Source of the DNA: Afipia sp.
GTDB taxonomy: Bacteria; Pseudomonadota; Alphaproteobacteria; Rhizobiales; Xanthobacteraceae
NCBI GenBank assembly: GCA_051653085.1
Contig: JBOFVL010000046.1
Coordinates: 5,749-69,748 of the forward strand
Length of the DNA: 64,000 nt
Direction of reading: 5' to 3'
The notes below the pieces were generated by a model. The model saw nothing but the letters and a program-made list of their open reading frames with translations. It ran no database searches and had not been told where the DNA came from. Below, piece after piece: positions 1 to 64,000 of this stretch. The first letter of the stretch is position 1, and every line of letters starts with the position of its first letter. The position numbers were made by a program, and so were the translations under genes.

Positions 1-2
1 AT

Positions 3-1040
3 GTGCTGGCGCTTGCGATATTGCCGGTCCGCTCGGAGATCGCGGCGGCGCGATTCCGGCAGGCACAGATTGCGGCCTTGAGTGAAACGCTTCGGGTCGC
101 CGCCGCCACGCGGCGGTCCTATTACCGCGCTATCGCCGCGCGCGAGCTTGCGGGCTTTCTCGCAGAGGCCCAATCCGGCGCCGAGACCGCGGCGAAATTC
201 GCCACCCGTCTCGGCGAGACCGGCGGGATGAACAAGCTGGACCAGGCGCGGGAGCAGGTGTTTTACGCCGATCTCACAGCGCAACTTGCGATGGCACGCC
301 AGCGTGGCGCCAGCGCGCGGGAATCGCTGATCCGCGCCATGGGACTGTGGGGCGACGATCTGGCGTTCAAGATGGCCAGTGCGCTTCCGCCGCTGCCGTC
401 GCGGCTGCAATCTCTGCCGGGGATCGAAACTGAGGCGGTTCGCCGTCACGTCGATCTGCAGATCGGGCGGATCGAACTCGATGCGCTGGCGAAGTCCTAC
501 GGGCTGACGCAGGCGACGCGCTTCATCAATGTGCTGGATGCCGGGTTTGCCGGAAAGACCATCAGAGACAAGGCAACCGGAGAGAAATTCCGCGAGCGCG
601 GCTTTGACGTCGAACTTCAGGTTCCGATTTTCGATTTCGGCGAAGTCCGAGTCAGGGAAGCCGAGGCGACCTACATGCACGCGGTCAACCGCCTGATGGA
701 GAGAGCAGTCAATGTTCGCTCCGAAGCGCGCGATGCGTATCGCACCTACAGATCGGCCTACGATATCGCGGGTCACTATCAGCGGGAGATCCTGCCGCTG
801 CGCAAGATCATCTCCGACGAAACCCTGCTTCGCTACAACGGAATGTTGATCGACGTGTTCGCGCTGCTAGCGGAGGCGCGTCAGCGCATCGCCGCGACGA
901 CGGCAGCGATCGAGGCGAAGCGGGATTTCTGGCTGGCCACCACCGATCTCAATACCGCGGTCATGGGCGGCGGCGTCCCCGGCCGGAACGAAACCGCGCA
1001 ATCGATATCCGGCGCATCCGCCGAACAACCTCAGCATTGA
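3..1040 (+). CDS. TolC-family outer membrane protein of a copper-resistance cluster (5' end truncated by window edge)
   Basis: Helical OEP-repeat-like sequence with the C-terminal motif 'YNGMLIDVFALLAEARQRI'; overlaps the multicopper oxidase start (TGA/ATG region 1037-1040). Confidence 0.8.
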   Translation: MLALAILPVRSEIAAARFRQAQIAALSETLRVAAATRRSYYRAIAARELAGFLAEAQSGAETAAKFATRLGETGGMNKLDQAREQVFYADLTAQLAMARQRGASARESLIRAMGLWGDDLAFKMASALPPLPSRLQSLPGIETEAVRRHVDLQIGRIELDALAKSYGLTQATRFINVLDAGFAGKTIRDKATGEKFRERGFDVELQVPIFDFGEVRVREAEATYMHAVNRLMERAVNVRSEARDAYRTYRSAYDIAGHYQREILPLRKIISDETLLRYNGMLIDVFALLAEARQRIAATTAAIEAKRDFWLATTDLNTAVMGGGVPGRNETAQSISGASAEQPQH

Positions 1041-2440
1041 AGGGAGCACGCATCATGATATCCCGCAGAACAATTCTCGGATCGGCGGCGGTGCTGGCCG
1101 GCGCCAGCGTCGTCAGCGGCCGGGTTCAGGCCGCGAGCATCCCCGAGGCCGCAACATCGACCGCCACCACGATGCAGCCGCCGCTGTTTCCCGCAAGCGG
1201 GCCGGACTATCAGCCGGTGGTGACGCTGAACGGCTGGACGCTGCCCTGGCGCATGAACGGCGACTGGAAGGAATTCCATCTGGTCGCGGAGCCCGTGAAG
1301 CGCGAATTCGCACCGGGCATGGTGGCGCATCTGTGGGGCTACAACGGTCAGGCGCCGGGCCCCACCATCGAAGCGGTGGAGGGTGACAAGGTCCGGATCT
1401 TCGTCACCAACAAATTGCCCGAACACACCAGCGTTCACTGGCACGGCATGATCCTGCCGAACGGCATGGATGGCGTCGGGGGCCTGACCCAGCCGCACAT
1501 CAAGCCGGGCAAGACATTCGTCTACGAGTTCGTGCTGAAGAAGAGCGGCACGTTCATGTACCACCCGCATTCCGACGAGATGGTGCAGATGGCCATGGGC
1601 ATGATGGGCTTCTTCGTCGTGCATCCGCGCGATCGAAAATTCATGCCGGTCGATCGCGATTTCGTCTTTCTCGCCAGCGCCTATGCCATCGAGCCGGGAT
1701 CGTATCTCCCGAAAGTCGCGGAGATGACCGACTTCAACATGTGGACATGGAACAGCCGCGTCTTTCCGGGAATCGATGCTCTCCCGGTCCGGCTCGGTGA
1801 CCGTGTGCGGGTGAGGATGGGGAATCTGACCATGACCAACCATCCGATGCATCTCCACGGTCACGAAATCTTCGTCACCTGCACCGATGGCGGATGGGTA
1901 CCCGAAACCGCGCGATGGCCGGAAGTCACCATCGATCTGCCGGTCGGCAGCATGCGCGCGTTCGAGTTCATCGCGGACGCGCCCGGCGACTGGGCGTTTC
2001 ATTGCCACAAGAGCCATCACACCATGAATGCGATGGGGCACGACATCCGCAATTTCGTCGGGGTGCAGAAGCGCGATCTGGTCAAGTCGGTGCGCAAGCT
2101 GGTGCCAGATTACATGCCGATGGGCACCGCCGGCATGGCCGACATGGGCGAGATGGAAATGCCGCTGCCGGACAACACGCTGCCGATGATGACCGGCTTC
2201 GGCCAGTTCGGCCCGATCGAAATGGGTGGCATGTTCACGACCGTCAAAATCCGCGAGGGGCTGGCGGCGAACGATTATTCGGACCCGCCTCCTTACAAGA
2301 ATCCCGCTGGAACGGTCGCCTACGAGGTCGCGAGCGCGACCGCACCTCCCGCGAAACAATCGGCTTCGCCGCCGCTGGCGTCGAAGCCTGCGATTGAGAT
2401 GAACGTGATCAAACCTCCCATGAACCACAAAGGACACTGA
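1037..2440 (+). CDS. Tat-exported multicopper oxidase (copper resistance)
   Basis: Twin-arginine signal SRRTILG; Cu-ligand motifs HWH, HPH, HPMHLHGH, HCHKSHHTMNAM; Met-rich C-terminal region. Confidence 0.92.
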   Translation: MKGARIMISRRTILGSAAVLAGASVVSGRVQAASIPEAATSTATTMQPPLFPASGPDYQPVVTLNGWTLPWRMNGDWKEFHLVAEPVKREFAPGMVAHLWGYNGQAPGPTIEAVEGDKVRIFVTNKLPEHTSVHWHGMILPNGMDGVGGLTQPHIKPGKTFVYEFVLKKSGTFMYHPHSDEMVQMAMGMMGFFVVHPRDRKFMPVDRDFVFLASAYAIEPGSYLPKVAEMTDFNMWTWNSRVFPGIDALPVRLGDRVRVRMGNLTMTNHPMHLHGHEIFVTCTDGGWVPETARWPEVTIDLPVGSMRAFEFIADAPGDWAFHCHKSHHTMNAMGHDIRNFVGVQKRDLVKSVRKLVPDYMPMGTAGMADMGEMEMPLPDNTLPMMTGFGQFGPIEMGGMFTTVKIREGLAANDYSDPPPYKNPAGTVAYEVASATAPPAKQSASPPLASKPAIEMNVIKPPMNHKGH

Positions 2441-2442
2441 AG

Positions 2443-2916
2443 ATGCGCGCTTTGAGAAAATCAAAAATCACCATGATCGCCGCCGCGCTGGCGGTGCTGC
2501 TGCCGGCTTCGTTCGGCCGCGCGCTAGCGCACGAAAGCCATGCGTCTTACGACGCCGGAGAACCCGGCGATCCGAAAAAGCCCTCGCGCGAGATCATCGT
2601 CGAGATGGGCGATCGGTTCTATCAGCCGAAGAAAATCGAGGTGAAGCGCGGCGAACAGGTCCGCTTCGTCATCCGCAACGATGGACACGAAGACCACGAG
2701 TTTCTGCTCGCCACCACCGAGGCGAATCTCAAGCACGCCGAAGCGATGAAGAAGAACCCCGGCATGGAGCACGATGAGCCGAACGGGATTCAGCTCTCGC
2801 CGAAGAAATCCGGCGAAATCGTCTGGAAATTCACGAAGGCCGGAACATTCGAGTTCTCGTGCCTGATCGAAGGTCATCGCGAAGACGGGATGATCGGCAC
2901 GGTCGTGGTGAAGTAA
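2443..2916 (+). CDS. Periplasmic cupredoxin (plastocyanin/azurin-like) copper-binding protein
   Basis: Signal peptide; HEF motif and C-terminal C-x4-H-x3-GM type-1 Cu site (CLIEGHREDGM). Confidence 0.88.
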   Translation: MRALRKSKITMIAAALAVLLPASFGRALAHESHASYDAGEPGDPKKPSREIIVEMGDRFYQPKKIEVKRGEQVRFVIRNDGHEDHEFLLATTEANLKHAEAMKKNPGMEHDEPNGIQLSPKKSGEIVWKFTKAGTFEFSCLIEGHREDGMIGTVVVK

Positions 2917-2942
2917 CGGATCAGAAAAACAGAGGAAGAAAC

Positions 2943-3248
2943 ATGCGGAAACTTGTTCTTGTAACGTCCTGCCTCGTGGCGCTGTCGGGTTTGATCTCCG
3001 GAATGCAGGTGCTTGCTCAGTCGCTGCCCGTGGACGGAACCGTCACGAAGATCGACGAGGCGGCCGGGAAGATCACCCTCAGACATGGCCCGATCAAGAA
3101 GCTGGATATGGACGAGGGGATGACGATGGTCTTCAAGGCCCAGACCCCGGAAATGCTGAAGCAGGTGAAGGTCGGCGACAAGGTCAAGTTCGACGCCGAC
3201 AGGGTTAACGGGCAGATGACCGTGACGGGAATCCAGAAGGCGAAGTAG
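2943..3248 (+). CDS. cusF: CusF-family periplasmic copper-binding protein
   Basis: Signal peptide; 'ITLRHGPIKKLDMDEGMTMVF...VKVGDKVKF' CusF signature. ATG at 2943 follows GAGG RBS. Confidence 0.85.
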   Translation: MRKLVLVTSCLVALSGLISGMQVLAQSLPVDGTVTKIDEAAGKITLRHGPIKKLDMDEGMTMVFKAQTPEMLKQVKVGDKVKFDADRVNGQMTVTGIQKAK

Positions 3249-3269
3249 CTTCTCGCCGCCGCAGCCGGG

Positions 3270-3305
3270 TGCCGGGTAATGCCCTGACAAAGGCGTTACC
3301 CGGCA
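3270..3305 (+). terminator. Hairpin after the copper operon, probable terminator
   Basis: tgccgggtaatgcc / ggcgttacccggca 14-bp stem (one G-T), 8-nt loop, weak T tail. Confidence 0.55.
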
Positions 3306-3391
3306 GTTTCTCGCCAATTGCCACCGATCTGTCGCAGTTGATCCCTCAATCGGCCTAAAAGTTCCCGCATCCAACGCCGCGGGGAGTTGTG

Positions 3392-4294
3392 ATGATCAAG
3401 AAGCTGTTCACCAAGTACTTTTTAGAGGTCATTCCGTCGATCGTGGCGACGGTGGTCGGTGCGTACATCGTCACGCACTACATCAACGCCAAGTCGGAAA
3501 CGGATAAGCCGAAGGCTGCGATCTCGGCCCCCGTCGGAACCTCGAAGGACGCTACCCCCCAAACGCTGAAGGCTGACGACTCCGGCGACAAGGCCGCGAA
3601 AGTTGAGAGCGCAAAAGCCGAGGCTGCCAGGCTGAAGGCTGAAAAGCTTGCCCTCGAAAAGGCCGCCGCGGAGCGGGCCGCTGTCGATCGGGCTGAGAAC
3701 GCGAAGAGAGCCGCCGAAAAGCTCGCGGCCGAGAAGGCTGCCAGCGACAAGGCTGTCGCTGAGAAACTCGCCAGCGAGAAAGCCGCTGCCGAGAAGCGGG
3801 AGAAGCCGGTTGCGAAGTCAGCACCCGCTGCTCCGCTGCCTGCCGAGGCCAATGCCGCGCCCGAGCGCGATGCCAACGATCTGGCGCGCGCTGCGATCGA
3901 GCGGCTGCGCAAGGCTACCCCACAATCCTCCGAGGTGCCCCGTGCGCCGGAAGCCGCGCGTGCCGAAGAGCCGGCGAAGCCGCAGCCTGAACGGGCCAGG
4001 GTCAACAGCGTCGTCTATGCCCCGGCCCCCGCAGCGCCACAGCCGTCGGTTCAGCCACTCCCGCCTGCGGTCACCGTCGCACCGCCGCCGCCGGAAGTTG
4101 CGATTACTGCGCCGCCGGCGCCGTTTCCCCGGCCTGTGGATGAGGCGAGTGATGATTTACGTCTGACGCCGCCTGCGGATATTCCGTCCCGCCCGCTCGA
4201 CCTTCGCGCCCGTGAGCGGGATCGTTCCGTTGCCGAGGGCGTCGTCTCGGCGGCACGGTCGGTGTTCCACGCCGTGATCCCGGAACGCAACTAG
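3392..4294 (+). CDS. Hypothetical membrane-anchored protein with Ala/Glu/Lys repeats and Pro-rich linker
   Basis: N-terminal hydrophobic segment, 5-aa periodic (A-x-E-K-x) repeats, Pro-rich region; GGGGAG RBS upstream. Confidence 0.75.
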   Translation: MIKKLFTKYFLEVIPSIVATVVGAYIVTHYINAKSETDKPKAAISAPVGTSKDATPQTLKADDSGDKAAKVESAKAEAARLKAEKLALEKAAAERAAVDRAENAKRAAEKLAAEKAASDKAVAEKLASEKAAAEKREKPVAKSAPAAPLPAEANAAPERDANDLARAAIERLRKATPQSSEVPRAPEAARAEEPAKPQPERARVNSVVYAPAPAAPQPSVQPLPPAVTVAPPPPEVAITAPPAPFPRPVDEASDDLRLTPPADIPSRPLDLRARERDRSVAEGVVSAARSVFHAVIPERN

Positions 4295-5451
4295 GTTTTC
4301 TGTTTCGCGCGGCCCTTCGCCGCCGGCGCTTTCGCTGGGACGGTTCTAGGGCCTTCGGCATTTGCAGTCGTCCCGGCATCGACGATATCCAGAAATTCCC
4401 TGACTGTACTGACTGCGCCTGGGTTCGCCGCGACGTAGCCTGGGAGTTGCGAGACCGCGTCATGAAATGCCTGGCCCTTCATGACATCGAGCACGCGCTG
4501 CATCGGCTCGGTGTCGAGAAACGCTCTCCGGCAAACGAAGAAATAATCCTCGGTCAGCAACCGCACGAAATCGAGATCGAACTGCCGCGCCGCCGCCTCG
4601 ACGCCAAAGGCTGCGTCCGCCATGCCGCTCGCCACATAGGCCGCGACCGCAGCGTGGGTGAATTCCATCTGCTGCGCGCCGTTGATCTTCGCCTCGTCGA
4701 TGCTTTGCTGCGCCAGCAACTGATCGAACAGCGTGCGCGTTCCGGAATCGTGGTCGCGGTTGACGAAGCGGGCTTTGGTGTCGATGAGGTCTTTCAGCGA
4801 TCCGATCTTGAGAGGATTGCCGCGCTTGACCATCAGGCCCATCTCACGCGTCACGAAGCTGATGACGCGGTCCTCGCGGGGATCGAGCCAGTCACGGCAG
4901 GCTTTAATGGCTTGAGCGCGCAGCTCACCGCGCGGGATGTGCACGCCGGACAGATCGCAGGCGCCCTGCGCCAGCGACACCAGCGAGTTCTGGTTGCTCA
5001 CATAACGCAGGTCGACACCGATCCCCGGCTCCTTGTCGAGCAGCTCACGCAGCCTTGAGACCGCGAAGCCGTGGCTGGCATGAACGCGGATGACGCTGGG
5101 CCGTTGATGCAGGAAGGGCTTGATCTCGGTGGCGAGTTCCTGCGCCAGATTTTCAAGCTGCGGGCCGAGGCGGGCCTGCATGCGCTGCCCGGCCCAGACC
5201 AGCTTTTCGCCGAAGGCCGTCAGCGAGGTGCCCTTGCCGCGATGGGTTTCGACCAGCGGCACGCCGAAGAACGCGGACCATTGCTCCACCAGATTCCAGA
5301 CGTGCCGGTAGGAGAGGTGGGCGTGCTCCGCCGCACTGGTGAGTTTTCCGGTTTCGCGGATCTGGTTGAGGATTCCGAGCATGACCACGGCGGTCTGTGG
5401 GCTGCCTTCCTTGTGAAAGCGCCAGACGGGCTCGATCTCGATATGCAGCAT
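4291..5451 (-). CDS. ModE/LysR-type HTH regulator fused to a PBP-superfamily sensing domain (FdsR-like)
   Basis: HTH 'AAEHAHLSYRHVWNLV...GKGTSLT'; PBP domain 'FVNRDHDSGTRTLFD', 'THAAVAAYVASGMADAAFG'. Confidence 0.85.
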   Translation of the reverse strand: MLHIEIEPVWRFHKEGSPQTAVVMLGILNQIRETGKLTSAAEHAHLSYRHVWNLVEQWSAFFGVPLVETHRGKGTSLTAFGEKLVWAGQRMQARLGPQLENLAQELATEIKPFLHQRPSVIRVHASHGFAVSRLRELLDKEPGIGVDLRYVSNQNSLVSLAQGACDLSGVHIPRGELRAQAIKACRDWLDPREDRVISFVTREMGLMVKRGNPLKIGSLKDLIDTKARFVNRDHDSGTRTLFDQLLAQQSIDEAKINGAQQMEFTHAAVAAYVASGMADAAFGVEAAARQFDLDFVRLLTEDYFFVCRRAFLDTEPMQRVLDVMKGQAFHDAVSQLPGYVAANPGAVSTVREFLDIVDAGTTANAEGPRTVPAKAPAAKGRAKQKT

Positions 5452-5464
5452 CGTTCCGCCCTCT

Positions 5465-5509
5465 TATGAAATGTATTTCATATGATCGTGGTCTATTGGC
5501 ACATCATAT
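5465..5509. promoter_or_regulatory. Candidate operator(s) between the divergent regulator and aldehyde dehydrogenase
   Basis: Perfect inverted repeat TATGAAAT-gt-ATTTCATA (5465-5482) overlapping ATATGAT-N16-ATCATAT (5480-5509) in an AT-rich spacer. Confidence 0.5.
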
Positions 5510-5563
5510 CATATTTACTCTGGCATATTTAATACACAAATTAGAGGAAAGAACAGGAGAAAT

Positions 5564-7054
5564 ATGATGTCGATTGCATATGATCTTTCCCATGACACAT
5601 TCCGCGACGCCGCTGTCGTTCTCCGCAAACAGCTTTTGATCGACGGCCAGCACGTCGAGTCGGTGTCAGGGCGCACCTTCAACACCCTCAATCCCGCCAC
5701 CGGGCAGGTCATCGCGACCATCTCTGAGGGCAACGAAGCCGACGTCGAGCGCGCTGTCGCTGCCGCGCGCCGCGCCTTCGAAGGCACCTGGGGCAACATG
5801 CGCCCCGCCGAGCGCGGCCACATCCTCTTCCGGCTCGCAGAGTTGATGAAGCAGCACGGCGATGAACTGGCCGAACTGGAAAGCCGAGACGCAGGCAAGC
5901 CGATCGCTGCGGTGCTGCGGCAGGATCTTCCCGCGGCCATCGATACGCTGACCTATTACGCCGGCTGGGCCGACAAGATTCACGGCGACACCGTGCCGAC
6001 GCGCAGCGATGCGCTGACCTACACCGTGCGCGAGCCGGTCGGCGTTGTGGCCGCGATCGTGCCATGGAATTTCCCGCTGATGATCGGCATGTGGAAGCTT
6101 GCGCCTGCGTTGGCCTGCGGTTGCACTATCGTGATGAAGCCCGCTGAACTGACCTCACTATCGGCGCTGCGCATCGGCGAACTCGCGCTCGAAGCAGGGT
6201 TACCGCCGGGCGTGCTCAACATCGTGCCGGGTCCCGGCCGCGTGGTCGGCGATGCACTGGTCAACCATCCCGGCGTGGACAAGGTGACGTTCACCGGCTC
6301 GCCCGGCGTCGGCCGCGGCATCCTTCGAGGTGCGGCGGGCAACTTCAAGCGCGTGTCGCTCGAACTCGGCGGCAAATCGGCCAACGTGATTTTCGATGAC
6401 GCCGATCTGGATGCCGCGACCAAGGCTGCTGCGGCGGGCATCTTCTTCAATGCCGGGCAGGTGTGTTCGGCTGGTTCGCGCGTGCTGGCTCACGAGAAGG
6501 TCTACGATGAAGTGGTCGCGCGGCTGACCGCGCGCGCCGAGGCGCTGCGCATGGGCGACACTGCCGACAAGACGACGGTGCTCGGTCCGGTGATCTCCGA
6601 GAAGCAGATGAAGTCGATCCTCGACTACGTCGACATCGGCCAGAAGGAAGGCGCGACGTTGGTCACCGGTGGTCAGCATGTCGGCGATCGCGGCTACTAC
6701 ATCAGCCCGGCCGTGTTCGCGAACGTGAAGCACGAGATGCGGATCTCGCAGGAAGAAATCTTCGGCCCCGTCGTCAACGTTATCAAGTTCAAGGACGAAG
6801 CCGACGCGCTGCGGATTGCCAACGGCACTGCGTTCAGCCTTGCCGCGGGCGTCTGGAGCCGCGACATCGGCCGCGTGCAGCGCTTTGCGAAGAAGGCGAA
6901 AGCCGGCACGGTCTGGATCAACACTTATGGCTACACCGACGTGCGGTTGCCGTGGGGCGGTGCGGGCGATTCAGGTTTCGGTCGCGAGCACGGCACGGAA
7001 GCTCTTGCAAATTTCACCGAGCCGAAAGCGGTCTGGATGAACCTGAACGTTTGA
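5564..7054 (+). CDS. NAD(P)-dependent aldehyde dehydrogenase
   Basis: PWNFP, FTGS, LELGGKS (catalytic Glu), GQVCSAGSR (catalytic Cys), EEIFGPV. Confidence 0.95.
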   Translation: MMSIAYDLSHDTFRDAAVVLRKQLLIDGQHVESVSGRTFNTLNPATGQVIATISEGNEADVERAVAAARRAFEGTWGNMRPAERGHILFRLAELMKQHGDELAELESRDAGKPIAAVLRQDLPAAIDTLTYYAGWADKIHGDTVPTRSDALTYTVREPVGVVAAIVPWNFPLMIGMWKLAPALACGCTIVMKPAELTSLSALRIGELALEAGLPPGVLNIVPGPGRVVGDALVNHPGVDKVTFTGSPGVGRGILRGAAGNFKRVSLELGGKSANVIFDDADLDAATKAAAAGIFFNAGQVCSAGSRVLAHEKVYDEVVARLTARAEALRMGDTADKTTVLGPVISEKQMKSILDYVDIGQKEGATLVTGGQHVGDRGYYISPAVFANVKHEMRISQEEIFGPVVNVIKFKDEADALRIANGTAFSLAAGVWSRDIGRVQRFAKKAKAGTVWINTYGYTDVRLPWGGAGDSGFGREHGTEALANFTEPKAVWMNLNV

Positions 7055-7079
7055 GTCTCGTCTCCTCCCCGAGCAAGCT

Positions 7080-7113
7080 CAAACAAAAACGCGGGCCGCG
7101 AGGCCCGCGTTTT
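7080..7113. terminator. Bidirectional terminator, copy 1 of a 34-bp direct repeat
   Basis: caaacaaaaacgcgggccgcgaggcccgcgtttt; stem aaaacgcgggcc/ggcccgcgtttt. Confidence 0.8.
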
Positions 7114-7216
7114 CTTTTGCGGTGGTATCCCGCGTCCTCGGATTGCCGGATTTGATTGTCCATGATCCGATGCAGGCGAAATTCCGCAGCCGTGGTTGCA
7201 TCGCCAGTTGGGGGTT

Positions 7217-8020
7217 ATGAAAATCGTTCAATGGATCGCGACGCTCGCCATCGCGGCCTATCTGGCTGCCGCGGCGGCGCTGTACATCTTTCAGCGGGCA
7301 CTGCTCTATCCCGCGCCTCAGACCACGCGAACTGATCCCGCCGCAGCGGGATTTCCGGAAGCGCAGGAAGTCGTCCTCGACACCAAAGACGGCGAGAAGG
7401 TCATCGTCTGGCACGTCCCGCCGAAAGCGGGAAAGCCGGTGGTGCTGTTCTTCCACGGCAACGGTGAAGTGCTGGCGTGGCGCGTGCCACGCTTTCGCGC
7501 CGTCACCACCGACGGCACCGGCCTCGTTGCGCTGTCGTTCCGTGGTTACGGCGGCTCCAGCGGCAAGCCGACCGAAGCGGGTTTGCTGACCGACGCGGCG
7601 GCAGCTTATGCGTTCGCAGCGGCGCAGTATTCGCCGGAGCGCATCGTGGCGTGGGGCTATTCGCTCGGCGCCGGTGTCGCGGTTGCCACCGCCGCGAGCC
7701 GGCCGGTTGGCAAACTTGTTCTCGAAGCGCCCTATACGTCGATCATCGATGTCGCCACGGCGTTGTTCTGGTACATGCCGGTGCGCTGGCTGATACGGGA
7801 CAGCTTTCGGTCGGATGAGTGGATCGCGGGTGTGAAAGTCCCGTTGCTGATCATGCATGGGGAGAAGGATACGGTCGTCCCTGAACGGCTGGGGCGGCGG
7901 CTGTTCGATCTTGCGCCCGGTCCGAAACGGTTCGTGCCGTTCCAGCTCGGCACCCACGTCAACCTCGATGACTATGGCGCAGTGGACGTCGCGCGTGCCT
8001 TCATCGACGGCAAGGACTAA
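7217..8020 (+). CDS. Alpha/beta hydrolase (BEM46/ABHD13-like), N-terminal membrane anchor
   Basis: FFHGNG, RGYGGS, nucleophile GYSLG, HGEKD, GTH. Confidence 0.88.
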   Translation: MKIVQWIATLAIAAYLAAAAALYIFQRALLYPAPQTTRTDPAAAGFPEAQEVVLDTKDGEKVIVWHVPPKAGKPVVLFFHGNGEVLAWRVPRFRAVTTDGTGLVALSFRGYGGSSGKPTEAGLLTDAAAAYAFAAAQYSPERIVAWGYSLGAGVAVATAASRPVGKLVLEAPYTSIIDVATALFWYMPVRWLIRDSFRSDEWIAGVKVPLLIMHGEKDTVVPERLGRRLFDLAPGPKRFVPFQLGTHVNLDDYGAVDVARAFIDGKD

Positions 8021-8028
8021 TCTTCGCG

Positions 8029-8062
8029 CAAACAAAAACGCGGGCCGCAAGGCCCGCGTTTT
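8029..8062. terminator. Bidirectional terminator, copy 2 of the 34-bp direct repeat (rpsU terminator)
   Basis: caaacaaaaacgcgggccgcaaggcccgcgtttt; differs from copy 1 by one loop base. Confidence 0.8.
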
Positions 8063-8086
8063 CATATTCAAATTTGATTGAAGCGC

Positions 8087-8392
8087 TTAGCGCGGTCCGC
8101 GCGGACCTGCACCAGCGCCGCCACGGCCGCCGCCAGCACCACGCTCTGCGCCAGGACCCGCGCCGAACACCGGCTTCGGCTTCATCGGCAGCAGGCCTTC
8201 GCGCTGCAGCTTCTTGCGCGCCAGCTTGCGTGCGCGGCGAACGGCTTCCGCCTTCTCGCGGGCCTTCTTCTCGGAGGGCTTTTCGTAATGACCGCGGAGC
8301 TTCATCTCGCGGAAAATGCCCTCGCGCTGCATCTTCTTCTTCAGCGCCTTGAGAGCCTGGTCGACATTGTTATCGCGGACGAGAACCTGCAC
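8087..8392 (-). CDS. rpsU: 30S ribosomal protein S21 (bS21)
   Basis: [31 protein letters not shown]...YEKPSEKK; Gly-rich C-terminal tail. Confidence 0.97.
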
Positions 8393-8665
8393 GCGGCATC
8401 CTCTTTGGTTTCATCAGGAAAATCAGGAGACGACGAAGGGCCGACTAAAGGCCAAGCCCTTCTCATCGAAGGCGCGGATGTACCAGATCAAACCGGGAAT
8501 GTCCACCTGTGGACGGCCTTTTTCAGGGACCCAAACGTCACGATTTCGGGGCAAATTGGGCGAGCCGGGCCGCGCGATTCGGGGGATTTGGGAAAGTCTA
8601 GAACTCCGATTTTGACGGTTCCCGTCGTTAGGGTGATCCAACACCACGATTCAGGGAGACGTGAC

Positions 8666-9379
8666 ATGAATGCGAAGAAGTATGCCGCCGAGGTCATCGG
8701 CACGTTCTGGCTCACATTTGCAGGCTGCGGCAGTGCGGTCCTTGCGGCGGCTTTTCCGCAGGTCGGCATCGGCCTGCTCGGGGTCTCGTTTGCCTTTGGC
8801 CTCAGCGTCGTCACCATGGCGTTCGCCATCGGCCATATTTCCGGCTGCCATCTCAATCCGGCCGTCACGGTCGGGCTTGCCGCAGGCGGTCGCTTCCCGG
8901 CGGGGCAGGTTGTTCCTTACATCATTGCCCAGGTTATCGGCGCGATCCTGGGGGCAGGCCTGCTGTACATTATCGCCAGCGGCAAGGCCGGGTTCGACCT
9001 CGCGGGCGGCTTTGCTTCGAATGGTTACGCCGACCATTCGCCCGGCAAATACAGTCTGCTGGCCTGCTTCGTCTCCGAAGTGGCCATGACGGCGATGTTC
9101 CTGTTCATCATCATGGGGGCCACCCACGGCAAGGCGCCAGCCGGTTTTGCTCCGCTGGCGATCGGCCTTGCGCTGGTGATGATCCATCTCGTCAGCATTC
9201 CGGTCACCAATACGTCCGTAAACCCGGCGCGCAGCACCGGTCCTGCCTTGTTCGTCGGCGGCTGGGCCATTCAGCAACTCTGGCTGTTCTGGGTTGCGCC
9301 GTTGATCGGCGGCGTCATCGGCGGGGTTGTCTATCGCTGGCTGAGCGATGAGCCGGAAGGAATCGTCGCCGGTAGGTGA
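8666..9379 (+). CDS. aqpZ: Aquaporin Z
   Basis: Two NPA motifs ([18 protein letters not shown]); ATG at 8666 after GGGAG RBS. Confidence 0.96.
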
Positions 9380-9398
9380 CGTCTGATTTTCAGATGAG

Positions 9399-9426
9399 AG
9401 GCTGTCGCGAGTGATCGCGGCAGCCT
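9399..9426. terminator. Hairpin between convergent aqpZ and purK
   Basis: aggctgtcgcga-gtga-tcgcggcagcct, 12-bp stem. Confidence 0.65.
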
Positions 9427-9430
9427 TTAT

Positions 9431-10537
9431 CTATTTCCATTTTTGCGAAGTCTTGACCTCGGTCACATGGCCCATTTTGCGGCCCGGGCGGGGTGCGCCT
9501 TTGCCGTACAGATGGACCGTGGCGCCGGGCTTGGTCAGCCAGTTGCCGTAATCAAGGATGTCGTCGCCGATCAGGTTGGTCATGGTGACGTCGCCGTGGC
9601 GGACCGGGTGGGCCAGCGGCCAGCCGGCAATGGCTCGGACATGCTGCTCGAATTGCGATACCGACGCGCCGTCCAGCGTCCAGTGGCCGGAATTGTGCAC
9701 ACGCGGCGCGATCTCGTTGACCAGCAGGGTCGGCCCATCCTTGCCGGGCACCACGAACATCTCCACAGCCAGCACACCGACATAGTCGAGCGCGGCAGCG
9801 ATCCTTTCCGCGATGCTGCGGGCCTGCGCCGCGAGTTCGTCGGAGATGCGCGCGGGGGCATGCGAGAATTTCAGGATGTGGTCGCTGTGCTCGTTCTCGG
9901 TGACGTCGTAGCAGACCACTTCGCCGCCGGCGCTTCGTGCGGCGACGACCGAAATCTCGCGCTCGAACGGCACGAAGGCTTCGAGAATCGCGAAGCGGGT
10001 CTCGAGATCGGCCCACACCGCGTCTGGATCGGCGCCTTCGCGCACCACAACCTGGCCTTTGCCGTCATAGCCGAAGCGCCGGGTCTTGAGCACCGCGGGC
10101 AGGCCGATCCGTCCAATCGCCGCTTTCAGCGCCTGCGCTGAGGAGACGTCGGCATAGCGCGCGGTGCCGATGCCGAGCTTGGTGACGAAGTCCTTTTCGG
10201 CGAGCCGGTCCTGCGTGGTCTCGAGCACCTTCGGGTCCGGCAGCACCGGCCGGCGGGCGGACAGGATCATCGCCGTCGAAGACGGAATGTTCTCGAACTC
10301 ATAGGTGATGACGTCGACGTCGGAGGCGAACAGTTCCAGCGCCTCGACATCGGCATATTCCGCGCAGGTCGCGTTCTGCACCACCTCGAAGGCCGGCGAA
10401 TCCGGGTCCGGAGAAAACACCTGCGCCCGCAGGCCGAGGCGCGCGGCGGCCAGCGCGAGCATCCTGCCCAATTGGCCGCCGCCAAGAATTCCGATGGTGT
10501 CGCCTGGTTTCAGCGTCACCCGACTTGAAGATGTCAC
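9431..10537 (-). CDS. purK: N5-CAIR synthetase
   Basis: [37 protein letters not shown]; overlaps purE stop. Confidence 0.96.
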
Positions 10538-11025
10538 TTAGCTTCGTCCTCTGGGCGCTCGCTCACGGCCTCGGTCTGCTGTTTGCGCCATGCCGCAAGC
10601 CGGGTTGCAAGGCCGGCATCGTTGAGTGCCAGCACGCTTGCAGCGAGTAGGGCGGCATTGATAGCGCCGGACTTTCCTATCGCCAAGGTGCCGACCGGAA
10701 TTCCGGCGGGCATTTGCACAATGGAATGCAGCGAATCCACGCCGGAGAGCGCCTTGGATTCCACCGGCACGCCGAATACCGGAAGTTCCGTCAGGGCGGC
10801 GGCCATGCCGGGCAGATGAGCCGCGCCGCCGGCGCCTGCGATGATGACCTTAAAGCCGGCCGCCTTGGCCCCCTTGGCGAAGGTGTAGAGCCGCTCGGGG
10901 GTGCGGTGCGCCGAGACGATCCGAGCCTCGTGCGGGACGCCGAGCGTGGTCAGGGTTTCTGCGGCGTGGCGCATGGTGGCCCAGTCGGACTGGCTTCCCA
11001 TGATGATGGCGACGGGGGCTGTCAT
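10534..11025 (-). CDS. purE: N5-CAIR mutase
   Basis: [27 protein letters not shown]. Confidence 0.97.
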
Positions 11026-11091
11026 TCGGAATCTTTAAAAAGGGGCCGAAAAAAGAGGGCGGATTATAGGGTTGCGTCCCTGCGTGGCAAG

Positions 11092-11256
11092 CTAGTGCGG
11101 TGGTTCGCAAGTCCGCATCATGTCTACAGCGCGATCCTTTGCGGACTTGCGAACCAAAACCACACTAGAATCTATAATTTCTGGTGTCCTTTTAAATCCG
11201 AAGTTCGCTTTGGAAGGTGCTGCAAAATGAGGCGAACTTCGGATTTAGGACACCAG
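11092..11256. repeat. Doublet of CTAG-ended bulged hairpin elements (units A 11092-11168, B 11181-11256)
   Basis: Each unit: 10-bp outer arm, 3-nt one-sided insertion (AAA or TTT), 15-16-bp perfect inner arm; units inverted relative to each other, 12-nt spacer. Confidence 0.85.
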
Positions 11257-11283
11257 CGCGAATCCGTTATGGTTTCATGGTCA

Positions 11284-12024
11284 ATGGCGGGGCGGAAATT
11301 GAAGAAACGGGGCAGGAAGACGGCAACGCGGCGCCTGGCGGCGAAGAAGCCGCAGAAGCGTGCCGTTAAGCCCCATAGCAAGGCGGCTGCCAAACCCAAA
11401 CCCAAACCCAAACCCAAACGCAAGCCCAAGAAGCCAGCAGCGGCTTCGTCGTCGGCCAGGACCCGGCGGCAGCTCGCAGCCCTGAAAGCGGAACTCATCG
11501 CTGCGCAGGCCCGGATCGATGAGCTTCAGGCCTGGGCCGACACCGACTTTTTGCTGAACATCTACAACCGCCGCGGCTTCGAACGGGAACTCGACCGGTC
11601 GATCGCCTACATCCGGCGCTACAAGGCGACCGGTGCCCTGATCGTACTCGACGTCGATCGCCTGAAGCCGATCAACGACACGTTCGGTCACGCGGCGGGC
11701 GATGTGGTGCTGAAAGGCGCGGTCGCGGTCCTGATGCGCCACGTCCGATCGTCGGATGTGGTGGGGCGGCTCGGCGGTGACGAGTTCGGACTGCTGCTGT
11801 GGAATCTGACGGAAGCCGATGCGCTGGCGAAGGCGTCGGCGCTGGAAGAGGCCATCGACCGGCTCACATTCGTGTTCAAGGGCCGCCCCGTGGTTGCGGG
11901 CGCATCTGCAGGCGTCGCAGTGATCGGTGCGACGGATGCGGCGGCAGATGTCATGGAGGCGGCAGACCGCGCGATGTATGCGCGAAAGGCCGCGCGCCGG
12001 GGCCGCTCATTGGCGGCGCTTTAA
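11284..12024 (+). CDS. Diguanylate cyclase (GGDEF) with basic Lys/Pro-rich N-terminus
   Basis: GRLGGDEF, RxxD I-site (RSSD) five residues upstream, DxLTxxxNRR-like 'DFLLNIYNRR'. Start uncertain (11269 or 11284). Confidence 0.9.
   Translation: MAGRKLKKRGRKTATRRLAAKKPQKRAVKPHSKAAAKPKPKPKPKRKPKKPAAASSSARTRRQLAALKAELIAAQARIDELQAWADTDFLLNIYNRRGFERELDRSIAYIRRYKATGALIVLDVDRLKPINDTFGHAAGDVVLKGAVAVLMRHVRSSDVVGRLGGDEFGLLLWNLTEADALAKASALEEAIDRLTFVFKGRPVVAGASAGVAVIGATDAAADVMEAADRAMYARKAARRGRSLAAL
11392..11419 (+). repeat. In-frame (AAACCC)4 microsatellite encoding KPKPKPKPK
   Basis: aaacccaaacccaaacccaaacccaaac read directly. Confidence 0.9.
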
Positions 12025-12044
12025 ACGCCCGAGCGTTTCGATTG

Positions 12045-12251
12045 TCAGGCGATGATGTCGGGTGTGATCTGGTCTTCGATGAAGGCGATGCGGTCACGCA
12101 ATTGCAGCTTGCGTTTTTTCAGGCGCTGCAATCTGAGCAGGTCCGGCGCCGGCGATAGATGCAGCGCCTCGATGGCGGCATCCAGATCGCGGTGCTCCTG
12201 CTGTAACCGCGCCAGCTCCAGAGCGAATTCGTTGTTGTCCTGCTCTGCCAT
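12045..12251 (-). CDS. DUF465 (YdcH-like) small coiled-coil protein
   Basis: EHRDLDAAIEAL...RLKKRKLQLRDRI...PDIIA. Confidence 0.85.
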   Translation of the reverse strand: MAEQDNNEFALELARLQQEHRDLDAAIEALHLSPAPDLLRLQRLKKRKLQLRDRIAFIEDQITPDIIA

Positions 12252-12499
12252 GACTTTCGATAAGTAAATGGGTCAGACTCTCAGCAAGTCTTACCGGATG
12301 TGTCCCGCCTGATGGTCATTGCAGAAAATTGTTACCAGTTCCAGCAACGGTATCGCGGGACTGGTTCCCTCACAATTCGTTTCCATTGACCACAAAATTT
12401 AGGCTGGGCGATTTCATTCCGTTGTCGACAGATGCCGCTGCTCATGTACACTTCCTTGTCCAGATCCAATCTGAGGTCCACTCACAAAGGAGACTTCTT

Positions 12500-12676
12500 A
12501 TGGCGATTCAGGCGCATCTCGTTGAACTGGAACGGAAACACGAAGTTCTGGAAAACGAATTGCACGATGCTCTGCAGCATCTTTCCACCGACGACCTCCA
12601 TATTATCGAACTGAAGCGCCGCAAACTGGTGCTCAAAGATCAGATCCAGCGTATCAAGCTCGCTACGGTCCACTGA
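12500..12676 (+). CDS. DUF465 (YdcH-like) small coiled-coil protein
   Basis: MAIQAHLVELERKHEVLE...ELKRRKLVLKDQI; AAGGAG RBS; divergent from the other DUF465 gene. Confidence 0.85.
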   Translation: MAIQAHLVELERKHEVLENELHDALQHLSTDDLHIIELKRRKLVLKDQIQRIKLATVH

Positions 12677-12775
12677 TCTCCCTGCGGAATCCTCCCGGAA
12701 GTTCAAGACGATGCTCGTAACGGCAACATTTGGCCGTTGCGAGGCCGTCGTTGCGCGGATGCGCTCTACGATTTG

Positions 12776-12823
12776 GAACACGATCGGACGCAAAACCGGT
12801 TCCCACTTTTGCTGATCGCGCTC
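12776..12823. repeat. Short palindromic intergenic repeat (AAAAGTGG-AACCGG family), reverse orientation
   Basis: gaacacgatcggacgcaaaaccggttcccacttttgctgatcgcgctc; its reverse complement resembles 49971-50017. Confidence 0.6.
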
Positions 12824-13933
12824 CTAAGTCCGCACTCCGGCGAGGCGAGCCACCTCGTCTGCAATGGCGAGGGATGAGGTCAGGCCGGGCGATTCAATTC
12901 CGAACAGATTGACCAGTCCTGCGACACTATGCGCCTGCGGCCCCTGGATCACAAAATCCTGCCGGGCCACTGCAGGGGGCACGATCTTGGGCCGGATTCC
13001 GGCATAGCTCGGGATCAGCGCGCCATCCGGCAGCGTCGGCCAGTAACGCCGGATCGCGGGGTAAAACCGTTCCGCCCGCGCCGGGTTCACAGCATAATCG
13101 ATTTCGTCGATCCATTCCACGTCGGGGCCGAATTTCGCCTGCCCCCCGAGATCGATGGTGAGGTGCACGCCGAGGCCGCCCGGCTCCGGCACCGGATAGA
13201 TCAGCCGCGAGAACGGCGCGCGCGCGCTGCAACTGAAGTAATTTCCCTTGGCGTAGTAGATGTTCGGGATGAGGTCGGTCGGCATGTCGTCGATGGTGCG
13301 CGCGATCGCCGGTGCTGCGAGCCCGGCGGAATTGATCAGCAGCCGACATTGCAGTGTCATCGGGCTATCGCCGCCGATCTCGACCTCAAAACCTTCCGGC
13401 ACGGCTTTGGCGCGCAGCAGCGGCGCATGAAATGCAAGCGCGCCGCCGGCGTCTTCGATCTCCCCGCGCAGCGCCAGCATGAAGGCGTGGCTGTCGACGA
13501 TGCCAGTGGACGGCGACAGCAAGGCGCCGGTGCAATTCAACGCGGGTTCGAGCGCGCGCGCCTCTGCTCCGGACAACATCTGCAGATCGTCGACGCCGTT
13601 GGCTGCGGCATGCGACCTGATCGAAGCCAGCTTTTCATCCTCGCTGTCCGCCGTCGCCACGATCAGTTTGCCGCAACGCCGGTACGGCACGCCGTGCTCG
13701 TCGCAGTATGTGTAGAGCATCTGCTTCCCGGCGACGCACATCCGCGCCATCAGGCTGCCCGCGGGATAATAAATTCCGGCGTGGATCACTTCGCTGTTGC
13801 GCGACGATGTCCCGGTCCCGATGTCTCCAGCGGCCTCGACGACTACAACCTCGAGGCCGGATTGCGCCAGACGCCGCGCAGCGGCAAGACCGACAACGCC
13901 CGCGCCGACGACAACACACTCAATCCTGTCCAT
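12824..13933 (-). CDS. FAD-dependent oxidoreductase, L-2-hydroxyglutarate oxidase (LhgO) family
   Basis: VVGAGVVG Rossmann motif, [26 protein letters not shown]. Confidence 0.88.
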
Positions 13934-14136
13934 CGATGGTCCGCTTTGCTGGATAAGTTCGTTTCTTGCTCATTTTATATCCAGCGCTGCGCACTGTGAG
14001 TGATTCGACGTTAGGACGTTGTTAAGCATAGACGGCCAATTGCCCGCATTTAAGTCACATTTCGCCCGAGGAAGAGTACGCGTTTACCCGATTTAGACGG
14101 GTACAACCAGAGAGTGTCCGCGAAGAATTCCGCGGA

Positions 14137-16854
14137 ATGGTAATGACCGGCTGGCAGAAGCAAGCACGAGCGACCGCAGCGAGCCCGGCCGGGATCGCTG
14201 TGTGCCTTTACGCCTCAACTTTCGCGTGCGGGAGCGCGACCGCGCAGATCGTCGCCAATCCTGACGGTACTTTTTCGGCGTTGTCGACGGAAAGCATGCA
14301 GACCGCCATGATATGGCAGTTGTTGATCGGCGGCTTCGTGGTCGTCGCGTTTCTGGCTTCAGTCATCCTCTGGATATCGACTGCGTTACGGCGCGCGCGG
14401 CACGCCAATATCCGGCGCGCCGCCTTTGTCTCCAGCGCTCTCAATAATCTGACCCAGGGTATTGTCATGGTCGATGCGCACAGGCGCATCGTGTTCTGCA
14501 ATGATCGTTACCTTGAAATCTATGGGCTGGACCGTTTCGATCTGTTCCCTGGAATGAAGGGTCCCGATCTTGTGGAGTTGAGGAGGCAGCGTGGCTCGAT
14601 CGACGTATCGGTCGATGATTACTACCGTCATGTGGCCCACCCAGACGGCTATGTTTGCGACCTCCGCGATAGCCGCTCGATCCTGATCAAGCACCGGAAG
14701 CTGGCCAATGGCGGATTGGTGTCCACCCACGAGGACTGTACCGATCAACGCAAGCTCGCCAAGGAGCTTGCAAAGAACAGGAATTTCCTCGAATCGGTGA
14801 TCGACAACATTCCGGTCTGCGTCGCGGCCAAGAGCATCGACGATGGCCGTTATATCGTAGCCAATCGTGCGTTCGAGCAATTCGCTGGCGTCAGCCGCGA
14901 CCAGATCATCGGCAACACCGCCACCAGCGTTTATTTGCCCGAAGCTGCACAGATGGTTGCGGAGGCCGATCAGGCGGCGGTCGATTCACCCACGGGCCAG
15001 ACGCGCACTGAACTGCTCATCGAGCATGGTGGCAGCATGCGGCTGGTGGCGTGCAATCGCGTGATTGCGCGCAATGAGAAGAACGAACCTGAATTCCTCG
15101 TGTCCCTGTTCGAGGACGTCACCGACCGCAGGTCGCTGTCGCGCGAAATCCAGAGTGCGAAGAAATTTCTGGAACTAGTGGTCGACAACATCCCGGTCGC
15201 GCTGATCGTCAAGCGGCTGAGCGACGGCCAGTATGTTCTCGCAAATCGCGCCGCCGAAACCACGCTGAGCTGCCAGCGCGAGGACGTCGTCGGCCGCACC
15301 CTCGAGGACATTTACAATCCGGCGGATGCGCGATTCATCCTCAAGCGTGACGAGGATGCCGTTCGCAAGAAGGGCATCGTTACCGAAGAACATCCAATTC
15401 AGACCCCTAATGGGCTGCGCTTGTTCCTGACGCGGCGCGTTACCGTCCTCGACGAGAACGGCGAGCCGCAATATCTCATCAAGACCAACGAGGATGTCAC
15501 GGATCGCCGCGAGACGGAATCGCGCATGGCCCATATGGCCTACCACGACTCTCTGACTGATCTGCCGAACCGCGCGGCTTTCCTGCTTGCTTTGTCGCAG
15601 ATGATCGAGGCTTGCAAGGACACCACCGAGGAATTCGCCGTGCTGTCGATCGATCTCGATCGCCTCAAGGAGATCAACGATGTGTTCGGCCATGAGGTTG
15701 GCGACAAGCTGCTGATCGAAGTGTCGCGCAGGCTCGAGAGGGCCGTGCAGGGCGGCGTGGTATCGCGACTGAGCGGCGACGAATTCGGATTGATCATCGA
15801 CGGCGTTCAGCCGGACGCGGCGCAGGAGCTTGCGAATCGTCTACTGGAGACGATGCGCGACGAAATCGTGATCGACGGCCGCTCGCATCGTATGGGGCTG
15901 ACGACGGGTATTTCCATCTTCCCCCGCAACGGCAGCACCGCGGCGGAATTGCTGGCTAATGCCGACGCCGCGCTGTTCCGGGCCAAGGCAAAATCCCGCG
16001 GCTCCGTCAGCGTCTTCGCCGCGGAAATGGACCAGCAGGTGCGTGACCGCCGCGCGCTACATCAGGATCTGTCGACCGCGATCCGGAACGGCGAATTGTC
16101 GCTGCATTACCAGCCGCAGGCGCGCGCGCGCCACAAGATCAGCACCGATCACGTTCTCGGCTTCGAAGCACTGGCACGCTGGGTCCATCCTGTGCGCGGT
16201 TTCGTCCCGCCGAGCGATTTCATTCCGCTGGCCGAAGAAAGCGGTCTGATCGTCGAGATGGGCGAGTGGATTCTGCGTGAGGCATGCCGTGAGGCGGCGG
16301 CGTGGCCGAGGGATCTGCAGATTTCGGTCAACCTGTCGCCTGCGCAGTTCATGCACGGCGATCTCGTCGGTCTGGTGCACTCCATCCTGATCGAGACCGG
16401 CCTCGCGCCCGGCCGGCTTGAGCTGGAAATCACCGAAGGCGTGCTGATCGAAGATTTCGACCGCGGGTTGTCGCTGTTGCGACGGCTGAAGGCGCTTGGC
16501 GTACGGATCGCGATGGACGACTTCGGCAGCGGCTATTCCTCGCTGACCTACCTGCAGTCGTTCCCGTTCGACAAGATCAAGATCGACCGCGCCTTCGTGA
16601 TGAATCTCGGACGCAACACCCAATCCGCGGCAATCATCCGGGCCATGATCGGGCTCGGCCACGGCCTCAATATTTCCATCGTCGCCGAAGGCGTCGAAAC
16701 CCAGGAACAACTCAGCTTCCTCGCCGACGAGGCCTGCGACCAGGTGCAGGGTTATTTCCTCGGCAAGCCTGCGCCGATTGTCGATTACGCGGAATGGATC
16801 GGCCGGGAAAGGCCCGCCTCAGGCATCATCAAAATCCCTCGCAAGGTCGGTTAG
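14137..16854 (+). CDS. Membrane-anchored multi-PAS GGDEF-EAL protein
   Basis: TM segment, three PAS-like repeats, 'HDSLTDLPNR', SGDEF variant, EAL motif 'FEALARW', 'MDDFGSGYSSL'. Confidence 0.92.
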   Translation: MVMTGWQKQARATAASPAGIAVCLYASTFACGSATAQIVANPDGTFSALSTESMQTAMIWQLLIGGFVVVAFLASVILWISTALRRARHANIRRAAFVSSALNNLTQGIVMVDAHRRIVFCNDRYLEIYGLDRFDLFPGMKGPDLVELRRQRGSIDVSVDDYYRHVAHPDGYVCDLRDSRSILIKHRKLANGGLVSTHEDCTDQRKLAKELAKNRNFLESVIDNIPVCVAAKSIDDGRYIVANRAFEQFAGVSRDQIIGNTATSVYLPEAAQMVAEADQAAVDSPTGQTRTELLIEHGGSMRLVACNRVIARNEKNEPEFLVSLFEDVTDRRSLSREIQSAKKFLELVVDNIPVALIVKRLSDGQYVLANRAAETTLSCQREDVVGRTLEDIYNPADARFILKRDEDAVRKKGIVTEEHPIQTPNGLRLFLTRRVTVLDENGEPQYLIKTNEDVTDRRETESRMAHMAYHDSLTDLPNRAAFLLALSQMIEACKDTTEEFAVLSIDLDRLKEINDVFGHEVGDKLLIEVSRRLERAVQGGVVSRLSGDEFGLIIDGVQPDAAQELANRLLETMRDEIVIDGRSHRMGLTTGISIFPRNGSTAAELLANADAALFRAKAKSRGSVSVFAAEMDQQVRDRRALHQDLSTAIRNGELSLHYQPQARARHKISTDHVLGFEALARWVHPVRGFVPPSDFIPLAEESGLIVEMGEWILREACREAAAWPRDLQISVNLSPAQFMHGDLVGLVHSILIETGLAPGRLELEITEGVLIEDFDRGLSLLRRLKALGVRIAMDDFGSGYSSLTYLQSFPFDKIKIDRAFVMNLGRNTQSAAIIRAMIGLGHGLNISIVAEGVETQEQLSFLADEACDQVQGYFLGKPAPIVDYAEWIGRERPASGIIKIPRKVG

Positions 16855-16921
16855 CCCTTCATCGCCCTAGATATCCGCAAGGCTTGACTCACGATGATCG
16901 TCGTCGGAGATCATCAGCGGT

Positions 16922-18403
16922 ATGGCTGATGTGGACATCGCGATCATCGGGGGCGGCCTTAACGGCGTGAGCATCGCGCGCGACGCTGCTGGACGCGGCC
17001 TGCGGGTCGTGTTGTTCGAGCAGAACGACCTCGGCGGTGGCGCGGCACTGGCGTCTCCCCACCTGATGCACGGCAATTTCATCGATCTCGAACGAGGACA
17101 TGCATTGCGGGTCCGCCGTGCACTGACCGAACGCGACATCGCGTTGCGCACCGCGCCGCATCTGGTGCGGCCGAGGCGCTTTGTCCTGCCGGTTCATGCC
17201 GACGAGCGCCCGCCGGCCATGCTGCGCGCGGGCCTCTATGCCTACGACCGCCTTGCGCCGAAGGGCGATCTGCCCCGTTCCGAGGCCCTGGATCTCACCA
17301 TTCACGAAGCCGGGCATCCGCTGAAACGCTCGCTCGGGCTGGCGCTGGCCTGGTCCGATTGCACGGTGGATGAATCGCGGCTCGTCGTTCTCAATGCGGT
17401 GGATGCCGCCGTGCGCGGCGCTGCGATCCGGACCGGTGCGCGCTGCGTGTGGGCCGAGCGCTCCGATGTCTGGAGGTTGGCCGTGGTCAATCGCGGCCAT
17501 CGCGAGAACGTCACCGCGCGGGCGCTGGTGAATGCGAGCGGGGCATGGACGCGCTCCGTCGCTGAAAGCGTCTTGCATTTGCCCGCGGTTCAAGCGAGCT
17601 TTGCAAAAGTCAGCCAGATCGTCGTGAAGCGGATGTTCGATCGTGACGACGTTTACGTGCTCCAGAACGGCGACCGCCGGATGATCTACGCCATTCCGTA
17701 TCACCGCGATTTCACCTTGATCGGGACATCCGAACGCAGCTTCGACGGCGATCCGGCGGTGATGGCGGCAGGGGCCAGCGACATCGCCTACCTCTGTGCA
17801 GCGGTCAGCCGCTATTTTCGCGAGCGGATTGAGCCAGCCGATGTTGTTCACGCGATGGCTGGCGGTCACATGGCCGCCGGTCGTGAGGGTTTCATGAAGC
17901 TGGACCGCAAGTCCGGCAAGGCGCCGCTGCTGACCGTGATTGGCGGCGTTACCACCGGCGCACGGCGTCGCGCGGAGATCGCACTTGCGCGGCTCACATC
18001 GTTTTTCAAGGCCTCGCCGGATTCGATACGGCCGTGGACCGCTCGCTCGCCGTTGCCCGGCGGCGATTTTGAATCAACCAATTCTCAGATTGATTCCTGG
18101 GATGTGCTTGACGATCAGGTTGCGCATACACGCAAGCGCTGGGCTTTCCTGAGCGAGCGTCATGCCCAACGGCTCGTCGCTGCGTACGGCACGCGGGTAG
18201 AACAGATTCTGGGTGCGGCAAAAAGCATGGATGACCTCGGCCCCGTGTTCGGCGATGACCTCACCGGCTCGGAGGTGCGCTATTTGATGACCACGGAATT
18301 TGTTCGCTTTGCTGACGATGTTTTGTGGCGACGCTCGAAACTCGGCCTGACGATGTCGCGGCAGGATCGCGCGGCGCTTGAAACATTCATGGCTGCGGCA
18401 TGA
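16922..18403 (+). CDS. GlpD-like FAD-dependent oxidoreductase with degenerate substrate motifs
   Basis: IIGGGLNGVSIARDAAGRGL, VNASGAW, IGTSE, RRSKLGL match GlpD; see finding for altered motifs. Confidence 0.8.
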   Translation: MADVDIAIIGGGLNGVSIARDAAGRGLRVVLFEQNDLGGGAALASPHLMHGNFIDLERGHALRVRRALTERDIALRTAPHLVRPRRFVLPVHADERPPAMLRAGLYAYDRLAPKGDLPRSEALDLTIHEAGHPLKRSLGLALAWSDCTVDESRLVVLNAVDAAVRGAAIRTGARCVWAERSDVWRLAVVNRGHRENVTARALVNASGAWTRSVAESVLHLPAVQASFAKVSQIVVKRMFDRDDVYVLQNGDRRMIYAIPYHRDFTLIGTSERSFDGDPAVMAAGASDIAYLCAAVSRYFRERIEPADVVHAMAGGHMAAGREGFMKLDRKSGKAPLLTVIGGVTTGARRRAEIALARLTSFFKASPDSIRPWTARSPLPGGDFESTNSQIDSWDVLDDQVAHTRKRWAFLSERHAQRLVAAYGTRVEQILGAAKSMDDLGPVFGDDLTGSEVRYLMTTEFVRFADDVLWRRSKLGLTMSRQDRAALETFMAAA

Positions 18404-19500
18404 CGGCGGTCCGGCCTTCGTTGCTGCGTGTCAGTTCGGTAGTGAAGCGCTTCGGCGGCGTCACGGCGGTGGACGATCTGTCGCTCGACATAGCAGCCGG
18501 TGAGTTCTTCGCGCTGCTGGGCCCGAGCGGTTGCGGCAAGACCACGCTGCTGCGCATGCTGGCGGGATTTGAGACGCCCGACGCGGGTGCGATTTATCTC
18601 GACGGTTCGGACATCGCGCATGTGCTGCCGCACGAGCGGCCCGTGAACATGATGTTCCAGAACTACGCGCTGTTTCCGCACCTTACCGTCGAGAGCAACA
18701 TTGCGTTCGGCCTCAAGCGCGCAGGGCTTCCGAAAGACGAGATCGCGGCGCGCGTCGCCGAGATGATCGCGCTGGTGCGTCTCGATGGCTTGCAGGCACG
18801 GCGTCCGGACCAGCTCTCCGGCGGGCAACGCCAGCGCGTGGCGCTGGCGCGCTCGCTCGCGCGGCGGCCGCAGGTGCTGCTGCTTGACGAGCCGTTGGCG
18901 GCACTCGACAAGAAACTGCGCGAGGGTACGCAGGCGGAGCTGATGCAGGTGCAGCGCCGGCTCGGGATGACTTTCATCATCGTCACCCACGATCAGGAAG
19001 AGGCGATGACGGTCGCAGACCGCATCGGGGTGATGGACAAGGGGCGCCTGGTACAGGTCGCGCCGCCGCGCGAACTCTACGAAGCGCCGAATTCGCGCTG
19101 GATCGCAGGCTTTGTCGGCGACATCAATCTGATCGAAGGGCAGGTTGCGGCGCGGCAATTCGGGCATTTCACCATTGTCGCGCAGGATGCAGGCACGATC
19201 GTTGCGTCACACGCGCCGTCGTCCGCGATAGGCAATGTTTGCGTTGCCATTCGCCCCGAGAAAATCCGCCTGTCGAAACCGGCGCGGGATGCGGCTGCAT
19301 CCGTCAATACGTTCGCAGGGGTTCTCACCTCCACCGGATTTCTCGGCGGCGTGTCGGTCTACAGTGTGAAGCTCGATCAGGGAGCGGTGCTTCGGGTCGC
19401 AATGGCCAATGCTACGCGCGCGGCCGCCGATGGTTTTACGGCCGGGCAGCGGGTGAATCTGTCGTTCTCGCCCGACGATGTCGTGGTGCTGGATCGATGA
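18400..19500 (+). CDS. Polyamine ABC transporter ATPase (PotA/PotG family)
   Basis: GPSGCGKTT, LSGGQRQR, LLLDEP, TOBE-like C-terminus. Confidence 0.92.
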   Translation: MTAVRPSLLRVSSVVKRFGGVTAVDDLSLDIAAGEFFALLGPSGCGKTTLLRMLAGFETPDAGAIYLDGSDIAHVLPHERPVNMMFQNYALFPHLTVESNIAFGLKRAGLPKDEIAARVAEMIALVRLDGLQARRPDQLSGGQRQRVALARSLARRPQVLLLDEPLAALDKKLREGTQAELMQVQRRLGMTFIIVTHDQEEAMTVADRIGVMDKGRLVQVAPPRELYEAPNSRWIAGFVGDINLIEGQVAARQFGHFTIVAQDAGTIVASHAPSSAIGNVCVAIRPEKIRLSKPARDAAASVNTFAGVLTSTGFLGGVSVYSVKLDQGAVLRVAMANATRAAADGFTAGQRVNLSFSPDDVVVLDR

Positions 19501-20408
19501 GCGGCCGCCGCATCTTCACCCGTCCGGCGCGACTCGCTGCCATCGGGCCTTATCTCTGGATGGCTCTGTTTTTCCTGGTGCCGTTCGGCTTCGTGCTGAA
19601 GATAGCGCTGTCGCAGACCGCCATCGCGCAGCCGCCTTACGTGCCCGTGTTAGACCTCGCCGCCGGATGGGATTCGGTCAAGGCAGCGCTGTCCGCTTTG
19701 TCGTTCGATAATTTCAAACTGCTGGCCTCTGACGATCTCTACATCTTCTCCTATGTTCGCAGTCTGGTTGTGGCGATCACCTCGACCGCCATTCTGCTGC
19801 TGATCGGCTATCCCGTGGCCTACGGGATGTCGCGGCTGCCGCAGCGCTGGCAACCGGTGGCGATGATGCTGGTCATCGTTCCGTTCTGGACGTCGTTCCT
19901 CATTCGCATCTATGCGTGGATCAATGTGCTGCAGCACGACGGCCTGCTCAACAAGATGCTGCTTGCGCTCGGCATCGTCGACAAGCCGTTGGTCTGGCTT
20001 GCGACCGATTCCGCGATGTATCTGGGAATCGTCTACTCATATTTTCCGTTCATGATCCTGCCGCTGTACGCGACGTTGTCGAAAATGGACGACGCTTTGC
20101 TGGAAGCCGCTGCCGATCTCGGCGCATCACGGCTGAAAGCCTTCTGGCTGGTGACTTTCCCGCTCTCGCTGCCGGGCATCGGCGCGGGTGTCTTGCTGTG
20201 CTTCATCCCCATTGTCGGCGAGTTCGTGATTCCCGACCTGCTGGCGGGCTCCGACCGCATGATGATCGGGCAGACGCTGTGGCTCGAATTCTTCACCAAC
20301 AAGGATTGGCCGGTGGCGTCGGCGATCGCTGTTGTGCTGCTCGTCGTGTTGTTGGTGCCGCTGCTGGTTTACGAGAAGCTGCAACGCCGCCATCTGGAGT
20401 CGCATTGA
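19497..20408 (+). CDS. Polyamine ABC transporter permease (PotB/PotH family)
   Basis: PFWTSFLIRIYAW, EAA motif 'LLEAAADLGA'. Confidence 0.92.
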   Translation: MSGRRIFTRPARLAAIGPYLWMALFFLVPFGFVLKIALSQTAIAQPPYVPVLDLAAGWDSVKAALSALSFDNFKLLASDDLYIFSYVRSLVVAITSTAILLLIGYPVAYGMSRLPQRWQPVAMMLVIVPFWTSFLIRIYAWINVLQHDGLLNKMLLALGIVDKPLVWLATDSAMYLGIVYSYFPFMILPLYATLSKMDDALLEAAADLGASRLKAFWLVTFPLSLPGIGAGVLLCFIPIVGEFVIPDLLAGSDRMMIGQTLWLEFFTNKDWPVASAIAVVLLVVLLVPLLVYEKLQRRHLESH

Positions 20409-21223
20409 TGGCTGCGCGGCAAACCCGTTTCTCCGCGTTCAATCTCGCCTCGGTCGCACTGGGGCTGGCGTTCCTGTATCTGCCCATCGCCATTCTCGTG
20501 ATCTATTCGTTCAACGCCTCGCGCTTGGTGACGGTGTGGGGCGGCTGGTCGCTGCGCTGGTACACCGAGTTCTTCAACGACGAGGCTATGCTGTCTGCGG
20601 CGTGGATGAGCCTGCGCGTGGCGTTCTGCTCGGCGACGGCGGCGACGGTGCTTGGCACGCTGGCGGCGGTGGCGCTGTCGCGTGGCGAGCGCTTCAGGGG
20701 ACGCACACTGTTCTCCGGCATGCTCTATGCGCCACTGGTGATGCCTGAAGTTATCACCGGGCTGTCGCTGCTCTTGCTGTTCGTCGCCATCGATGCGGGG
20801 CGCGGCTTCTGGACCGTCACCATCGCGCACACCACGCTGACCATGTGTTTCGTGACGGTGGTGGTGCAGTCACGGTTGAACGCGCTCGACCGCAGCCTTG
20901 AAGAGGCCGCGATGGATCTCGGCTGTCTGCCGGTGCAGGCGTTTATCGCGGTGACGCTGCCGCTGATCCTGCCGTCGATTGTCGCAGGCTGGATGCTGGC
21001 CTTCACGTTATCGCTGGACGATCTGGTGATCGCGAGCTTTACCACAGGGCCGGGCTCGGCCACGTTGCCGATCCGGATCTATTCGGAGGTGCGCCTCGGC
21101 GTAAAACCTGAGATCAATGCGATCTGTACGCTGGTGATTGCAACGGTGGCGCTGGTGATTGTCGCAGCGTCGTTGGCTTCGAAGCTGACAAGCGAGCAGG
21201 GCGAAAGCGCAGCACCACTCTAG
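20408..21223 (+). CDS. Polyamine ABC transporter permease (PotC/PotI family)
   Basis: YSFNASRLVTVWGGWSLRWY, EEAAMDLG, SEVRLGVKPEINA. Confidence 0.92.
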   Translation: MAARQTRFSAFNLASVALGLAFLYLPIAILVIYSFNASRLVTVWGGWSLRWYTEFFNDEAMLSAAWMSLRVAFCSATAATVLGTLAAVALSRGERFRGRTLFSGMLYAPLVMPEVITGLSLLLLFVAIDAGRGFWTVTIAHTTLTMCFVTVVVQSRLNALDRSLEEAAMDLGCLPVQAFIAVTLPLILPSIVAGWMLAFTLSLDDLVIASFTTGPGSATLPIRIYSEVRLGVKPEINAICTLVIATVALVIVAASLASKLTSEQGESAAPL

Positions 21224-23361
21224 TTTGCTTTTTCCGGACGGGATTCGGCTGCGGCCGGCGGTTCGGTATTCGCGGGCGTATCGGCCGACGGAGCGGACAC
21301 CTCGGATGGATTTTTGTCGGCCGGAGGTGATGCCGGTGTCTCCGCAGCCGGTGCGGGGGCGTCAGTTGGCGCCGGAGCAGCAGCGGGAATTGCCGGTGCA
21401 ATGGGCGCAGGCAAAACGGGCTGCGGAATCGCGGCTTGCGGTTGCGCTGCAGGTTCCGCTGCCGGCTTTCTACCGCCGCCGGTAAAACGCTCGATCACGG
21501 ATTTGACGGCGTCGCGTGTCTTGCGGTCCTTTAGGGAATCCAGCAGCGGCGCCGACGCCGGTGAGCGGCGGATCAGCGAATCCGAATCCGGGAAAATCAG
21601 CGGATCATCCCACGGACCCTGCACCACGAACGGCAGTTGAAACGCCGGCGGCGCGTCGCTGGCGGAAATCAGGCTGGCGACGCCTTTCAGATCGTATTCA
21701 CGGGACGGCACCGATGCCGTCCCGGTGAGCATGATGCGCGTGGTGTCTGCCTCAAGCTGGGCATCCTCGGCGGTGGCGACGCCGTCCTTGAAGCGGATGG
21801 CAATGTTCAGCGAATTGAACGGTGTCGAGCCGGTGCGGAAGTTGCCTGCACCCGACAGGGGGCGGCGCTCCAGCCGTTTCAGCAATTGTTCGATGTTGAG
21901 CCCGCCGATAGCGCCGTCGTGGCCTGTCAAAGTCGCGGTGCCGTCGAGCGATTGCGCCAGCGCGAACGGGCTGGCCCCCGTGGCTTCCAGCGCAAAGTTG
22001 AGATTGCCGCGGCCTGTGAGTCTGCTGACTCCGAACAGTTCGCTGGCGCAGCTCGCCAGATCCACATCGGTGAACTGGAACTGGGCTTTCACATCGGCAT
22101 CGTTGTCGGCCCGCGCGATGCCGAGCGATCCCTTAAGGATGCCGCCATAAATCTGCGCTTCGCCGATGCTCAGCGCCAGGGTGCCGTTGCGGAGATTGGC
22201 GCCAAGCGCCGTGCGTCCGAGTTTCGAGGTGCCGATGGTCACCTTCGCGGCCGACAGGCGCATGTCGAGATCGGTGGCGGAGAGCCCGCGCATGTCGAAC
22301 AACTGCCTGTTCCAGTCGCGCGCGCCGCTGGCGAGCAGGCGGATGGTGTCGACATAGGGCGTGAAGTCGAGCGCATCGGCGGCCAGCGTCGCCTGCACCG
22401 TCTGGCGGTCGTTGTTGCTGTAGGTGATGACGCCTTCGGCGGTGTTGCCGTCGAGTTCGAGGTTGACGTTGGTCAGCGCGATCGACTCGCCCACCACATT
22501 GGTGCGGGCCTTGAGCGAAAACCGTCCCAGACCGCCGCTGCCGGGTGGGGCCTGTCCGGCCCAGCGCATGGCGTTGCGCAGCGACGGGCTGTCGGCGGTG
22601 AGCGTGCCTTCCATCAGCAGGCTGGTGCGGTTGGCGACCGCGCCGTCGAACGCGAATTTCAGCGGCGCGCTTGCAACGCGGACCTTGATGCCGGAACGGT
22701 CGCCGGACAATGCTGCGATGAAGTCCGTTATGCTGAGGCTGCCGTCGATGCGCTCATTGCGCCAGTCGAACTCGCCGGTGGCGGCGAAGGAGCGCGAGAT
22801 CGAGGGCCATGCCAGCGACAGATCGATGCCGTTGATTGTTTCGTCGATATTGCGCGCATCGTTCTGATAGACGAGCACGCCGTCCTTGATGAGAATTTCG
22901 GAGAACGATACCGGGCTGTCGATGCCGGGCTTGATGGTACGCGCCAGCGTCTCGATGATCGGAGTCCAGTTGTTGTAGCCGTCGGCGGTACGCTTCACGT
23001 TGATCCGCGGGCGCTCCAGAGTCACGTCGGCGATCTCGTAGCGCCGCATCAGAAGGGGCAGCAGGCGAAGGTTGGCAGTCAGTTCAGCGACGGTGAGCGG
23101 TTCATCGACGATGCCGCCGCCGCGCGAACCGGCGCCTTTCAGCCCCACCTGCCGCAACGTGATGGAACTGCCGGGAAACACCGAAACGCGGACATCGCCG
23201 TCGACCTTGAGATCGAGGCCGGTCGCCGCGCGAATCTGCCGCTCGACGGAGAGCCGCACGGCATTCGGATCGATCATCCACGAAATGGCGATCAAGCCGA
23301 TCAGCGCGGCAGCGAGCAATGCCGCAATCGGCATCCCCAGGCGCTTTATCCCTTGGGCCAT
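21220..23361 (-). CDS. AsmA-family protein
   Basis: N-terminal TM, 'AATGLDLKVDGDVRVSVFP', repeated beta-rich segments, Pro/Ala-rich tail. Start 23361 or 23376. Confidence 0.85.
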   Translation of the reverse strand: MAQGIKRLGMPIAALLAAALIGLIAISWMIDPNAVRLSVERQIRAATGLDLKVDGDVRVSVFPGSSITLRQVGLKGAGSRGGGIVDEPLTVAELTANLRLLPLLMRRYEIADVTLERPRINVKRTADGYNNWTPIIETLARTIKPGIDSPVSFSEILIKDGVLVYQNDARNIDETINGIDLSLAWPSISRSFAATGEFDWRNERIDGSLSITDFIAALSGDRSGIKVRVASAPLKFAFDGAVANRTSLLMEGTLTADSPSLRNAMRWAGQAPPGSGGLGRFSLKARTNVVGESIALTNVNLELDGNTAEGVITYSNNDRQTVQATLAADALDFTPYVDTIRLLASGARDWNRQLFDMRGLSATDLDMRLSAAKVTIGTSKLGRTALGANLRNGTLALSIGEAQIYGGILKGSLGIARADNDADVKAQFQFTDVDLASCASELFGVSRLTGRGNLNFALEATGASPFALAQSLDGTATLTGHDGAIGGLNIEQLLKRLERRPLSGAGNFRTGSTPFNSLNIAIRFKDGVATAEDAQLEADTTRIMLTGTASVPSREYDLKGVASLISASDAPPAFQLPFVVQGPWDDPLIFPDSDSLIRRSPASAPLLDSLKDRKTRDAVKSVIERFTGGGRKPAAEPAAQPQAAIPQPVLPAPIAPAIPAAAPAPTDAPAPAAETPASPPADKNPSEVSAPSADTPANTEPPAAAESRPEKAN

Positions 23362-23656
23362 CGTCAATGAGTTCATCCGGTAAGGTTGCGGTGTGGGCAT
23401 CGGCGGGTGTCCCGCCGCAGCGCAGGCTGCAACTTGATTGTTTTTCTTGACGCTTTCAAGGCCATCCGCGGCCCAAAGCCCGCCATCCGCGCCACAAACC
23501 GAAGACTTCCCAACGAAATGGCGGGTTGAACGTGACCGCGGCAAAACCGCCGAGGCCGGGCCCGGCAGCGCGATTGACGCGCCTTGAAGGTTTCGCCTAA
23601 TAATCGCCCAGTAAAGCGGCTGGCCCGTCTATTTCCCTCCATCAGGTTGCACCCCC

Positions 23657-24358
23657 ATGAACAAGGTTTACCCCGACGCGAAATCCGCGCTCGATGGCGT
23701 TGTCAAAGACGGCATGATGATCATGTCCGGAGGTTTCGGCCTCTGCGGTATCGCTGAGACCCTGTCCGACGCCTTGCGCGAGACCGGCGTCAAGAACCTG
23801 ACCGTTGTTTCGAACAATGCCGGTGTCGATGGCATCGGCCTCAGCCGCCTGCTGGAAACCCGGCAGATCAAGAAGATGATTTCTTCCTATGTCGGCGAGA
23901 ACAAGCTGTTCGCGCAGCAGTATCTCGCAGGCGAACTCGAACTCGAATTCAATCCGCAGGGCACGCTGGCCGAGCGCATTCGCGCCGGCGGCGCCGGTAT
24001 CCCGGCATTCTTCACCAAAACCGGTGTGGGCACGCTGATCGCCGAAGGCAAGGAAGTCCGCGAATTCAACGGCGAGAAATACATCATGGAGACCGGCCTC
24101 GTCGCCGATCTTGCCATCGTGCATGCCTGGAAGGGCGATACCGCAGGCAATCTCGTGTACCGGAAGACCGCGCGTAACTTCAATCCGATGATGGCGACGG
24201 CGGCAAAGGTCACCATCGCGGAGGTTGAGCATCTGGTGCCTGCCGGCGAGATCGATCCCGATCACATCCACACCCCCGGCATTTTTGTGAAGCGCATCAT
24301 CGCGGTCGATCCGAAGCTGAAGCGGATCGAGCAGCGCACCCTGCGCAAGCGCGCGTAA
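23657..24358 (+). CDS. scoA: Succinyl-CoA:3-oxoacid CoA-transferase subunit A
   Basis: [31 protein letters not shown]. Confidence 0.92.
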
Positions 24359-24381
24359 CCTATTCTCTAAAGGAGAGTCCC

Positions 24382-25032
24382 ATGGCCTGGACCCGCGAAC
24401 AGATGGCAGCCCGCGCCGCGAAGGAATTGCGCGACGGCTTCTACGTCAATCTCGGCATCGGCATTCCGACGCTGGTTTCGAATTACATTCCCGATGGCCT
24501 CGACGTTCAGCTCCAGAGCGAGAACGGCATGATGGGTATGGGGCCGTTTCCCTACGAGGGCGAAGAGGATCCGGATCTCATCAACGCCGGCAAGCAGACG
24601 GTCACTGAATTGCCGACTACCAGCTATTTTTCGAGCTCGGACTCGTTCGCGATGGTGCGCGGCGGCCATATCGATCTGTCGATCCTCGGTGCGATGCAGG
24701 TGTCCGAAAATGGCGATCTCGCCAACTGGATGATCCCCGGCAAGATGGTGAAGGGTATGGGCGGCGCGATGGATCTCGTCGCCGGCGTCAAGCGCGTCAT
24801 CGTCGTGATGGAGCATTCCGCCAAGGACGGCCCGAAGCTGCTGCACAGCTGCAACCTGCCGCTGACCGGCGAGCGCGTCGTCGACATGGTTGTCACCGAT
24901 CTGGCGGTGTTCACCATCGACAAACATGGCAAGGACGGTATGGCGCTGATCGAGCTCGCCGACGGCGTCACGCTCGATGAGGTGAAGGCAAACACCGAAG
25001 CCGACTTCCGCGTGGCGCTGAAGAACGCTTAA
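24382..25032 (+). CDS. scoB: Succinyl-CoA:3-oxoacid CoA-transferase subunit B
   Basis: [14 protein letters not shown] (catalytic Glu), GMGGAMDL. Confidence 0.93.
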
Positions 25033-25047
25033 GGCGCGTTCTTCAGT

Positions 25048-25479
25048 TCAGTTCACCGACGCCCACAGAAAGATCGCCGTCGCGGCGATGCCGAGCGCGG
25101 TGCGTCCCGCGTGCAATCTGGCCCATGTCTCGATGAGGGCGCGGGACTCCGGTCCCGCGTTTGTGGTGTCAGTTGCCATCAGCCTGTGATTGGTCGGCAT
25201 GATGCCGAGCACCGTGTAGGGCCAGTTCGCCACCAGGACCGTCGCGCCGATCAGCCACAGCCATTGGCCGGTCTGCCACCACGCCAGAAGTCCCAGCAGG
25301 AAACCGACGATCGCAAGCGGCGCCTGCATCGCGAAGCCGCGCTTGTAGGACGGCTTCCATTCGGTGAGGAGGGCGCGGTCGTCGAGATTTAAACGCGCCG
25401 GCTGCTCGGCGAAGCCGACATAAAACGCTGCTCCCGCGAAAAAAGCGGCGGCGATCAGTGCAAGCTGTCCTGCAAGCAT
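25048..25479 (-). CDS. DUF1772 / anthrone-oxygenase-like membrane protein
   Basis: EQPARL, WxxSYKRG, PTNxxL, W-xx-LH-xx-RT; AGGAGG RBS before ATG 25479. Confidence 0.8.
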   Translation of the reverse strand: MLAGQLALIAAAFFAGAAFYVGFAEQPARLNLDDRALLTEWKPSYKRGFAMQAPLAIVGFLLGLLAWWQTGQWLWLIGATVLVANWPYTVLGIMPTNHRLMATDTTNAGPESRALIETWARLHAGRTALGIAATAIFLWASVN

Positions 25480-25547
25480 GGTGACCTCCTGCACAGGTGG
25501 CCCATGTTACTTTCCGCCGCGATGACCGGCAACGCGGTAACGGACCC

Positions 25548-27191
25548 TTACGCCGGCCCCTGCGGAATATCAGAGAACCGCGTCAGCCATGCCACCGGCC
25601 CGATGCTCGCCGCCACGATCAGGAGTGCGGCGAGCGCGCCGTCCTCGAAGCTGCCGCGGCTGGCATATTGATAGATCGAGGTCGCGAGCGTCTCGACGTT
25701 CAGCGGCCGCAGCAGCAGCGTCGCGGGCAATTCCTTCAGGCAGTCCACGAACACGACGATCGCGGCGCCGAGCAGCGCGGGACGCAGCAGCGGCAGGTGA
25801 ATGCGCCGCATCGCGGTCATCTCGCTGGCGCCTACGCTGCGCGCACTGTCGTCGTAATCAAGCGGAATCCGCTCGAAGCCGGCCCTGATGAAGCCTGTCG
25901 GCACCGCGAGAAAGCGGATCACGTAAGCCGTCACAACGGCCGCACCCGAGCCCATCAGCACGAGGCCGGGCAGCGATAGCCCGAGCCACGCGGCGAGCGT
26001 GTTCAGCCCATTGTCGATCGTCAGCACCGGCGTGAGCAGGCCGAGCGCAAGCACCAGCCCCGGCAGGGCGTAACCCATCTGCGCGATGCTGGCCGAGAAC
26101 GACCGCCACGTCTCCGGACGCCAGCGGGTCGCGAGGATCGTTGCAAATCCCAGAGCGAGCGCAACCAGCGTGGCAAGAGCGGCGAAAGTCACCGAGTTGA
26201 ACGCATCGCGCCAGATCGCGGCATCCATCGTCAGCAATGACCGGTGCACGCTCTGATGCAGGAGAAACAACAGCGGCACGATGAAGCCGAGCAGCACCGG
26301 CAGGGCGCACGCGGCGAATGTTAGCCAACCCTTGAGGCCGCCGAGCGGGGTGCGTGCGGTCAGCCGGGGGCTTTCCGCGGAAAATTCCGTAACGGCGTTG
26401 CGGCGGCCGTAGCGCTCCAGCGTGATCAGCCCGGCGACGATGACCAGCGCCAGACACGACAATTGCGCGGCACCGGCCAGGCTGCCGCGATTGAGCCAGG
26501 TCGTGAAGATCGACACGGTGAGCGTGCGCACGCCGAGATACTCGCTGGCGCCGATGTCGTTCAGCGTTTCCAGCGCGACAAGGGCGAGGCCGACGGCGAG
26601 CGCCGGACGTGCCATCGGCAGCGAGATGCGGCGGAACACATTCCAGCGGTTCGCGCCCAAGGTCCTTGCGGCTTCGGCGAATTCGGCGCTCTGCAGCTGG
26701 AATGTCGCGCGTGCCGACAGATAGACATAAGGATAGAGCACGATGCCCATGATGAGGATTGCGCCGGGCAGGGAGCGCGGACTGGGTAGCAGCGCCAGCG
26801 CGTCGCGCGATGGAAGCCACAGCGTCAGCGTGCGGTGGACGAGGCCGAGCGGTTCGAACAGATCGACATAAACGTAAGCTGCGATGTAGGTCGGAATCGC
26901 GAGCGGCAGCGGCAGCAGCCACAGCAGCAGTCCGCGGCCGGGAAAGTCATGCAGCGAAATCAGCCACGCGCTGCCGGCACCCGCGCCGAGTGCGACCAGC
27001 CCGACGCCGAACAGCAGCAACGCCGTGTCCCATAAGGCGAGCGGCAGCACGTAGTCGATCAGGTGTTGCCAGACATCGGGCGCAGGTCGGGCCGCGAGCA
27101 CGATGATGGCAATCACAGGCGTCGCGACGAGCCCCGCGGTGAAAACCGCGAGCGCCGAGACGGCAGGTTCTGCGATGCGTGAGGTGCTCAC
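25548..27191 (-). CDS. Fe(III) ABC transporter permease (FbpB/AfuB family)
   Basis: Duplicated permease halves, PLAIPTY, EAARTLG, KELPATLLLRP. Confidence 0.92.
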   Translation of the reverse strand: MSTSRIAEPAVSALAVFTAGLVATPVIAIIVLAARPAPDVWQHLIDYVLPLALWDTALLLFGVGLVALGAGAGSAWLISLHDFPGRGLLLWLLPLPLAIPTYIAAYVYVDLFEPLGLVHRTLTLWLPSRDALALLPSPRSLPGAILIMGIVLYPYVYLSARATFQLQSAEFAEAARTLGANRWNVFRRISLPMARPALAVGLALVALETLNDIGASEYLGVRTLTVSIFTTWLNRGSLAGAAQLSCLALVIVAGLITLERYGRRNAVTEFSAESPRLTARTPLGGLKGWLTFAACALPVLLGFIVPLLFLLHQSVHRSLLTMDAAIWRDAFNSVTFAALATLVALALGFATILATRWRPETWRSFSASIAQMGYALPGLVLALGLLTPVLTIDNGLNTLAAWLGLSLPGLVLMGSGAAVVTAYVIRFLAVPTGFIRAGFERIPLDYDDSARSVGASEMTAMRRIHLPLLRPALLGAAIVVFVDCLKELPATLLLRPLNVETLATSIYQYASRGSFEDGALAALLIVAASIGPVAWLTRFSDIPQGPA

Positions 27192-27231
27192 GCCGGCGTC
27201 ACGTCGGGAGCAATCGCAAGCGGTTTAAGCC

Positions 27232-28257
27232 TCAATTATCAAACCCGACCTTGTCCACCAGCGTCGAGGCGGCCTTACGGCTGGCGGCGATCTTCGCGAT
27301 CGGCAGCGTGTCGGCGTTCAGCTTGCCGTAGCTGGCGATGGTCGGATTGACGGCGACACCGGCGCGCACGGGATACTCATAATTGGAATCGGCATAGAGA
27401 TGCTGGGCGTGTTCGCCGAGCAGCCATTCGATCAGCTTGACGGCATTGGCGCGGTTGGGCGCGTTCTTCGCCAGCAACACGCCCGAGAGATTCACATGCG
27501 TGCCGCCACCGGCAAAGGTCGGCAGGATCACCTTGGTGGCTTCCGCCCAAGGCTTCTTGTCGGGATCGTTGTTCATCATCAGCGCCCAGTAATAGGTATT
27601 GCCGATGCCGATGTCGCATTTGCCCGCCGCGACGTCGCGCGCGGTTTCGCGGTCGCCGCCGGATGGCTTCTGCGCGAGGTTGGCCTTCACGCCGCGCAGC
27701 CATTCTTCGGCTTTCGCCTCGCCATGATGGGCGACATAGGCCGCGAACAGCGCGTTGTTGTAGATGTGCTGGCCGGAGCGGATGCAGATCTTGCCCTTCC
27801 ACTTCGGATCGGCGAGCTCTTCATAGGTGATGGCGTCCTGCTTCACGCGCTCCTTCGAGGCATAGATCACGCGCGCGCGCATCGAGATGCCGGCCCAGTG
27901 GCCGTCGGGATCGCGATACTGCGCCGGCACGATCTTCTCGACCACCTCGGACTTGATCGGCTGGGTCACGCCGGCCTGCACGGCCTCGTCGATGCGGCCG
28001 ATGTCGACCGTCAGCAGCACGTCAGCAGGGCTGTTGGCGCCCTCGGACTTGATGCGTTGCTCGAGGCCCGAGCTCGCCGAGACCACATTGACCTTGATCC
28101 CGGTGTCCTTGGTGAAGGCGTCGATCAGCGGTTGCACCAGCTTGCTTTCGCGATAGCTGTAGACGTTGACCTCGCCGGATTGGGCGAATGCGGCCGCATT
28201 CAGGGTCATCGCGGATGCGACGACAGTTGCGGCGGCGAGAATGCGAGATCGTGACAT
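27232..28257 (-). CDS. Fe(III) ABC transporter substrate-binding protein (FbpA/FutA family)
   Basis: Signal peptide, VNVYSYRE, RSGQHIYN, GNTYY. Confidence 0.92.
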   Translation of the reverse strand: MSRSRILAAATVVASAMTLNAAAFAQSGEVNVYSYRESKLVQPLIDAFTKDTGIKVNVVSASSGLEQRIKSEGANSPADVLLTVDIGRIDEAVQAGVTQPIKSEVVEKIVPAQYRDPDGHWAGISMRARVIYASKERVKQDAITYEELADPKWKGKICIRSGQHIYNNALFAAYVAHHGEAKAEEWLRGVKANLAQKPSGGDRETARDVAAGKCDIGIGNTYYWALMMNNDPDKKPWAEATKVILPTFAGGGTHVNLSGVLLAKNAPNRANAVKLIEWLLGEHAQHLYADSNYEYPVRAGVAVNPTIASYGKLNADTLPIAKIAASRKAASTLVDKVGFDN

Positions 28258-28378
28258 GATGAGACTCCGGCGGCTTTGATGAGCAGCGCAGCGCTGAACG
28301 TTGCAGCGCGCGACGATGCCGGTTCTGTAGCGCAGAGGGCGCGCACATTCACGCGGCGCGATGTCGCGAGATCGCTGA

Positions 28379-28395
28379 TTTAGAGGGATTCCAGA
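28379..28395. promoter_or_regulatory. Candidate iron control element (Irr box) upstream of the Fe ABC genes
   Basis: TTTAGAGGGATTCCAGA, 14/17 match to the ICE consensus TTTRGAAYNRTTCYAAA as recalled. Confidence 0.45.
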
Positions 28396-28402
28396 GTGGC
28401 GA

Positions 28403-31400
28403 TCAGGCGATCGCGCTGGCGTGCGAGAACACGACCTCGATCAGCGTGCCGGAATGCGGCGCTGTCTTGATGTGAAATTGCGCGCGGTTGGCCTCCACCA
28501 GCGCCTTGGTCAGCGACAGGTTCACCGCTGAGCTGTCGGCGGTCTGGTCCGATGCGCCCGGCGTGCGGAACGGCGCCATCGCCGCCGCGATCTCGTTGTC
28601 GTTGAGGCCGGGGCCGGTGTCGCGGACGCGCAGTACGATGTCGCCGAAATCGGTGGTGGCGGTCGAGACGATGACCTGCCCGCCGGCATTGGCGAGATGG
28701 ATCGAATTGCCGATCAGGTTCAGGGCGATCTGGCGTAGCGCGCGCGCGTCGGCCTTCACCGTCGGCAGCGAATGAGCAAGTGAAGTGCGGATGATGATGC
28801 GCTCGCGATTGGCCTGCGGCTGCATCACCGCGACGCATTGTTCGACCATGCTGTTGAGGTCCTGGCTTGCGAACGACAACTCCATCTTGCCGGATTCGAT
28901 GCGCGACAGGTCGAGCAGATCGTCGATGATCGCCATGACACGCTGGCCGGAGGCGCGGATGTCCTTCATATATTCGACATAGCGCTCGTTGCCGAGTGCG
29001 CCGAAGCGCTCGTCGATCATCACATCGGAGAAACCGATGATGGCGTTGAGCGGCATGCGGACCTCGTGGCTGATCCGCGCGAGAATGTCGGCCTTCGCAG
29101 TCATCGCGCGCTCGGCCTGCCGCCGCGCCTGCATCAATTCGCCTTCGTTCTTCTTTGCCTGCGACAGATCGCGGAAGATCGCGAAGAAGCGTTCGCTACC
29201 CGGCCGCGTCCGGCCCATGGTCATCGACAGCGGGATGATGCCTCCGTCGCGCACGCGTCCAAGCATGTCGCGGCCGTGATCGAGCAGGCTCGCAACGCTC
29301 GTGGTCTTGATGCTTTCCAGATAGTCCGTCACCGCGCGCTGGCTTTCAGGCGCGAACAGATCGGCCAGATGCAGTGCCGCGATCTCGGTGTCGTTGCGGC
29401 CGAACAGCGCCTCGGCGCTGCGGTTGCACGACAGGAGCTTGCCGTGATCGTCGAAGATCACGACACCCTCGGCCGTGGTGTCGAGAATGGTGGCCAGTTC
29501 CTCGGCCTGCGTGGTGTCTTCGGTCTGAACGATGACCGGAGCGATGGTCGCCGCCACGGGTTCGATGCGCGGCTCGGTACGCGGGCCGGAGAACACCAGA
29601 GCATGCGCCGGCTCGCCGTCCCATGTGATTGCGAACAGCCGCGCGTCGACGGGCTTGCCCTTGTCGGGGCCGTCCTCGCTGGTCGCGGCAATCACGACAG
29701 GCGTGCCTGCTTCCGATGTGCTGCTGGCTGTGCCTGCGCCCGACTCGACGGTCAGGGCATCGAGGCCGCCGGCCTCGGTGAGTGCATGCAGGCTGTCGTA
29801 GCCGGTGGAGGCGAGAAACGCGCTGTTGGCGTAGATCAACCGGTCGAGGCGGTAGACCAGCACGCCGACCGGCAGCCGATCGAGCAGTTGCGGGTCCTGC
29901 ACGGAGATGGCGCGGGGCGGAGCGGGCTCGCGCGGCACGAACGCCGTTGGATATTCAGTCTCGAGCCTGGATGGAGCCTTAATCTCCGGAATCGCGGCGT
30001 CGGCTGCGCGCGAATCCGTTGACGCCGTTTCATCGGGCGCGGCTTCGTTCGCCACATCGCCTTCCAGCCGCGCCGATAGCCGCCGCGCAAGCTCGTCGAA
30101 AGCGCTGCTCTCGACCGGCGTCAGCACGGGCAATTTCGGTTCGGCGACGGGAAACGGTACGACGTTCTGCGGAATGTCCACGGGCGGCTTCAGTTGTGTG
30201 CTCAAGAAGGCGTCTGTCGGAAAGCTGTCTCGCGTGCTGTCGGTGGTCTGTTGCGTTGTATCCGGTGGTGTCACGACGGTGCGCGGTGGTTCGTCCATAC
30301 TGTCCTGGATATTATCCTGCATCACGTCTTGCAGGTTGTCCTGTATCGTCGGTTCGTCCTGCGCTGCTGGCTTATCGGACTTCGCCGTTACCGGTCGCGA
30401 TCCATAGAGCACGTCGTCGCGGCGCTGCGCGGCGAGGCGCGTCATGCCTTCGATGTCGCGACAGACGCCGAACCCGCGATAGCCGCTGAAATGTCCCGCG
30501 CGATCGGTGATCGGCAATCCAGAAAGCTCCACCGGCAGTCGTGCGCCTACGCCGTCCGCAGGCCAGTCCACGACGATCCCGCTCCATGTGCCCCGGGTGG
30601 CGACGGCGGCGGCCACATGGCCTTCCGGATCGAGCCCGAGCGCATGAGAGATTTCGCTCCACGGACGCCCAAAGGCAGCGGCCGTGCGCGCGCCGATCAG
30701 GCGGGTGAATTCATCCGAGCCGAGCGAGAAGCGACCTTCGTCATCCATCTGCCACATGAAGCGCAGCGGATGCCGCCGTTCTGACAATTGCGGGCCGTCC
30801 ATCTGAAGCAGCGTCGCCGAGACGTCGCCCTCGCTTTCCTGCGTGTCGAAATGCTGAGGCGGGATCTCGGCTCCGGAGGATTGCTGAACCTGCGACTCCT
30901 GCGCAGTTTCGTCGAACACGGATTCGAAAACATCCACGGGCGTGACATCGGCAGACGGTTCGGCCGATTGCTCGCGCGTCGTGTCGCTTCGCGGAACGTC
31001 GGCAACCGATTCAGGCGCAATGTGTTCGGCGACAGGTTCGTTGACCGGTACTGCGTCAGCTTCCGGTGCAACGACCACAGCGGCCGGCTTCGGTGTCGGC
31101 TTCGGCACAGCCCTCGCGCCGATTAAAGCAACCAGCGCGGTTGCATCCCCACTGCCGACACGATGCACCGTGACGCGGCCAAGATCCATTTGCAGCATCG
31201 CCTGTCCATCGCGCAGCGCACCGCTGCGCGCGTCGTCAAATCCCGGGCCGGTGAGATCGCTGAACAGCGCGGCGAAACGTTTGGCAGGTTCGTTCACGCC
31301 GGCCAGCGCACCGTTCGGTGTGAAGACCATAGCTGGCGTGCTCAAGCTATCGACCAAGTTGGCGAGACGTTCGGTGAGCGGTATCGGGCGCCCGACCGGC

Positions 31401-31762
31401 TCGGTGGCGGCGATGAGAAGTCCGCTGGTGCGGTCAGCGAACGTCAGCCGCGCGCAGGAGCATGTCAGCAGGCGGCCGAGCGGCGCGCCGAAACCGCGCA
31501 GCCGTTCAAGACGCGGCCCGCCGGTCGGCGAAAGCCGTGCCGCGAGTTGAGCGGCCTGGCGGCGATGCGGGTCCGCAGCGCCGATGGTGCGCTCCGCAAG
31601 GACCGCGGCGTTGCGTGCATTGAATAGACGCGCGCCAGCCGCGTTGGCCCACAGAATCCGCGCGCCGTCGAGCGACCAGACCCACGCAGGGATGGCACTC
31701 GTCGCGTGAACCGCAAGGCGCGGATCGCGGATGCCATGGAGCAGGAAGTCGGCTTCGCTCAT
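28403..31762 (-). CDS. Large PAS-domain sensor histidine kinase-like protein (PdhS/DivJ-PleC family), degenerate CA domain
   Basis: PdhS-like N-terminus, PAS domains, H-box SHEVRMPLNAIIGF, G1 VRDTGPG. Start 31762 preferred. Confidence 0.85.
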   Translation of the reverse strand: MSEADFLLHGIRDPRLAVHATSAIPAWVWSLDGARILWANAAGARLFNARNAAVLAERTIGAADPHRRQAAQLAARLSPTGGPRLERLRGFGAPLGRLLTCSCARLTFADRTSGLLIAATEPVGRPIPLTERLANLVDSLSTPAMVFTPNGALAGVNEPAKRFAALFSDLTGPGFDDARSGALRDGQAMLQMDLGRVTVHRVGSGDATALVALIGARAVPKPTPKPAAVVVAPEADAVPVNEPVAEHIAPESVADVPRSDTTREQSAEPSADVTPVDVFESVFDETAQESQVQQSSGAEIPPQHFDTQESEGDVSATLLQMDGPQLSERRHPLRFMWQMDDEGRFSLGSDEFTRLIGARTAAAFGRPWSEISHALGLDPEGHVAAAVATRGTWSGIVVDWPADGVGARLPVELSGLPITDRAGHFSGYRGFGVCRDIEGMTRLAAQRRDDVLYGSRPVTAKSDKPAAQDEPTIQDNLQDVMQDNIQDSMDEPPRTVVTPPDTTQQTTDSTRDSFPTDAFLSTQLKPPVDIPQNVVPFPVAEPKLPVLTPVESSAFDELARRLSARLEGDVANEAAPDETASTDSRAADAAIPEIKAPSRLETEYPTAFVPREPAPPRAISVQDPQLLDRLPVGVLVYRLDRLIYANSAFLASTGYDSLHALTEAGGLDALTVESGAGTASSTSEAGTPVVIAATSEDGPDKGKPVDARLFAITWDGEPAHALVFSGPRTEPRIEPVAATIAPVIVQTEDTTQAEELATILDTTAEGVVIFDDHGKLLSCNRSAEALFGRNDTEIAALHLADLFAPESQRAVTDYLESIKTTSVASLLDHGRDMLGRVRDGGIIPLSMTMGRTRPGSERFFAIFRDLSQAKKNEGELMQARRQAERAMTAKADILARISHEVRMPLNAIIGFSDVMIDERFGALGNERYVEYMKDIRASGQRVMAIIDDLLDLSRIESGKMELSFASQDLNSMVEQCVAVMQPQANRERIIIRTSLAHSLPTVKADARALRQIALNLIGNSIHLANAGGQVIVSTATTDFGDIVLRVRDTGPGLNDNEIAAAMAPFRTPGASDQTADSSAVNLSLTKALVEANRAQFHIKTAPHSGTLIEVVFSHASAIA

Positions 31763-31842
31763 CTTGAACAACCCGGCAATTGAGTCTTCGTCTCGCTGTT
31801 GTGGCGCCGGATTCGACGCCAGAGGGACAGGATCGGACAACC

Positions 31843-31857
31843 TTAACAAATGATTAG
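31843..31857. promoter_or_regulatory. Candidate CtrA box upstream of the PdhS-like gene
   Basis: TTAA-CAAATGA-TTAG, near TTAA-N7-TTAA. Confidence 0.35.
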
Positions 31858-32114
31858 TATGGCGTGGCTGCCGCAAGGTCCATCGGTGCGGTGAGAGCCT
31901 ACCTCTCCAAACCAGCGATAACGTTAATTAGGGGGCCGCGCCGAACTGCGGCGCCGTCCGAACGTTGAGTTGTTGCAAAAGCTGTTCAAACGTTCACGAT
32001 AGGCCGACCGAAGCCGTCGCTGCGCTGCGTCATATGCGCGATGTCGCCAGGCGATAACTATGCGGGACAGCCGGGGCCGCCCAATGGTTCCGGCATGCAA
32101 CAGGAGGATGCGAC

Positions 32115-32489
32115 ATGTCAGGCGATCGTTTCGAAATCCCGAAGGAAATGCGTTCAATGGCGGAAACCAGCCTCGATCAGGCGCGCAAGGCGTTCGAATC
32201 CTTCATCAGCACCGCGCAGCAGACGGCGGCTGCCTTCGGCGGCACAACGGTAGGCGGCCCCGGCGACGCGGCCAAGGAGATCAGCGCCAAGGCGATCGCC
32301 TTTGCCGAAAAGAACGTACAGGCCTCGCTGGCCTACGCGCAGCAACTTATTCATGCCAAGGATCTCACCGAGGTCATGCGCCTCCACACCGAGTACGTGC
32401 AGGCCCAGATGCGTGTCCTGGCCGAGCAGGCCAGCGAGATGGGCCAGACCGTGACCCGCGCGGCCATGGATGCTGCCAAGCCCAGATAG
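32115..32489 (+). CDS. phaP: Phasin (PHA granule protein)
   Basis: FEIPKEMRSMAETSLDQARKAFE...EKNVQASLAYAQQLIHAKD; AGGAGG RBS. Confidence 0.88.
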   Translation: MSGDRFEIPKEMRSMAETSLDQARKAFESFISTAQQTAAAFGGTTVGGPGDAAKEISAKAIAFAEKNVQASLAYAQQLIHAKDLTEVMRLHTEYVQAQMRVLAEQASEMGQTVTRAAMDAAKPR

Positions 32490-32579
32490 CCGCAAAAAAA
32501 GGGGTCTGCCTGGCAATCTGGGCCTTAACCGTATTCTGATCCGGCGGACCTGCCGGATCAGGCATGCGCGCTATCTTGT

Positions 32580-32591
32580 TGCAACGCACAA
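32580..32591 (+). promoter_or_regulatory. PhaR box upstream of the second phasin
   Basis: TGCAACGCACAA fits TGCRNYGCASMA (Bradyrhizobium PhaR consensus as recalled); a weaker TGCGCTGCGTCA lies at 32021-32032 before the first phasin. Confidence 0.6.
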
Positions 32592-32707
32592 AAGTTTTCA
32601 TATAGTGGCCGACGACGCTGATCCTGTGGCGGGCTGTGAGCCTGTCGCGGGCAGTTGCGCCGTTAGCCTTAGGCTGGCGGCCTGAATTCCAGCACAAGGA
32701 CGTTTCC

Positions 32708-33136
32708 ATGAGCGCGCACGATCCGTTTTCGAATGTCACCCCGTTCCAGGTTCCCGAGCAGGTCCGCGCGTTGGCCGAGCAGGGCGTTTCGCAAGCTCGC
32801 GAGGGCTATCAGAAGCTCAAGGAAGCGGCCGAATCCAACAACGGGGCGCTTGAAGCCGTTTACGCATCGGCCACCAAGGGTGCCGGCGACTTCACTGCGA
32901 AGGTGATCGACATCGCCAAGACCAACACCGAATCGGCATTCGATTTCGCCCAGAACCTGCTCGGCGTGAAGTCGCTGCCGGAAGCTTTTGCGCTGGTGAA
33001 CGCGCATGCCCATAAGCAGTTCGAAGTCCTGACCGCGCAGTCCCAGGATCTTGCCGCACTGACCCAGAGAGTTGCGACCGACACTGTCGAGCCGATCAAG
33101 GCCGGCGCGGCAAAGGTGTTCAAGACCGGCGTCTGA
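32708..33136 (+). CDS. phaP: Phasin (PHA granule protein)
   Basis: FQVPEQVRALAEQGVSQAREGYQKLK...AFDFAQNLLGVKS; AAGGA RBS. Confidence 0.88.
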   Translation: MSAHDPFSNVTPFQVPEQVRALAEQGVSQAREGYQKLKEAAESNNGALEAVYASATKGAGDFTAKVIDIAKTNTESAFDFAQNLLGVKSLPEAFALVNAHAHKQFEVLTAQSQDLAALTQRVATDTVEPIKAGAAKVFKTGV

Positions 33137-33378
33137 CGCCGCCTCAGGGCGAAACTATCGGGGCGCGGCACGGTCGCGCTCCGTTTCCTAGGCATTTATC
33201 TTGGCTGACTATGCCGCGCGCTGAACCGATTGTACCCCGGCCGTCACCAATATCCGGGCTGTTCACGGCGCTCATCCTCCTGCCAAAGCGGCTTGCCAAA
33301 GCGCGGCGTTGCACCTAGTTTCCCGCGAAATCGCCGCCGCTGGCGGGGCAGACCTTTGGCTGCCGTTCGATTGAAAAT

Positions 33379-33455
33379 GCAGTTGTAGCTCAGCTGGTTA
33401 GAGCGCCGGATTGTGGATCCGGAGGTCGGTGGTTCGATCCCACCCAACTGTACCA
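33379..33455 (+). tRNA. tRNA-His(GUG), alphaproteobacterial type lacking G-1
   Basis: Cloverleaf GCAGTTG...CAACTGT-A-CCA; anticodon arm CCGGA-TTGTGGA-TCCGG; T-loop TTCGATC. Confidence 0.97.
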
Positions 33456-33501
33456 TTCCCGCTTTCCAGACTTCACGCCGCGAACACGAACCGCAGGCTC
33501 G

Positions 33502-35910
33502 TCAGGCCGATTGGGCCAACGCGAGGAGGTCGTCGCCGAGCGCCGCTGCGGCACCCGCATGCGTCAGCGTCGCGAAAGTCTCGATCGGCGCGGGACGTCC
33601 AACCAGATAGCCCTGAACCTCGTTGCAGAATTCGGATTGCAGGAACGAGAGTTCCGCAGCTGTCTCGACGCCTTCCGCAAGCACCGGCAAACCGAGGCCG
33701 CGCCCCAGACCGAGCACCGCGCGCACGATGGTCGCGGCCTGTTCGTTGGTGTTGACCGATTTGATGAACGAGCCGTCGATCTTGATCTTGTCGAACGGGA
33801 ATGCGCGCAGATTCGAAAGCGATGAGTATCCGGTGCCGAAATCGTCCATCGCAATGTGCACACCGAGCGCCTTGATACGCCGCAACGTCGTTAGCGCGCG
33901 ATTGAGGTCGCGAACGAGTGCGGTTTCGGTGATCTCGAGCTCGAGTCGGCCCGGCGGGAGGCCGGTTTCCAGCAGCACCTCATGCACGAGCTGCACGAAA
34001 TTCTCGTTGTAGATCTGGACCGCCGAAACGTTGACGGCGATGGTCAGAGGCTGCGGCCAGCTCGCGGCCTGCTTGCAGGCTTCGCTCAGAACCCATTCGC
34101 CGATGCTGAGAATGGCGCCGGTTTCTTCCGCGATCGGAATAAACACAGCCGGAGAAATCGAACCGCGGGTCTTGTGGGTCCAGCGCAGCAGGGCCTCGAA
34201 GCCGACGACGGTTTTGGTCTGAATGTCTTCCTGCGGCTGGTAGACCAGATTGAATTCGCCGCGAACCACCGCCTGGCGTAGATCGTGCTCCAGCACCCGG
34301 CGGTCGTGAACTTCGGCGCCCATCTTGGCTTCGAAGAAACGATAGGTGGCGCGGCCTTCCATCTTGGCGCGATAGAGCGCCGTGTCGGCGTGGGTGAGCA
34401 GCGCCTCGCGATTGTCCGCGTCGTCCGGGCAGATCGCGATGCCGATGCTGCACGAGGTCATGTTGTCGCTGTCGGACTTGTCGCCATCGGATCGCAGCGC
34501 ATCGAGGATGCGATCGGCCAGCCGGCCCGCCGTTGCGGGGCTGGACAGTCCCGGGATAAGGACAGCAAACTCGTCGCCGCCGAGGCGCGCGACCATGCAC
34601 GTTTGGTCGAGAATCGCAGTGACGCGTGAGGCCACGGTCTGAAGGACCTTGTCGCCGGCGGCGTGTCCGAACAGGTCGTTGACTTCCTTGAACCTGTCGA
34701 GGTCGAAGCAGAGCACCGCGCACTTCTGTCCGCCCGCCAGCGTCGCTGCAATTTCAAGATCGAGCCGCGCATGGAACGTGCCGCGGTTCGGCAACGAGGT
34801 CAGCGCATCATGATGCGCGAGATAGCGAATGTGCTGCTCGGCCTGTTTGCGCGCCTGCAGGTTGCGGACGGCGATGACGTGATGCGCTTCTCCGGCGAAA
34901 TCGATCGGGCGCAGGATCAGTTCGACCGGAATCATCGACCCGTCGACATGGCGCAGGTCGGCCTCGATGGGCTGGTTCGGTGCCGCGAACAGTTTCGCGC
35001 GCGCACCCGCGTCAGGAATGTAGCTTTCAAGCGTGGTGCCGATCAGCTTTTCGGACGACGATCCGACGAGCTTCGCAAAGCTGGTGTTGACGGTGACGGC
35101 GACGTCGCCGTCGCAGACCAGCAGGCCTTCGACCGCGGCGTTGGCGAGACCGCGCATCCGGTCGGCTTCAAGAACGGACCGGCGCTGATCGCGGATGTCC
35201 AGTGCGAGGCCGGCCAGCGCCAGGACGATGATCGTGAAACTGGCGACAGCGACGCTGAAGGCAAGCCACGCGGCGGGCAGGGCCTGTTGTGACACCTTCA
35301 TGGTCGGGTCGGGGATGATCGATGCGGCACCCATCGCGGTAAAATGATGGCTGCAGATCGCAAGCGTCAGGAGCAGCGCGCCGGCGGCCTTCCATCGCTC
35401 CGACTGGCTGCGGAGTCCCGCCGGCAAGGCCGTTGCGCCGATCAAGGTCCCGAGCAGGATGGAGGCTGCCACCAGCACCGGGTCCCAGAGGATAACGCCT
35501 TCGATTTCGAAAGCGGCCATGCCGAGATAATGCATGGTGGCGATGCCGCCGCCGACCACGGCGCCACCGAGCCACGGCCCAAGCCGCCATGCGGGCGACA
35601 TCGCCATCGCGAGGCCCACGCCTGTCAGGATAACGGCAGCGACCAATGACAACGCGGTCAAGGATATGTTGTAGCCGCTCGGAATCCCGGGCGAGAATGC
35701 GAGCATTGCGATGAAATGCGTGGACCAGATGCCGAAGCCGGTCGAGATGGCGGACACTGTCAGCCACACGATGCGCATGCGGCCGGCAGACAGGCGGGCA
35801 TGTCTGAGCAGGTTGATCGCAGCGAGCGAAGCCAGAGAGCAGATGACAGCGGCGAGACCCACAAGCCGCAAGTCATGGGCTGTGGCGATACAATTATAAA
35901 CCTTCAGCAT
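33502..35910 (-). CDS. MHYT-PAS-GGDEF-EAL protein
   Basis: WSTHFIAM, MHYLGM, HHFTAMGA repeats; GGDEF; FEALLRW; MDDFGTGYSSL. Confidence 0.92.
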   Translation of the reverse strand: MLKVYNCIATAHDLRLVGLAAVICSLASLAAINLLRHARLSAGRMRIVWLTVSAISTGFGIWSTHFIAMLAFSPGIPSGYNISLTALSLVAAVILTGVGLAMAMSPAWRLGPWLGGAVVGGGIATMHYLGMAAFEIEGVILWDPVLVAASILLGTLIGATALPAGLRSQSERWKAAGALLLTLAICSHHFTAMGAASIIPDPTMKVSQQALPAAWLAFSVAVASFTIIVLALAGLALDIRDQRRSVLEADRMRGLANAAVEGLLVCDGDVAVTVNTSFAKLVGSSSEKLIGTTLESYIPDAGARAKLFAAPNQPIEADLRHVDGSMIPVELILRPIDFAGEAHHVIAVRNLQARKQAEQHIRYLAHHDALTSLPNRGTFHARLDLEIAATLAGGQKCAVLCFDLDRFKEVNDLFGHAAGDKVLQTVASRVTAILDQTCMVARLGGDEFAVLIPGLSSPATAGRLADRILDALRSDGDKSDSDNMTSCSIGIAICPDDADNREALLTHADTALYRAKMEGRATYRFFEAKMGAEVHDRRVLEHDLRQAVVRGEFNLVYQPQEDIQTKTVVGFEALLRWTHKTRGSISPAVFIPIAEETGAILSIGEWVLSEACKQAASWPQPLTIAVNVSAVQIYNENFVQLVHEVLLETGLPPGRLELEITETALVRDLNRALTTLRRIKALGVHIAMDDFGTGYSSLSNLRAFPFDKIKIDGSFIKSVNTNEQAATIVRAVLGLGRGLGLPVLAEGVETAAELSFLQSEFCNEVQGYLVGRPAPIETFATLTHAGAAAALGDDLLALAQSA

Positions 35911-36174
35911 TCTGCTACCTGCAACGCGAACAACGCTATTGCATCGGCACGTAAGGGGAATTGCGTAAGAAGAAGTAAATCCGGCGGTGCAAGTCCGACA
36001 CGTCGGCCGGCACAGCGCATGCGCTGTCACCGACCTGCGTGTACGCAGGGCGAACAATTTCCGATGAGCGCTGTGCCGCAGTCACTTCTCGTATGCGAAC
36101 GAGATATCTCTCGCGGGATAAATGGCTAATGCGCAATAAACCATATGACGATGAGATGATCTTTCTCTCGCCAG

Positions 36175-36450
36175 CTATCGGTCTGCGCGGCTCACCACAT
36201 CCATCAGTTCCGCGATCTTGCGGCGCTGGTCGGCCTTGTCGCCCGACGTGATCGCATGCTCCACGCAATGCGCGACGTGATCGCGCAGGATTTCCTCCTC
36301 GACCCGCCGCAGCGCTGCGCGGGCGGCGGCGATCTGCGTCACGATATCGATGCAATAGCGATCGTCCTCGACCATTCCCGCGAGACCGCGAACCTGGCCT
36401 TCGATCCGTTTCAGCCTTTTCAGGCACGACGACTTGATTTCCTTGCGCAT
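36175..36450 (-). CDS. csoR: CsoR/RcnR-family copper-sensing repressor
   Basis: RLKRIEGQVRG, YCIDIVTQI, HVAHCV (Cys/His/Cys ligands). Confidence 0.9.
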   Translation of the reverse strand: MRKEIKSSCLKRLKRIEGQVRGLAGMVEDDRYCIDIVTQIAAARAALRRVEEEILRDHVAHCVEHAITSGDKADQRRKIAELMDVVSRADR

Positions 36451-36460
36451 GGGATACTAT

Positions 36461-36477
36461 ATACCCCCATAGGGTAT
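36461..36477. promoter_or_regulatory. CsoR operator
   Basis: ATACCC-CCATA-GGGTAT: inverted repeat with G/C tracts between divergent csoR and copA. Confidence 0.8.
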
Positions 36478-36502
36478 CAATTGCAAGCAAGGACTTAGGA
36501 TC

Positions 36503-38959
36503 GTGGCATCAGCAGAACATCTGGACGACGGTAAGGGCAGTTGCTGCGGCGGACATAACAATCAAGGTTCCGGCGGTCACAACCACGACAAGCATGCGTC
36601 TCACGGCGCGCACAGTCATTCACATGCGCCGGGTCACGGACGCGTTGGTCGGGATCAAACCGCCTCAACCCAGGCGATCGATCCGGTCTGCGGAATGACC
36701 GTGGATACGGCGACGGCGAAGCATCGCTTTGCATACAAGGATCAGGATTATTTCTTCTGCTCCGCGCGCTGCGTTACGAAATTCGAGGCGGAGCCGGAAA
36801 AATTCCTGGCGCCGAAGTCGTCTGCGCTGGAAGAGAAACTGCCCGAAGGCACCATCTACACCTGCCCGATGCATCCCGAGGTGCGTCAGGTCGGGCCGGG
36901 AAGCTGCCCGATCTGCGGCATGGCGCTCGAGCCCGAAACCGTCTCGCTCGACGACAAACCGGATCCCGAACTGATCGACATGACGCGGCGATTCTGGATC
37001 GCGCTCGTGCTGACGTTGCCGGTGTTCGTCATCGACATGACCGCGCATCTCGGCGGCATCCAACTGCTCCCTGCACAGACTGCGAACTGGGTTTCATTCG
37101 CGCTGGCGACACCTGTCGTGCTCTGGGCCGGCTGGCCGTTCTTCGAGCGCGGCTGGCGCTCGCTCGTCACGCGCAACCTCAACATGTTCACGCTGATCGG
37201 CATGGGCACTGGCGTCGCCTATGTCTACAGCGTCGTCGCGACACTGGCGCCGCAGGTGTTCCCGCAGGCGTTCCGCGATCACCACGGCGCGGTCGCGGTG
37301 TATTTCGAGGCCGCCGCCGTTATCACGGTGCTGGTGCTGCTGGGACAGGTGCTCGAACTGCGGGCCCGCGCACAGACGTCTGGCGCGATCCGCGCACTGC
37401 TCGGCCTCGCGCCGAAGACGGCGAGGCGCATCGCGGCAACCGGCGACGAGGACATCGATATCGACGCCATTGCGGTCGGCGATCTCTTGCGCGTACGGCC
37501 CGGCGAGAAGATTCCGATCGACGGCGTTGTCACCGAAGGATCGTCGCTGGTCGATGAATCCCTTGTCACCGGCGAAGCCATGCCGGTCAAGAAGGCCGAA
37601 GGTGCGCAGGTGATCGGCGGCACCGTCAACCAAAGCGGCGGTCTTGTGATCCGCGCCGAGAAGATCGGCCGCGACACCATGCTGGCGCGCATCGTCGATC
37701 TGGTGGCGCGGGCGCAGCGCTCGCGCGCGCCGGTGCAGCGTCTGGCGGATCAGGTCGCGGGCTGGTTCGTGCCGGTGGTGATCGCTGCGGCGCTTGCGGC
37801 CTTTGCCGCCTGGGCCGTGTTCGGTCCCGAGCCGCGCTTTACCTACGCGCTGGTCGCAGCGGTCACGGTGCTCATCATCGCATGCCCCTGTGCGCTCGGC
37901 CTCGCCACGCCGATGTCGATCATGGTCGGCGTTGGCCGCGGTGCACGGTCCGGCATTCTGATCCGCGACGCCGAGGCGCTGGAGCGGATGGAGAAGGTTG
38001 ACACATTGGTGATCGACAAGACCGGCACGCTGACGGAAGGAAAGCCGAAGGTGGTCGCTGTGATTGCCGCCGATGGCTTCGAGCGTGACGAGTTGCTGCG
38101 GCTTGCCGCCAGTGTCGAGCGCGGTAGCGAGCATCCGCTGGCGTTTGCGATCCTGAACGCGGCGAAGGAGCAAGGCATTGCGCTTCGCGATGTTCAGAAT
38201 TTCGATTCACCGGCCGGCAAGGGCGCAAGCGGCATCGTCGATAGCCGCAGCGTCGTGCTCGGCAACGCGGTGATCATGCAGCAGTCTAACATCGACACGA
38301 AGGTGCTCGAGAAGGATGCCCGAGATCAGCGCGAGCGTGGCGCCACCGCGATCTATGTGGCGGTCGATGGCCGCGCGGCGGGCGTCATCGCCGTCGCCGA
38401 TCCGATCAAGACGAGTGCACAAGAGGCGCTGAAGCAGTTGCGCGCGAACGGGCTGCGCATCGTCATGCTGACCGGCGACAACGTCACGACTGCGCAGGCG
38501 GTGGCGAAGACGCTCGGCATCGCCGAGGTCGAGGCCGACGTTCTGCCCGAGCGCAAGAGCGATGTGGTGACGCGGCTGCGCGGCGAGGGCCGCGTGGTGG
38601 CGATGGCCGGCGACGGCATCAACGATGCGCCCGCACTCGCGGCGGCCGATGTCGGCATCGCCATGGGCAGCGGCACGGATGTGGCGATCGAGAGCGCCGG
38701 CATCACGCTGCTGCGCGGCGATCTGATGGGGCTGGTGGAAGCGCGACGTCTGTCGCAGGCGACCATGCGCAACATCCGCCAGAATTTGCTGTTCGCGTTT
38801 CTCTACAACGCGGCCGGTGTTCCCATCGCGGCGGGTGTGCTTTATCCGGCGTTCGGAATTCTGCTGTCGCCGATGTTGGGCGCTGCAGCGATGGCGCTGT
38901 CGTCGGTCAGCGTGATTGGCAATGCGTTGCGTTTGTCACGCGCAAAGCTTCATTCGTAA
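36503..38959 (+). CDS. copA: Cu(I)-translocating P1B-type ATPase with His-rich leader, YHS and CPMHP metal-binding domains
   Basis: DPVCGM, YTCPMHP/CPICGM, TGE, CPC, DKTGTLT, SEHP, GDGIND, YN and MALSS. Confidence 0.95.
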
Positions 38960-39001
38960 TTCTTATCGGACGATGTCCGAATGATATGGAACGGGTGCGC
39001 A

Positions 39002-39140
39002 GAAAAAAGGCCGGGCTAAAGAGCCCGGCCTGTTTAGTTTTTGGCCACGTGAGGCCGACACAATCACCTTCCAAGAGGGATAACTGAATGCGCACGCCGC
39101 TGGAGGAGGGGGACAATGTGCGAACGCGCTCACTCAGTGT
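39002..39140 (-). ncRNA. Candidate AbcR-like anti-Shine-Dalgarno sRNA
   Basis: 5' hairpin with CCCCCUCCUCC loop, second hairpin with UCCCUC, GC-rich terminator plus U6; own promoter; syntenic with lsrB/vtlR. Confidence 0.7.
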
Positions 39141-39146
39141 GAAGGG

Positions 39147-48577: not shown

Positions 48578-49273
48578 TTAGTTGCGGGCCGTCGCGACGA
48601 AGGTCATGCGGGACGGGTTGTAGCCGACATTGGCTTTGGCCAGCGTTGCGTTGAAGTCGGCGGCATTGAGCTTTGCGATCATCGCCGCCTCACCGTAGCG
48701 CTGCAGTCCGATGCTCTGGCGCAATTGCCAGTAATCCGACAGCGCGGTGCGCGCTAGCCCCCACAGCGCGTCAGTCAGAAAGCCGTTTTTGGCCGCGAGT
48801 TTGAGCAGCGCCATCACGTCGGTTGCAGCGCCGACTTCGGGGCGCAGGATATCGCCGACCACCAGCTTGCCGCCGGGCTTCAGCAGACGCCGCATCAGGG
48901 CGAAGGCCCGATCGAGCTCAGCCGGCGTCATGTACTGCGCCACCGAAATCATCACCGCGAGATCGACCGAACCGTCCGGCAATTGTGGAAGCTCATCGAG
49001 CGAGCGGACGGCGATTTTCGGATTCGGGCCGAAGCGGGCGGTCAGTCGTCCGCGCACGCCGGGCGCAGGTTCGGCAAGAATGAGCTTCTGGCAGGCCGCG
49101 GCGACCTGCGCCGCGGACAGTGCTTCACCGCAGGAATAATCGAGGACCACGGCGTCCGGCGATGGCACATATGCAAGAATGTCATTCGCGATCACGCGAA
49201 AATGCACGTCGCGATGCAGCTTGCTGACATAAATCGTGTGCGTTGAATCGTAATAATCGATCCAGTCGTCCAT
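48578..49273 (-). CDS. Class I SAM-dependent methyltransferase-like protein
   Basis: Motif I variant VLDYSCGEA, 'GSVDLAVM', 'LLKPGGKLVVGD'. Start 49273 or 49294. Confidence 0.8.
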   Translation of the reverse strand: MDDWIDYYDSTHTIYVSKLHRDVHFRVIANDILAYVPSPDAVVLDYSCGEALSAAQVAAACQKLILAEPAPGVRGRLTARFGPNPKIAVRSLDELPQLPDGSVDLAVMISVAQYMTPAELDRAFALMRRLLKPGGKLVVGDILRPEVGAATDVMALLKLAAKNGFLTDALWGLARTALSDYWQLRQSIGLQRYGEAAMIAKLNAADFNATLAKANVGYNPSRMTFVATARN

Positions 49274-49357
49274 CGGCCTGTCCGGACTGGGCATGATCTC
49301 GAAAACCGAAAGGGTTTTCAGGAAAATCATGCCTCCAAAATGAGGGGTTCCCGCCGG

Positions 49358-49383
49358 GGAACTTGGCGGGCGCAGGATGCGTT
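49358..49383 (+). promoter_or_regulatory. EcfG/RpoE2 general-stress sigma promoter of dps
   Basis: GGAAC-N17-CGTT. Confidence 0.7.
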
Positions 49384-49444
49384 AGATTGTCCGGCGATCC
49401 CTGTCCATCGCCCGATTTGTATCTCCTAGCAGGAAGGCCCCGCC

Positions 49445-49969
49445 GTGAGCAAAACCAAGTCCAATGTTTCCCCCGATCTCGACACCCCCACCGATCTGCC
49501 CCAGGAAGGGGTCGACAAGATCACCGCGGCCCTCAACCCCTTGGTGGCCGACGCCTTCGCGCTTTACATCAAGACCAAGAATTTCCACTGGCACGTCAGT
49601 GGCCGTCATTTCCGCGACTATCACCTGATGCTCGATGAGCAAGGGGAGCAGATTTTCGGTTCGATCGACGACCTGGCGGAGCGGGTCCGCAAGATCGGCG
49701 GCACGACGCTGCGCTCCGTCGGGCATCTCGCCAAGCTGACCAGCATCAAGGACAACGACGAGAAGTTTGTTCCGCCGCGCGAGATGCTGCGCGAACTGAT
49801 GGAAGACAACAAGAAGACCATCGTTGCCATGCGCAAGGCGCACGAAGTCGCCGACAAGTACGACGACTCGGCGACCACCAGCATTCTCGAGAATTTCATC
49901 GACGCTGCCGAACGCCGGACCTGGTTTCTGTTCGAGGCCAGCCGCCAGGAAGGTGGCAACGAGGCCTAA
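49445..49969 (+). CDS. dps: Dps-family DNA protection/ferritin-like protein
   Basis: LYIKTKNFHWHVSG, HLMLDEQ, DDLAERVR; GTG start. Confidence 0.93.
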   Translation: MSKTKSNVSPDLDTPTDLPQEGVDKITAALNPLVADAFALYIKTKNFHWHVSGRHFRDYHLMLDEQGEQIFGSIDDLAERVRKIGGTTLRSVGHLAKLTSIKDNDEKFVPPREMLRELMEDNKKTIVAMRKAHEVADKYDDSATTSILENFIDAAERRTWFLFEASRQEGGNEA

Positions 49970-49970
49970 A

Positions 49971-50017
49971 GGCATGATCCCGAAAAGTGGAAACCGGCTT
50001 TCGGATCAGATCATGCC
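49971..50017. repeat. Short palindromic intergenic repeat (AAAAGTGG-AACCGG family)
   Basis: ggcatgatc...gatcatgcc termini around ccgaaaagtggaaaccggctttcgg. Confidence 0.7.
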
Positions 50018-50029
50018 CAATGGGAGTCT

Positions 50030-50473
50030 CTACTCCACCATCTGAACGATGTGGCAAGTTGTTGTGCCGTGGGCCAGCAACTTGCCGGCGGAATCGAACA
50101 GACGTCCTTCCGACATTCCCGCCTGACGGCCGACATGGATGATGCGTCCTTCGCCGCGCACCGGCCCGGTTTTCGGCGACATCGGTCGCATGAAACTGAT
50201 CTTGTATTCGAGCGTAACCACGCCCTGACCGGGCTTGAGTGATGTATTGATGGCGCCGCCCATACAGGTGTCGAGCAGTATCGAGGCATAGCCTCCGTGC
50301 GTAATCCCCATCGGATTGTTGTGTTCGGGCTTCGGTGTCGCGGTCAGTACCACATAGCCGGGCTCCACATGGATGACGTCGATGCCGAATAGTTGCGCCA
50401 TCGGCGGCGGGGACACCGTGCCGTTCTTGATGCCGTTGAAAATATCCAAGCCTGAGATCGGCGGAGTTGTCAT
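50030..50473 (-). CDS. PaaI-family hotdog thioesterase
   Basis: HNNPMGITHGG...LLDTCMG, TLEYKISFMRP. Confidence 0.9.
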   Translation of the reverse strand: MTTPPISGLDIFNGIKNGTVSPPPMAQLFGIDVIHVEPGYVVLTATPKPEHNNPMGITHGGYASILLDTCMGGAINTSLKPGQGVVTLEYKISFMRPMSPKTGPVRGEGRIIHVGRQAGMSEGRLFDSAGKLLAHGTTTCHIVQMVE

Positions 50474-50496
50474 GTGATCGCGCTCGCAGTTATTAG

Positions 50497-50510
50497 ATGA
50501 TCATGATCAT
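50497..50510. promoter_or_regulatory. Perfect 14-bp palindrome upstream of the thioesterase, candidate operator
   Basis: ATGATCATGATCAT. Confidence 0.45.
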
Positions 50511-50590
50511 TCAATCTAGAATTTTCATTCCGCGTCCGCAAGTGCGGGCGGCCACGTAAGCTGACGAGGTGATGTTTTGCCGTCTATCCA

Positions 50591-50705
50591 CGTCGCCCCC
50601 GCGAAGGCGGGGACCCATAATCCCCGTCTCGATTTTGGCTCACTGGCGTTAGAATATTTTTCAACGATGGGTTAGTGAGTATGGTCCCGCCTTCGCGGGG
50701 ACCAC
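50591..50705. repeat. CGTC-tagged REP doublet (REPIN/MITE-like)
   Basis: Left arm cgtcgcccccgcgaaggcggggaccca, right arm tatggtcccgccttcgcggggaccac, AT-richer core. Confidence 0.8.
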
Positions 50706-50721
50706 ACAATAGGACGCTAAT

Positions 50722-52254
50722 TTGCACGCATTTGAATGGTTCATCGGCCTGATGCTCGGCGCTATGCTGCTGTCGGCGCTGGCGCGGCGGCTTGGCGTTC
50801 CCTATCCGACCTTTCTCGCGCTCGGCGGCGTTGCCATTGCGTTTCTTCCCAACGCGCCGAACTGGACGCTGGAGCCCGATCTCGCGTTGGCGCTGTTCGT
50901 CGCGCCGGTGCTGCTCGACGCCGCGTTCGATACCTCGTTGCGCGATCTGCGCAGAAACTGGTTTCCGGTTGTCGCCCTCGTGGTCGGGGCGGTGGCTGTA
51001 ACCACGATCGTGGTTGCCGCGGTCGCGCGCTGGCTGATTCCCGGGATGCCGTGGGCAGTGGCGATCGCGCTCGGTGCCATCGTCGCGCCGCCGGACGCGG
51101 CAGCCGCCACCGCCGTTCTGAAGACGCTCAAGCTGCCGCACCGGCTGCTCACCATCCTTGAAGGCGAAAGCCTTCTCAACGACGCGACCGCGCTGATCAT
51201 CTACCGTATCGCCGTGGGTGCGGCGATGGCTGCCACGCTGGATGTCTCAAGCATCGCGCCGACGCTCTTTGTCACGGTGTTCGGCAGCTTCGTCGTCGGC
51301 TACGTGCTGGCCCGGATGTCGTCCGTAACGATCGGCCGGATTCACGACGTGCCGAGTTCGATCATCATGCAGTTTCTGAGCACGTTCGTGGTCTGGCTTA
51401 TTGCCGAGAAACTGCAGATCTCCGGCATCCTGACCATCGTGGTCTATGCCATCACCGTGGCGCGCAGCGCGTCTGCGCGGATTTCCGCGCAGCTTCGCGT
51501 GCCGTCCTACGCAGTGTGGGAAACCGCGGTCTATCTCCTCAACGTGCTTGCCTTCATCCTGATCGGCATGCAGTTGCAGCCGATCTGGCTCGGCCTCGAC
51601 AGTTCGCTGCGAACCCAGTCAGTGATCTTCGCCGGCGTGGTGCTGGCCGTGGTCATCGTCACGCGGATTGCCTGGGTGCTCGGCTACAGCACTTTGCTGC
51701 AGCTCTTTTTCGGATACTTCAGGAAGTCCGACGACGATATCGGCACGGTCTTCAAAAGCCGCTTTCTGGTCTCGTGGTGCGGCATGCGCGGCATCGTCAC
51801 GCTGGCGACGGCCTTCGCGTTGCCGCAGGGATTTCCCTATCGCGAACTGATCCTGCTGACGGCGTTCGCGGTGGTGCTGGGCACGCTGGTGATTCAGGGC
51901 GTCACGCTGCGGCCCTTGATCAGCCTGCTGGCACTGGATGACGACGATCCGGTGGGGCAGGAGGTGAGTTGGGCGCGGCGCGCTGCGTTTCACGCCGCCC
52001 TGGAAGCGATCGACGGCAACACCACGCCGGAGGCGGAGTTCGTTCGGCTCGAATACCGCAAGATGCTGGAGGACGCGGAAAGCAATCCCGACGGTCTGAC
52101 CTCAAGCGAATTGCCGGGCGATCCGGTCCGGCGCGAGGGTATCGTCGCGGCACGGCGCAAGCTGTTCGACATGCGCAACAACGGCGACATCGGTGACGCC
52201 GCATTCCACCGCCTCGAGGACGAGTTCGACCGTGCCGAACTCAGCGCGATGTGA
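50722..52254 (+). CDS. Na+/H+ antiporter (CPA1, YjcE/NhaP-like)
   Basis: GAIVAPPDAAA, ILEGESLLNDA, GMRGIVTLA; TTG start. Confidence 0.9.
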   Translation: MHAFEWFIGLMLGAMLLSALARRLGVPYPTFLALGGVAIAFLPNAPNWTLEPDLALALFVAPVLLDAAFDTSLRDLRRNWFPVVALVVGAVAVTTIVVAAVARWLIPGMPWAVAIALGAIVAPPDAAAATAVLKTLKLPHRLLTILEGESLLNDATALIIYRIAVGAAMAATLDVSSIAPTLFVTVFGSFVVGYVLARMSSVTIGRIHDVPSSIIMQFLSTFVVWLIAEKLQISGILTIVVYAITVARSASARISAQLRVPSYAVWETAVYLLNVLAFILIGMQLQPIWLGLDSSLRTQSVIFAGVVLAVVIVTRIAWVLGYSTLLQLFFGYFRKSDDDIGTVFKSRFLVSWCGMRGIVTLATAFALPQGFPYRELILLTAFAVVLGTLVIQGVTLRPLISLLALDDDDPVGQEVSWARRAAFHAALEAIDGNTTPEAEFVRLEYRKMLEDAESNPDGLTSSELPGDPVRREGIVAARRKLFDMRNNGDIGDAAFHRLEDEFDRAELSAM

Positions 52255-52265
52255 AGTCGTGAGGT

Positions 52266-53036
52266 TTATGCCGTCTCTTGGGGCCCCGGCTTGCAGGCTC
52301 TTTGCGAGAACAACAAGATGCAGACGACCATGAATGTTGCGAGCAGTGCGGATGCGTAGAAGCGGCTAAAAGCCAAGCCGCCATCGGCGATGGGCTTGTC
52401 GAGAAAATCTCCAACCGTGGCGCCAAGGGGGCGGGTGAGAATGAACGCGCTCCAAAACAACAGCGTGCGGGACACGTTCGTGAGGAAATAGGCCGCTACA
52501 ACCGCCAACAGACCTGCGGTGAAGACAATCGCTCCGCCTTCGTAGCCGAGTCCATTTGTGTCAGCCATCCAATCACCGAGGGCCGTGCCCAGTGTTTGGG
52601 AAAACAGAATTGCAGCCCAATAAAATATCTCGATCTTGGGCGAAGTGATCTTGTCGGCCGAAACAGACCCAGCCGACCGATACCAGACGCCGAGCGCGGT
52701 CATGAGCAGCAAGAACAGGATCGACGTTCCTCCGGCATAACCGATGCCGAGCGAACGGTCCGCGAAATCCGCCATGGTCGTTCCAGCCGTCGTGGTGGCA
52801 ACGATCACCGCCCAGTACAGGAACGGATGATACGATTTCGCGGACATCTGCGCGGCGATGGCGGCGACAAAGATGCCGATGAAGATCACGCTGCTGACCG
52901 CGTAGCCTAAATTGAGAGACATGGACACGGCGTCGCCGGCCGTCTCACCCAATGTCGTTGCGGCGATCTTGATCACCCAAAAGGCTAGGGTAATCTCGGG
53001 AACCTTGCTCAGGCCATTTTCAACGGACTTGTTCAT
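52266..53036 (-). CDS. COG4705/DUF347 repeat membrane protein
   Basis: SKVPEITLAFWVIKIAATTLGETAGD, repeated GTTMAD/GTALGD/GATVGD motifs. Confidence 0.85.
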   Translation of the reverse strand: MNKSVENGLSKVPEITLAFWVIKIAATTLGETAGDAVSMSLNLGYAVSSVIFIGIFVAAIAAQMSAKSYHPFLYWAVIVATTTAGTTMADFADRSLGIGYAGGTSILFLLLMTALGVWYRSAGSVSADKITSPKIEIFYWAAILFSQTLGTALGDWMADTNGLGYEGGAIVFTAGLLAVVAAYFLTNVSRTLLFWSAFILTRPLGATVGDFLDKPIADGGLAFSRFYASALLATFMVVCILLFSQRACKPGPQETA

Positions 53037-53219
53037 AGAACCAACGCATGCACTTCGCCCCGATCCGGCAAGCGCACATTTCAGTGGTTCAGGCGTGCGC
53101 GCACCCCATGAAAATCCCGGCTATTGTTAAAAAGCCGGGCTTCTTCATCGGAAAGAACTGATGGTTTGAACGTGTCGATTGTGAGATCGAATTCTCACGA
53201 AGAGTTGCGCTAACCTAGA

Positions 53220-54410
53220 TCAAGCCCGCTTCTTCTCGCGCATCAGGTCCGCGAACCGCTTGAACAGATAATGCGAGTCGCGCGGGCCGGGCGACGCCTC
53301 GGGGTGATACTGCACCGAGAACACCGGCTTGTCTTCCAGAGCGATGCCGCAGTTCGAGTCGTCGAACAGCGAGATGTGCGTCTGCGTGACGTTCTTCGGC
53401 AGCGTGGTCTTGTCCACCGCGAAGCCGTGGTTCATCGAGGTGATCTCGACCTTGCCGGTGGTGAGATCCTTCACCGGATGGTTGGCGCCGTGGTGGCCCT
53501 GGTGCATCTTCATGGTCTTGCCGCCGACGGCGAGGCCGAGCATCTGGTGGCCGAGGCAAATCCCGAACGTTGGCGTGCCGGAGTCGATCACCTTCTTGAT
53601 GACAGGCACGGCGTATTCGCCGGTCGCTGCCGGATCGCCGGGGCCGTTCGACAAAAACACGCCGTCCGGCTTCATCGCCAGAATGTCTTCGGCGGACGTC
53701 TTCGCGGTCACGACCGTGACCTTGCAGCCTTCGCCGGCGAGCAGCCGCAGGATGTTACGCTTGATGCCGTAATCGATGGCGACGACGTTGAACTCCGGCT
53801 TGTCCTGCTTGCCGAAACCCTTTTCCCATTCCCACGGCGTCTCGTCCCAGGTGAAGCGCTGCGCGCTGGTCACCATCGGCACGAGATCCATGCCCTCAAG
53901 TCCGGGCCATTCGCGCGCTTCTTCCTTGAGGCCGTGCAGATCGAACTGGCCGTCTTTCGCGTGCGCGATCACGGCATTTGGCATGCCCTTGCTGCGGATC
54001 AGCGCGGTGAGTGCGCGGGTGTCGATGCCCGACAGGCCGATAATGCCGCGCGCCTTCAGCCACACATCGAGATGCTTGGCGGCGCGATAGTTCGACGGAT
54101 CGGTGATCGCCGCGCGCAGGATCACGCCGCGCGCGCCCGGCGTCGCCGCCATGTTCACCGTCTCGATGTCTTCGTCGTTGGTGCCGACATTTCCGATATG
54201 GGGAAATGTGAAGGTGATGAGCTGCCCGGCATAGGACGGATCGGTGAGGATTTCCTCATAACCGGTCATCGCCGTGTTGAAGCAGACTTCGCCAACGGCC
54301 TGGCCCTCCGCGCCGAGGCCAAAGCCTTCCAGCACGGTGCCATCGGCAAGCACGAGGAGCGCGGTCGGTTTCAGGTCCGGCCAAGCTTGGGAATTATCGG
54401 ATGTGGTCAT
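53220..54410 (-). CDS. carA: Carbamoyl-phosphate synthase small subunit
   Basis: [32 protein letters not shown]. Confidence 0.97.
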
Positions 54411-54563
54411 AAGCCCATCACATAACCCCTGTGCCGCGGCGCGTCAAAGGCATCCGGCTGCAATCCCACGGCGTTTTTGAGAAAATTTGACAGGTGTCAA
54501 GAGAACCCTAATCTGCGCCCACGCGGCCGGTCTAAGAGCCGCGACAGGGTGGGAGATGAATTC

Positions 54564-56156
54564 ATGAGCTCAACGGGCGCTGCGCCGGATTTGCGACACC
54601 TTCATTCGGGCGGAACGATTGGCAATCTGATCGTCAATGCGGTGGCGCGATTCAGCGACCAGCCCGCCATTGCCGACGGCAAGGTGAGATGGAACTATCG
54701 GGAATTCGGCGACACCGTTGGCCGGTTCATCAGCCTGTTCCGCTCGCTCGGCCTCAAGAAGGGCAGCGCGCTCTCTATATTGGCCAGCAACCGGGCGGAA
54801 TCCTGGGCTGCGATTTGCGCCGCGCTGGTGATGGGCGTGCGCTACACGCCGCTGCATCCGATGGCGGCGGAGGACGATCACGCCTTCATCATTGAGGACG
54901 CCGAGATCGATCTCCTAATTGTTGAGGGTGCGAAATTCGGCCCGCGTGGCCTCGCCATCAAGAGCCGGGTGCCGTCGCTCAAAAATCTCTACTCAATCGG
55001 GCCGATGGACGGCGTGCGCGACATATTCGCTGACTTCGCGAAGTTTGAAGTTGCGCCGCTGGTCGATGAAAGCGAGGCGCACGAGATCGCCTTCCTCGCC
55101 TACACCGGCGGCACCACAGGCCGTTCCAAGGGCGTGATGCTGTCGCATCGCGCGCTGGTGACGATGACGCTGCTGCTGTATTCGGACTGGGACTGGCCCG
55201 AGCAGATCCGCTTCCTTGCCGCGACCCCGATCAGCCACGCCGCAGGCGTCACGCTGTTTCCGGTGATGATGCGTGGCGGGCTGATGCGTCTGGTGCAGGG
55301 CTTCGAGCCGGAGGTCTATGCCGGCGTGGTTGCTGCCGAAAAGATCAATTCCACCTTCCTGGTGCCGACCCTGATCTACGCACTGATCGACAATGAGGAC
55401 CTGCGCAAGCGTCACGACCTGTCGTCGCTGGAGATGATCGTCTACGGCGCGGCACCCATGTCGCCAGATCGCCTGCTCGAAGGCATGAAGATCTTCGGCA
55501 AGGTGTTTGTGCAGCTTTATGGCCAGACCGAAGCGCCGCAGGTCATCACCTCGATGCGCAAGATCGATCACGATGAGACCAAGCCGGGGCGGCTTGGTTC
55601 CTGCGGACGTGCGAGTCCGGGTGTCGATGTGAAGCTGTTCGATTCGGACATGCGCGAGGTCGCGGTCGGCGAGCCCGGCGAGATCTGCGTGCGCGGACCG
55701 CTGGTGATGGACGGCTACTGGAAGCGCCCGGAGGCGAATGCCGAAACGCTGAAAGGCGGCTGGCTGCACACTGGCGACGTCGCGGTGAAGGACGCCGAGG
55801 GTTACTTCTATATCGTGGACCGTACCAAGGACATGATCATCTCCGGCGGCTTCAACATCTATCCGCGCGAGGTCGAAGACGCGCTGATGTCGCATCATGC
55901 GGTGGCGTCCGCCGCTGTGATCGGCGTCCCCGACGACAAATGGGGCGAGGCTGTAAAAGCTTTCGTGGTGCTGAAGCCCGGCGCCAACAACGATGCGAAG
56001 GAATTGCAGGCGCACGTCAAGGACAAGCGCGGTGCGCCGTGGTCACCGAAGACCATCGATTTTGTCGATGTGATTCCGGTGACGGGCCTTGGCAAGATTG
56101 ACCGCAAGGCGTTGCGCGCGCCCTATTGGGAAGGCCGCAAGCGCGGCGTAGCGTGA
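54564..56156 (+). CDS. Acyl-CoA synthetase / AMP-binding enzyme
   Basis: YTGGTTGRSKG, YGQTE, TGD, RTKDMIISGG, GKID; promoter TTGACA-N16-TAATCT at 54487-54514. Confidence 0.92.
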   Translation: MSSTGAAPDLRHLHSGGTIGNLIVNAVARFSDQPAIADGKVRWNYREFGDTVGRFISLFRSLGLKKGSALSILASNRAESWAAICAALVMGVRYTPLHPMAAEDDHAFIIEDAEIDLLIVEGAKFGPRGLAIKSRVPSLKNLYSIGPMDGVRDIFADFAKFEVAPLVDESEAHEIAFLAYTGGTTGRSKGVMLSHRALVTMTLLLYSDWDWPEQIRFLAATPISHAAGVTLFPVMMRGGLMRLVQGFEPEVYAGVVAAEKINSTFLVPTLIYALIDNEDLRKRHDLSSLEMIVYGAAPMSPDRLLEGMKIFGKVFVQLYGQTEAPQVITSMRKIDHDETKPGRLGSCGRASPGVDVKLFDSDMREVAVGEPGEICVRGPLVMDGYWKRPEANAETLKGGWLHTGDVAVKDAEGYFYIVDRTKDMIISGGFNIYPREVEDALMSHHAVASAAVIGVPDDKWGEAVKAFVVLKPGANNDAKELQAHVKDKRGAPWSPKTIDFVDVIPVTGLGKIDRKALRAPYWEGRKRGVA

Positions 56157-56169
56157 GTGATCTATCAGC

Positions 56170-56256
56170 CGTCATGGCCGGGCTTGTCCCGGCCATCCAC
56201 GTCTTGATTGATCGCAAAGGAAGACGTGGATGCCCGGCATAAAGCCGGGCATGACG
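56170..56256. repeat. CGTC-tagged REP doublet
   Basis: cgtcatggccgggcttgtcccggccatccacgtc...gacgtggatgcccggcataaagccgggcatgacg. Confidence 0.88.
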
Positions 56257-56288
56257 AGTTGAGTGTTCAGGGATATTCTGGAGCCCTC

Positions 56289-56990
56289 ATGCCCAACGCG
56301 CTTCCCGTCGTGTTCGTCCCGGGTCTGGCGTGTTCGCCGCGCATCTTTGCACCGCAGATTCCGGCATTGTGGCGTGTGTGTTCGGTGGCCGTCGCCAATC
56401 ACGCCCGCGGCGGTGACATGGCGGCGATCGCGCGGCGCATTCTCGCCGAAGCGCCATTACGCTTTGCTCTCGCCGGTCATTCTATGGGCGGCGCGATCGT
56501 GTTCGAGATGTTCCGGCAGGCGCCCGAGCGCATCGCCCGGCTGGCGTTGCTCAACACCTACGCGCGGCCCGAGACGCCGGACTTCGCCGAGTTCTGGCGC
56601 GGCTTGATCGCAAAAGTGAAGCAGGGCGGCTACCGCGCGATGATGGACAAGATGTTCGCGGGCGCCGTGCATCCGTCGCGGGCCGATGACGCAAACCTGA
56701 AAAGCATCGTGACCAAGATGGCCGACGATGTTGGACCCGATGCCTTCGTCTGGCAGGTCGAGGCGATCATGACGCGGGCGGATTCCCGGCCGACGCTTGC
56801 GGCCATCAAGTGCCCGACGCTGGTGATGACCAGCGACACCGACAACAGCGTTCCGAGCCAGATGTCGGTCGAGATCGCAGACGGCATTGCAGGTGCGAAG
56901 CTCGTGACGGTGCCGGAGTGCGGTCATCTGTCGCTGCTCGAAAAACCTCAGGCTGTGACCGATGCGCTGCTCGAGTGGCTGGAGATGTAG
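56289..56990 (+). CDS. Alpha/beta hydrolase, tandem copy 1
   Basis: VPGLAC, GHSMGG nucleophile, SDTD, CGHLS; 233 aa. Confidence 0.88.
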   Translation: MPNALPVVFVPGLACSPRIFAPQIPALWRVCSVAVANHARGGDMAAIARRILAEAPLRFALAGHSMGGAIVFEMFRQAPERIARLALLNTYARPETPDFAEFWRGLIAKVKQGGYRAMMDKMFAGAVHPSRADDANLKSIVTKMADDVGPDAFVWQVEAIMTRADSRPTLAAIKCPTLVMTSDTDNSVPSQMSVEIADGIAGAKLVTVPECGHLSLLEKPQAVTDALLEWLEM

Positions 56991-57055
56991 CCTGAGTTGT
57001 GCCAGCTTGTGAGACGCCGTCAATCAGCGGCCATCCAATCTTGAAAGAGGCGGCA

Positions 57056-57757
57056 GTGCCCACTTCACTTCCCGTCGTGCTCGTTCCCGGCCTTGCGTGT
57101 TCACCGCGTATCTATGATCCGCAGATTCCCGCGCTGTGGCGGCAGGGTCCGGTGTTTCTCGCCAACCATGCCCGCGGCGGCGACATGGCTGCGATCGCGC
57201 GCCGCATTCTCGCCGAAGCGCCGTTGCGCTTTGCGCTGGCCGGTCATTCGATGGGCGGTTACATCGTTTTGGAAATGTTCCGGCAGGCGCCCGAACGCAT
57301 CGCGCGGCTGGCGCTGCTCAATACCTCGGCGCGGCCGGAGACGCCCGAAGCCGCCGAGCGTCGCCGCGGCTGGATCGCCGAGGTCAAGGCTGGCGGCTAC
57401 CGCGCCGTGATGGACCGGCTGTTCGCGAACTTCGTGCATCCTGCGCTGGCGCGCGATGAGCGCCTGCACAGGATTGTGCTCGACATGGCCGATGATGTCG
57501 GACCTGATGCCTTTGTCTGGCAGCTTGAGGCGATCATGACGCGGGCGGATTCCCGCCCGACGTTGGCGCAGATCAAATGCCCGACGCTGGTCCTGACCAG
57601 CGACACTGACAACATGGTGCCGAATGAACTTTCAACCGAAATCGCCGACAGCATTGCAGGCGCGAAGCTGGTGAAGATTGCGGATTGCGGCCATCTTTCG
57701 CAGCTAGAGAAGCCGCAGGCTGTGACGGAGGCGCTGCTCGATTGGCTGGAGATGTAG
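57056..57757 (+). CDS. Alpha/beta hydrolase, tandem copy 2
   Basis: Same motifs, 233 aa; GTG start after GAGG RBS. Confidence 0.88.
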   Translation: MPTSLPVVLVPGLACSPRIYDPQIPALWRQGPVFLANHARGGDMAAIARRILAEAPLRFALAGHSMGGYIVLEMFRQAPERIARLALLNTSARPETPEAAERRRGWIAEVKAGGYRAVMDRLFANFVHPALARDERLHRIVLDMADDVGPDAFVWQLEAIMTRADSRPTLAQIKCPTLVLTSDTDNMVPNELSTEIADSIAGAKLVKIADCGHLSQLEKPQAVTEALLDWLEM

Positions 57758-57844
57758 CTGTCTTGGTTGTGCCGACGCACAAAACGCCCTAAATCAACGG
57801 CAACTATTTGATGGCGCGAGTGCCGCGCCGTGAAGGAGAATCCC

Positions 57845-58300
57845 ATGCTGCGCGATGACATCAACAACGCCGTCAAGGACGCGATGAGGGCGAAGGATGA
57901 GCGCAAGCTCTCGACGCTGCGCATGGTCAATTCGACGCTGAAAAATTCGGACATCGAGGCGCGCGGGCAGGGCAAGCCGCCGCTGTCGGACGAGGATATT
58001 CTCGGCGTGCTGCAAAAGATGATCAAGCAGCGCCAGGAATCGGTCGCGCTTTACGACAAGGGCGGCCGGCCCGAACTCGCAGCGCAGGAGCGCGAGGAGA
58101 TCGCGGTGATCTCGGCCTATCTGCCGAAGCAGATGTCGGACGACGAGATCAAGGCCGCCATCGCCGCCACCGTCAAGGACACCGGCGCCGCCGGCATGAA
58201 GGACATGGGCAAGGTGATCGCCGCGCTGAAAGCGAAGTACGCCGGGCAGATGGATTTCGGCAAGGCCAGCGGACTGGTGAAGGCCGCGCTGGCGGGGTGA
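57845..58300 (+). CDS. GatB/YqeY-domain protein
   Basis: AMRAKDERKLSTLR, KQRQES...Y..GGR.EL..QE, MKDMGKV; AAGGAG RBS. Confidence 0.92.
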   Translation: MLRDDINNAVKDAMRAKDERKLSTLRMVNSTLKNSDIEARGQGKPPLSDEDILGVLQKMIKQRQESVALYDKGGRPELAAQEREEIAVISAYLPKQMSDDEIKAAIAATVKDTGAAGMKDMGKVIAALKAKYAGQMDFGKASGLVKAALAG

Positions 58301-58306
58301 GTTTTT

Positions 58307-58447
58307 CCCTCTTCCCTTGTGGGAGAGGGTGCCCGAGTGAAACGAGGGCGGGTGAGGGGTCTGAATTTCTCGATATTGCGCTGACCCCTCACCCGGCTCA
58401 ATCTCGCTTCGCTTGATTTCGCCACCCTCTCCCACAAGGGGAGAGGG
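58307..58447. repeat. RIME-like intergenic mosaic palindrome
   Basis: 23-bp terminal inverted repeats ccctcttcccttgtgggagaggg / ccctctcccacaaggggagaggg, plus inner gggtgaggggtc / gacccctcaccc. Confidence 0.85.
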
Positions 58448-58478
58448 TTGGTATCGCGCCTGTTGCGGGATATTCGCC

Positions 58479-60089
58479 ATGCTCACCGAAACCAACAACT
58501 ACGACGAGCTGTATCGCAACTTCCGCTGGGACATTCCGGCGGCGTTCAACATCGCCACGGTTGCGTGCGACCGCCATGCCGACGGCACGGGCCAGCTCGC
58601 GCTGATTTATGTCGATGAGGACGGCGGCACGCGCCGGCTATCGTTCGACGAGATCAGCGATCTGTCCAAGCGCTTCGCCAATGTGCTGAAGGCCGACGGG
58701 CTTGCGCGCGGCGACCGCGTCGCGGTGTTCCTGTCGCAATCGGTCGAATTGCCGATCGCGCATCTGGCCGCGTTCCGCTCTGGATTGATCTCGGTGCCGC
58801 TGTTCACGCTGTTCGGCGAGGACGCGCTGGAATTTCGCCTCTCGAACAGCGGCGCGAAAGCCGTCGTTACGGACGAAGGCGGCTGGGAGAAGCTGTCGAA
58901 AATCCGCCATCGCCTGCCGTATCTGCAGGATATCTACGTCACCAGCGGCGCGCTCCATGCCGGCGCGAAATCGTTCTGGCAGGCCATCGAGGATGCCTCG
59001 GAGGATTTCACGACTGTCGAGACCAGTGCGGACGATCCCGCCATCATCATCTACACGTCAGGCACCACCGGTAATCCGAAGGGCGCGCTGCATGCTCATC
59101 GCGTGCTGCTCGGCCATCTGCCGAATGTCGAGATGGCGCATGATTTCTTCCCGAAGCCTGGCGATCTGATGTGGACGCCTGCGGACTGGGCATGGATCGG
59201 CGGGCTGTTCGATGCTCTGTTTCCGGCCTGGTATCACGGCGTGGCGATGCTCGGTCATCGCGCCAAGAAATTCGAACCGCAAGCGGCGATGCAACTGATG
59301 GCGGACCACGGCGTGCGCAACGTGTTCCTGCCGCCGACCGCGCTGAAGCTGATGCGGCAGGCCGGCGTCAAGCATGACGGTGTGAAGCTGCGCAGCATCT
59401 TCAGCGGCGGCGAGTCGCTCGGTGCCGAGCTGCTTGACTGGATGCGCGCCACCTTCGGCGTCAACGCGCATGAGATCTACGGCCAGACCGAATGCAATCT
59501 CGTGCTCGGCAACAACTCAAGCCTGTTTCCGATCAAGCCCGGATCGATGGGCAAGCCGACGCCGGGCTTCGATGTGCGCATCGTCAACGAACACGGTGAG
59601 GAATTGCCGCGCAATGAGCGCGGCATCGTCGGTGTGCGGGCGCCCAACCCGGTGATGATGCTCGAATATTGGAAGAACCCGGACGCGACGGCGAAAAAAT
59701 ATGCCGGCGGCTTTCTTCTGACCGGCGATCTTGGTGTGCAGGATGACGACGGCTATTTTTGGTACGTCAGCCGCGAGGACGACGTCATCACCAGCGCGGG
59801 CTATCGCATCGGCCCGTCGGAGATCGAACACACGCTGATGAAGCATCCCGCGGTGGCGATGTCCGCCGTGGTCGGGATTCCCGATCCGATCCGCACCGAA
59901 GCGATCAAGGCGTGGATCGTGCTGCGCCCGGGATTTGCGGCGAGCGATGCGCTCGCGAGGGAAATTCAGGATTTCGTCAAGGTGCAACTCGCCGCGCATG
60001 AATACCCGCGCCACATCCAGTTCGCCGACACCTTGCCGATGACGGCGACCGGCAAGGTGCTGCGGCGGGAATTGCGAAATCTGGGGTAG
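58479..60089 (+). CDS. Short/medium-chain acyl-CoA synthetase
   Basis: YTSGTTGNPKG, WAWIGG, YGQTE, TGD, GYRIGPSEIE, TGKV. Confidence 0.92.
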   Translation: MLTETNNYDELYRNFRWDIPAAFNIATVACDRHADGTGQLALIYVDEDGGTRRLSFDEISDLSKRFANVLKADGLARGDRVAVFLSQSVELPIAHLAAFRSGLISVPLFTLFGEDALEFRLSNSGAKAVVTDEGGWEKLSKIRHRLPYLQDIYVTSGALHAGAKSFWQAIEDASEDFTTVETSADDPAIIIYTSGTTGNPKGALHAHRVLLGHLPNVEMAHDFFPKPGDLMWTPADWAWIGGLFDALFPAWYHGVAMLGHRAKKFEPQAAMQLMADHGVRNVFLPPTALKLMRQAGVKHDGVKLRSIFSGGESLGAELLDWMRATFGVNAHEIYGQTECNLVLGNNSSLFPIKPGSMGKPTPGFDVRIVNEHGEELPRNERGIVGVRAPNPVMMLEYWKNPDATAKKYAGGFLLTGDLGVQDDDGYFWYVSREDDVITSAGYRIGPSEIEHTLMKHPAVAMSAVVGIPDPIRTEAIKAWIVLRPGFAASDALAREIQDFVKVQLAAHEYPRHIQFADTLPMTATGKVLRRELRNLG

Positions 60090-60108
60090 ACGACCGCGTT
60101 AGAAAGTT

Positions 60109-60182
60109 GTCATTGCCGGGCTTGACCCGGCAATCCATCTTTTCGAAGCAGGATGGATACGCGGGTCAAGCCCGCGTATGAC
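60109..60182. repeat. (C)GTC-tagged REP doublet
   Basis: gtcattgccgggcttgacccggcaatccatc...gatggatacgcgggtcaagcccgcgtatgac; same family as 56170. Confidence 0.85.
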
Positions 60183-60209
60183 GATTGAGTGTGTGGCGGC
60201 CGCTAAGGA

Positions 60210-60725
60210 TTAAGACGGAATCTCCACTCCCAGCTTCTTCAGCGCCTCCAGCATCCGCACCGGAGGCTCCATCTTCACCACCAGCGGCTTGCCGGTTTCC
60301 AGCACGCTCTTGAGGCTGGAGAGAATAGCCGGCCAGCCCGCGCGGCCGCCCGAAAGAATGTCCTCGCTGATTTCGTGCTCGTTAGCTTCCGTCATCGTCA
60401 GACGCACCGCGTCGCCAGCCTGTTCGATGTCGTAGGTCACGAGCGTCACGCCGAGCGCCTCGACCAGTCCCTTCCAGTTGACGTTGAACGTCACCGAGAG
60501 CTTTCGCGGCGGATCGTAGGCGATGACTTCGCCGTCGATATGCACCGCGCCGTCCGGTGCACGAAGCACGAAGGCGCCGCCGACCCTGTCTTCGACTTCG
60601 ACGCCGAAGCCCGAGAAATACTCTCTGCTGTACTCGGCGGAGGTCAGCGCTTCCCAGACCCTCTCCGGCGTTGAAGCGATATAGATGGTGTAGACGAGAG
60701 AGGGCTTGAACTTGCTGATGTCCAT
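60210..60725 (-). CDS. SRPBCC/AHSA1-like ligand-binding protein
   Basis: YTIYIASTPERVWEALT, GWPAILSSLKSVLETG. Confidence 0.88.
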   Translation of the reverse strand: MDISKFKPSLVYTIYIASTPERVWEALTSAEYSREYFSGFGVEVEDRVGGAFVLRAPDGAVHIDGEVIAYDPPRKLSVTFNVNWKGLVEALGVTLVTYDIEQAGDAVRLTMTEANEHEISEDILSGGRAGWPAILSSLKSVLETGKPLVVKMEPPVRMLEALKKLGVEIPS

Positions 60726-60733
60726 GACGATCC

Positions 60734-61186
60734 TCACGCGCCGCGCGCCAGATCGAAGTCGAGCGGCTTTCCGGTTTCGAGAATGCTCTTGAGGCTGGAC
60801 AGCACCAGCGGCCATCCGCCGGAAATGCTGGGCAACGTCTTGCTGCCTTCGGCGAAGTCCTCGTGGGTGACGGTGAGCTTGACGGCGGTGCCGTCCGGTT
60901 CGAGCGCGAACGTCACGCGGGAGGGGCGCTCCTTGATCATCTCCGCGTCGAACACTGAATGCCAGCTGTAGGACAGTCTGCGCGGTGGATCGGACTCCAG
61001 GATGACGCATTCGTTCACCACCTTGCCGCCCATGTGCATCTGCATGGGAGAGCCGGCCTTCCAGTCCGAGGTCAGGCTGCATCCGAACCAGTAGCTCAGT
61101 GTGAACTCCGTGTCGGTCAGGGCGTGCCAGAGCTTTTCCGGCGTGGTCTTGATGAAGGTCGTGTAGACGAACTCCGGCTTACGCAT
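60734..61186 (-). CDS. SRPBCC/AHSA1-like ligand-binding protein
   Basis: YTTFIKTTPEKLWHALTD, GGWPLVLSSLKSILETG. Confidence 0.88.
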   Translation of the reverse strand: MRKPEFVYTTFIKTTPEKLWHALTDTEFTLSYWFGCSLTSDWKAGSPMQMHMGGKVVNECVILESDPPRRLSYSWHSVFDAEMIKERPSRVTFALEPDGTAVKLTVTHEDFAEGSKTLPSISGGWPLVLSSLKSILETGKPLDFDLARGA

Positions 61187-61493
61187 CACGCTTCTCCAGT
61201 TGTCTTTTCAGCTCGCTGAGCGCCGCAAGCTTGCCGCGCTCGAATTTCCTGATCCACCGTTCTCCGATCTCGTGGATCGGAACGGGATTGAGGTAGTGCA
61301 GCTTCTCGCGGCCGTGCCTGATCGATGTGACAAGGTTCGCCGCTTCCAGAATCCCAAGGTGCTTGGTCACGGCCTGCCGCGTCATGGCGAGGCCGTCGCA
61401 CAGTTCAAGCAGCGTCTGGCCGTTGCGGGCATGAAGCCTGTCCAGCAGTGAGCGCCTTGAACCGTCGGCCAGTGCCTTGAAGACCTCATCCAT
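61179..61493 (-). CDS. ArsR/SmtB-family regulator
   Basis: VFKALADGSRRSLLD, MTRQAVTKHL..LE.ANLV, GREKLHYLN. Confidence 0.92.
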   Translation of the reverse strand: MDEVFKALADGSRRSLLDRLHARNGQTLLELCDGLAMTRQAVTKHLGILEAANLVTSIRHGREKLHYLNPVPIHEIGERWIRKFERGKLAALSELKRQLEKRDA

Positions 61494-61500
61494 GGTCAGG

Positions 61501-61530
61501 ATAATAGGCAACCAAATGGTTGCCTGTCAA
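61501..61530 (-). promoter_or_regulatory. arsR promoter with operator
   Basis: TTGACA (61530-61525)-N18-TATTAT (61506-61501); AGGCAACC-aaat-GGTTGCCT inverted repeat at 61506-61525. Confidence 0.75.
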
Positions 61531-61621
61531 GCAGCACCTCAAATCATTCGTCGTCGGGGTGAACCGCTTGCTTTCCCGCGACGTCTCATTCTTTGATGCC
61601 GCTCGTGCATCGGGGAACATC

Positions 61622-62239
61622 ATGTCGCTTCAGCTCTATCTCGCTTACGTCGCTGCCTGCGTCGCGCTCGCGATCCTGCCAGGCCCGATCGTCACGCTGG
61701 TCATCGCCAACGGACTTCGCCATGGCACGCGCGCCGCGTTGACCAATATCGCCGGCGCGCAGGCCGGACTTGCGATCGTGATCGCAATCATTGCGGTTGG
61801 CTTGACATCGCTGATGGCGACGATGGGCTACTGGTTCGAATGGGTGCGTTTTGCGGGCGCCGCCTATCTCATCTGGCTCGGCATCAAGCTGTTCCGGTCG
61901 ACAGGCGTGGTGTCGGCGACGGACGCGCCGCCGCCTCCGCCTCGGGGCGGCTTCTTCCTGCAGGGGTTTCTGGTGTTGCTGAGCAACCCAAAGGTGCTGG
62001 TGTTCTTCGGCGCCTTTATTCCGCAGTTCGTCGACATGAAACAGGATCACCTGCCGCAGGTCGCGCTGCTCGGGATCACCTTCATGGTCATTGCCGCCCT
62101 GTCCGATGGGACCTATGCGCTGCTGGCAGGCCGCGCAGGCAAGCTGCTGTCGGCGCAGCGCGTGCGGCTGGTGTCGCGCATCTCCGGCGGCGTCATGATC
62201 GGCGGCGGCGTCTGGCTCGCACTCACGCGCGCGAGATAA
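61622..62239 (+). CDS. LysE/RhtB-family translocator
   Basis: ILPGP, GAAYLIWLG, SNPK. Confidence 0.9.
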   Translation: MSLQLYLAYVAACVALAILPGPIVTLVIANGLRHGTRAALTNIAGAQAGLAIVIAIIAVGLTSLMATMGYWFEWVRFAGAAYLIWLGIKLFRSTGVVSATDAPPPPPRGGFFLQGFLVLLSNPKVLVFFGAFIPQFVDMKQDHLPQVALLGITFMVIAALSDGTYALLAGRAGKLLSAQRVRLVSRISGGVMIGGGVWLALTRAR

Positions 62240-62241
62240 TC

Positions 62242-63219
62242 ATGCTGCCGGATATTCCGTGGTTCGTTTATGCGATGCTGCTGGCTCCGGTGGGGCTCAT
62301 CGTTTTCGCGGCGATCTACAAATATCTTGAGGTGCGCGCCGCGAGCGACTGGCCGAGCGTGCCCGGTAAGGTGGTGATTTCGAAATCCGAGGTCCGGAAA
62401 GTAGAAGTGATCGACAGCGATCGCGAAGAGGGGCACCGCTTCGAGGAGCGCAATTTCGCGAACATCACCTACGAGTATTCGGTCGCGGGGCAGACGTACC
62501 GCAACAACCGCGTCACCATCGGCGAGGACCGCGGCAACTTCGAGGTCGCGGAAACCATCGCGCGCTATCCCATCGGCAAGGCGGTGACAGTCTATTACAA
62601 TCCGAACAAGCGAAGCGATGCCGTGCTCGATCGCGACATGCCGCAGGGCATGTGGGGCTGCATCGGCTGGATGGTGGCGATCACGGTCGTGCTGGTGTTC
62701 GGCTCCGCGATCGGCTTTCACAAGTTGACCGATTTCATCTCGACGAAACTTCCCCGTCCTGAAATGTCGGGAATGACAGTGGCGCTCGGGGCGTTCGGCG
62801 CGGCGATCGCGCTGTTCGCGCTGGCGTTCCATCGGCAGGCTGCGAAGGTGAGGACATGGCCGGTGGTGCCGGGAAAGATCAAGACATCCGGCCTGGAGGA
62901 GTTTCGCGCGGCACCCGAGGAAGGCCGCGCGCGTGGCGCGACCCAATTCCAGTCAAAGGTGTTGTATTCCTATCGCTACAACAATATCGACTATTCCGGC
63001 ACGCAGGCGAGCTATGGCGGGCAGGTCACGTCCACATCGCGCTGGATGATCGAGCGCCTCGCGAAAAAATATCCCAACGGCAAGGTCGTTGAGGTTCACG
63101 TCAATCCGGAGAATCCGTCGCAGGCGGTGCTGGAGACGCGCGCAACCGGCGTGTGGATTCTCTGGCTTTCCGCCATCGTGATCTGGGGTGTGGCGTATTA
63201 CATCGCGATCAAGGGCTAG
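62242..63219 (+). CDS. Membrane protein with two DUF3592-like domains
   Basis: Two repeats of W..VPGKV/I...Y.Y...Y...V.V..NP.....AVL, each flanked by TM helices. Confidence 0.8.
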   Translation: MLPDIPWFVYAMLLAPVGLIVFAAIYKYLEVRAASDWPSVPGKVVISKSEVRKVEVIDSDREEGHRFEERNFANITYEYSVAGQTYRNNRVTIGEDRGNFEVAETIARYPIGKAVTVYYNPNKRSDAVLDRDMPQGMWGCIGWMVAITVVLVFGSAIGFHKLTDFISTKLPRPEMSGMTVALGAFGAAIALFALAFHRQAAKVRTWPVVPGKIKTSGLEEFRAAPEEGRARGATQFQSKVLYSYRYNNIDYSGTQASYGGQVTSTSRWMIERLAKKYPNGKVVEVHVNPENPSQAVLETRATGVWILWLSAIVIWGVAYYIAIKG

Positions 63220-63222
63220 CGC

Positions 63223-64000
63223 TTACTCAGCGGGCATCAGCTTCCGGGCATGCAGCGCCTCTTCGATCCCACGCAACAGCCGCGCGAGCCGCTCCGCCCA
63301 TTGATGCTGACCGGACTGATCTTCAATCAGATCCTGCCGGATTTCGATGCCGGTATTCATGAGGCCGCGTTTCTCGGCATGCACCGGAAGGGTGTAGTCG
63401 GTCGCGTCGCTCACCGCATAAGGCTCATTGTCGCCGACCACGAGATCGCCTTCGTGGCGCAGCATGTCGCGCAACAGATGCGGCAGCCGGTTGTCGCGAT
63501 TGTAAAGCGTGCCGACGTGCCAGGGCCGCGCGATGCCGGCATAGACCGGCGTGAACGAATGCAGCGACACCAGAATGGTCGGCAGCCCCTGGGCCTTCCG
63601 TTGATCCAGCGCCTGCGCGATGCGTGTATGATACGGCGCGAACACCGCGCGCCGCCGCGCCGCGACCTGCTCGCTGGTCAGCCCGCCGTTGCCGGGAATT
63701 TCCGTCGCCTCGCTGATCAGCGGGATCGATCCCGGGCTGTCGAACGGCCGGTTGCAGTCGATCACGAGGCGCGAATAGCGCTGCGCGATCAGATGGACGT
63801 CCATCTCCTTCGCCAGCAAGGTCGCCACGCCAGCGATGCCGACGTCCCATGCGATATGGCGTTCCAGCTCGCCCGCGTGCACCCCGAGATCGCCGAGCGC
63901 GCGCGGAATCAGCCGGCCATAGTGATCGCAGGTGAAGAAGAAGGGCGAACGGCTTTCGACGTTTTCCTCGATGACCGGGGGAACTTCGTCGCTGTCCAGG
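63223..64000 (-). CDS. N-formylglutamate amidohydrolase (5' end beyond window)
   Basis: TCDH, HIAWDVG, YSRLVIDCNR, HSFTP, GDNEPY, IEIRQDLI; frame stays open to the window edge. Confidence 0.9.
   Translation of the reverse strand, partial: LDSDEVPPVIEENVESRSPFFFTCDHYGRLIPRALGDLGVHAGELERHIAWDVGIAGVATLLAKEMDVHLIAQRYSRLVIDCNRPFDSPGSIPLISEATEIPGNGGLTSEQVAARRRAVFAPYHTRIAQALDQRKAQGLPTILVSLHSFTPVYAGIARPWHVGTLYNRDNRLPHLLRDMLRHEGDLVVGDNEPYAVSDATDYTLPVHAEKRGLMNTGIEIRQDLIEDQSGQHQWAERLARLLRGIEEALHARKLMPAE

Follow-up and report, generated by a model that had tools for sequence, protein, structure and literature searches.

RUP elements of Streptococcus pneumoniae are IS630-type MITEs, which are short, lack a transposase gene, have repeats resembling those of an IS630-family IS, target TA, are dispersed in intergenic regions, fold into a stable stem-loop and are represented by both empty and filled sites. 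The Correia elements (CREE) of Neisseria are approximately 100–155 bp in length and combine terminal inverted repeats of 26 bp and a duplicated TA target with an IHF site at the centre; many copies adjoin genes, and the host is not known to encode a cognate transposase. The features of RUP recur in Nezha, an IS630-type MITE of cyanobacteria (PMC3184786). A further group of palindromic repeats, the REPs, are 20–40 nt long, bear a GTAG tag and depend on HUH transposases of the RAYT kind; in BIME-1 (RIP/RIB) and REPINs, a short linker that may bind IHF separates two unlike palindromes of inverted orientation, and the hairpins covary.

Here we analyse two pairs of hairpins (doublets) in a 64,000-nt stretch of an Afipia genome (hereafter the window), each of which we interpret, with a probability of roughly 0.85, as a copy of a non-autonomous MITE derived from an insertion sequence (IS) of the IS630 family, Tc1/mariner superfamily. 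Like RUP and Nezha they are short, lack a transposase gene, carry IS630-like repeats, target TA, are dispersed between genes, form stable stem-loops and occur at sites that are empty in other genomes. However, RUP and Nezha each consist of a single repeat-core-repeat, whereas the unit that multiplies here comprises two unlike hairpins set head to head and joined by a fixed AT-rich linker, and there is no sequence relationship to RUP or Nezha. Correia elements lack the inner second pair of repeats, belong to a different host lineage and, from their description, are unrelated in sequence. The inverted pairing of two unlike palindromes recalls BIME-1 and REPINs, but the arms in the window are repeats of a DDE-type IS accompanied by target duplication. 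RUP and Nezha, as IS630-type MITEs, are the closest relatives, together with Correia elements as regards general design. The likeness to BIME-1 and REPINs is architectural only. The literature searched by sequence strings and keywords, which did not extend to ISfinder, contained no description of the double-hairpin family, and the known repeats of Bradyrhizobium (Br-REP1/2, GTAG-14 and CGTC REPs) were rejected as its identity because their sequences differ.

The two doublets in the window

A preliminary description of the window had placed two hairpins of ~76 nt, in opposite orientation and 12 nt apart, at 11092–11256 (locus 1), with a second doublet at 39238–39386 (locus 2). Inspection of the sequence bore out the coordinates and anatomy of the first doublet and the presence of the second, the first unit of which is partly deleted (Table 1). 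The outer stem of each unit is 10 bp long and ends in CTAG (CTGG/CCAG in H2); a bulge of 3 nt on one side (TTT, in the 5' arm) separates it from a perfect inner stem of 16–17 bp. Both doublets have the order unit(-), spacer, unit(+), the bulged arms (with the TTT insertion set on the 5' arm) facing the spacer. Folding energies lay well outside those of shuffled sequences, with DNA z-scores of -6.5 for H1, -10.5 for H2, -3.3 for H3 and -6.2 for H4. A covariance model built from the four units and scanned over the 64-kb window recovered those four only. The elements are 149–165 bp in length and contain no transposase gene, their sole open frame being a relic of nine codons; they were rightly described as non-autonomous, having no coding capacity, and must be moved by an enzyme encoded elsewhere.

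Table 1. Positions of the hairpins and their parts at the two loci
Feature	Position	Strand	Details
H1 hairpin, type B	11092–11168	- (TTT-bulge strand)	Outer arm 11092–11117 resembles an IS630-type terminal repeat
H1 inner-arm insertion, 3 nt	about 11157–11159		AAA on + strand
Locus 1 spacer, 12 nt	11169–11180		AATCTATAATTT; AT-rich; between the two inner CTAGs
H2 hairpin, type A	11181–11256	+	Ends CTGG/CCAG, a compensated variant of CTAG
H2 outer arm	11231–11256		22/26 positions as in Roseomonas IS630 right repeat
H3 hairpin, type F-like, decayed	39238–39299	-	~14 nt of inner arm and loop deleted
Locus 2 spacer, 12 nt	39300–39311		AACACTGGTTTG
H4 hairpin, type E	39312–39386	+	Terminal CTAG (39383–39386) gives TAG stop of lysR-family gene 39383–40312 (-)

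Locus 1 lies in a divergent promoter region, and a 4.86-Mb contig of GCA_003427375.1 is identical to the window there. Its spacer is conserved in kind inside doublet sub-families. A TATAAT motif in this spacer (11173–11178) was considered as part of a bidirectional promoter, which was rejected because it lies 20 nt from the -35 and does not recur in the spacers of other doublets. The runs consulted for transcripts that contain the locus consist of contigs of flat depth with no strand information; word depth on the hairpin arms was approximately 10-fold higher, which is attributable to copy number. Short-read Logan contigs from other samples that contain the same purE (L002–L008) end 79, 99, 139 or 142 nt upstream of the gene, within H1 or at its far end, indicating that the element fragments assemblies. 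Nearby, an (AAACCC)n tract at 11386–11420, which encodes KPKPKPKP in the N-terminus of a GGDEF protein, shows huge word depths (up to 65,000) from unrelated runs.

Several further features of the window were recorded in passing. Between the locus 2 doublet and a copper-ATPase gene lies a conserved sRNA-like element (38990–39210, - strand), which starts near CATGACTGACAT, includes the anti-Shine-Dalgarno-like GTCCCCCTCCTCCAG and ends in the terminator AAACAGGCCGGGCTCTTTAGCCCGGCCTTTTTT. Afipia, Bradyrhizobium and metagenome-assembled genomes (MAGs) have this element conserved in the region downstream of lysR, and its matches in Rfam are all sub-threshold. ARAGORN calls a 'tRNA-???' whose anticodon has two bases at 48428–48503 (- strand), where the Rfam tRNA model is negative at the gathering score. 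A second and unrelated palindromic repeat, CGTCATGGCCGGGCTTGTCCCGGCCATCCACG..., is present at 56170–56256 and 60109–60182; it is a REP of the type with a CGTC tag, as known from alphaproteobacteria (PMC3733652).

Distribution and architecture of the family

A pattern derived from the loop and 3' arm was searched in IMG/VR, where it identified one further doublet, and in a collection of species-representative genomes, where it identified at least 115 loci; 111 of the 115 loci listed contain real units. Among the matches listed, the hosts include Afipia, Nitrobacter, Bradyrhizobium, Pseudorhodoplanes and many MAGs of Xanthobacteraceae and other Hyphomicrobiales. When the doublet was compared by blastn with all plasmids, the same architecture was detected in Roseibium and Labrenzia only; no record from Sinorhizobium matched, and the RIME elements of that genus were set aside as a candidate identity.

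Doublets in '-+' order make up 89 of the 127 clusters among the matches listed, with a gap of 11–14 nt (most commonly 12–13 nt), and many of the units that seem to be single are in fact doublets with a partner hairpin of a more divergent type. We distinguished at least seven hairpin types (labelled A to G for this analysis), which differ in their stems and have in common the CTAGTG ends, the insertion in the inner arm and the loop motif, the ATG of the loop being absent from types F and G. The doublets are heterotypic, combining B with A at locus 1, F with E at locus 2 and D with C in many MAGs. They are found in both orientations, the spacer is kept within each doublet type (CAACTTATTGAT in the case of D-C), and neighbouring doublets have one CTAG in common.

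The arms are far from constant in sequence. The compensatory changes reported in the preliminary description proved real and strong: in an alignment of 124 units from the matches listed, 98.4% of stem cells are paired and 20 of 26 stem pairs have been doubly changed, values reached in 0 of 500 shuffles, and G-T pairs are almost absent. Changes have occurred on both sides of the arms many times, even inside a single hairpin type. The loop had been described as variable, which is wrong, as it holds the conserved motif GGAnnGnGCTGyAnnnATGA. The inner arms always carry an extra TTT or TT between the terminal GTG and a conserved TC..A.GT.CGC block. In Rfam no family matched at or near the gathering score, the sole match being a chance similarity to mir-60 (E=5).

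Relationship to IS630-family insertion sequences

The preliminary description attributed these repeats to an unknown enzyme and to a family that could not be named, and took a match to an IS end as refutation; comparison of the arms with known IS gave such a match. In blastn searches of annotated plasmids, the outer arm matched the ends of IS630-family transposase genes in Komagataeibacter xylinus and in Roseomonas mucosa (24/25 nt identical, 96%). For types A and D, the consensus of the outer arm agrees with the ends of five independent full-length IS at 22–24 of 26 positions; within the window the agreement with IS ends is 22/26 for the outer arm of H2 and up to 19/26 for that of H1. The full-length elements have CTAG followed by TGTCC(T/C)GA.TC.GAAGTT.. 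at both ends, and the ~25-bp termini common to these IS and the window elements read CTAG and then TGTCCYGAATCYGAAGTTCGC. The K. xylinus element is a complete IS of ~1.15 kb, beginning with CTAG and TGTCCTGATCGAGAAGTTT, continuing with a ribosome-binding site, an ATG and a 366-aa transposase, and closing with ...GCGAAACTTCAGAATCAGGACA and CTAG. IS with the same ends, likewise flanked by CTAG, are present in Roseomonas mucosa, on plasmids of Bradyrhizobium sp. CCBAU 53351, Nitrobacter hamburgensis X14 and Sinorhizobium meliloti, and on metagenomic or genomic contigs (L183–L188) at three different insertion sites. Proteins of these parent-type IS contain HTH_29/HTH_32 and DDE_3 domains, and we take the matching IS to belong to the ISRm2011-2-like clade.

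The window elements differ from these IS in two respects. The IS are ~1.15 kb long and carry a transposase gene, whereas the window elements are 150–165 bp and gene-less; and the window elements contain four copies of the repeat, arranged as two hairpins with a 3-nt insertion in the inner copies. A tblastn search with three IS630 transposases, covering the window and ~0.95 Mb of loci that bear the element, detected no full-length cognate IS. Inspection of the translations of genes between closely spaced units at the listed loci revealed housekeeping genes only, and none that is transposase-like.

The relationship extends to coding sequence. In units of types A–E an ATG in the loop is followed by eight codons and by the TAG of the terminal CTAG, giving MxRTS(D/E)SGH and stop; in H2 this frame survives as ATG AGG CGA ACT TCG GAT TTA GGA CAC CAG. 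The transposases of the IS end in ...RTS(D/E/G)SGH-TAG inside the right repeat and in the same frame as the hairpin mini-ORF, with ...SETSESGH in Komagataeibacter, ...ARTSDSGH in Roseomonas and ...PMLRTSGSRH in Bradyrhizobium each terminated by the TAG of the flanking CTAG, and a C-terminal ending of this kind is present in 33 of 120 transposase homologues. This agreement shows that the last ~10 codons of a transposase gene survive as a relic in the 3' half of the loop and the 3' arm, the ATG of the loop being equivalent to a Met codon inside the parent gene. The variable columns of the stem fall at every third position, a periodicity which was inherited from coding constraint in the parent IS. 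In five of the full-length IS examined (L179, L180, L182, L183 and L186), the stop codon of the transposase consists of the duplicated target TA and the flanking G, so that correct termination needs insertion into a TA followed by G or A.

Target sites and mobility

IS630-family elements are described as inserting at TA, preferentially within CTAG, with duplication of the TA, in a source that cites the original work of Tenzen and Ohtsubo (1990/1991) for this (PMC2170065). Empty CTAG sites, for which a search had been advised, were found in two orthologous pairs, with a single CTAG where the site is empty and CTAG on both sides where it is filled. In Afipia massiliensis the empty site reads ...GGCAGA-CTAG-CCACAAAAG (CCACAAAAGACC; L090), while Bradyrhizobium has CTAG-doublet-CTAG between the same flanks (L053); the second empty/filled pair is L130 and L137. 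With a palindromic target, a 2-bp duplication of TA and a 4-bp duplication of CTAG are indistinguishable. Five elements have asymmetric end pairs (e.g. CTAG...CTAA, TTAG...CTAG, ATAG...CTAG), which weakly favour duplication of TA around an element with termini G...C over a 4-bp duplication, although the asymmetry may also have arisen by later mutation.

Presence/absence polymorphism was confirmed at locus 2, where the doublet is absent at the orthologous site in relatives. The closest match of the window LysR-family protein is 97% identical and comes from another Afipia sp.; in that genome, as in A. felis, Bradyrhizobium and Nitrobacter, the element is missing at the lysR 3' end. The gene in the window ends ...RWPG-TAG (39383–39385, - strand), whereas almost all orthologues end ...RWPS-TGA; among the relatives both ...WPS-TGA and ...WPG-TGA occur, and the exact pre-insertion sequence is not reconstructable from them. 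It therefore seems that the lysR-family gene had its final codon and its stop replaced on insertion.

The unit of multiplication can be read from the copies in MAGs. One MAG contains seven whole doublets at different loci which are 93–99% identical, spacer included, and a composite in which a D-C doublet sits in a CTAG inside a G-F doublet is found at two loci of one MAG. This shows that the unit which multiplies is the whole doublet and not the single hairpin. Decay products are also present, in the form of a half-unit and a chimeric unit.

At several other loci (L113, L130, L131, L154 and L091/L128) half-units comprising the loop and 3' arm lie directly upstream of gene starts, two of them ending in overlapping stop/start arrangements; the half-unit of L131 derives from a full doublet through deletion. 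Such half-units may be exapted translation signals or simply products of decay.

Genomic placement

Gene positions were taken from a self-trained gene caller run on the listed element-bearing loci, and at these loci no element lies inside a gene. The intergenic regions occupied are tandem in 71 cases, divergent in 26 and convergent in 11, in proportion to the total length of each class, which indicates that neither the 5' nor the 3' ends of genes are favoured. In 27 of 101 cases at the listed loci, including the lysR-family gene of the window, the stop codon of the facing gene is the TAG of the terminal CTAG. CTAG itself is 4.3-fold rarer at the listed loci than base composition predicts, and 52% of the CTAGs at these loci lie within the elements. 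This pattern of placement is that expected for a CTAG-targeting element under purifying selection.

Proposed mechanism and alternative explanations

The preliminary description regarded the doublets as members of a non-autonomous repeat family, which stands, the family being dispersed, with presence/absence polymorphism and empty CTAG sites. It also assigned them by their fold to substrates of single-stranded DNA recombination or cleavage, which is not supported, since the arms are repeats of a DDE-type IS. We propose instead that an IS630-family DDE transposase acting in trans would bind the two outer arms as double-stranded repeats, excise the doublet and paste it into the TA of a CTAG with duplication of the TA. 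In the inner arms three additional nucleotides separate the cleavage end from the binding region, which would probably make them poor cleavage sites, so that the pair stays together. The AT-rich spacer may supply flexibility, or a site for a bending protein, with which ends ~165 bp apart could be joined; a single hairpin of 76 bp may be too short to join its own ends, while 165 bp with an AT-rich hinge would suffice. The hinge may bind IHF, for which the consensus is ATCAA-N4-TTR; one spacer type fits this and others do not. Among IS630 MITEs we found no precedent for the heterotypic doublet, the constant 11–14-nt spacer or the conserved 3-nt insertion, and the roles given to them here are inferred.

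Under derivation from an IS630-family IS, the hairpins fold as a side effect of inverted repeats lying close together, and complementarity of the arms would probably be kept by template-switch correction of quasi-palindromes, a known mutational process in replication, rather than by a single-strand recombinase. The repeats of full-length IS are ~70–80% mutually complementary compared to 98% pairing in the hairpin arms, and neither this figure nor the double changes are predicted by a plain double-stranded-repeat model, since a tolerant transposase would not enforce them. Template-switch correction would produce such pairing without selection, but it should also erase the 3-nt insertion, yet the insertion is conserved and is therefore probably under selection. 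It is conceivable, if on balance unlikely, that the double hairpin is a working design in its own right, in which the inner arms, offset by the conserved 3-nt insertion, would serve either as non-cleaved auxiliary sites for the transposase or as structured ends (cruciform or single-strand hairpin), and pairing of each hairpin would be selected. If this were true, the family would be an IS630-derived element with propagation dependent on DNA secondary structure, a requirement that to our knowledge is not known for Tc1/mariner-type transposition.

The architecture could also be read as that of a REP/BIME or REPIN, in which folded single-stranded hairpins are cut and joined by a RAYT or an IS200/IS605-type HUH tyrosine transposase. 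Inverted heterotypic doublets around a short AT-rich linker do recall E. coli BIME-1 (REP Y, a linker with an IHF site, REP Z1), one of the spacer types, ATCAATAAGTTG, agrees with the IHF consensus in its core, and strong covariation, near-absence of G-T pairs and a conserved one-sided bulge are all features that such elements might show. However, the arms are IS630-family terminal repeats in which C-terminal transposase codons are still readable, filled and empty sites carry the CTAG signature of IS630, and there is no transposase-like gene between closely spaced units in the translations inspected. The units measure 76 nt with CTAGTG...CACTAG ends, compared to palindromes of 20–40 nt with a GTAG or CGTC tag (PMC3733652), and the REPs known from Bradyrhizobium (Br-REP1/2, GTAG-14, CGTC) are of different sequence; we consequently hold this reading to be very improbable. 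A further candidate is IS200/IS605 ends or PATE, which have two sub-terminal hairpins of the same orientation on one strand, lack inverted repeats and insert 3' of a tetra- or pentanucleotide without duplicating it. This was rejected because the two hairpins here are always inverted and never in the same orientation, and the arms match a DDE-type IS. Imperfect palindromes with extrahelical bases and a length similar to attC also raise the question of integron attC-like sites used by a tyrosine integrase. In integrons the R''-L''/L'-R' core sites stand at the 3' ends of cassettes near an intI gene. Here the ends are CTAGTG/CACTAG and the R''/R' core sites (RYYYAAC / GTTRRRY) are absent, the genes around the elements are housekeeping ones (purE, lysR, trxB and others) and not cassette arrays, and again the arms match a DDE IS, so that the attC reading is already contradicted by the sequence as it stands and we give it almost no credence.

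A function in RNA or regulation, whether as a UTR hairpin, a terminator, an mRNA stabiliser or a translated mini-ORF of nine codons which restores coupling, would account for the conserved structure, for the SD-like GGAG/GAAGG found 9–12 nt before the loop ATG with the frame open to the terminal TAG, for the survival of half-units directly upstream of gene starts and for the position of locus 1 in a divergent promoter region. Against this, the ATG and its frame are relics of a transposase C-terminus (e.g. ..PMLRTSGSRH and stop in a Bradyrhizobium IS) and the ATG is missing from types F and G; for the same reason of frame, a translated mini-ORF restoring translational coupling was rejected as the primary explanation. 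There is in addition no bias towards 5' or 3' intergenic positions and no match in Rfam, close relatives lack the element at their orthologous sites, and the stems contain Watson-Crick pairs only, as is typical of DNA palindromes. A primary role of this kind thus seems to us hardly likely, although individual copies may have been exapted secondarily.

Conclusion

With derivation from an IS630-family IS as the preferred reading, the annotation of the window changes in that a candidate 'new recombination system' is removed and replaced by an IS630 MITE with an unusual double-hairpin build. The family, missing from Rfam and now given a name, is widespread among Hyphomicrobiales, including Afipia, Nitrobacter and Bradyrhizobium, and its elements break short-read assemblies at their arms and often supply the stop codon of a neighbouring gene. 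It provides a natural test case for how short elements of Tc1/mariner type join their ends, and for how palindromes stay perfect.
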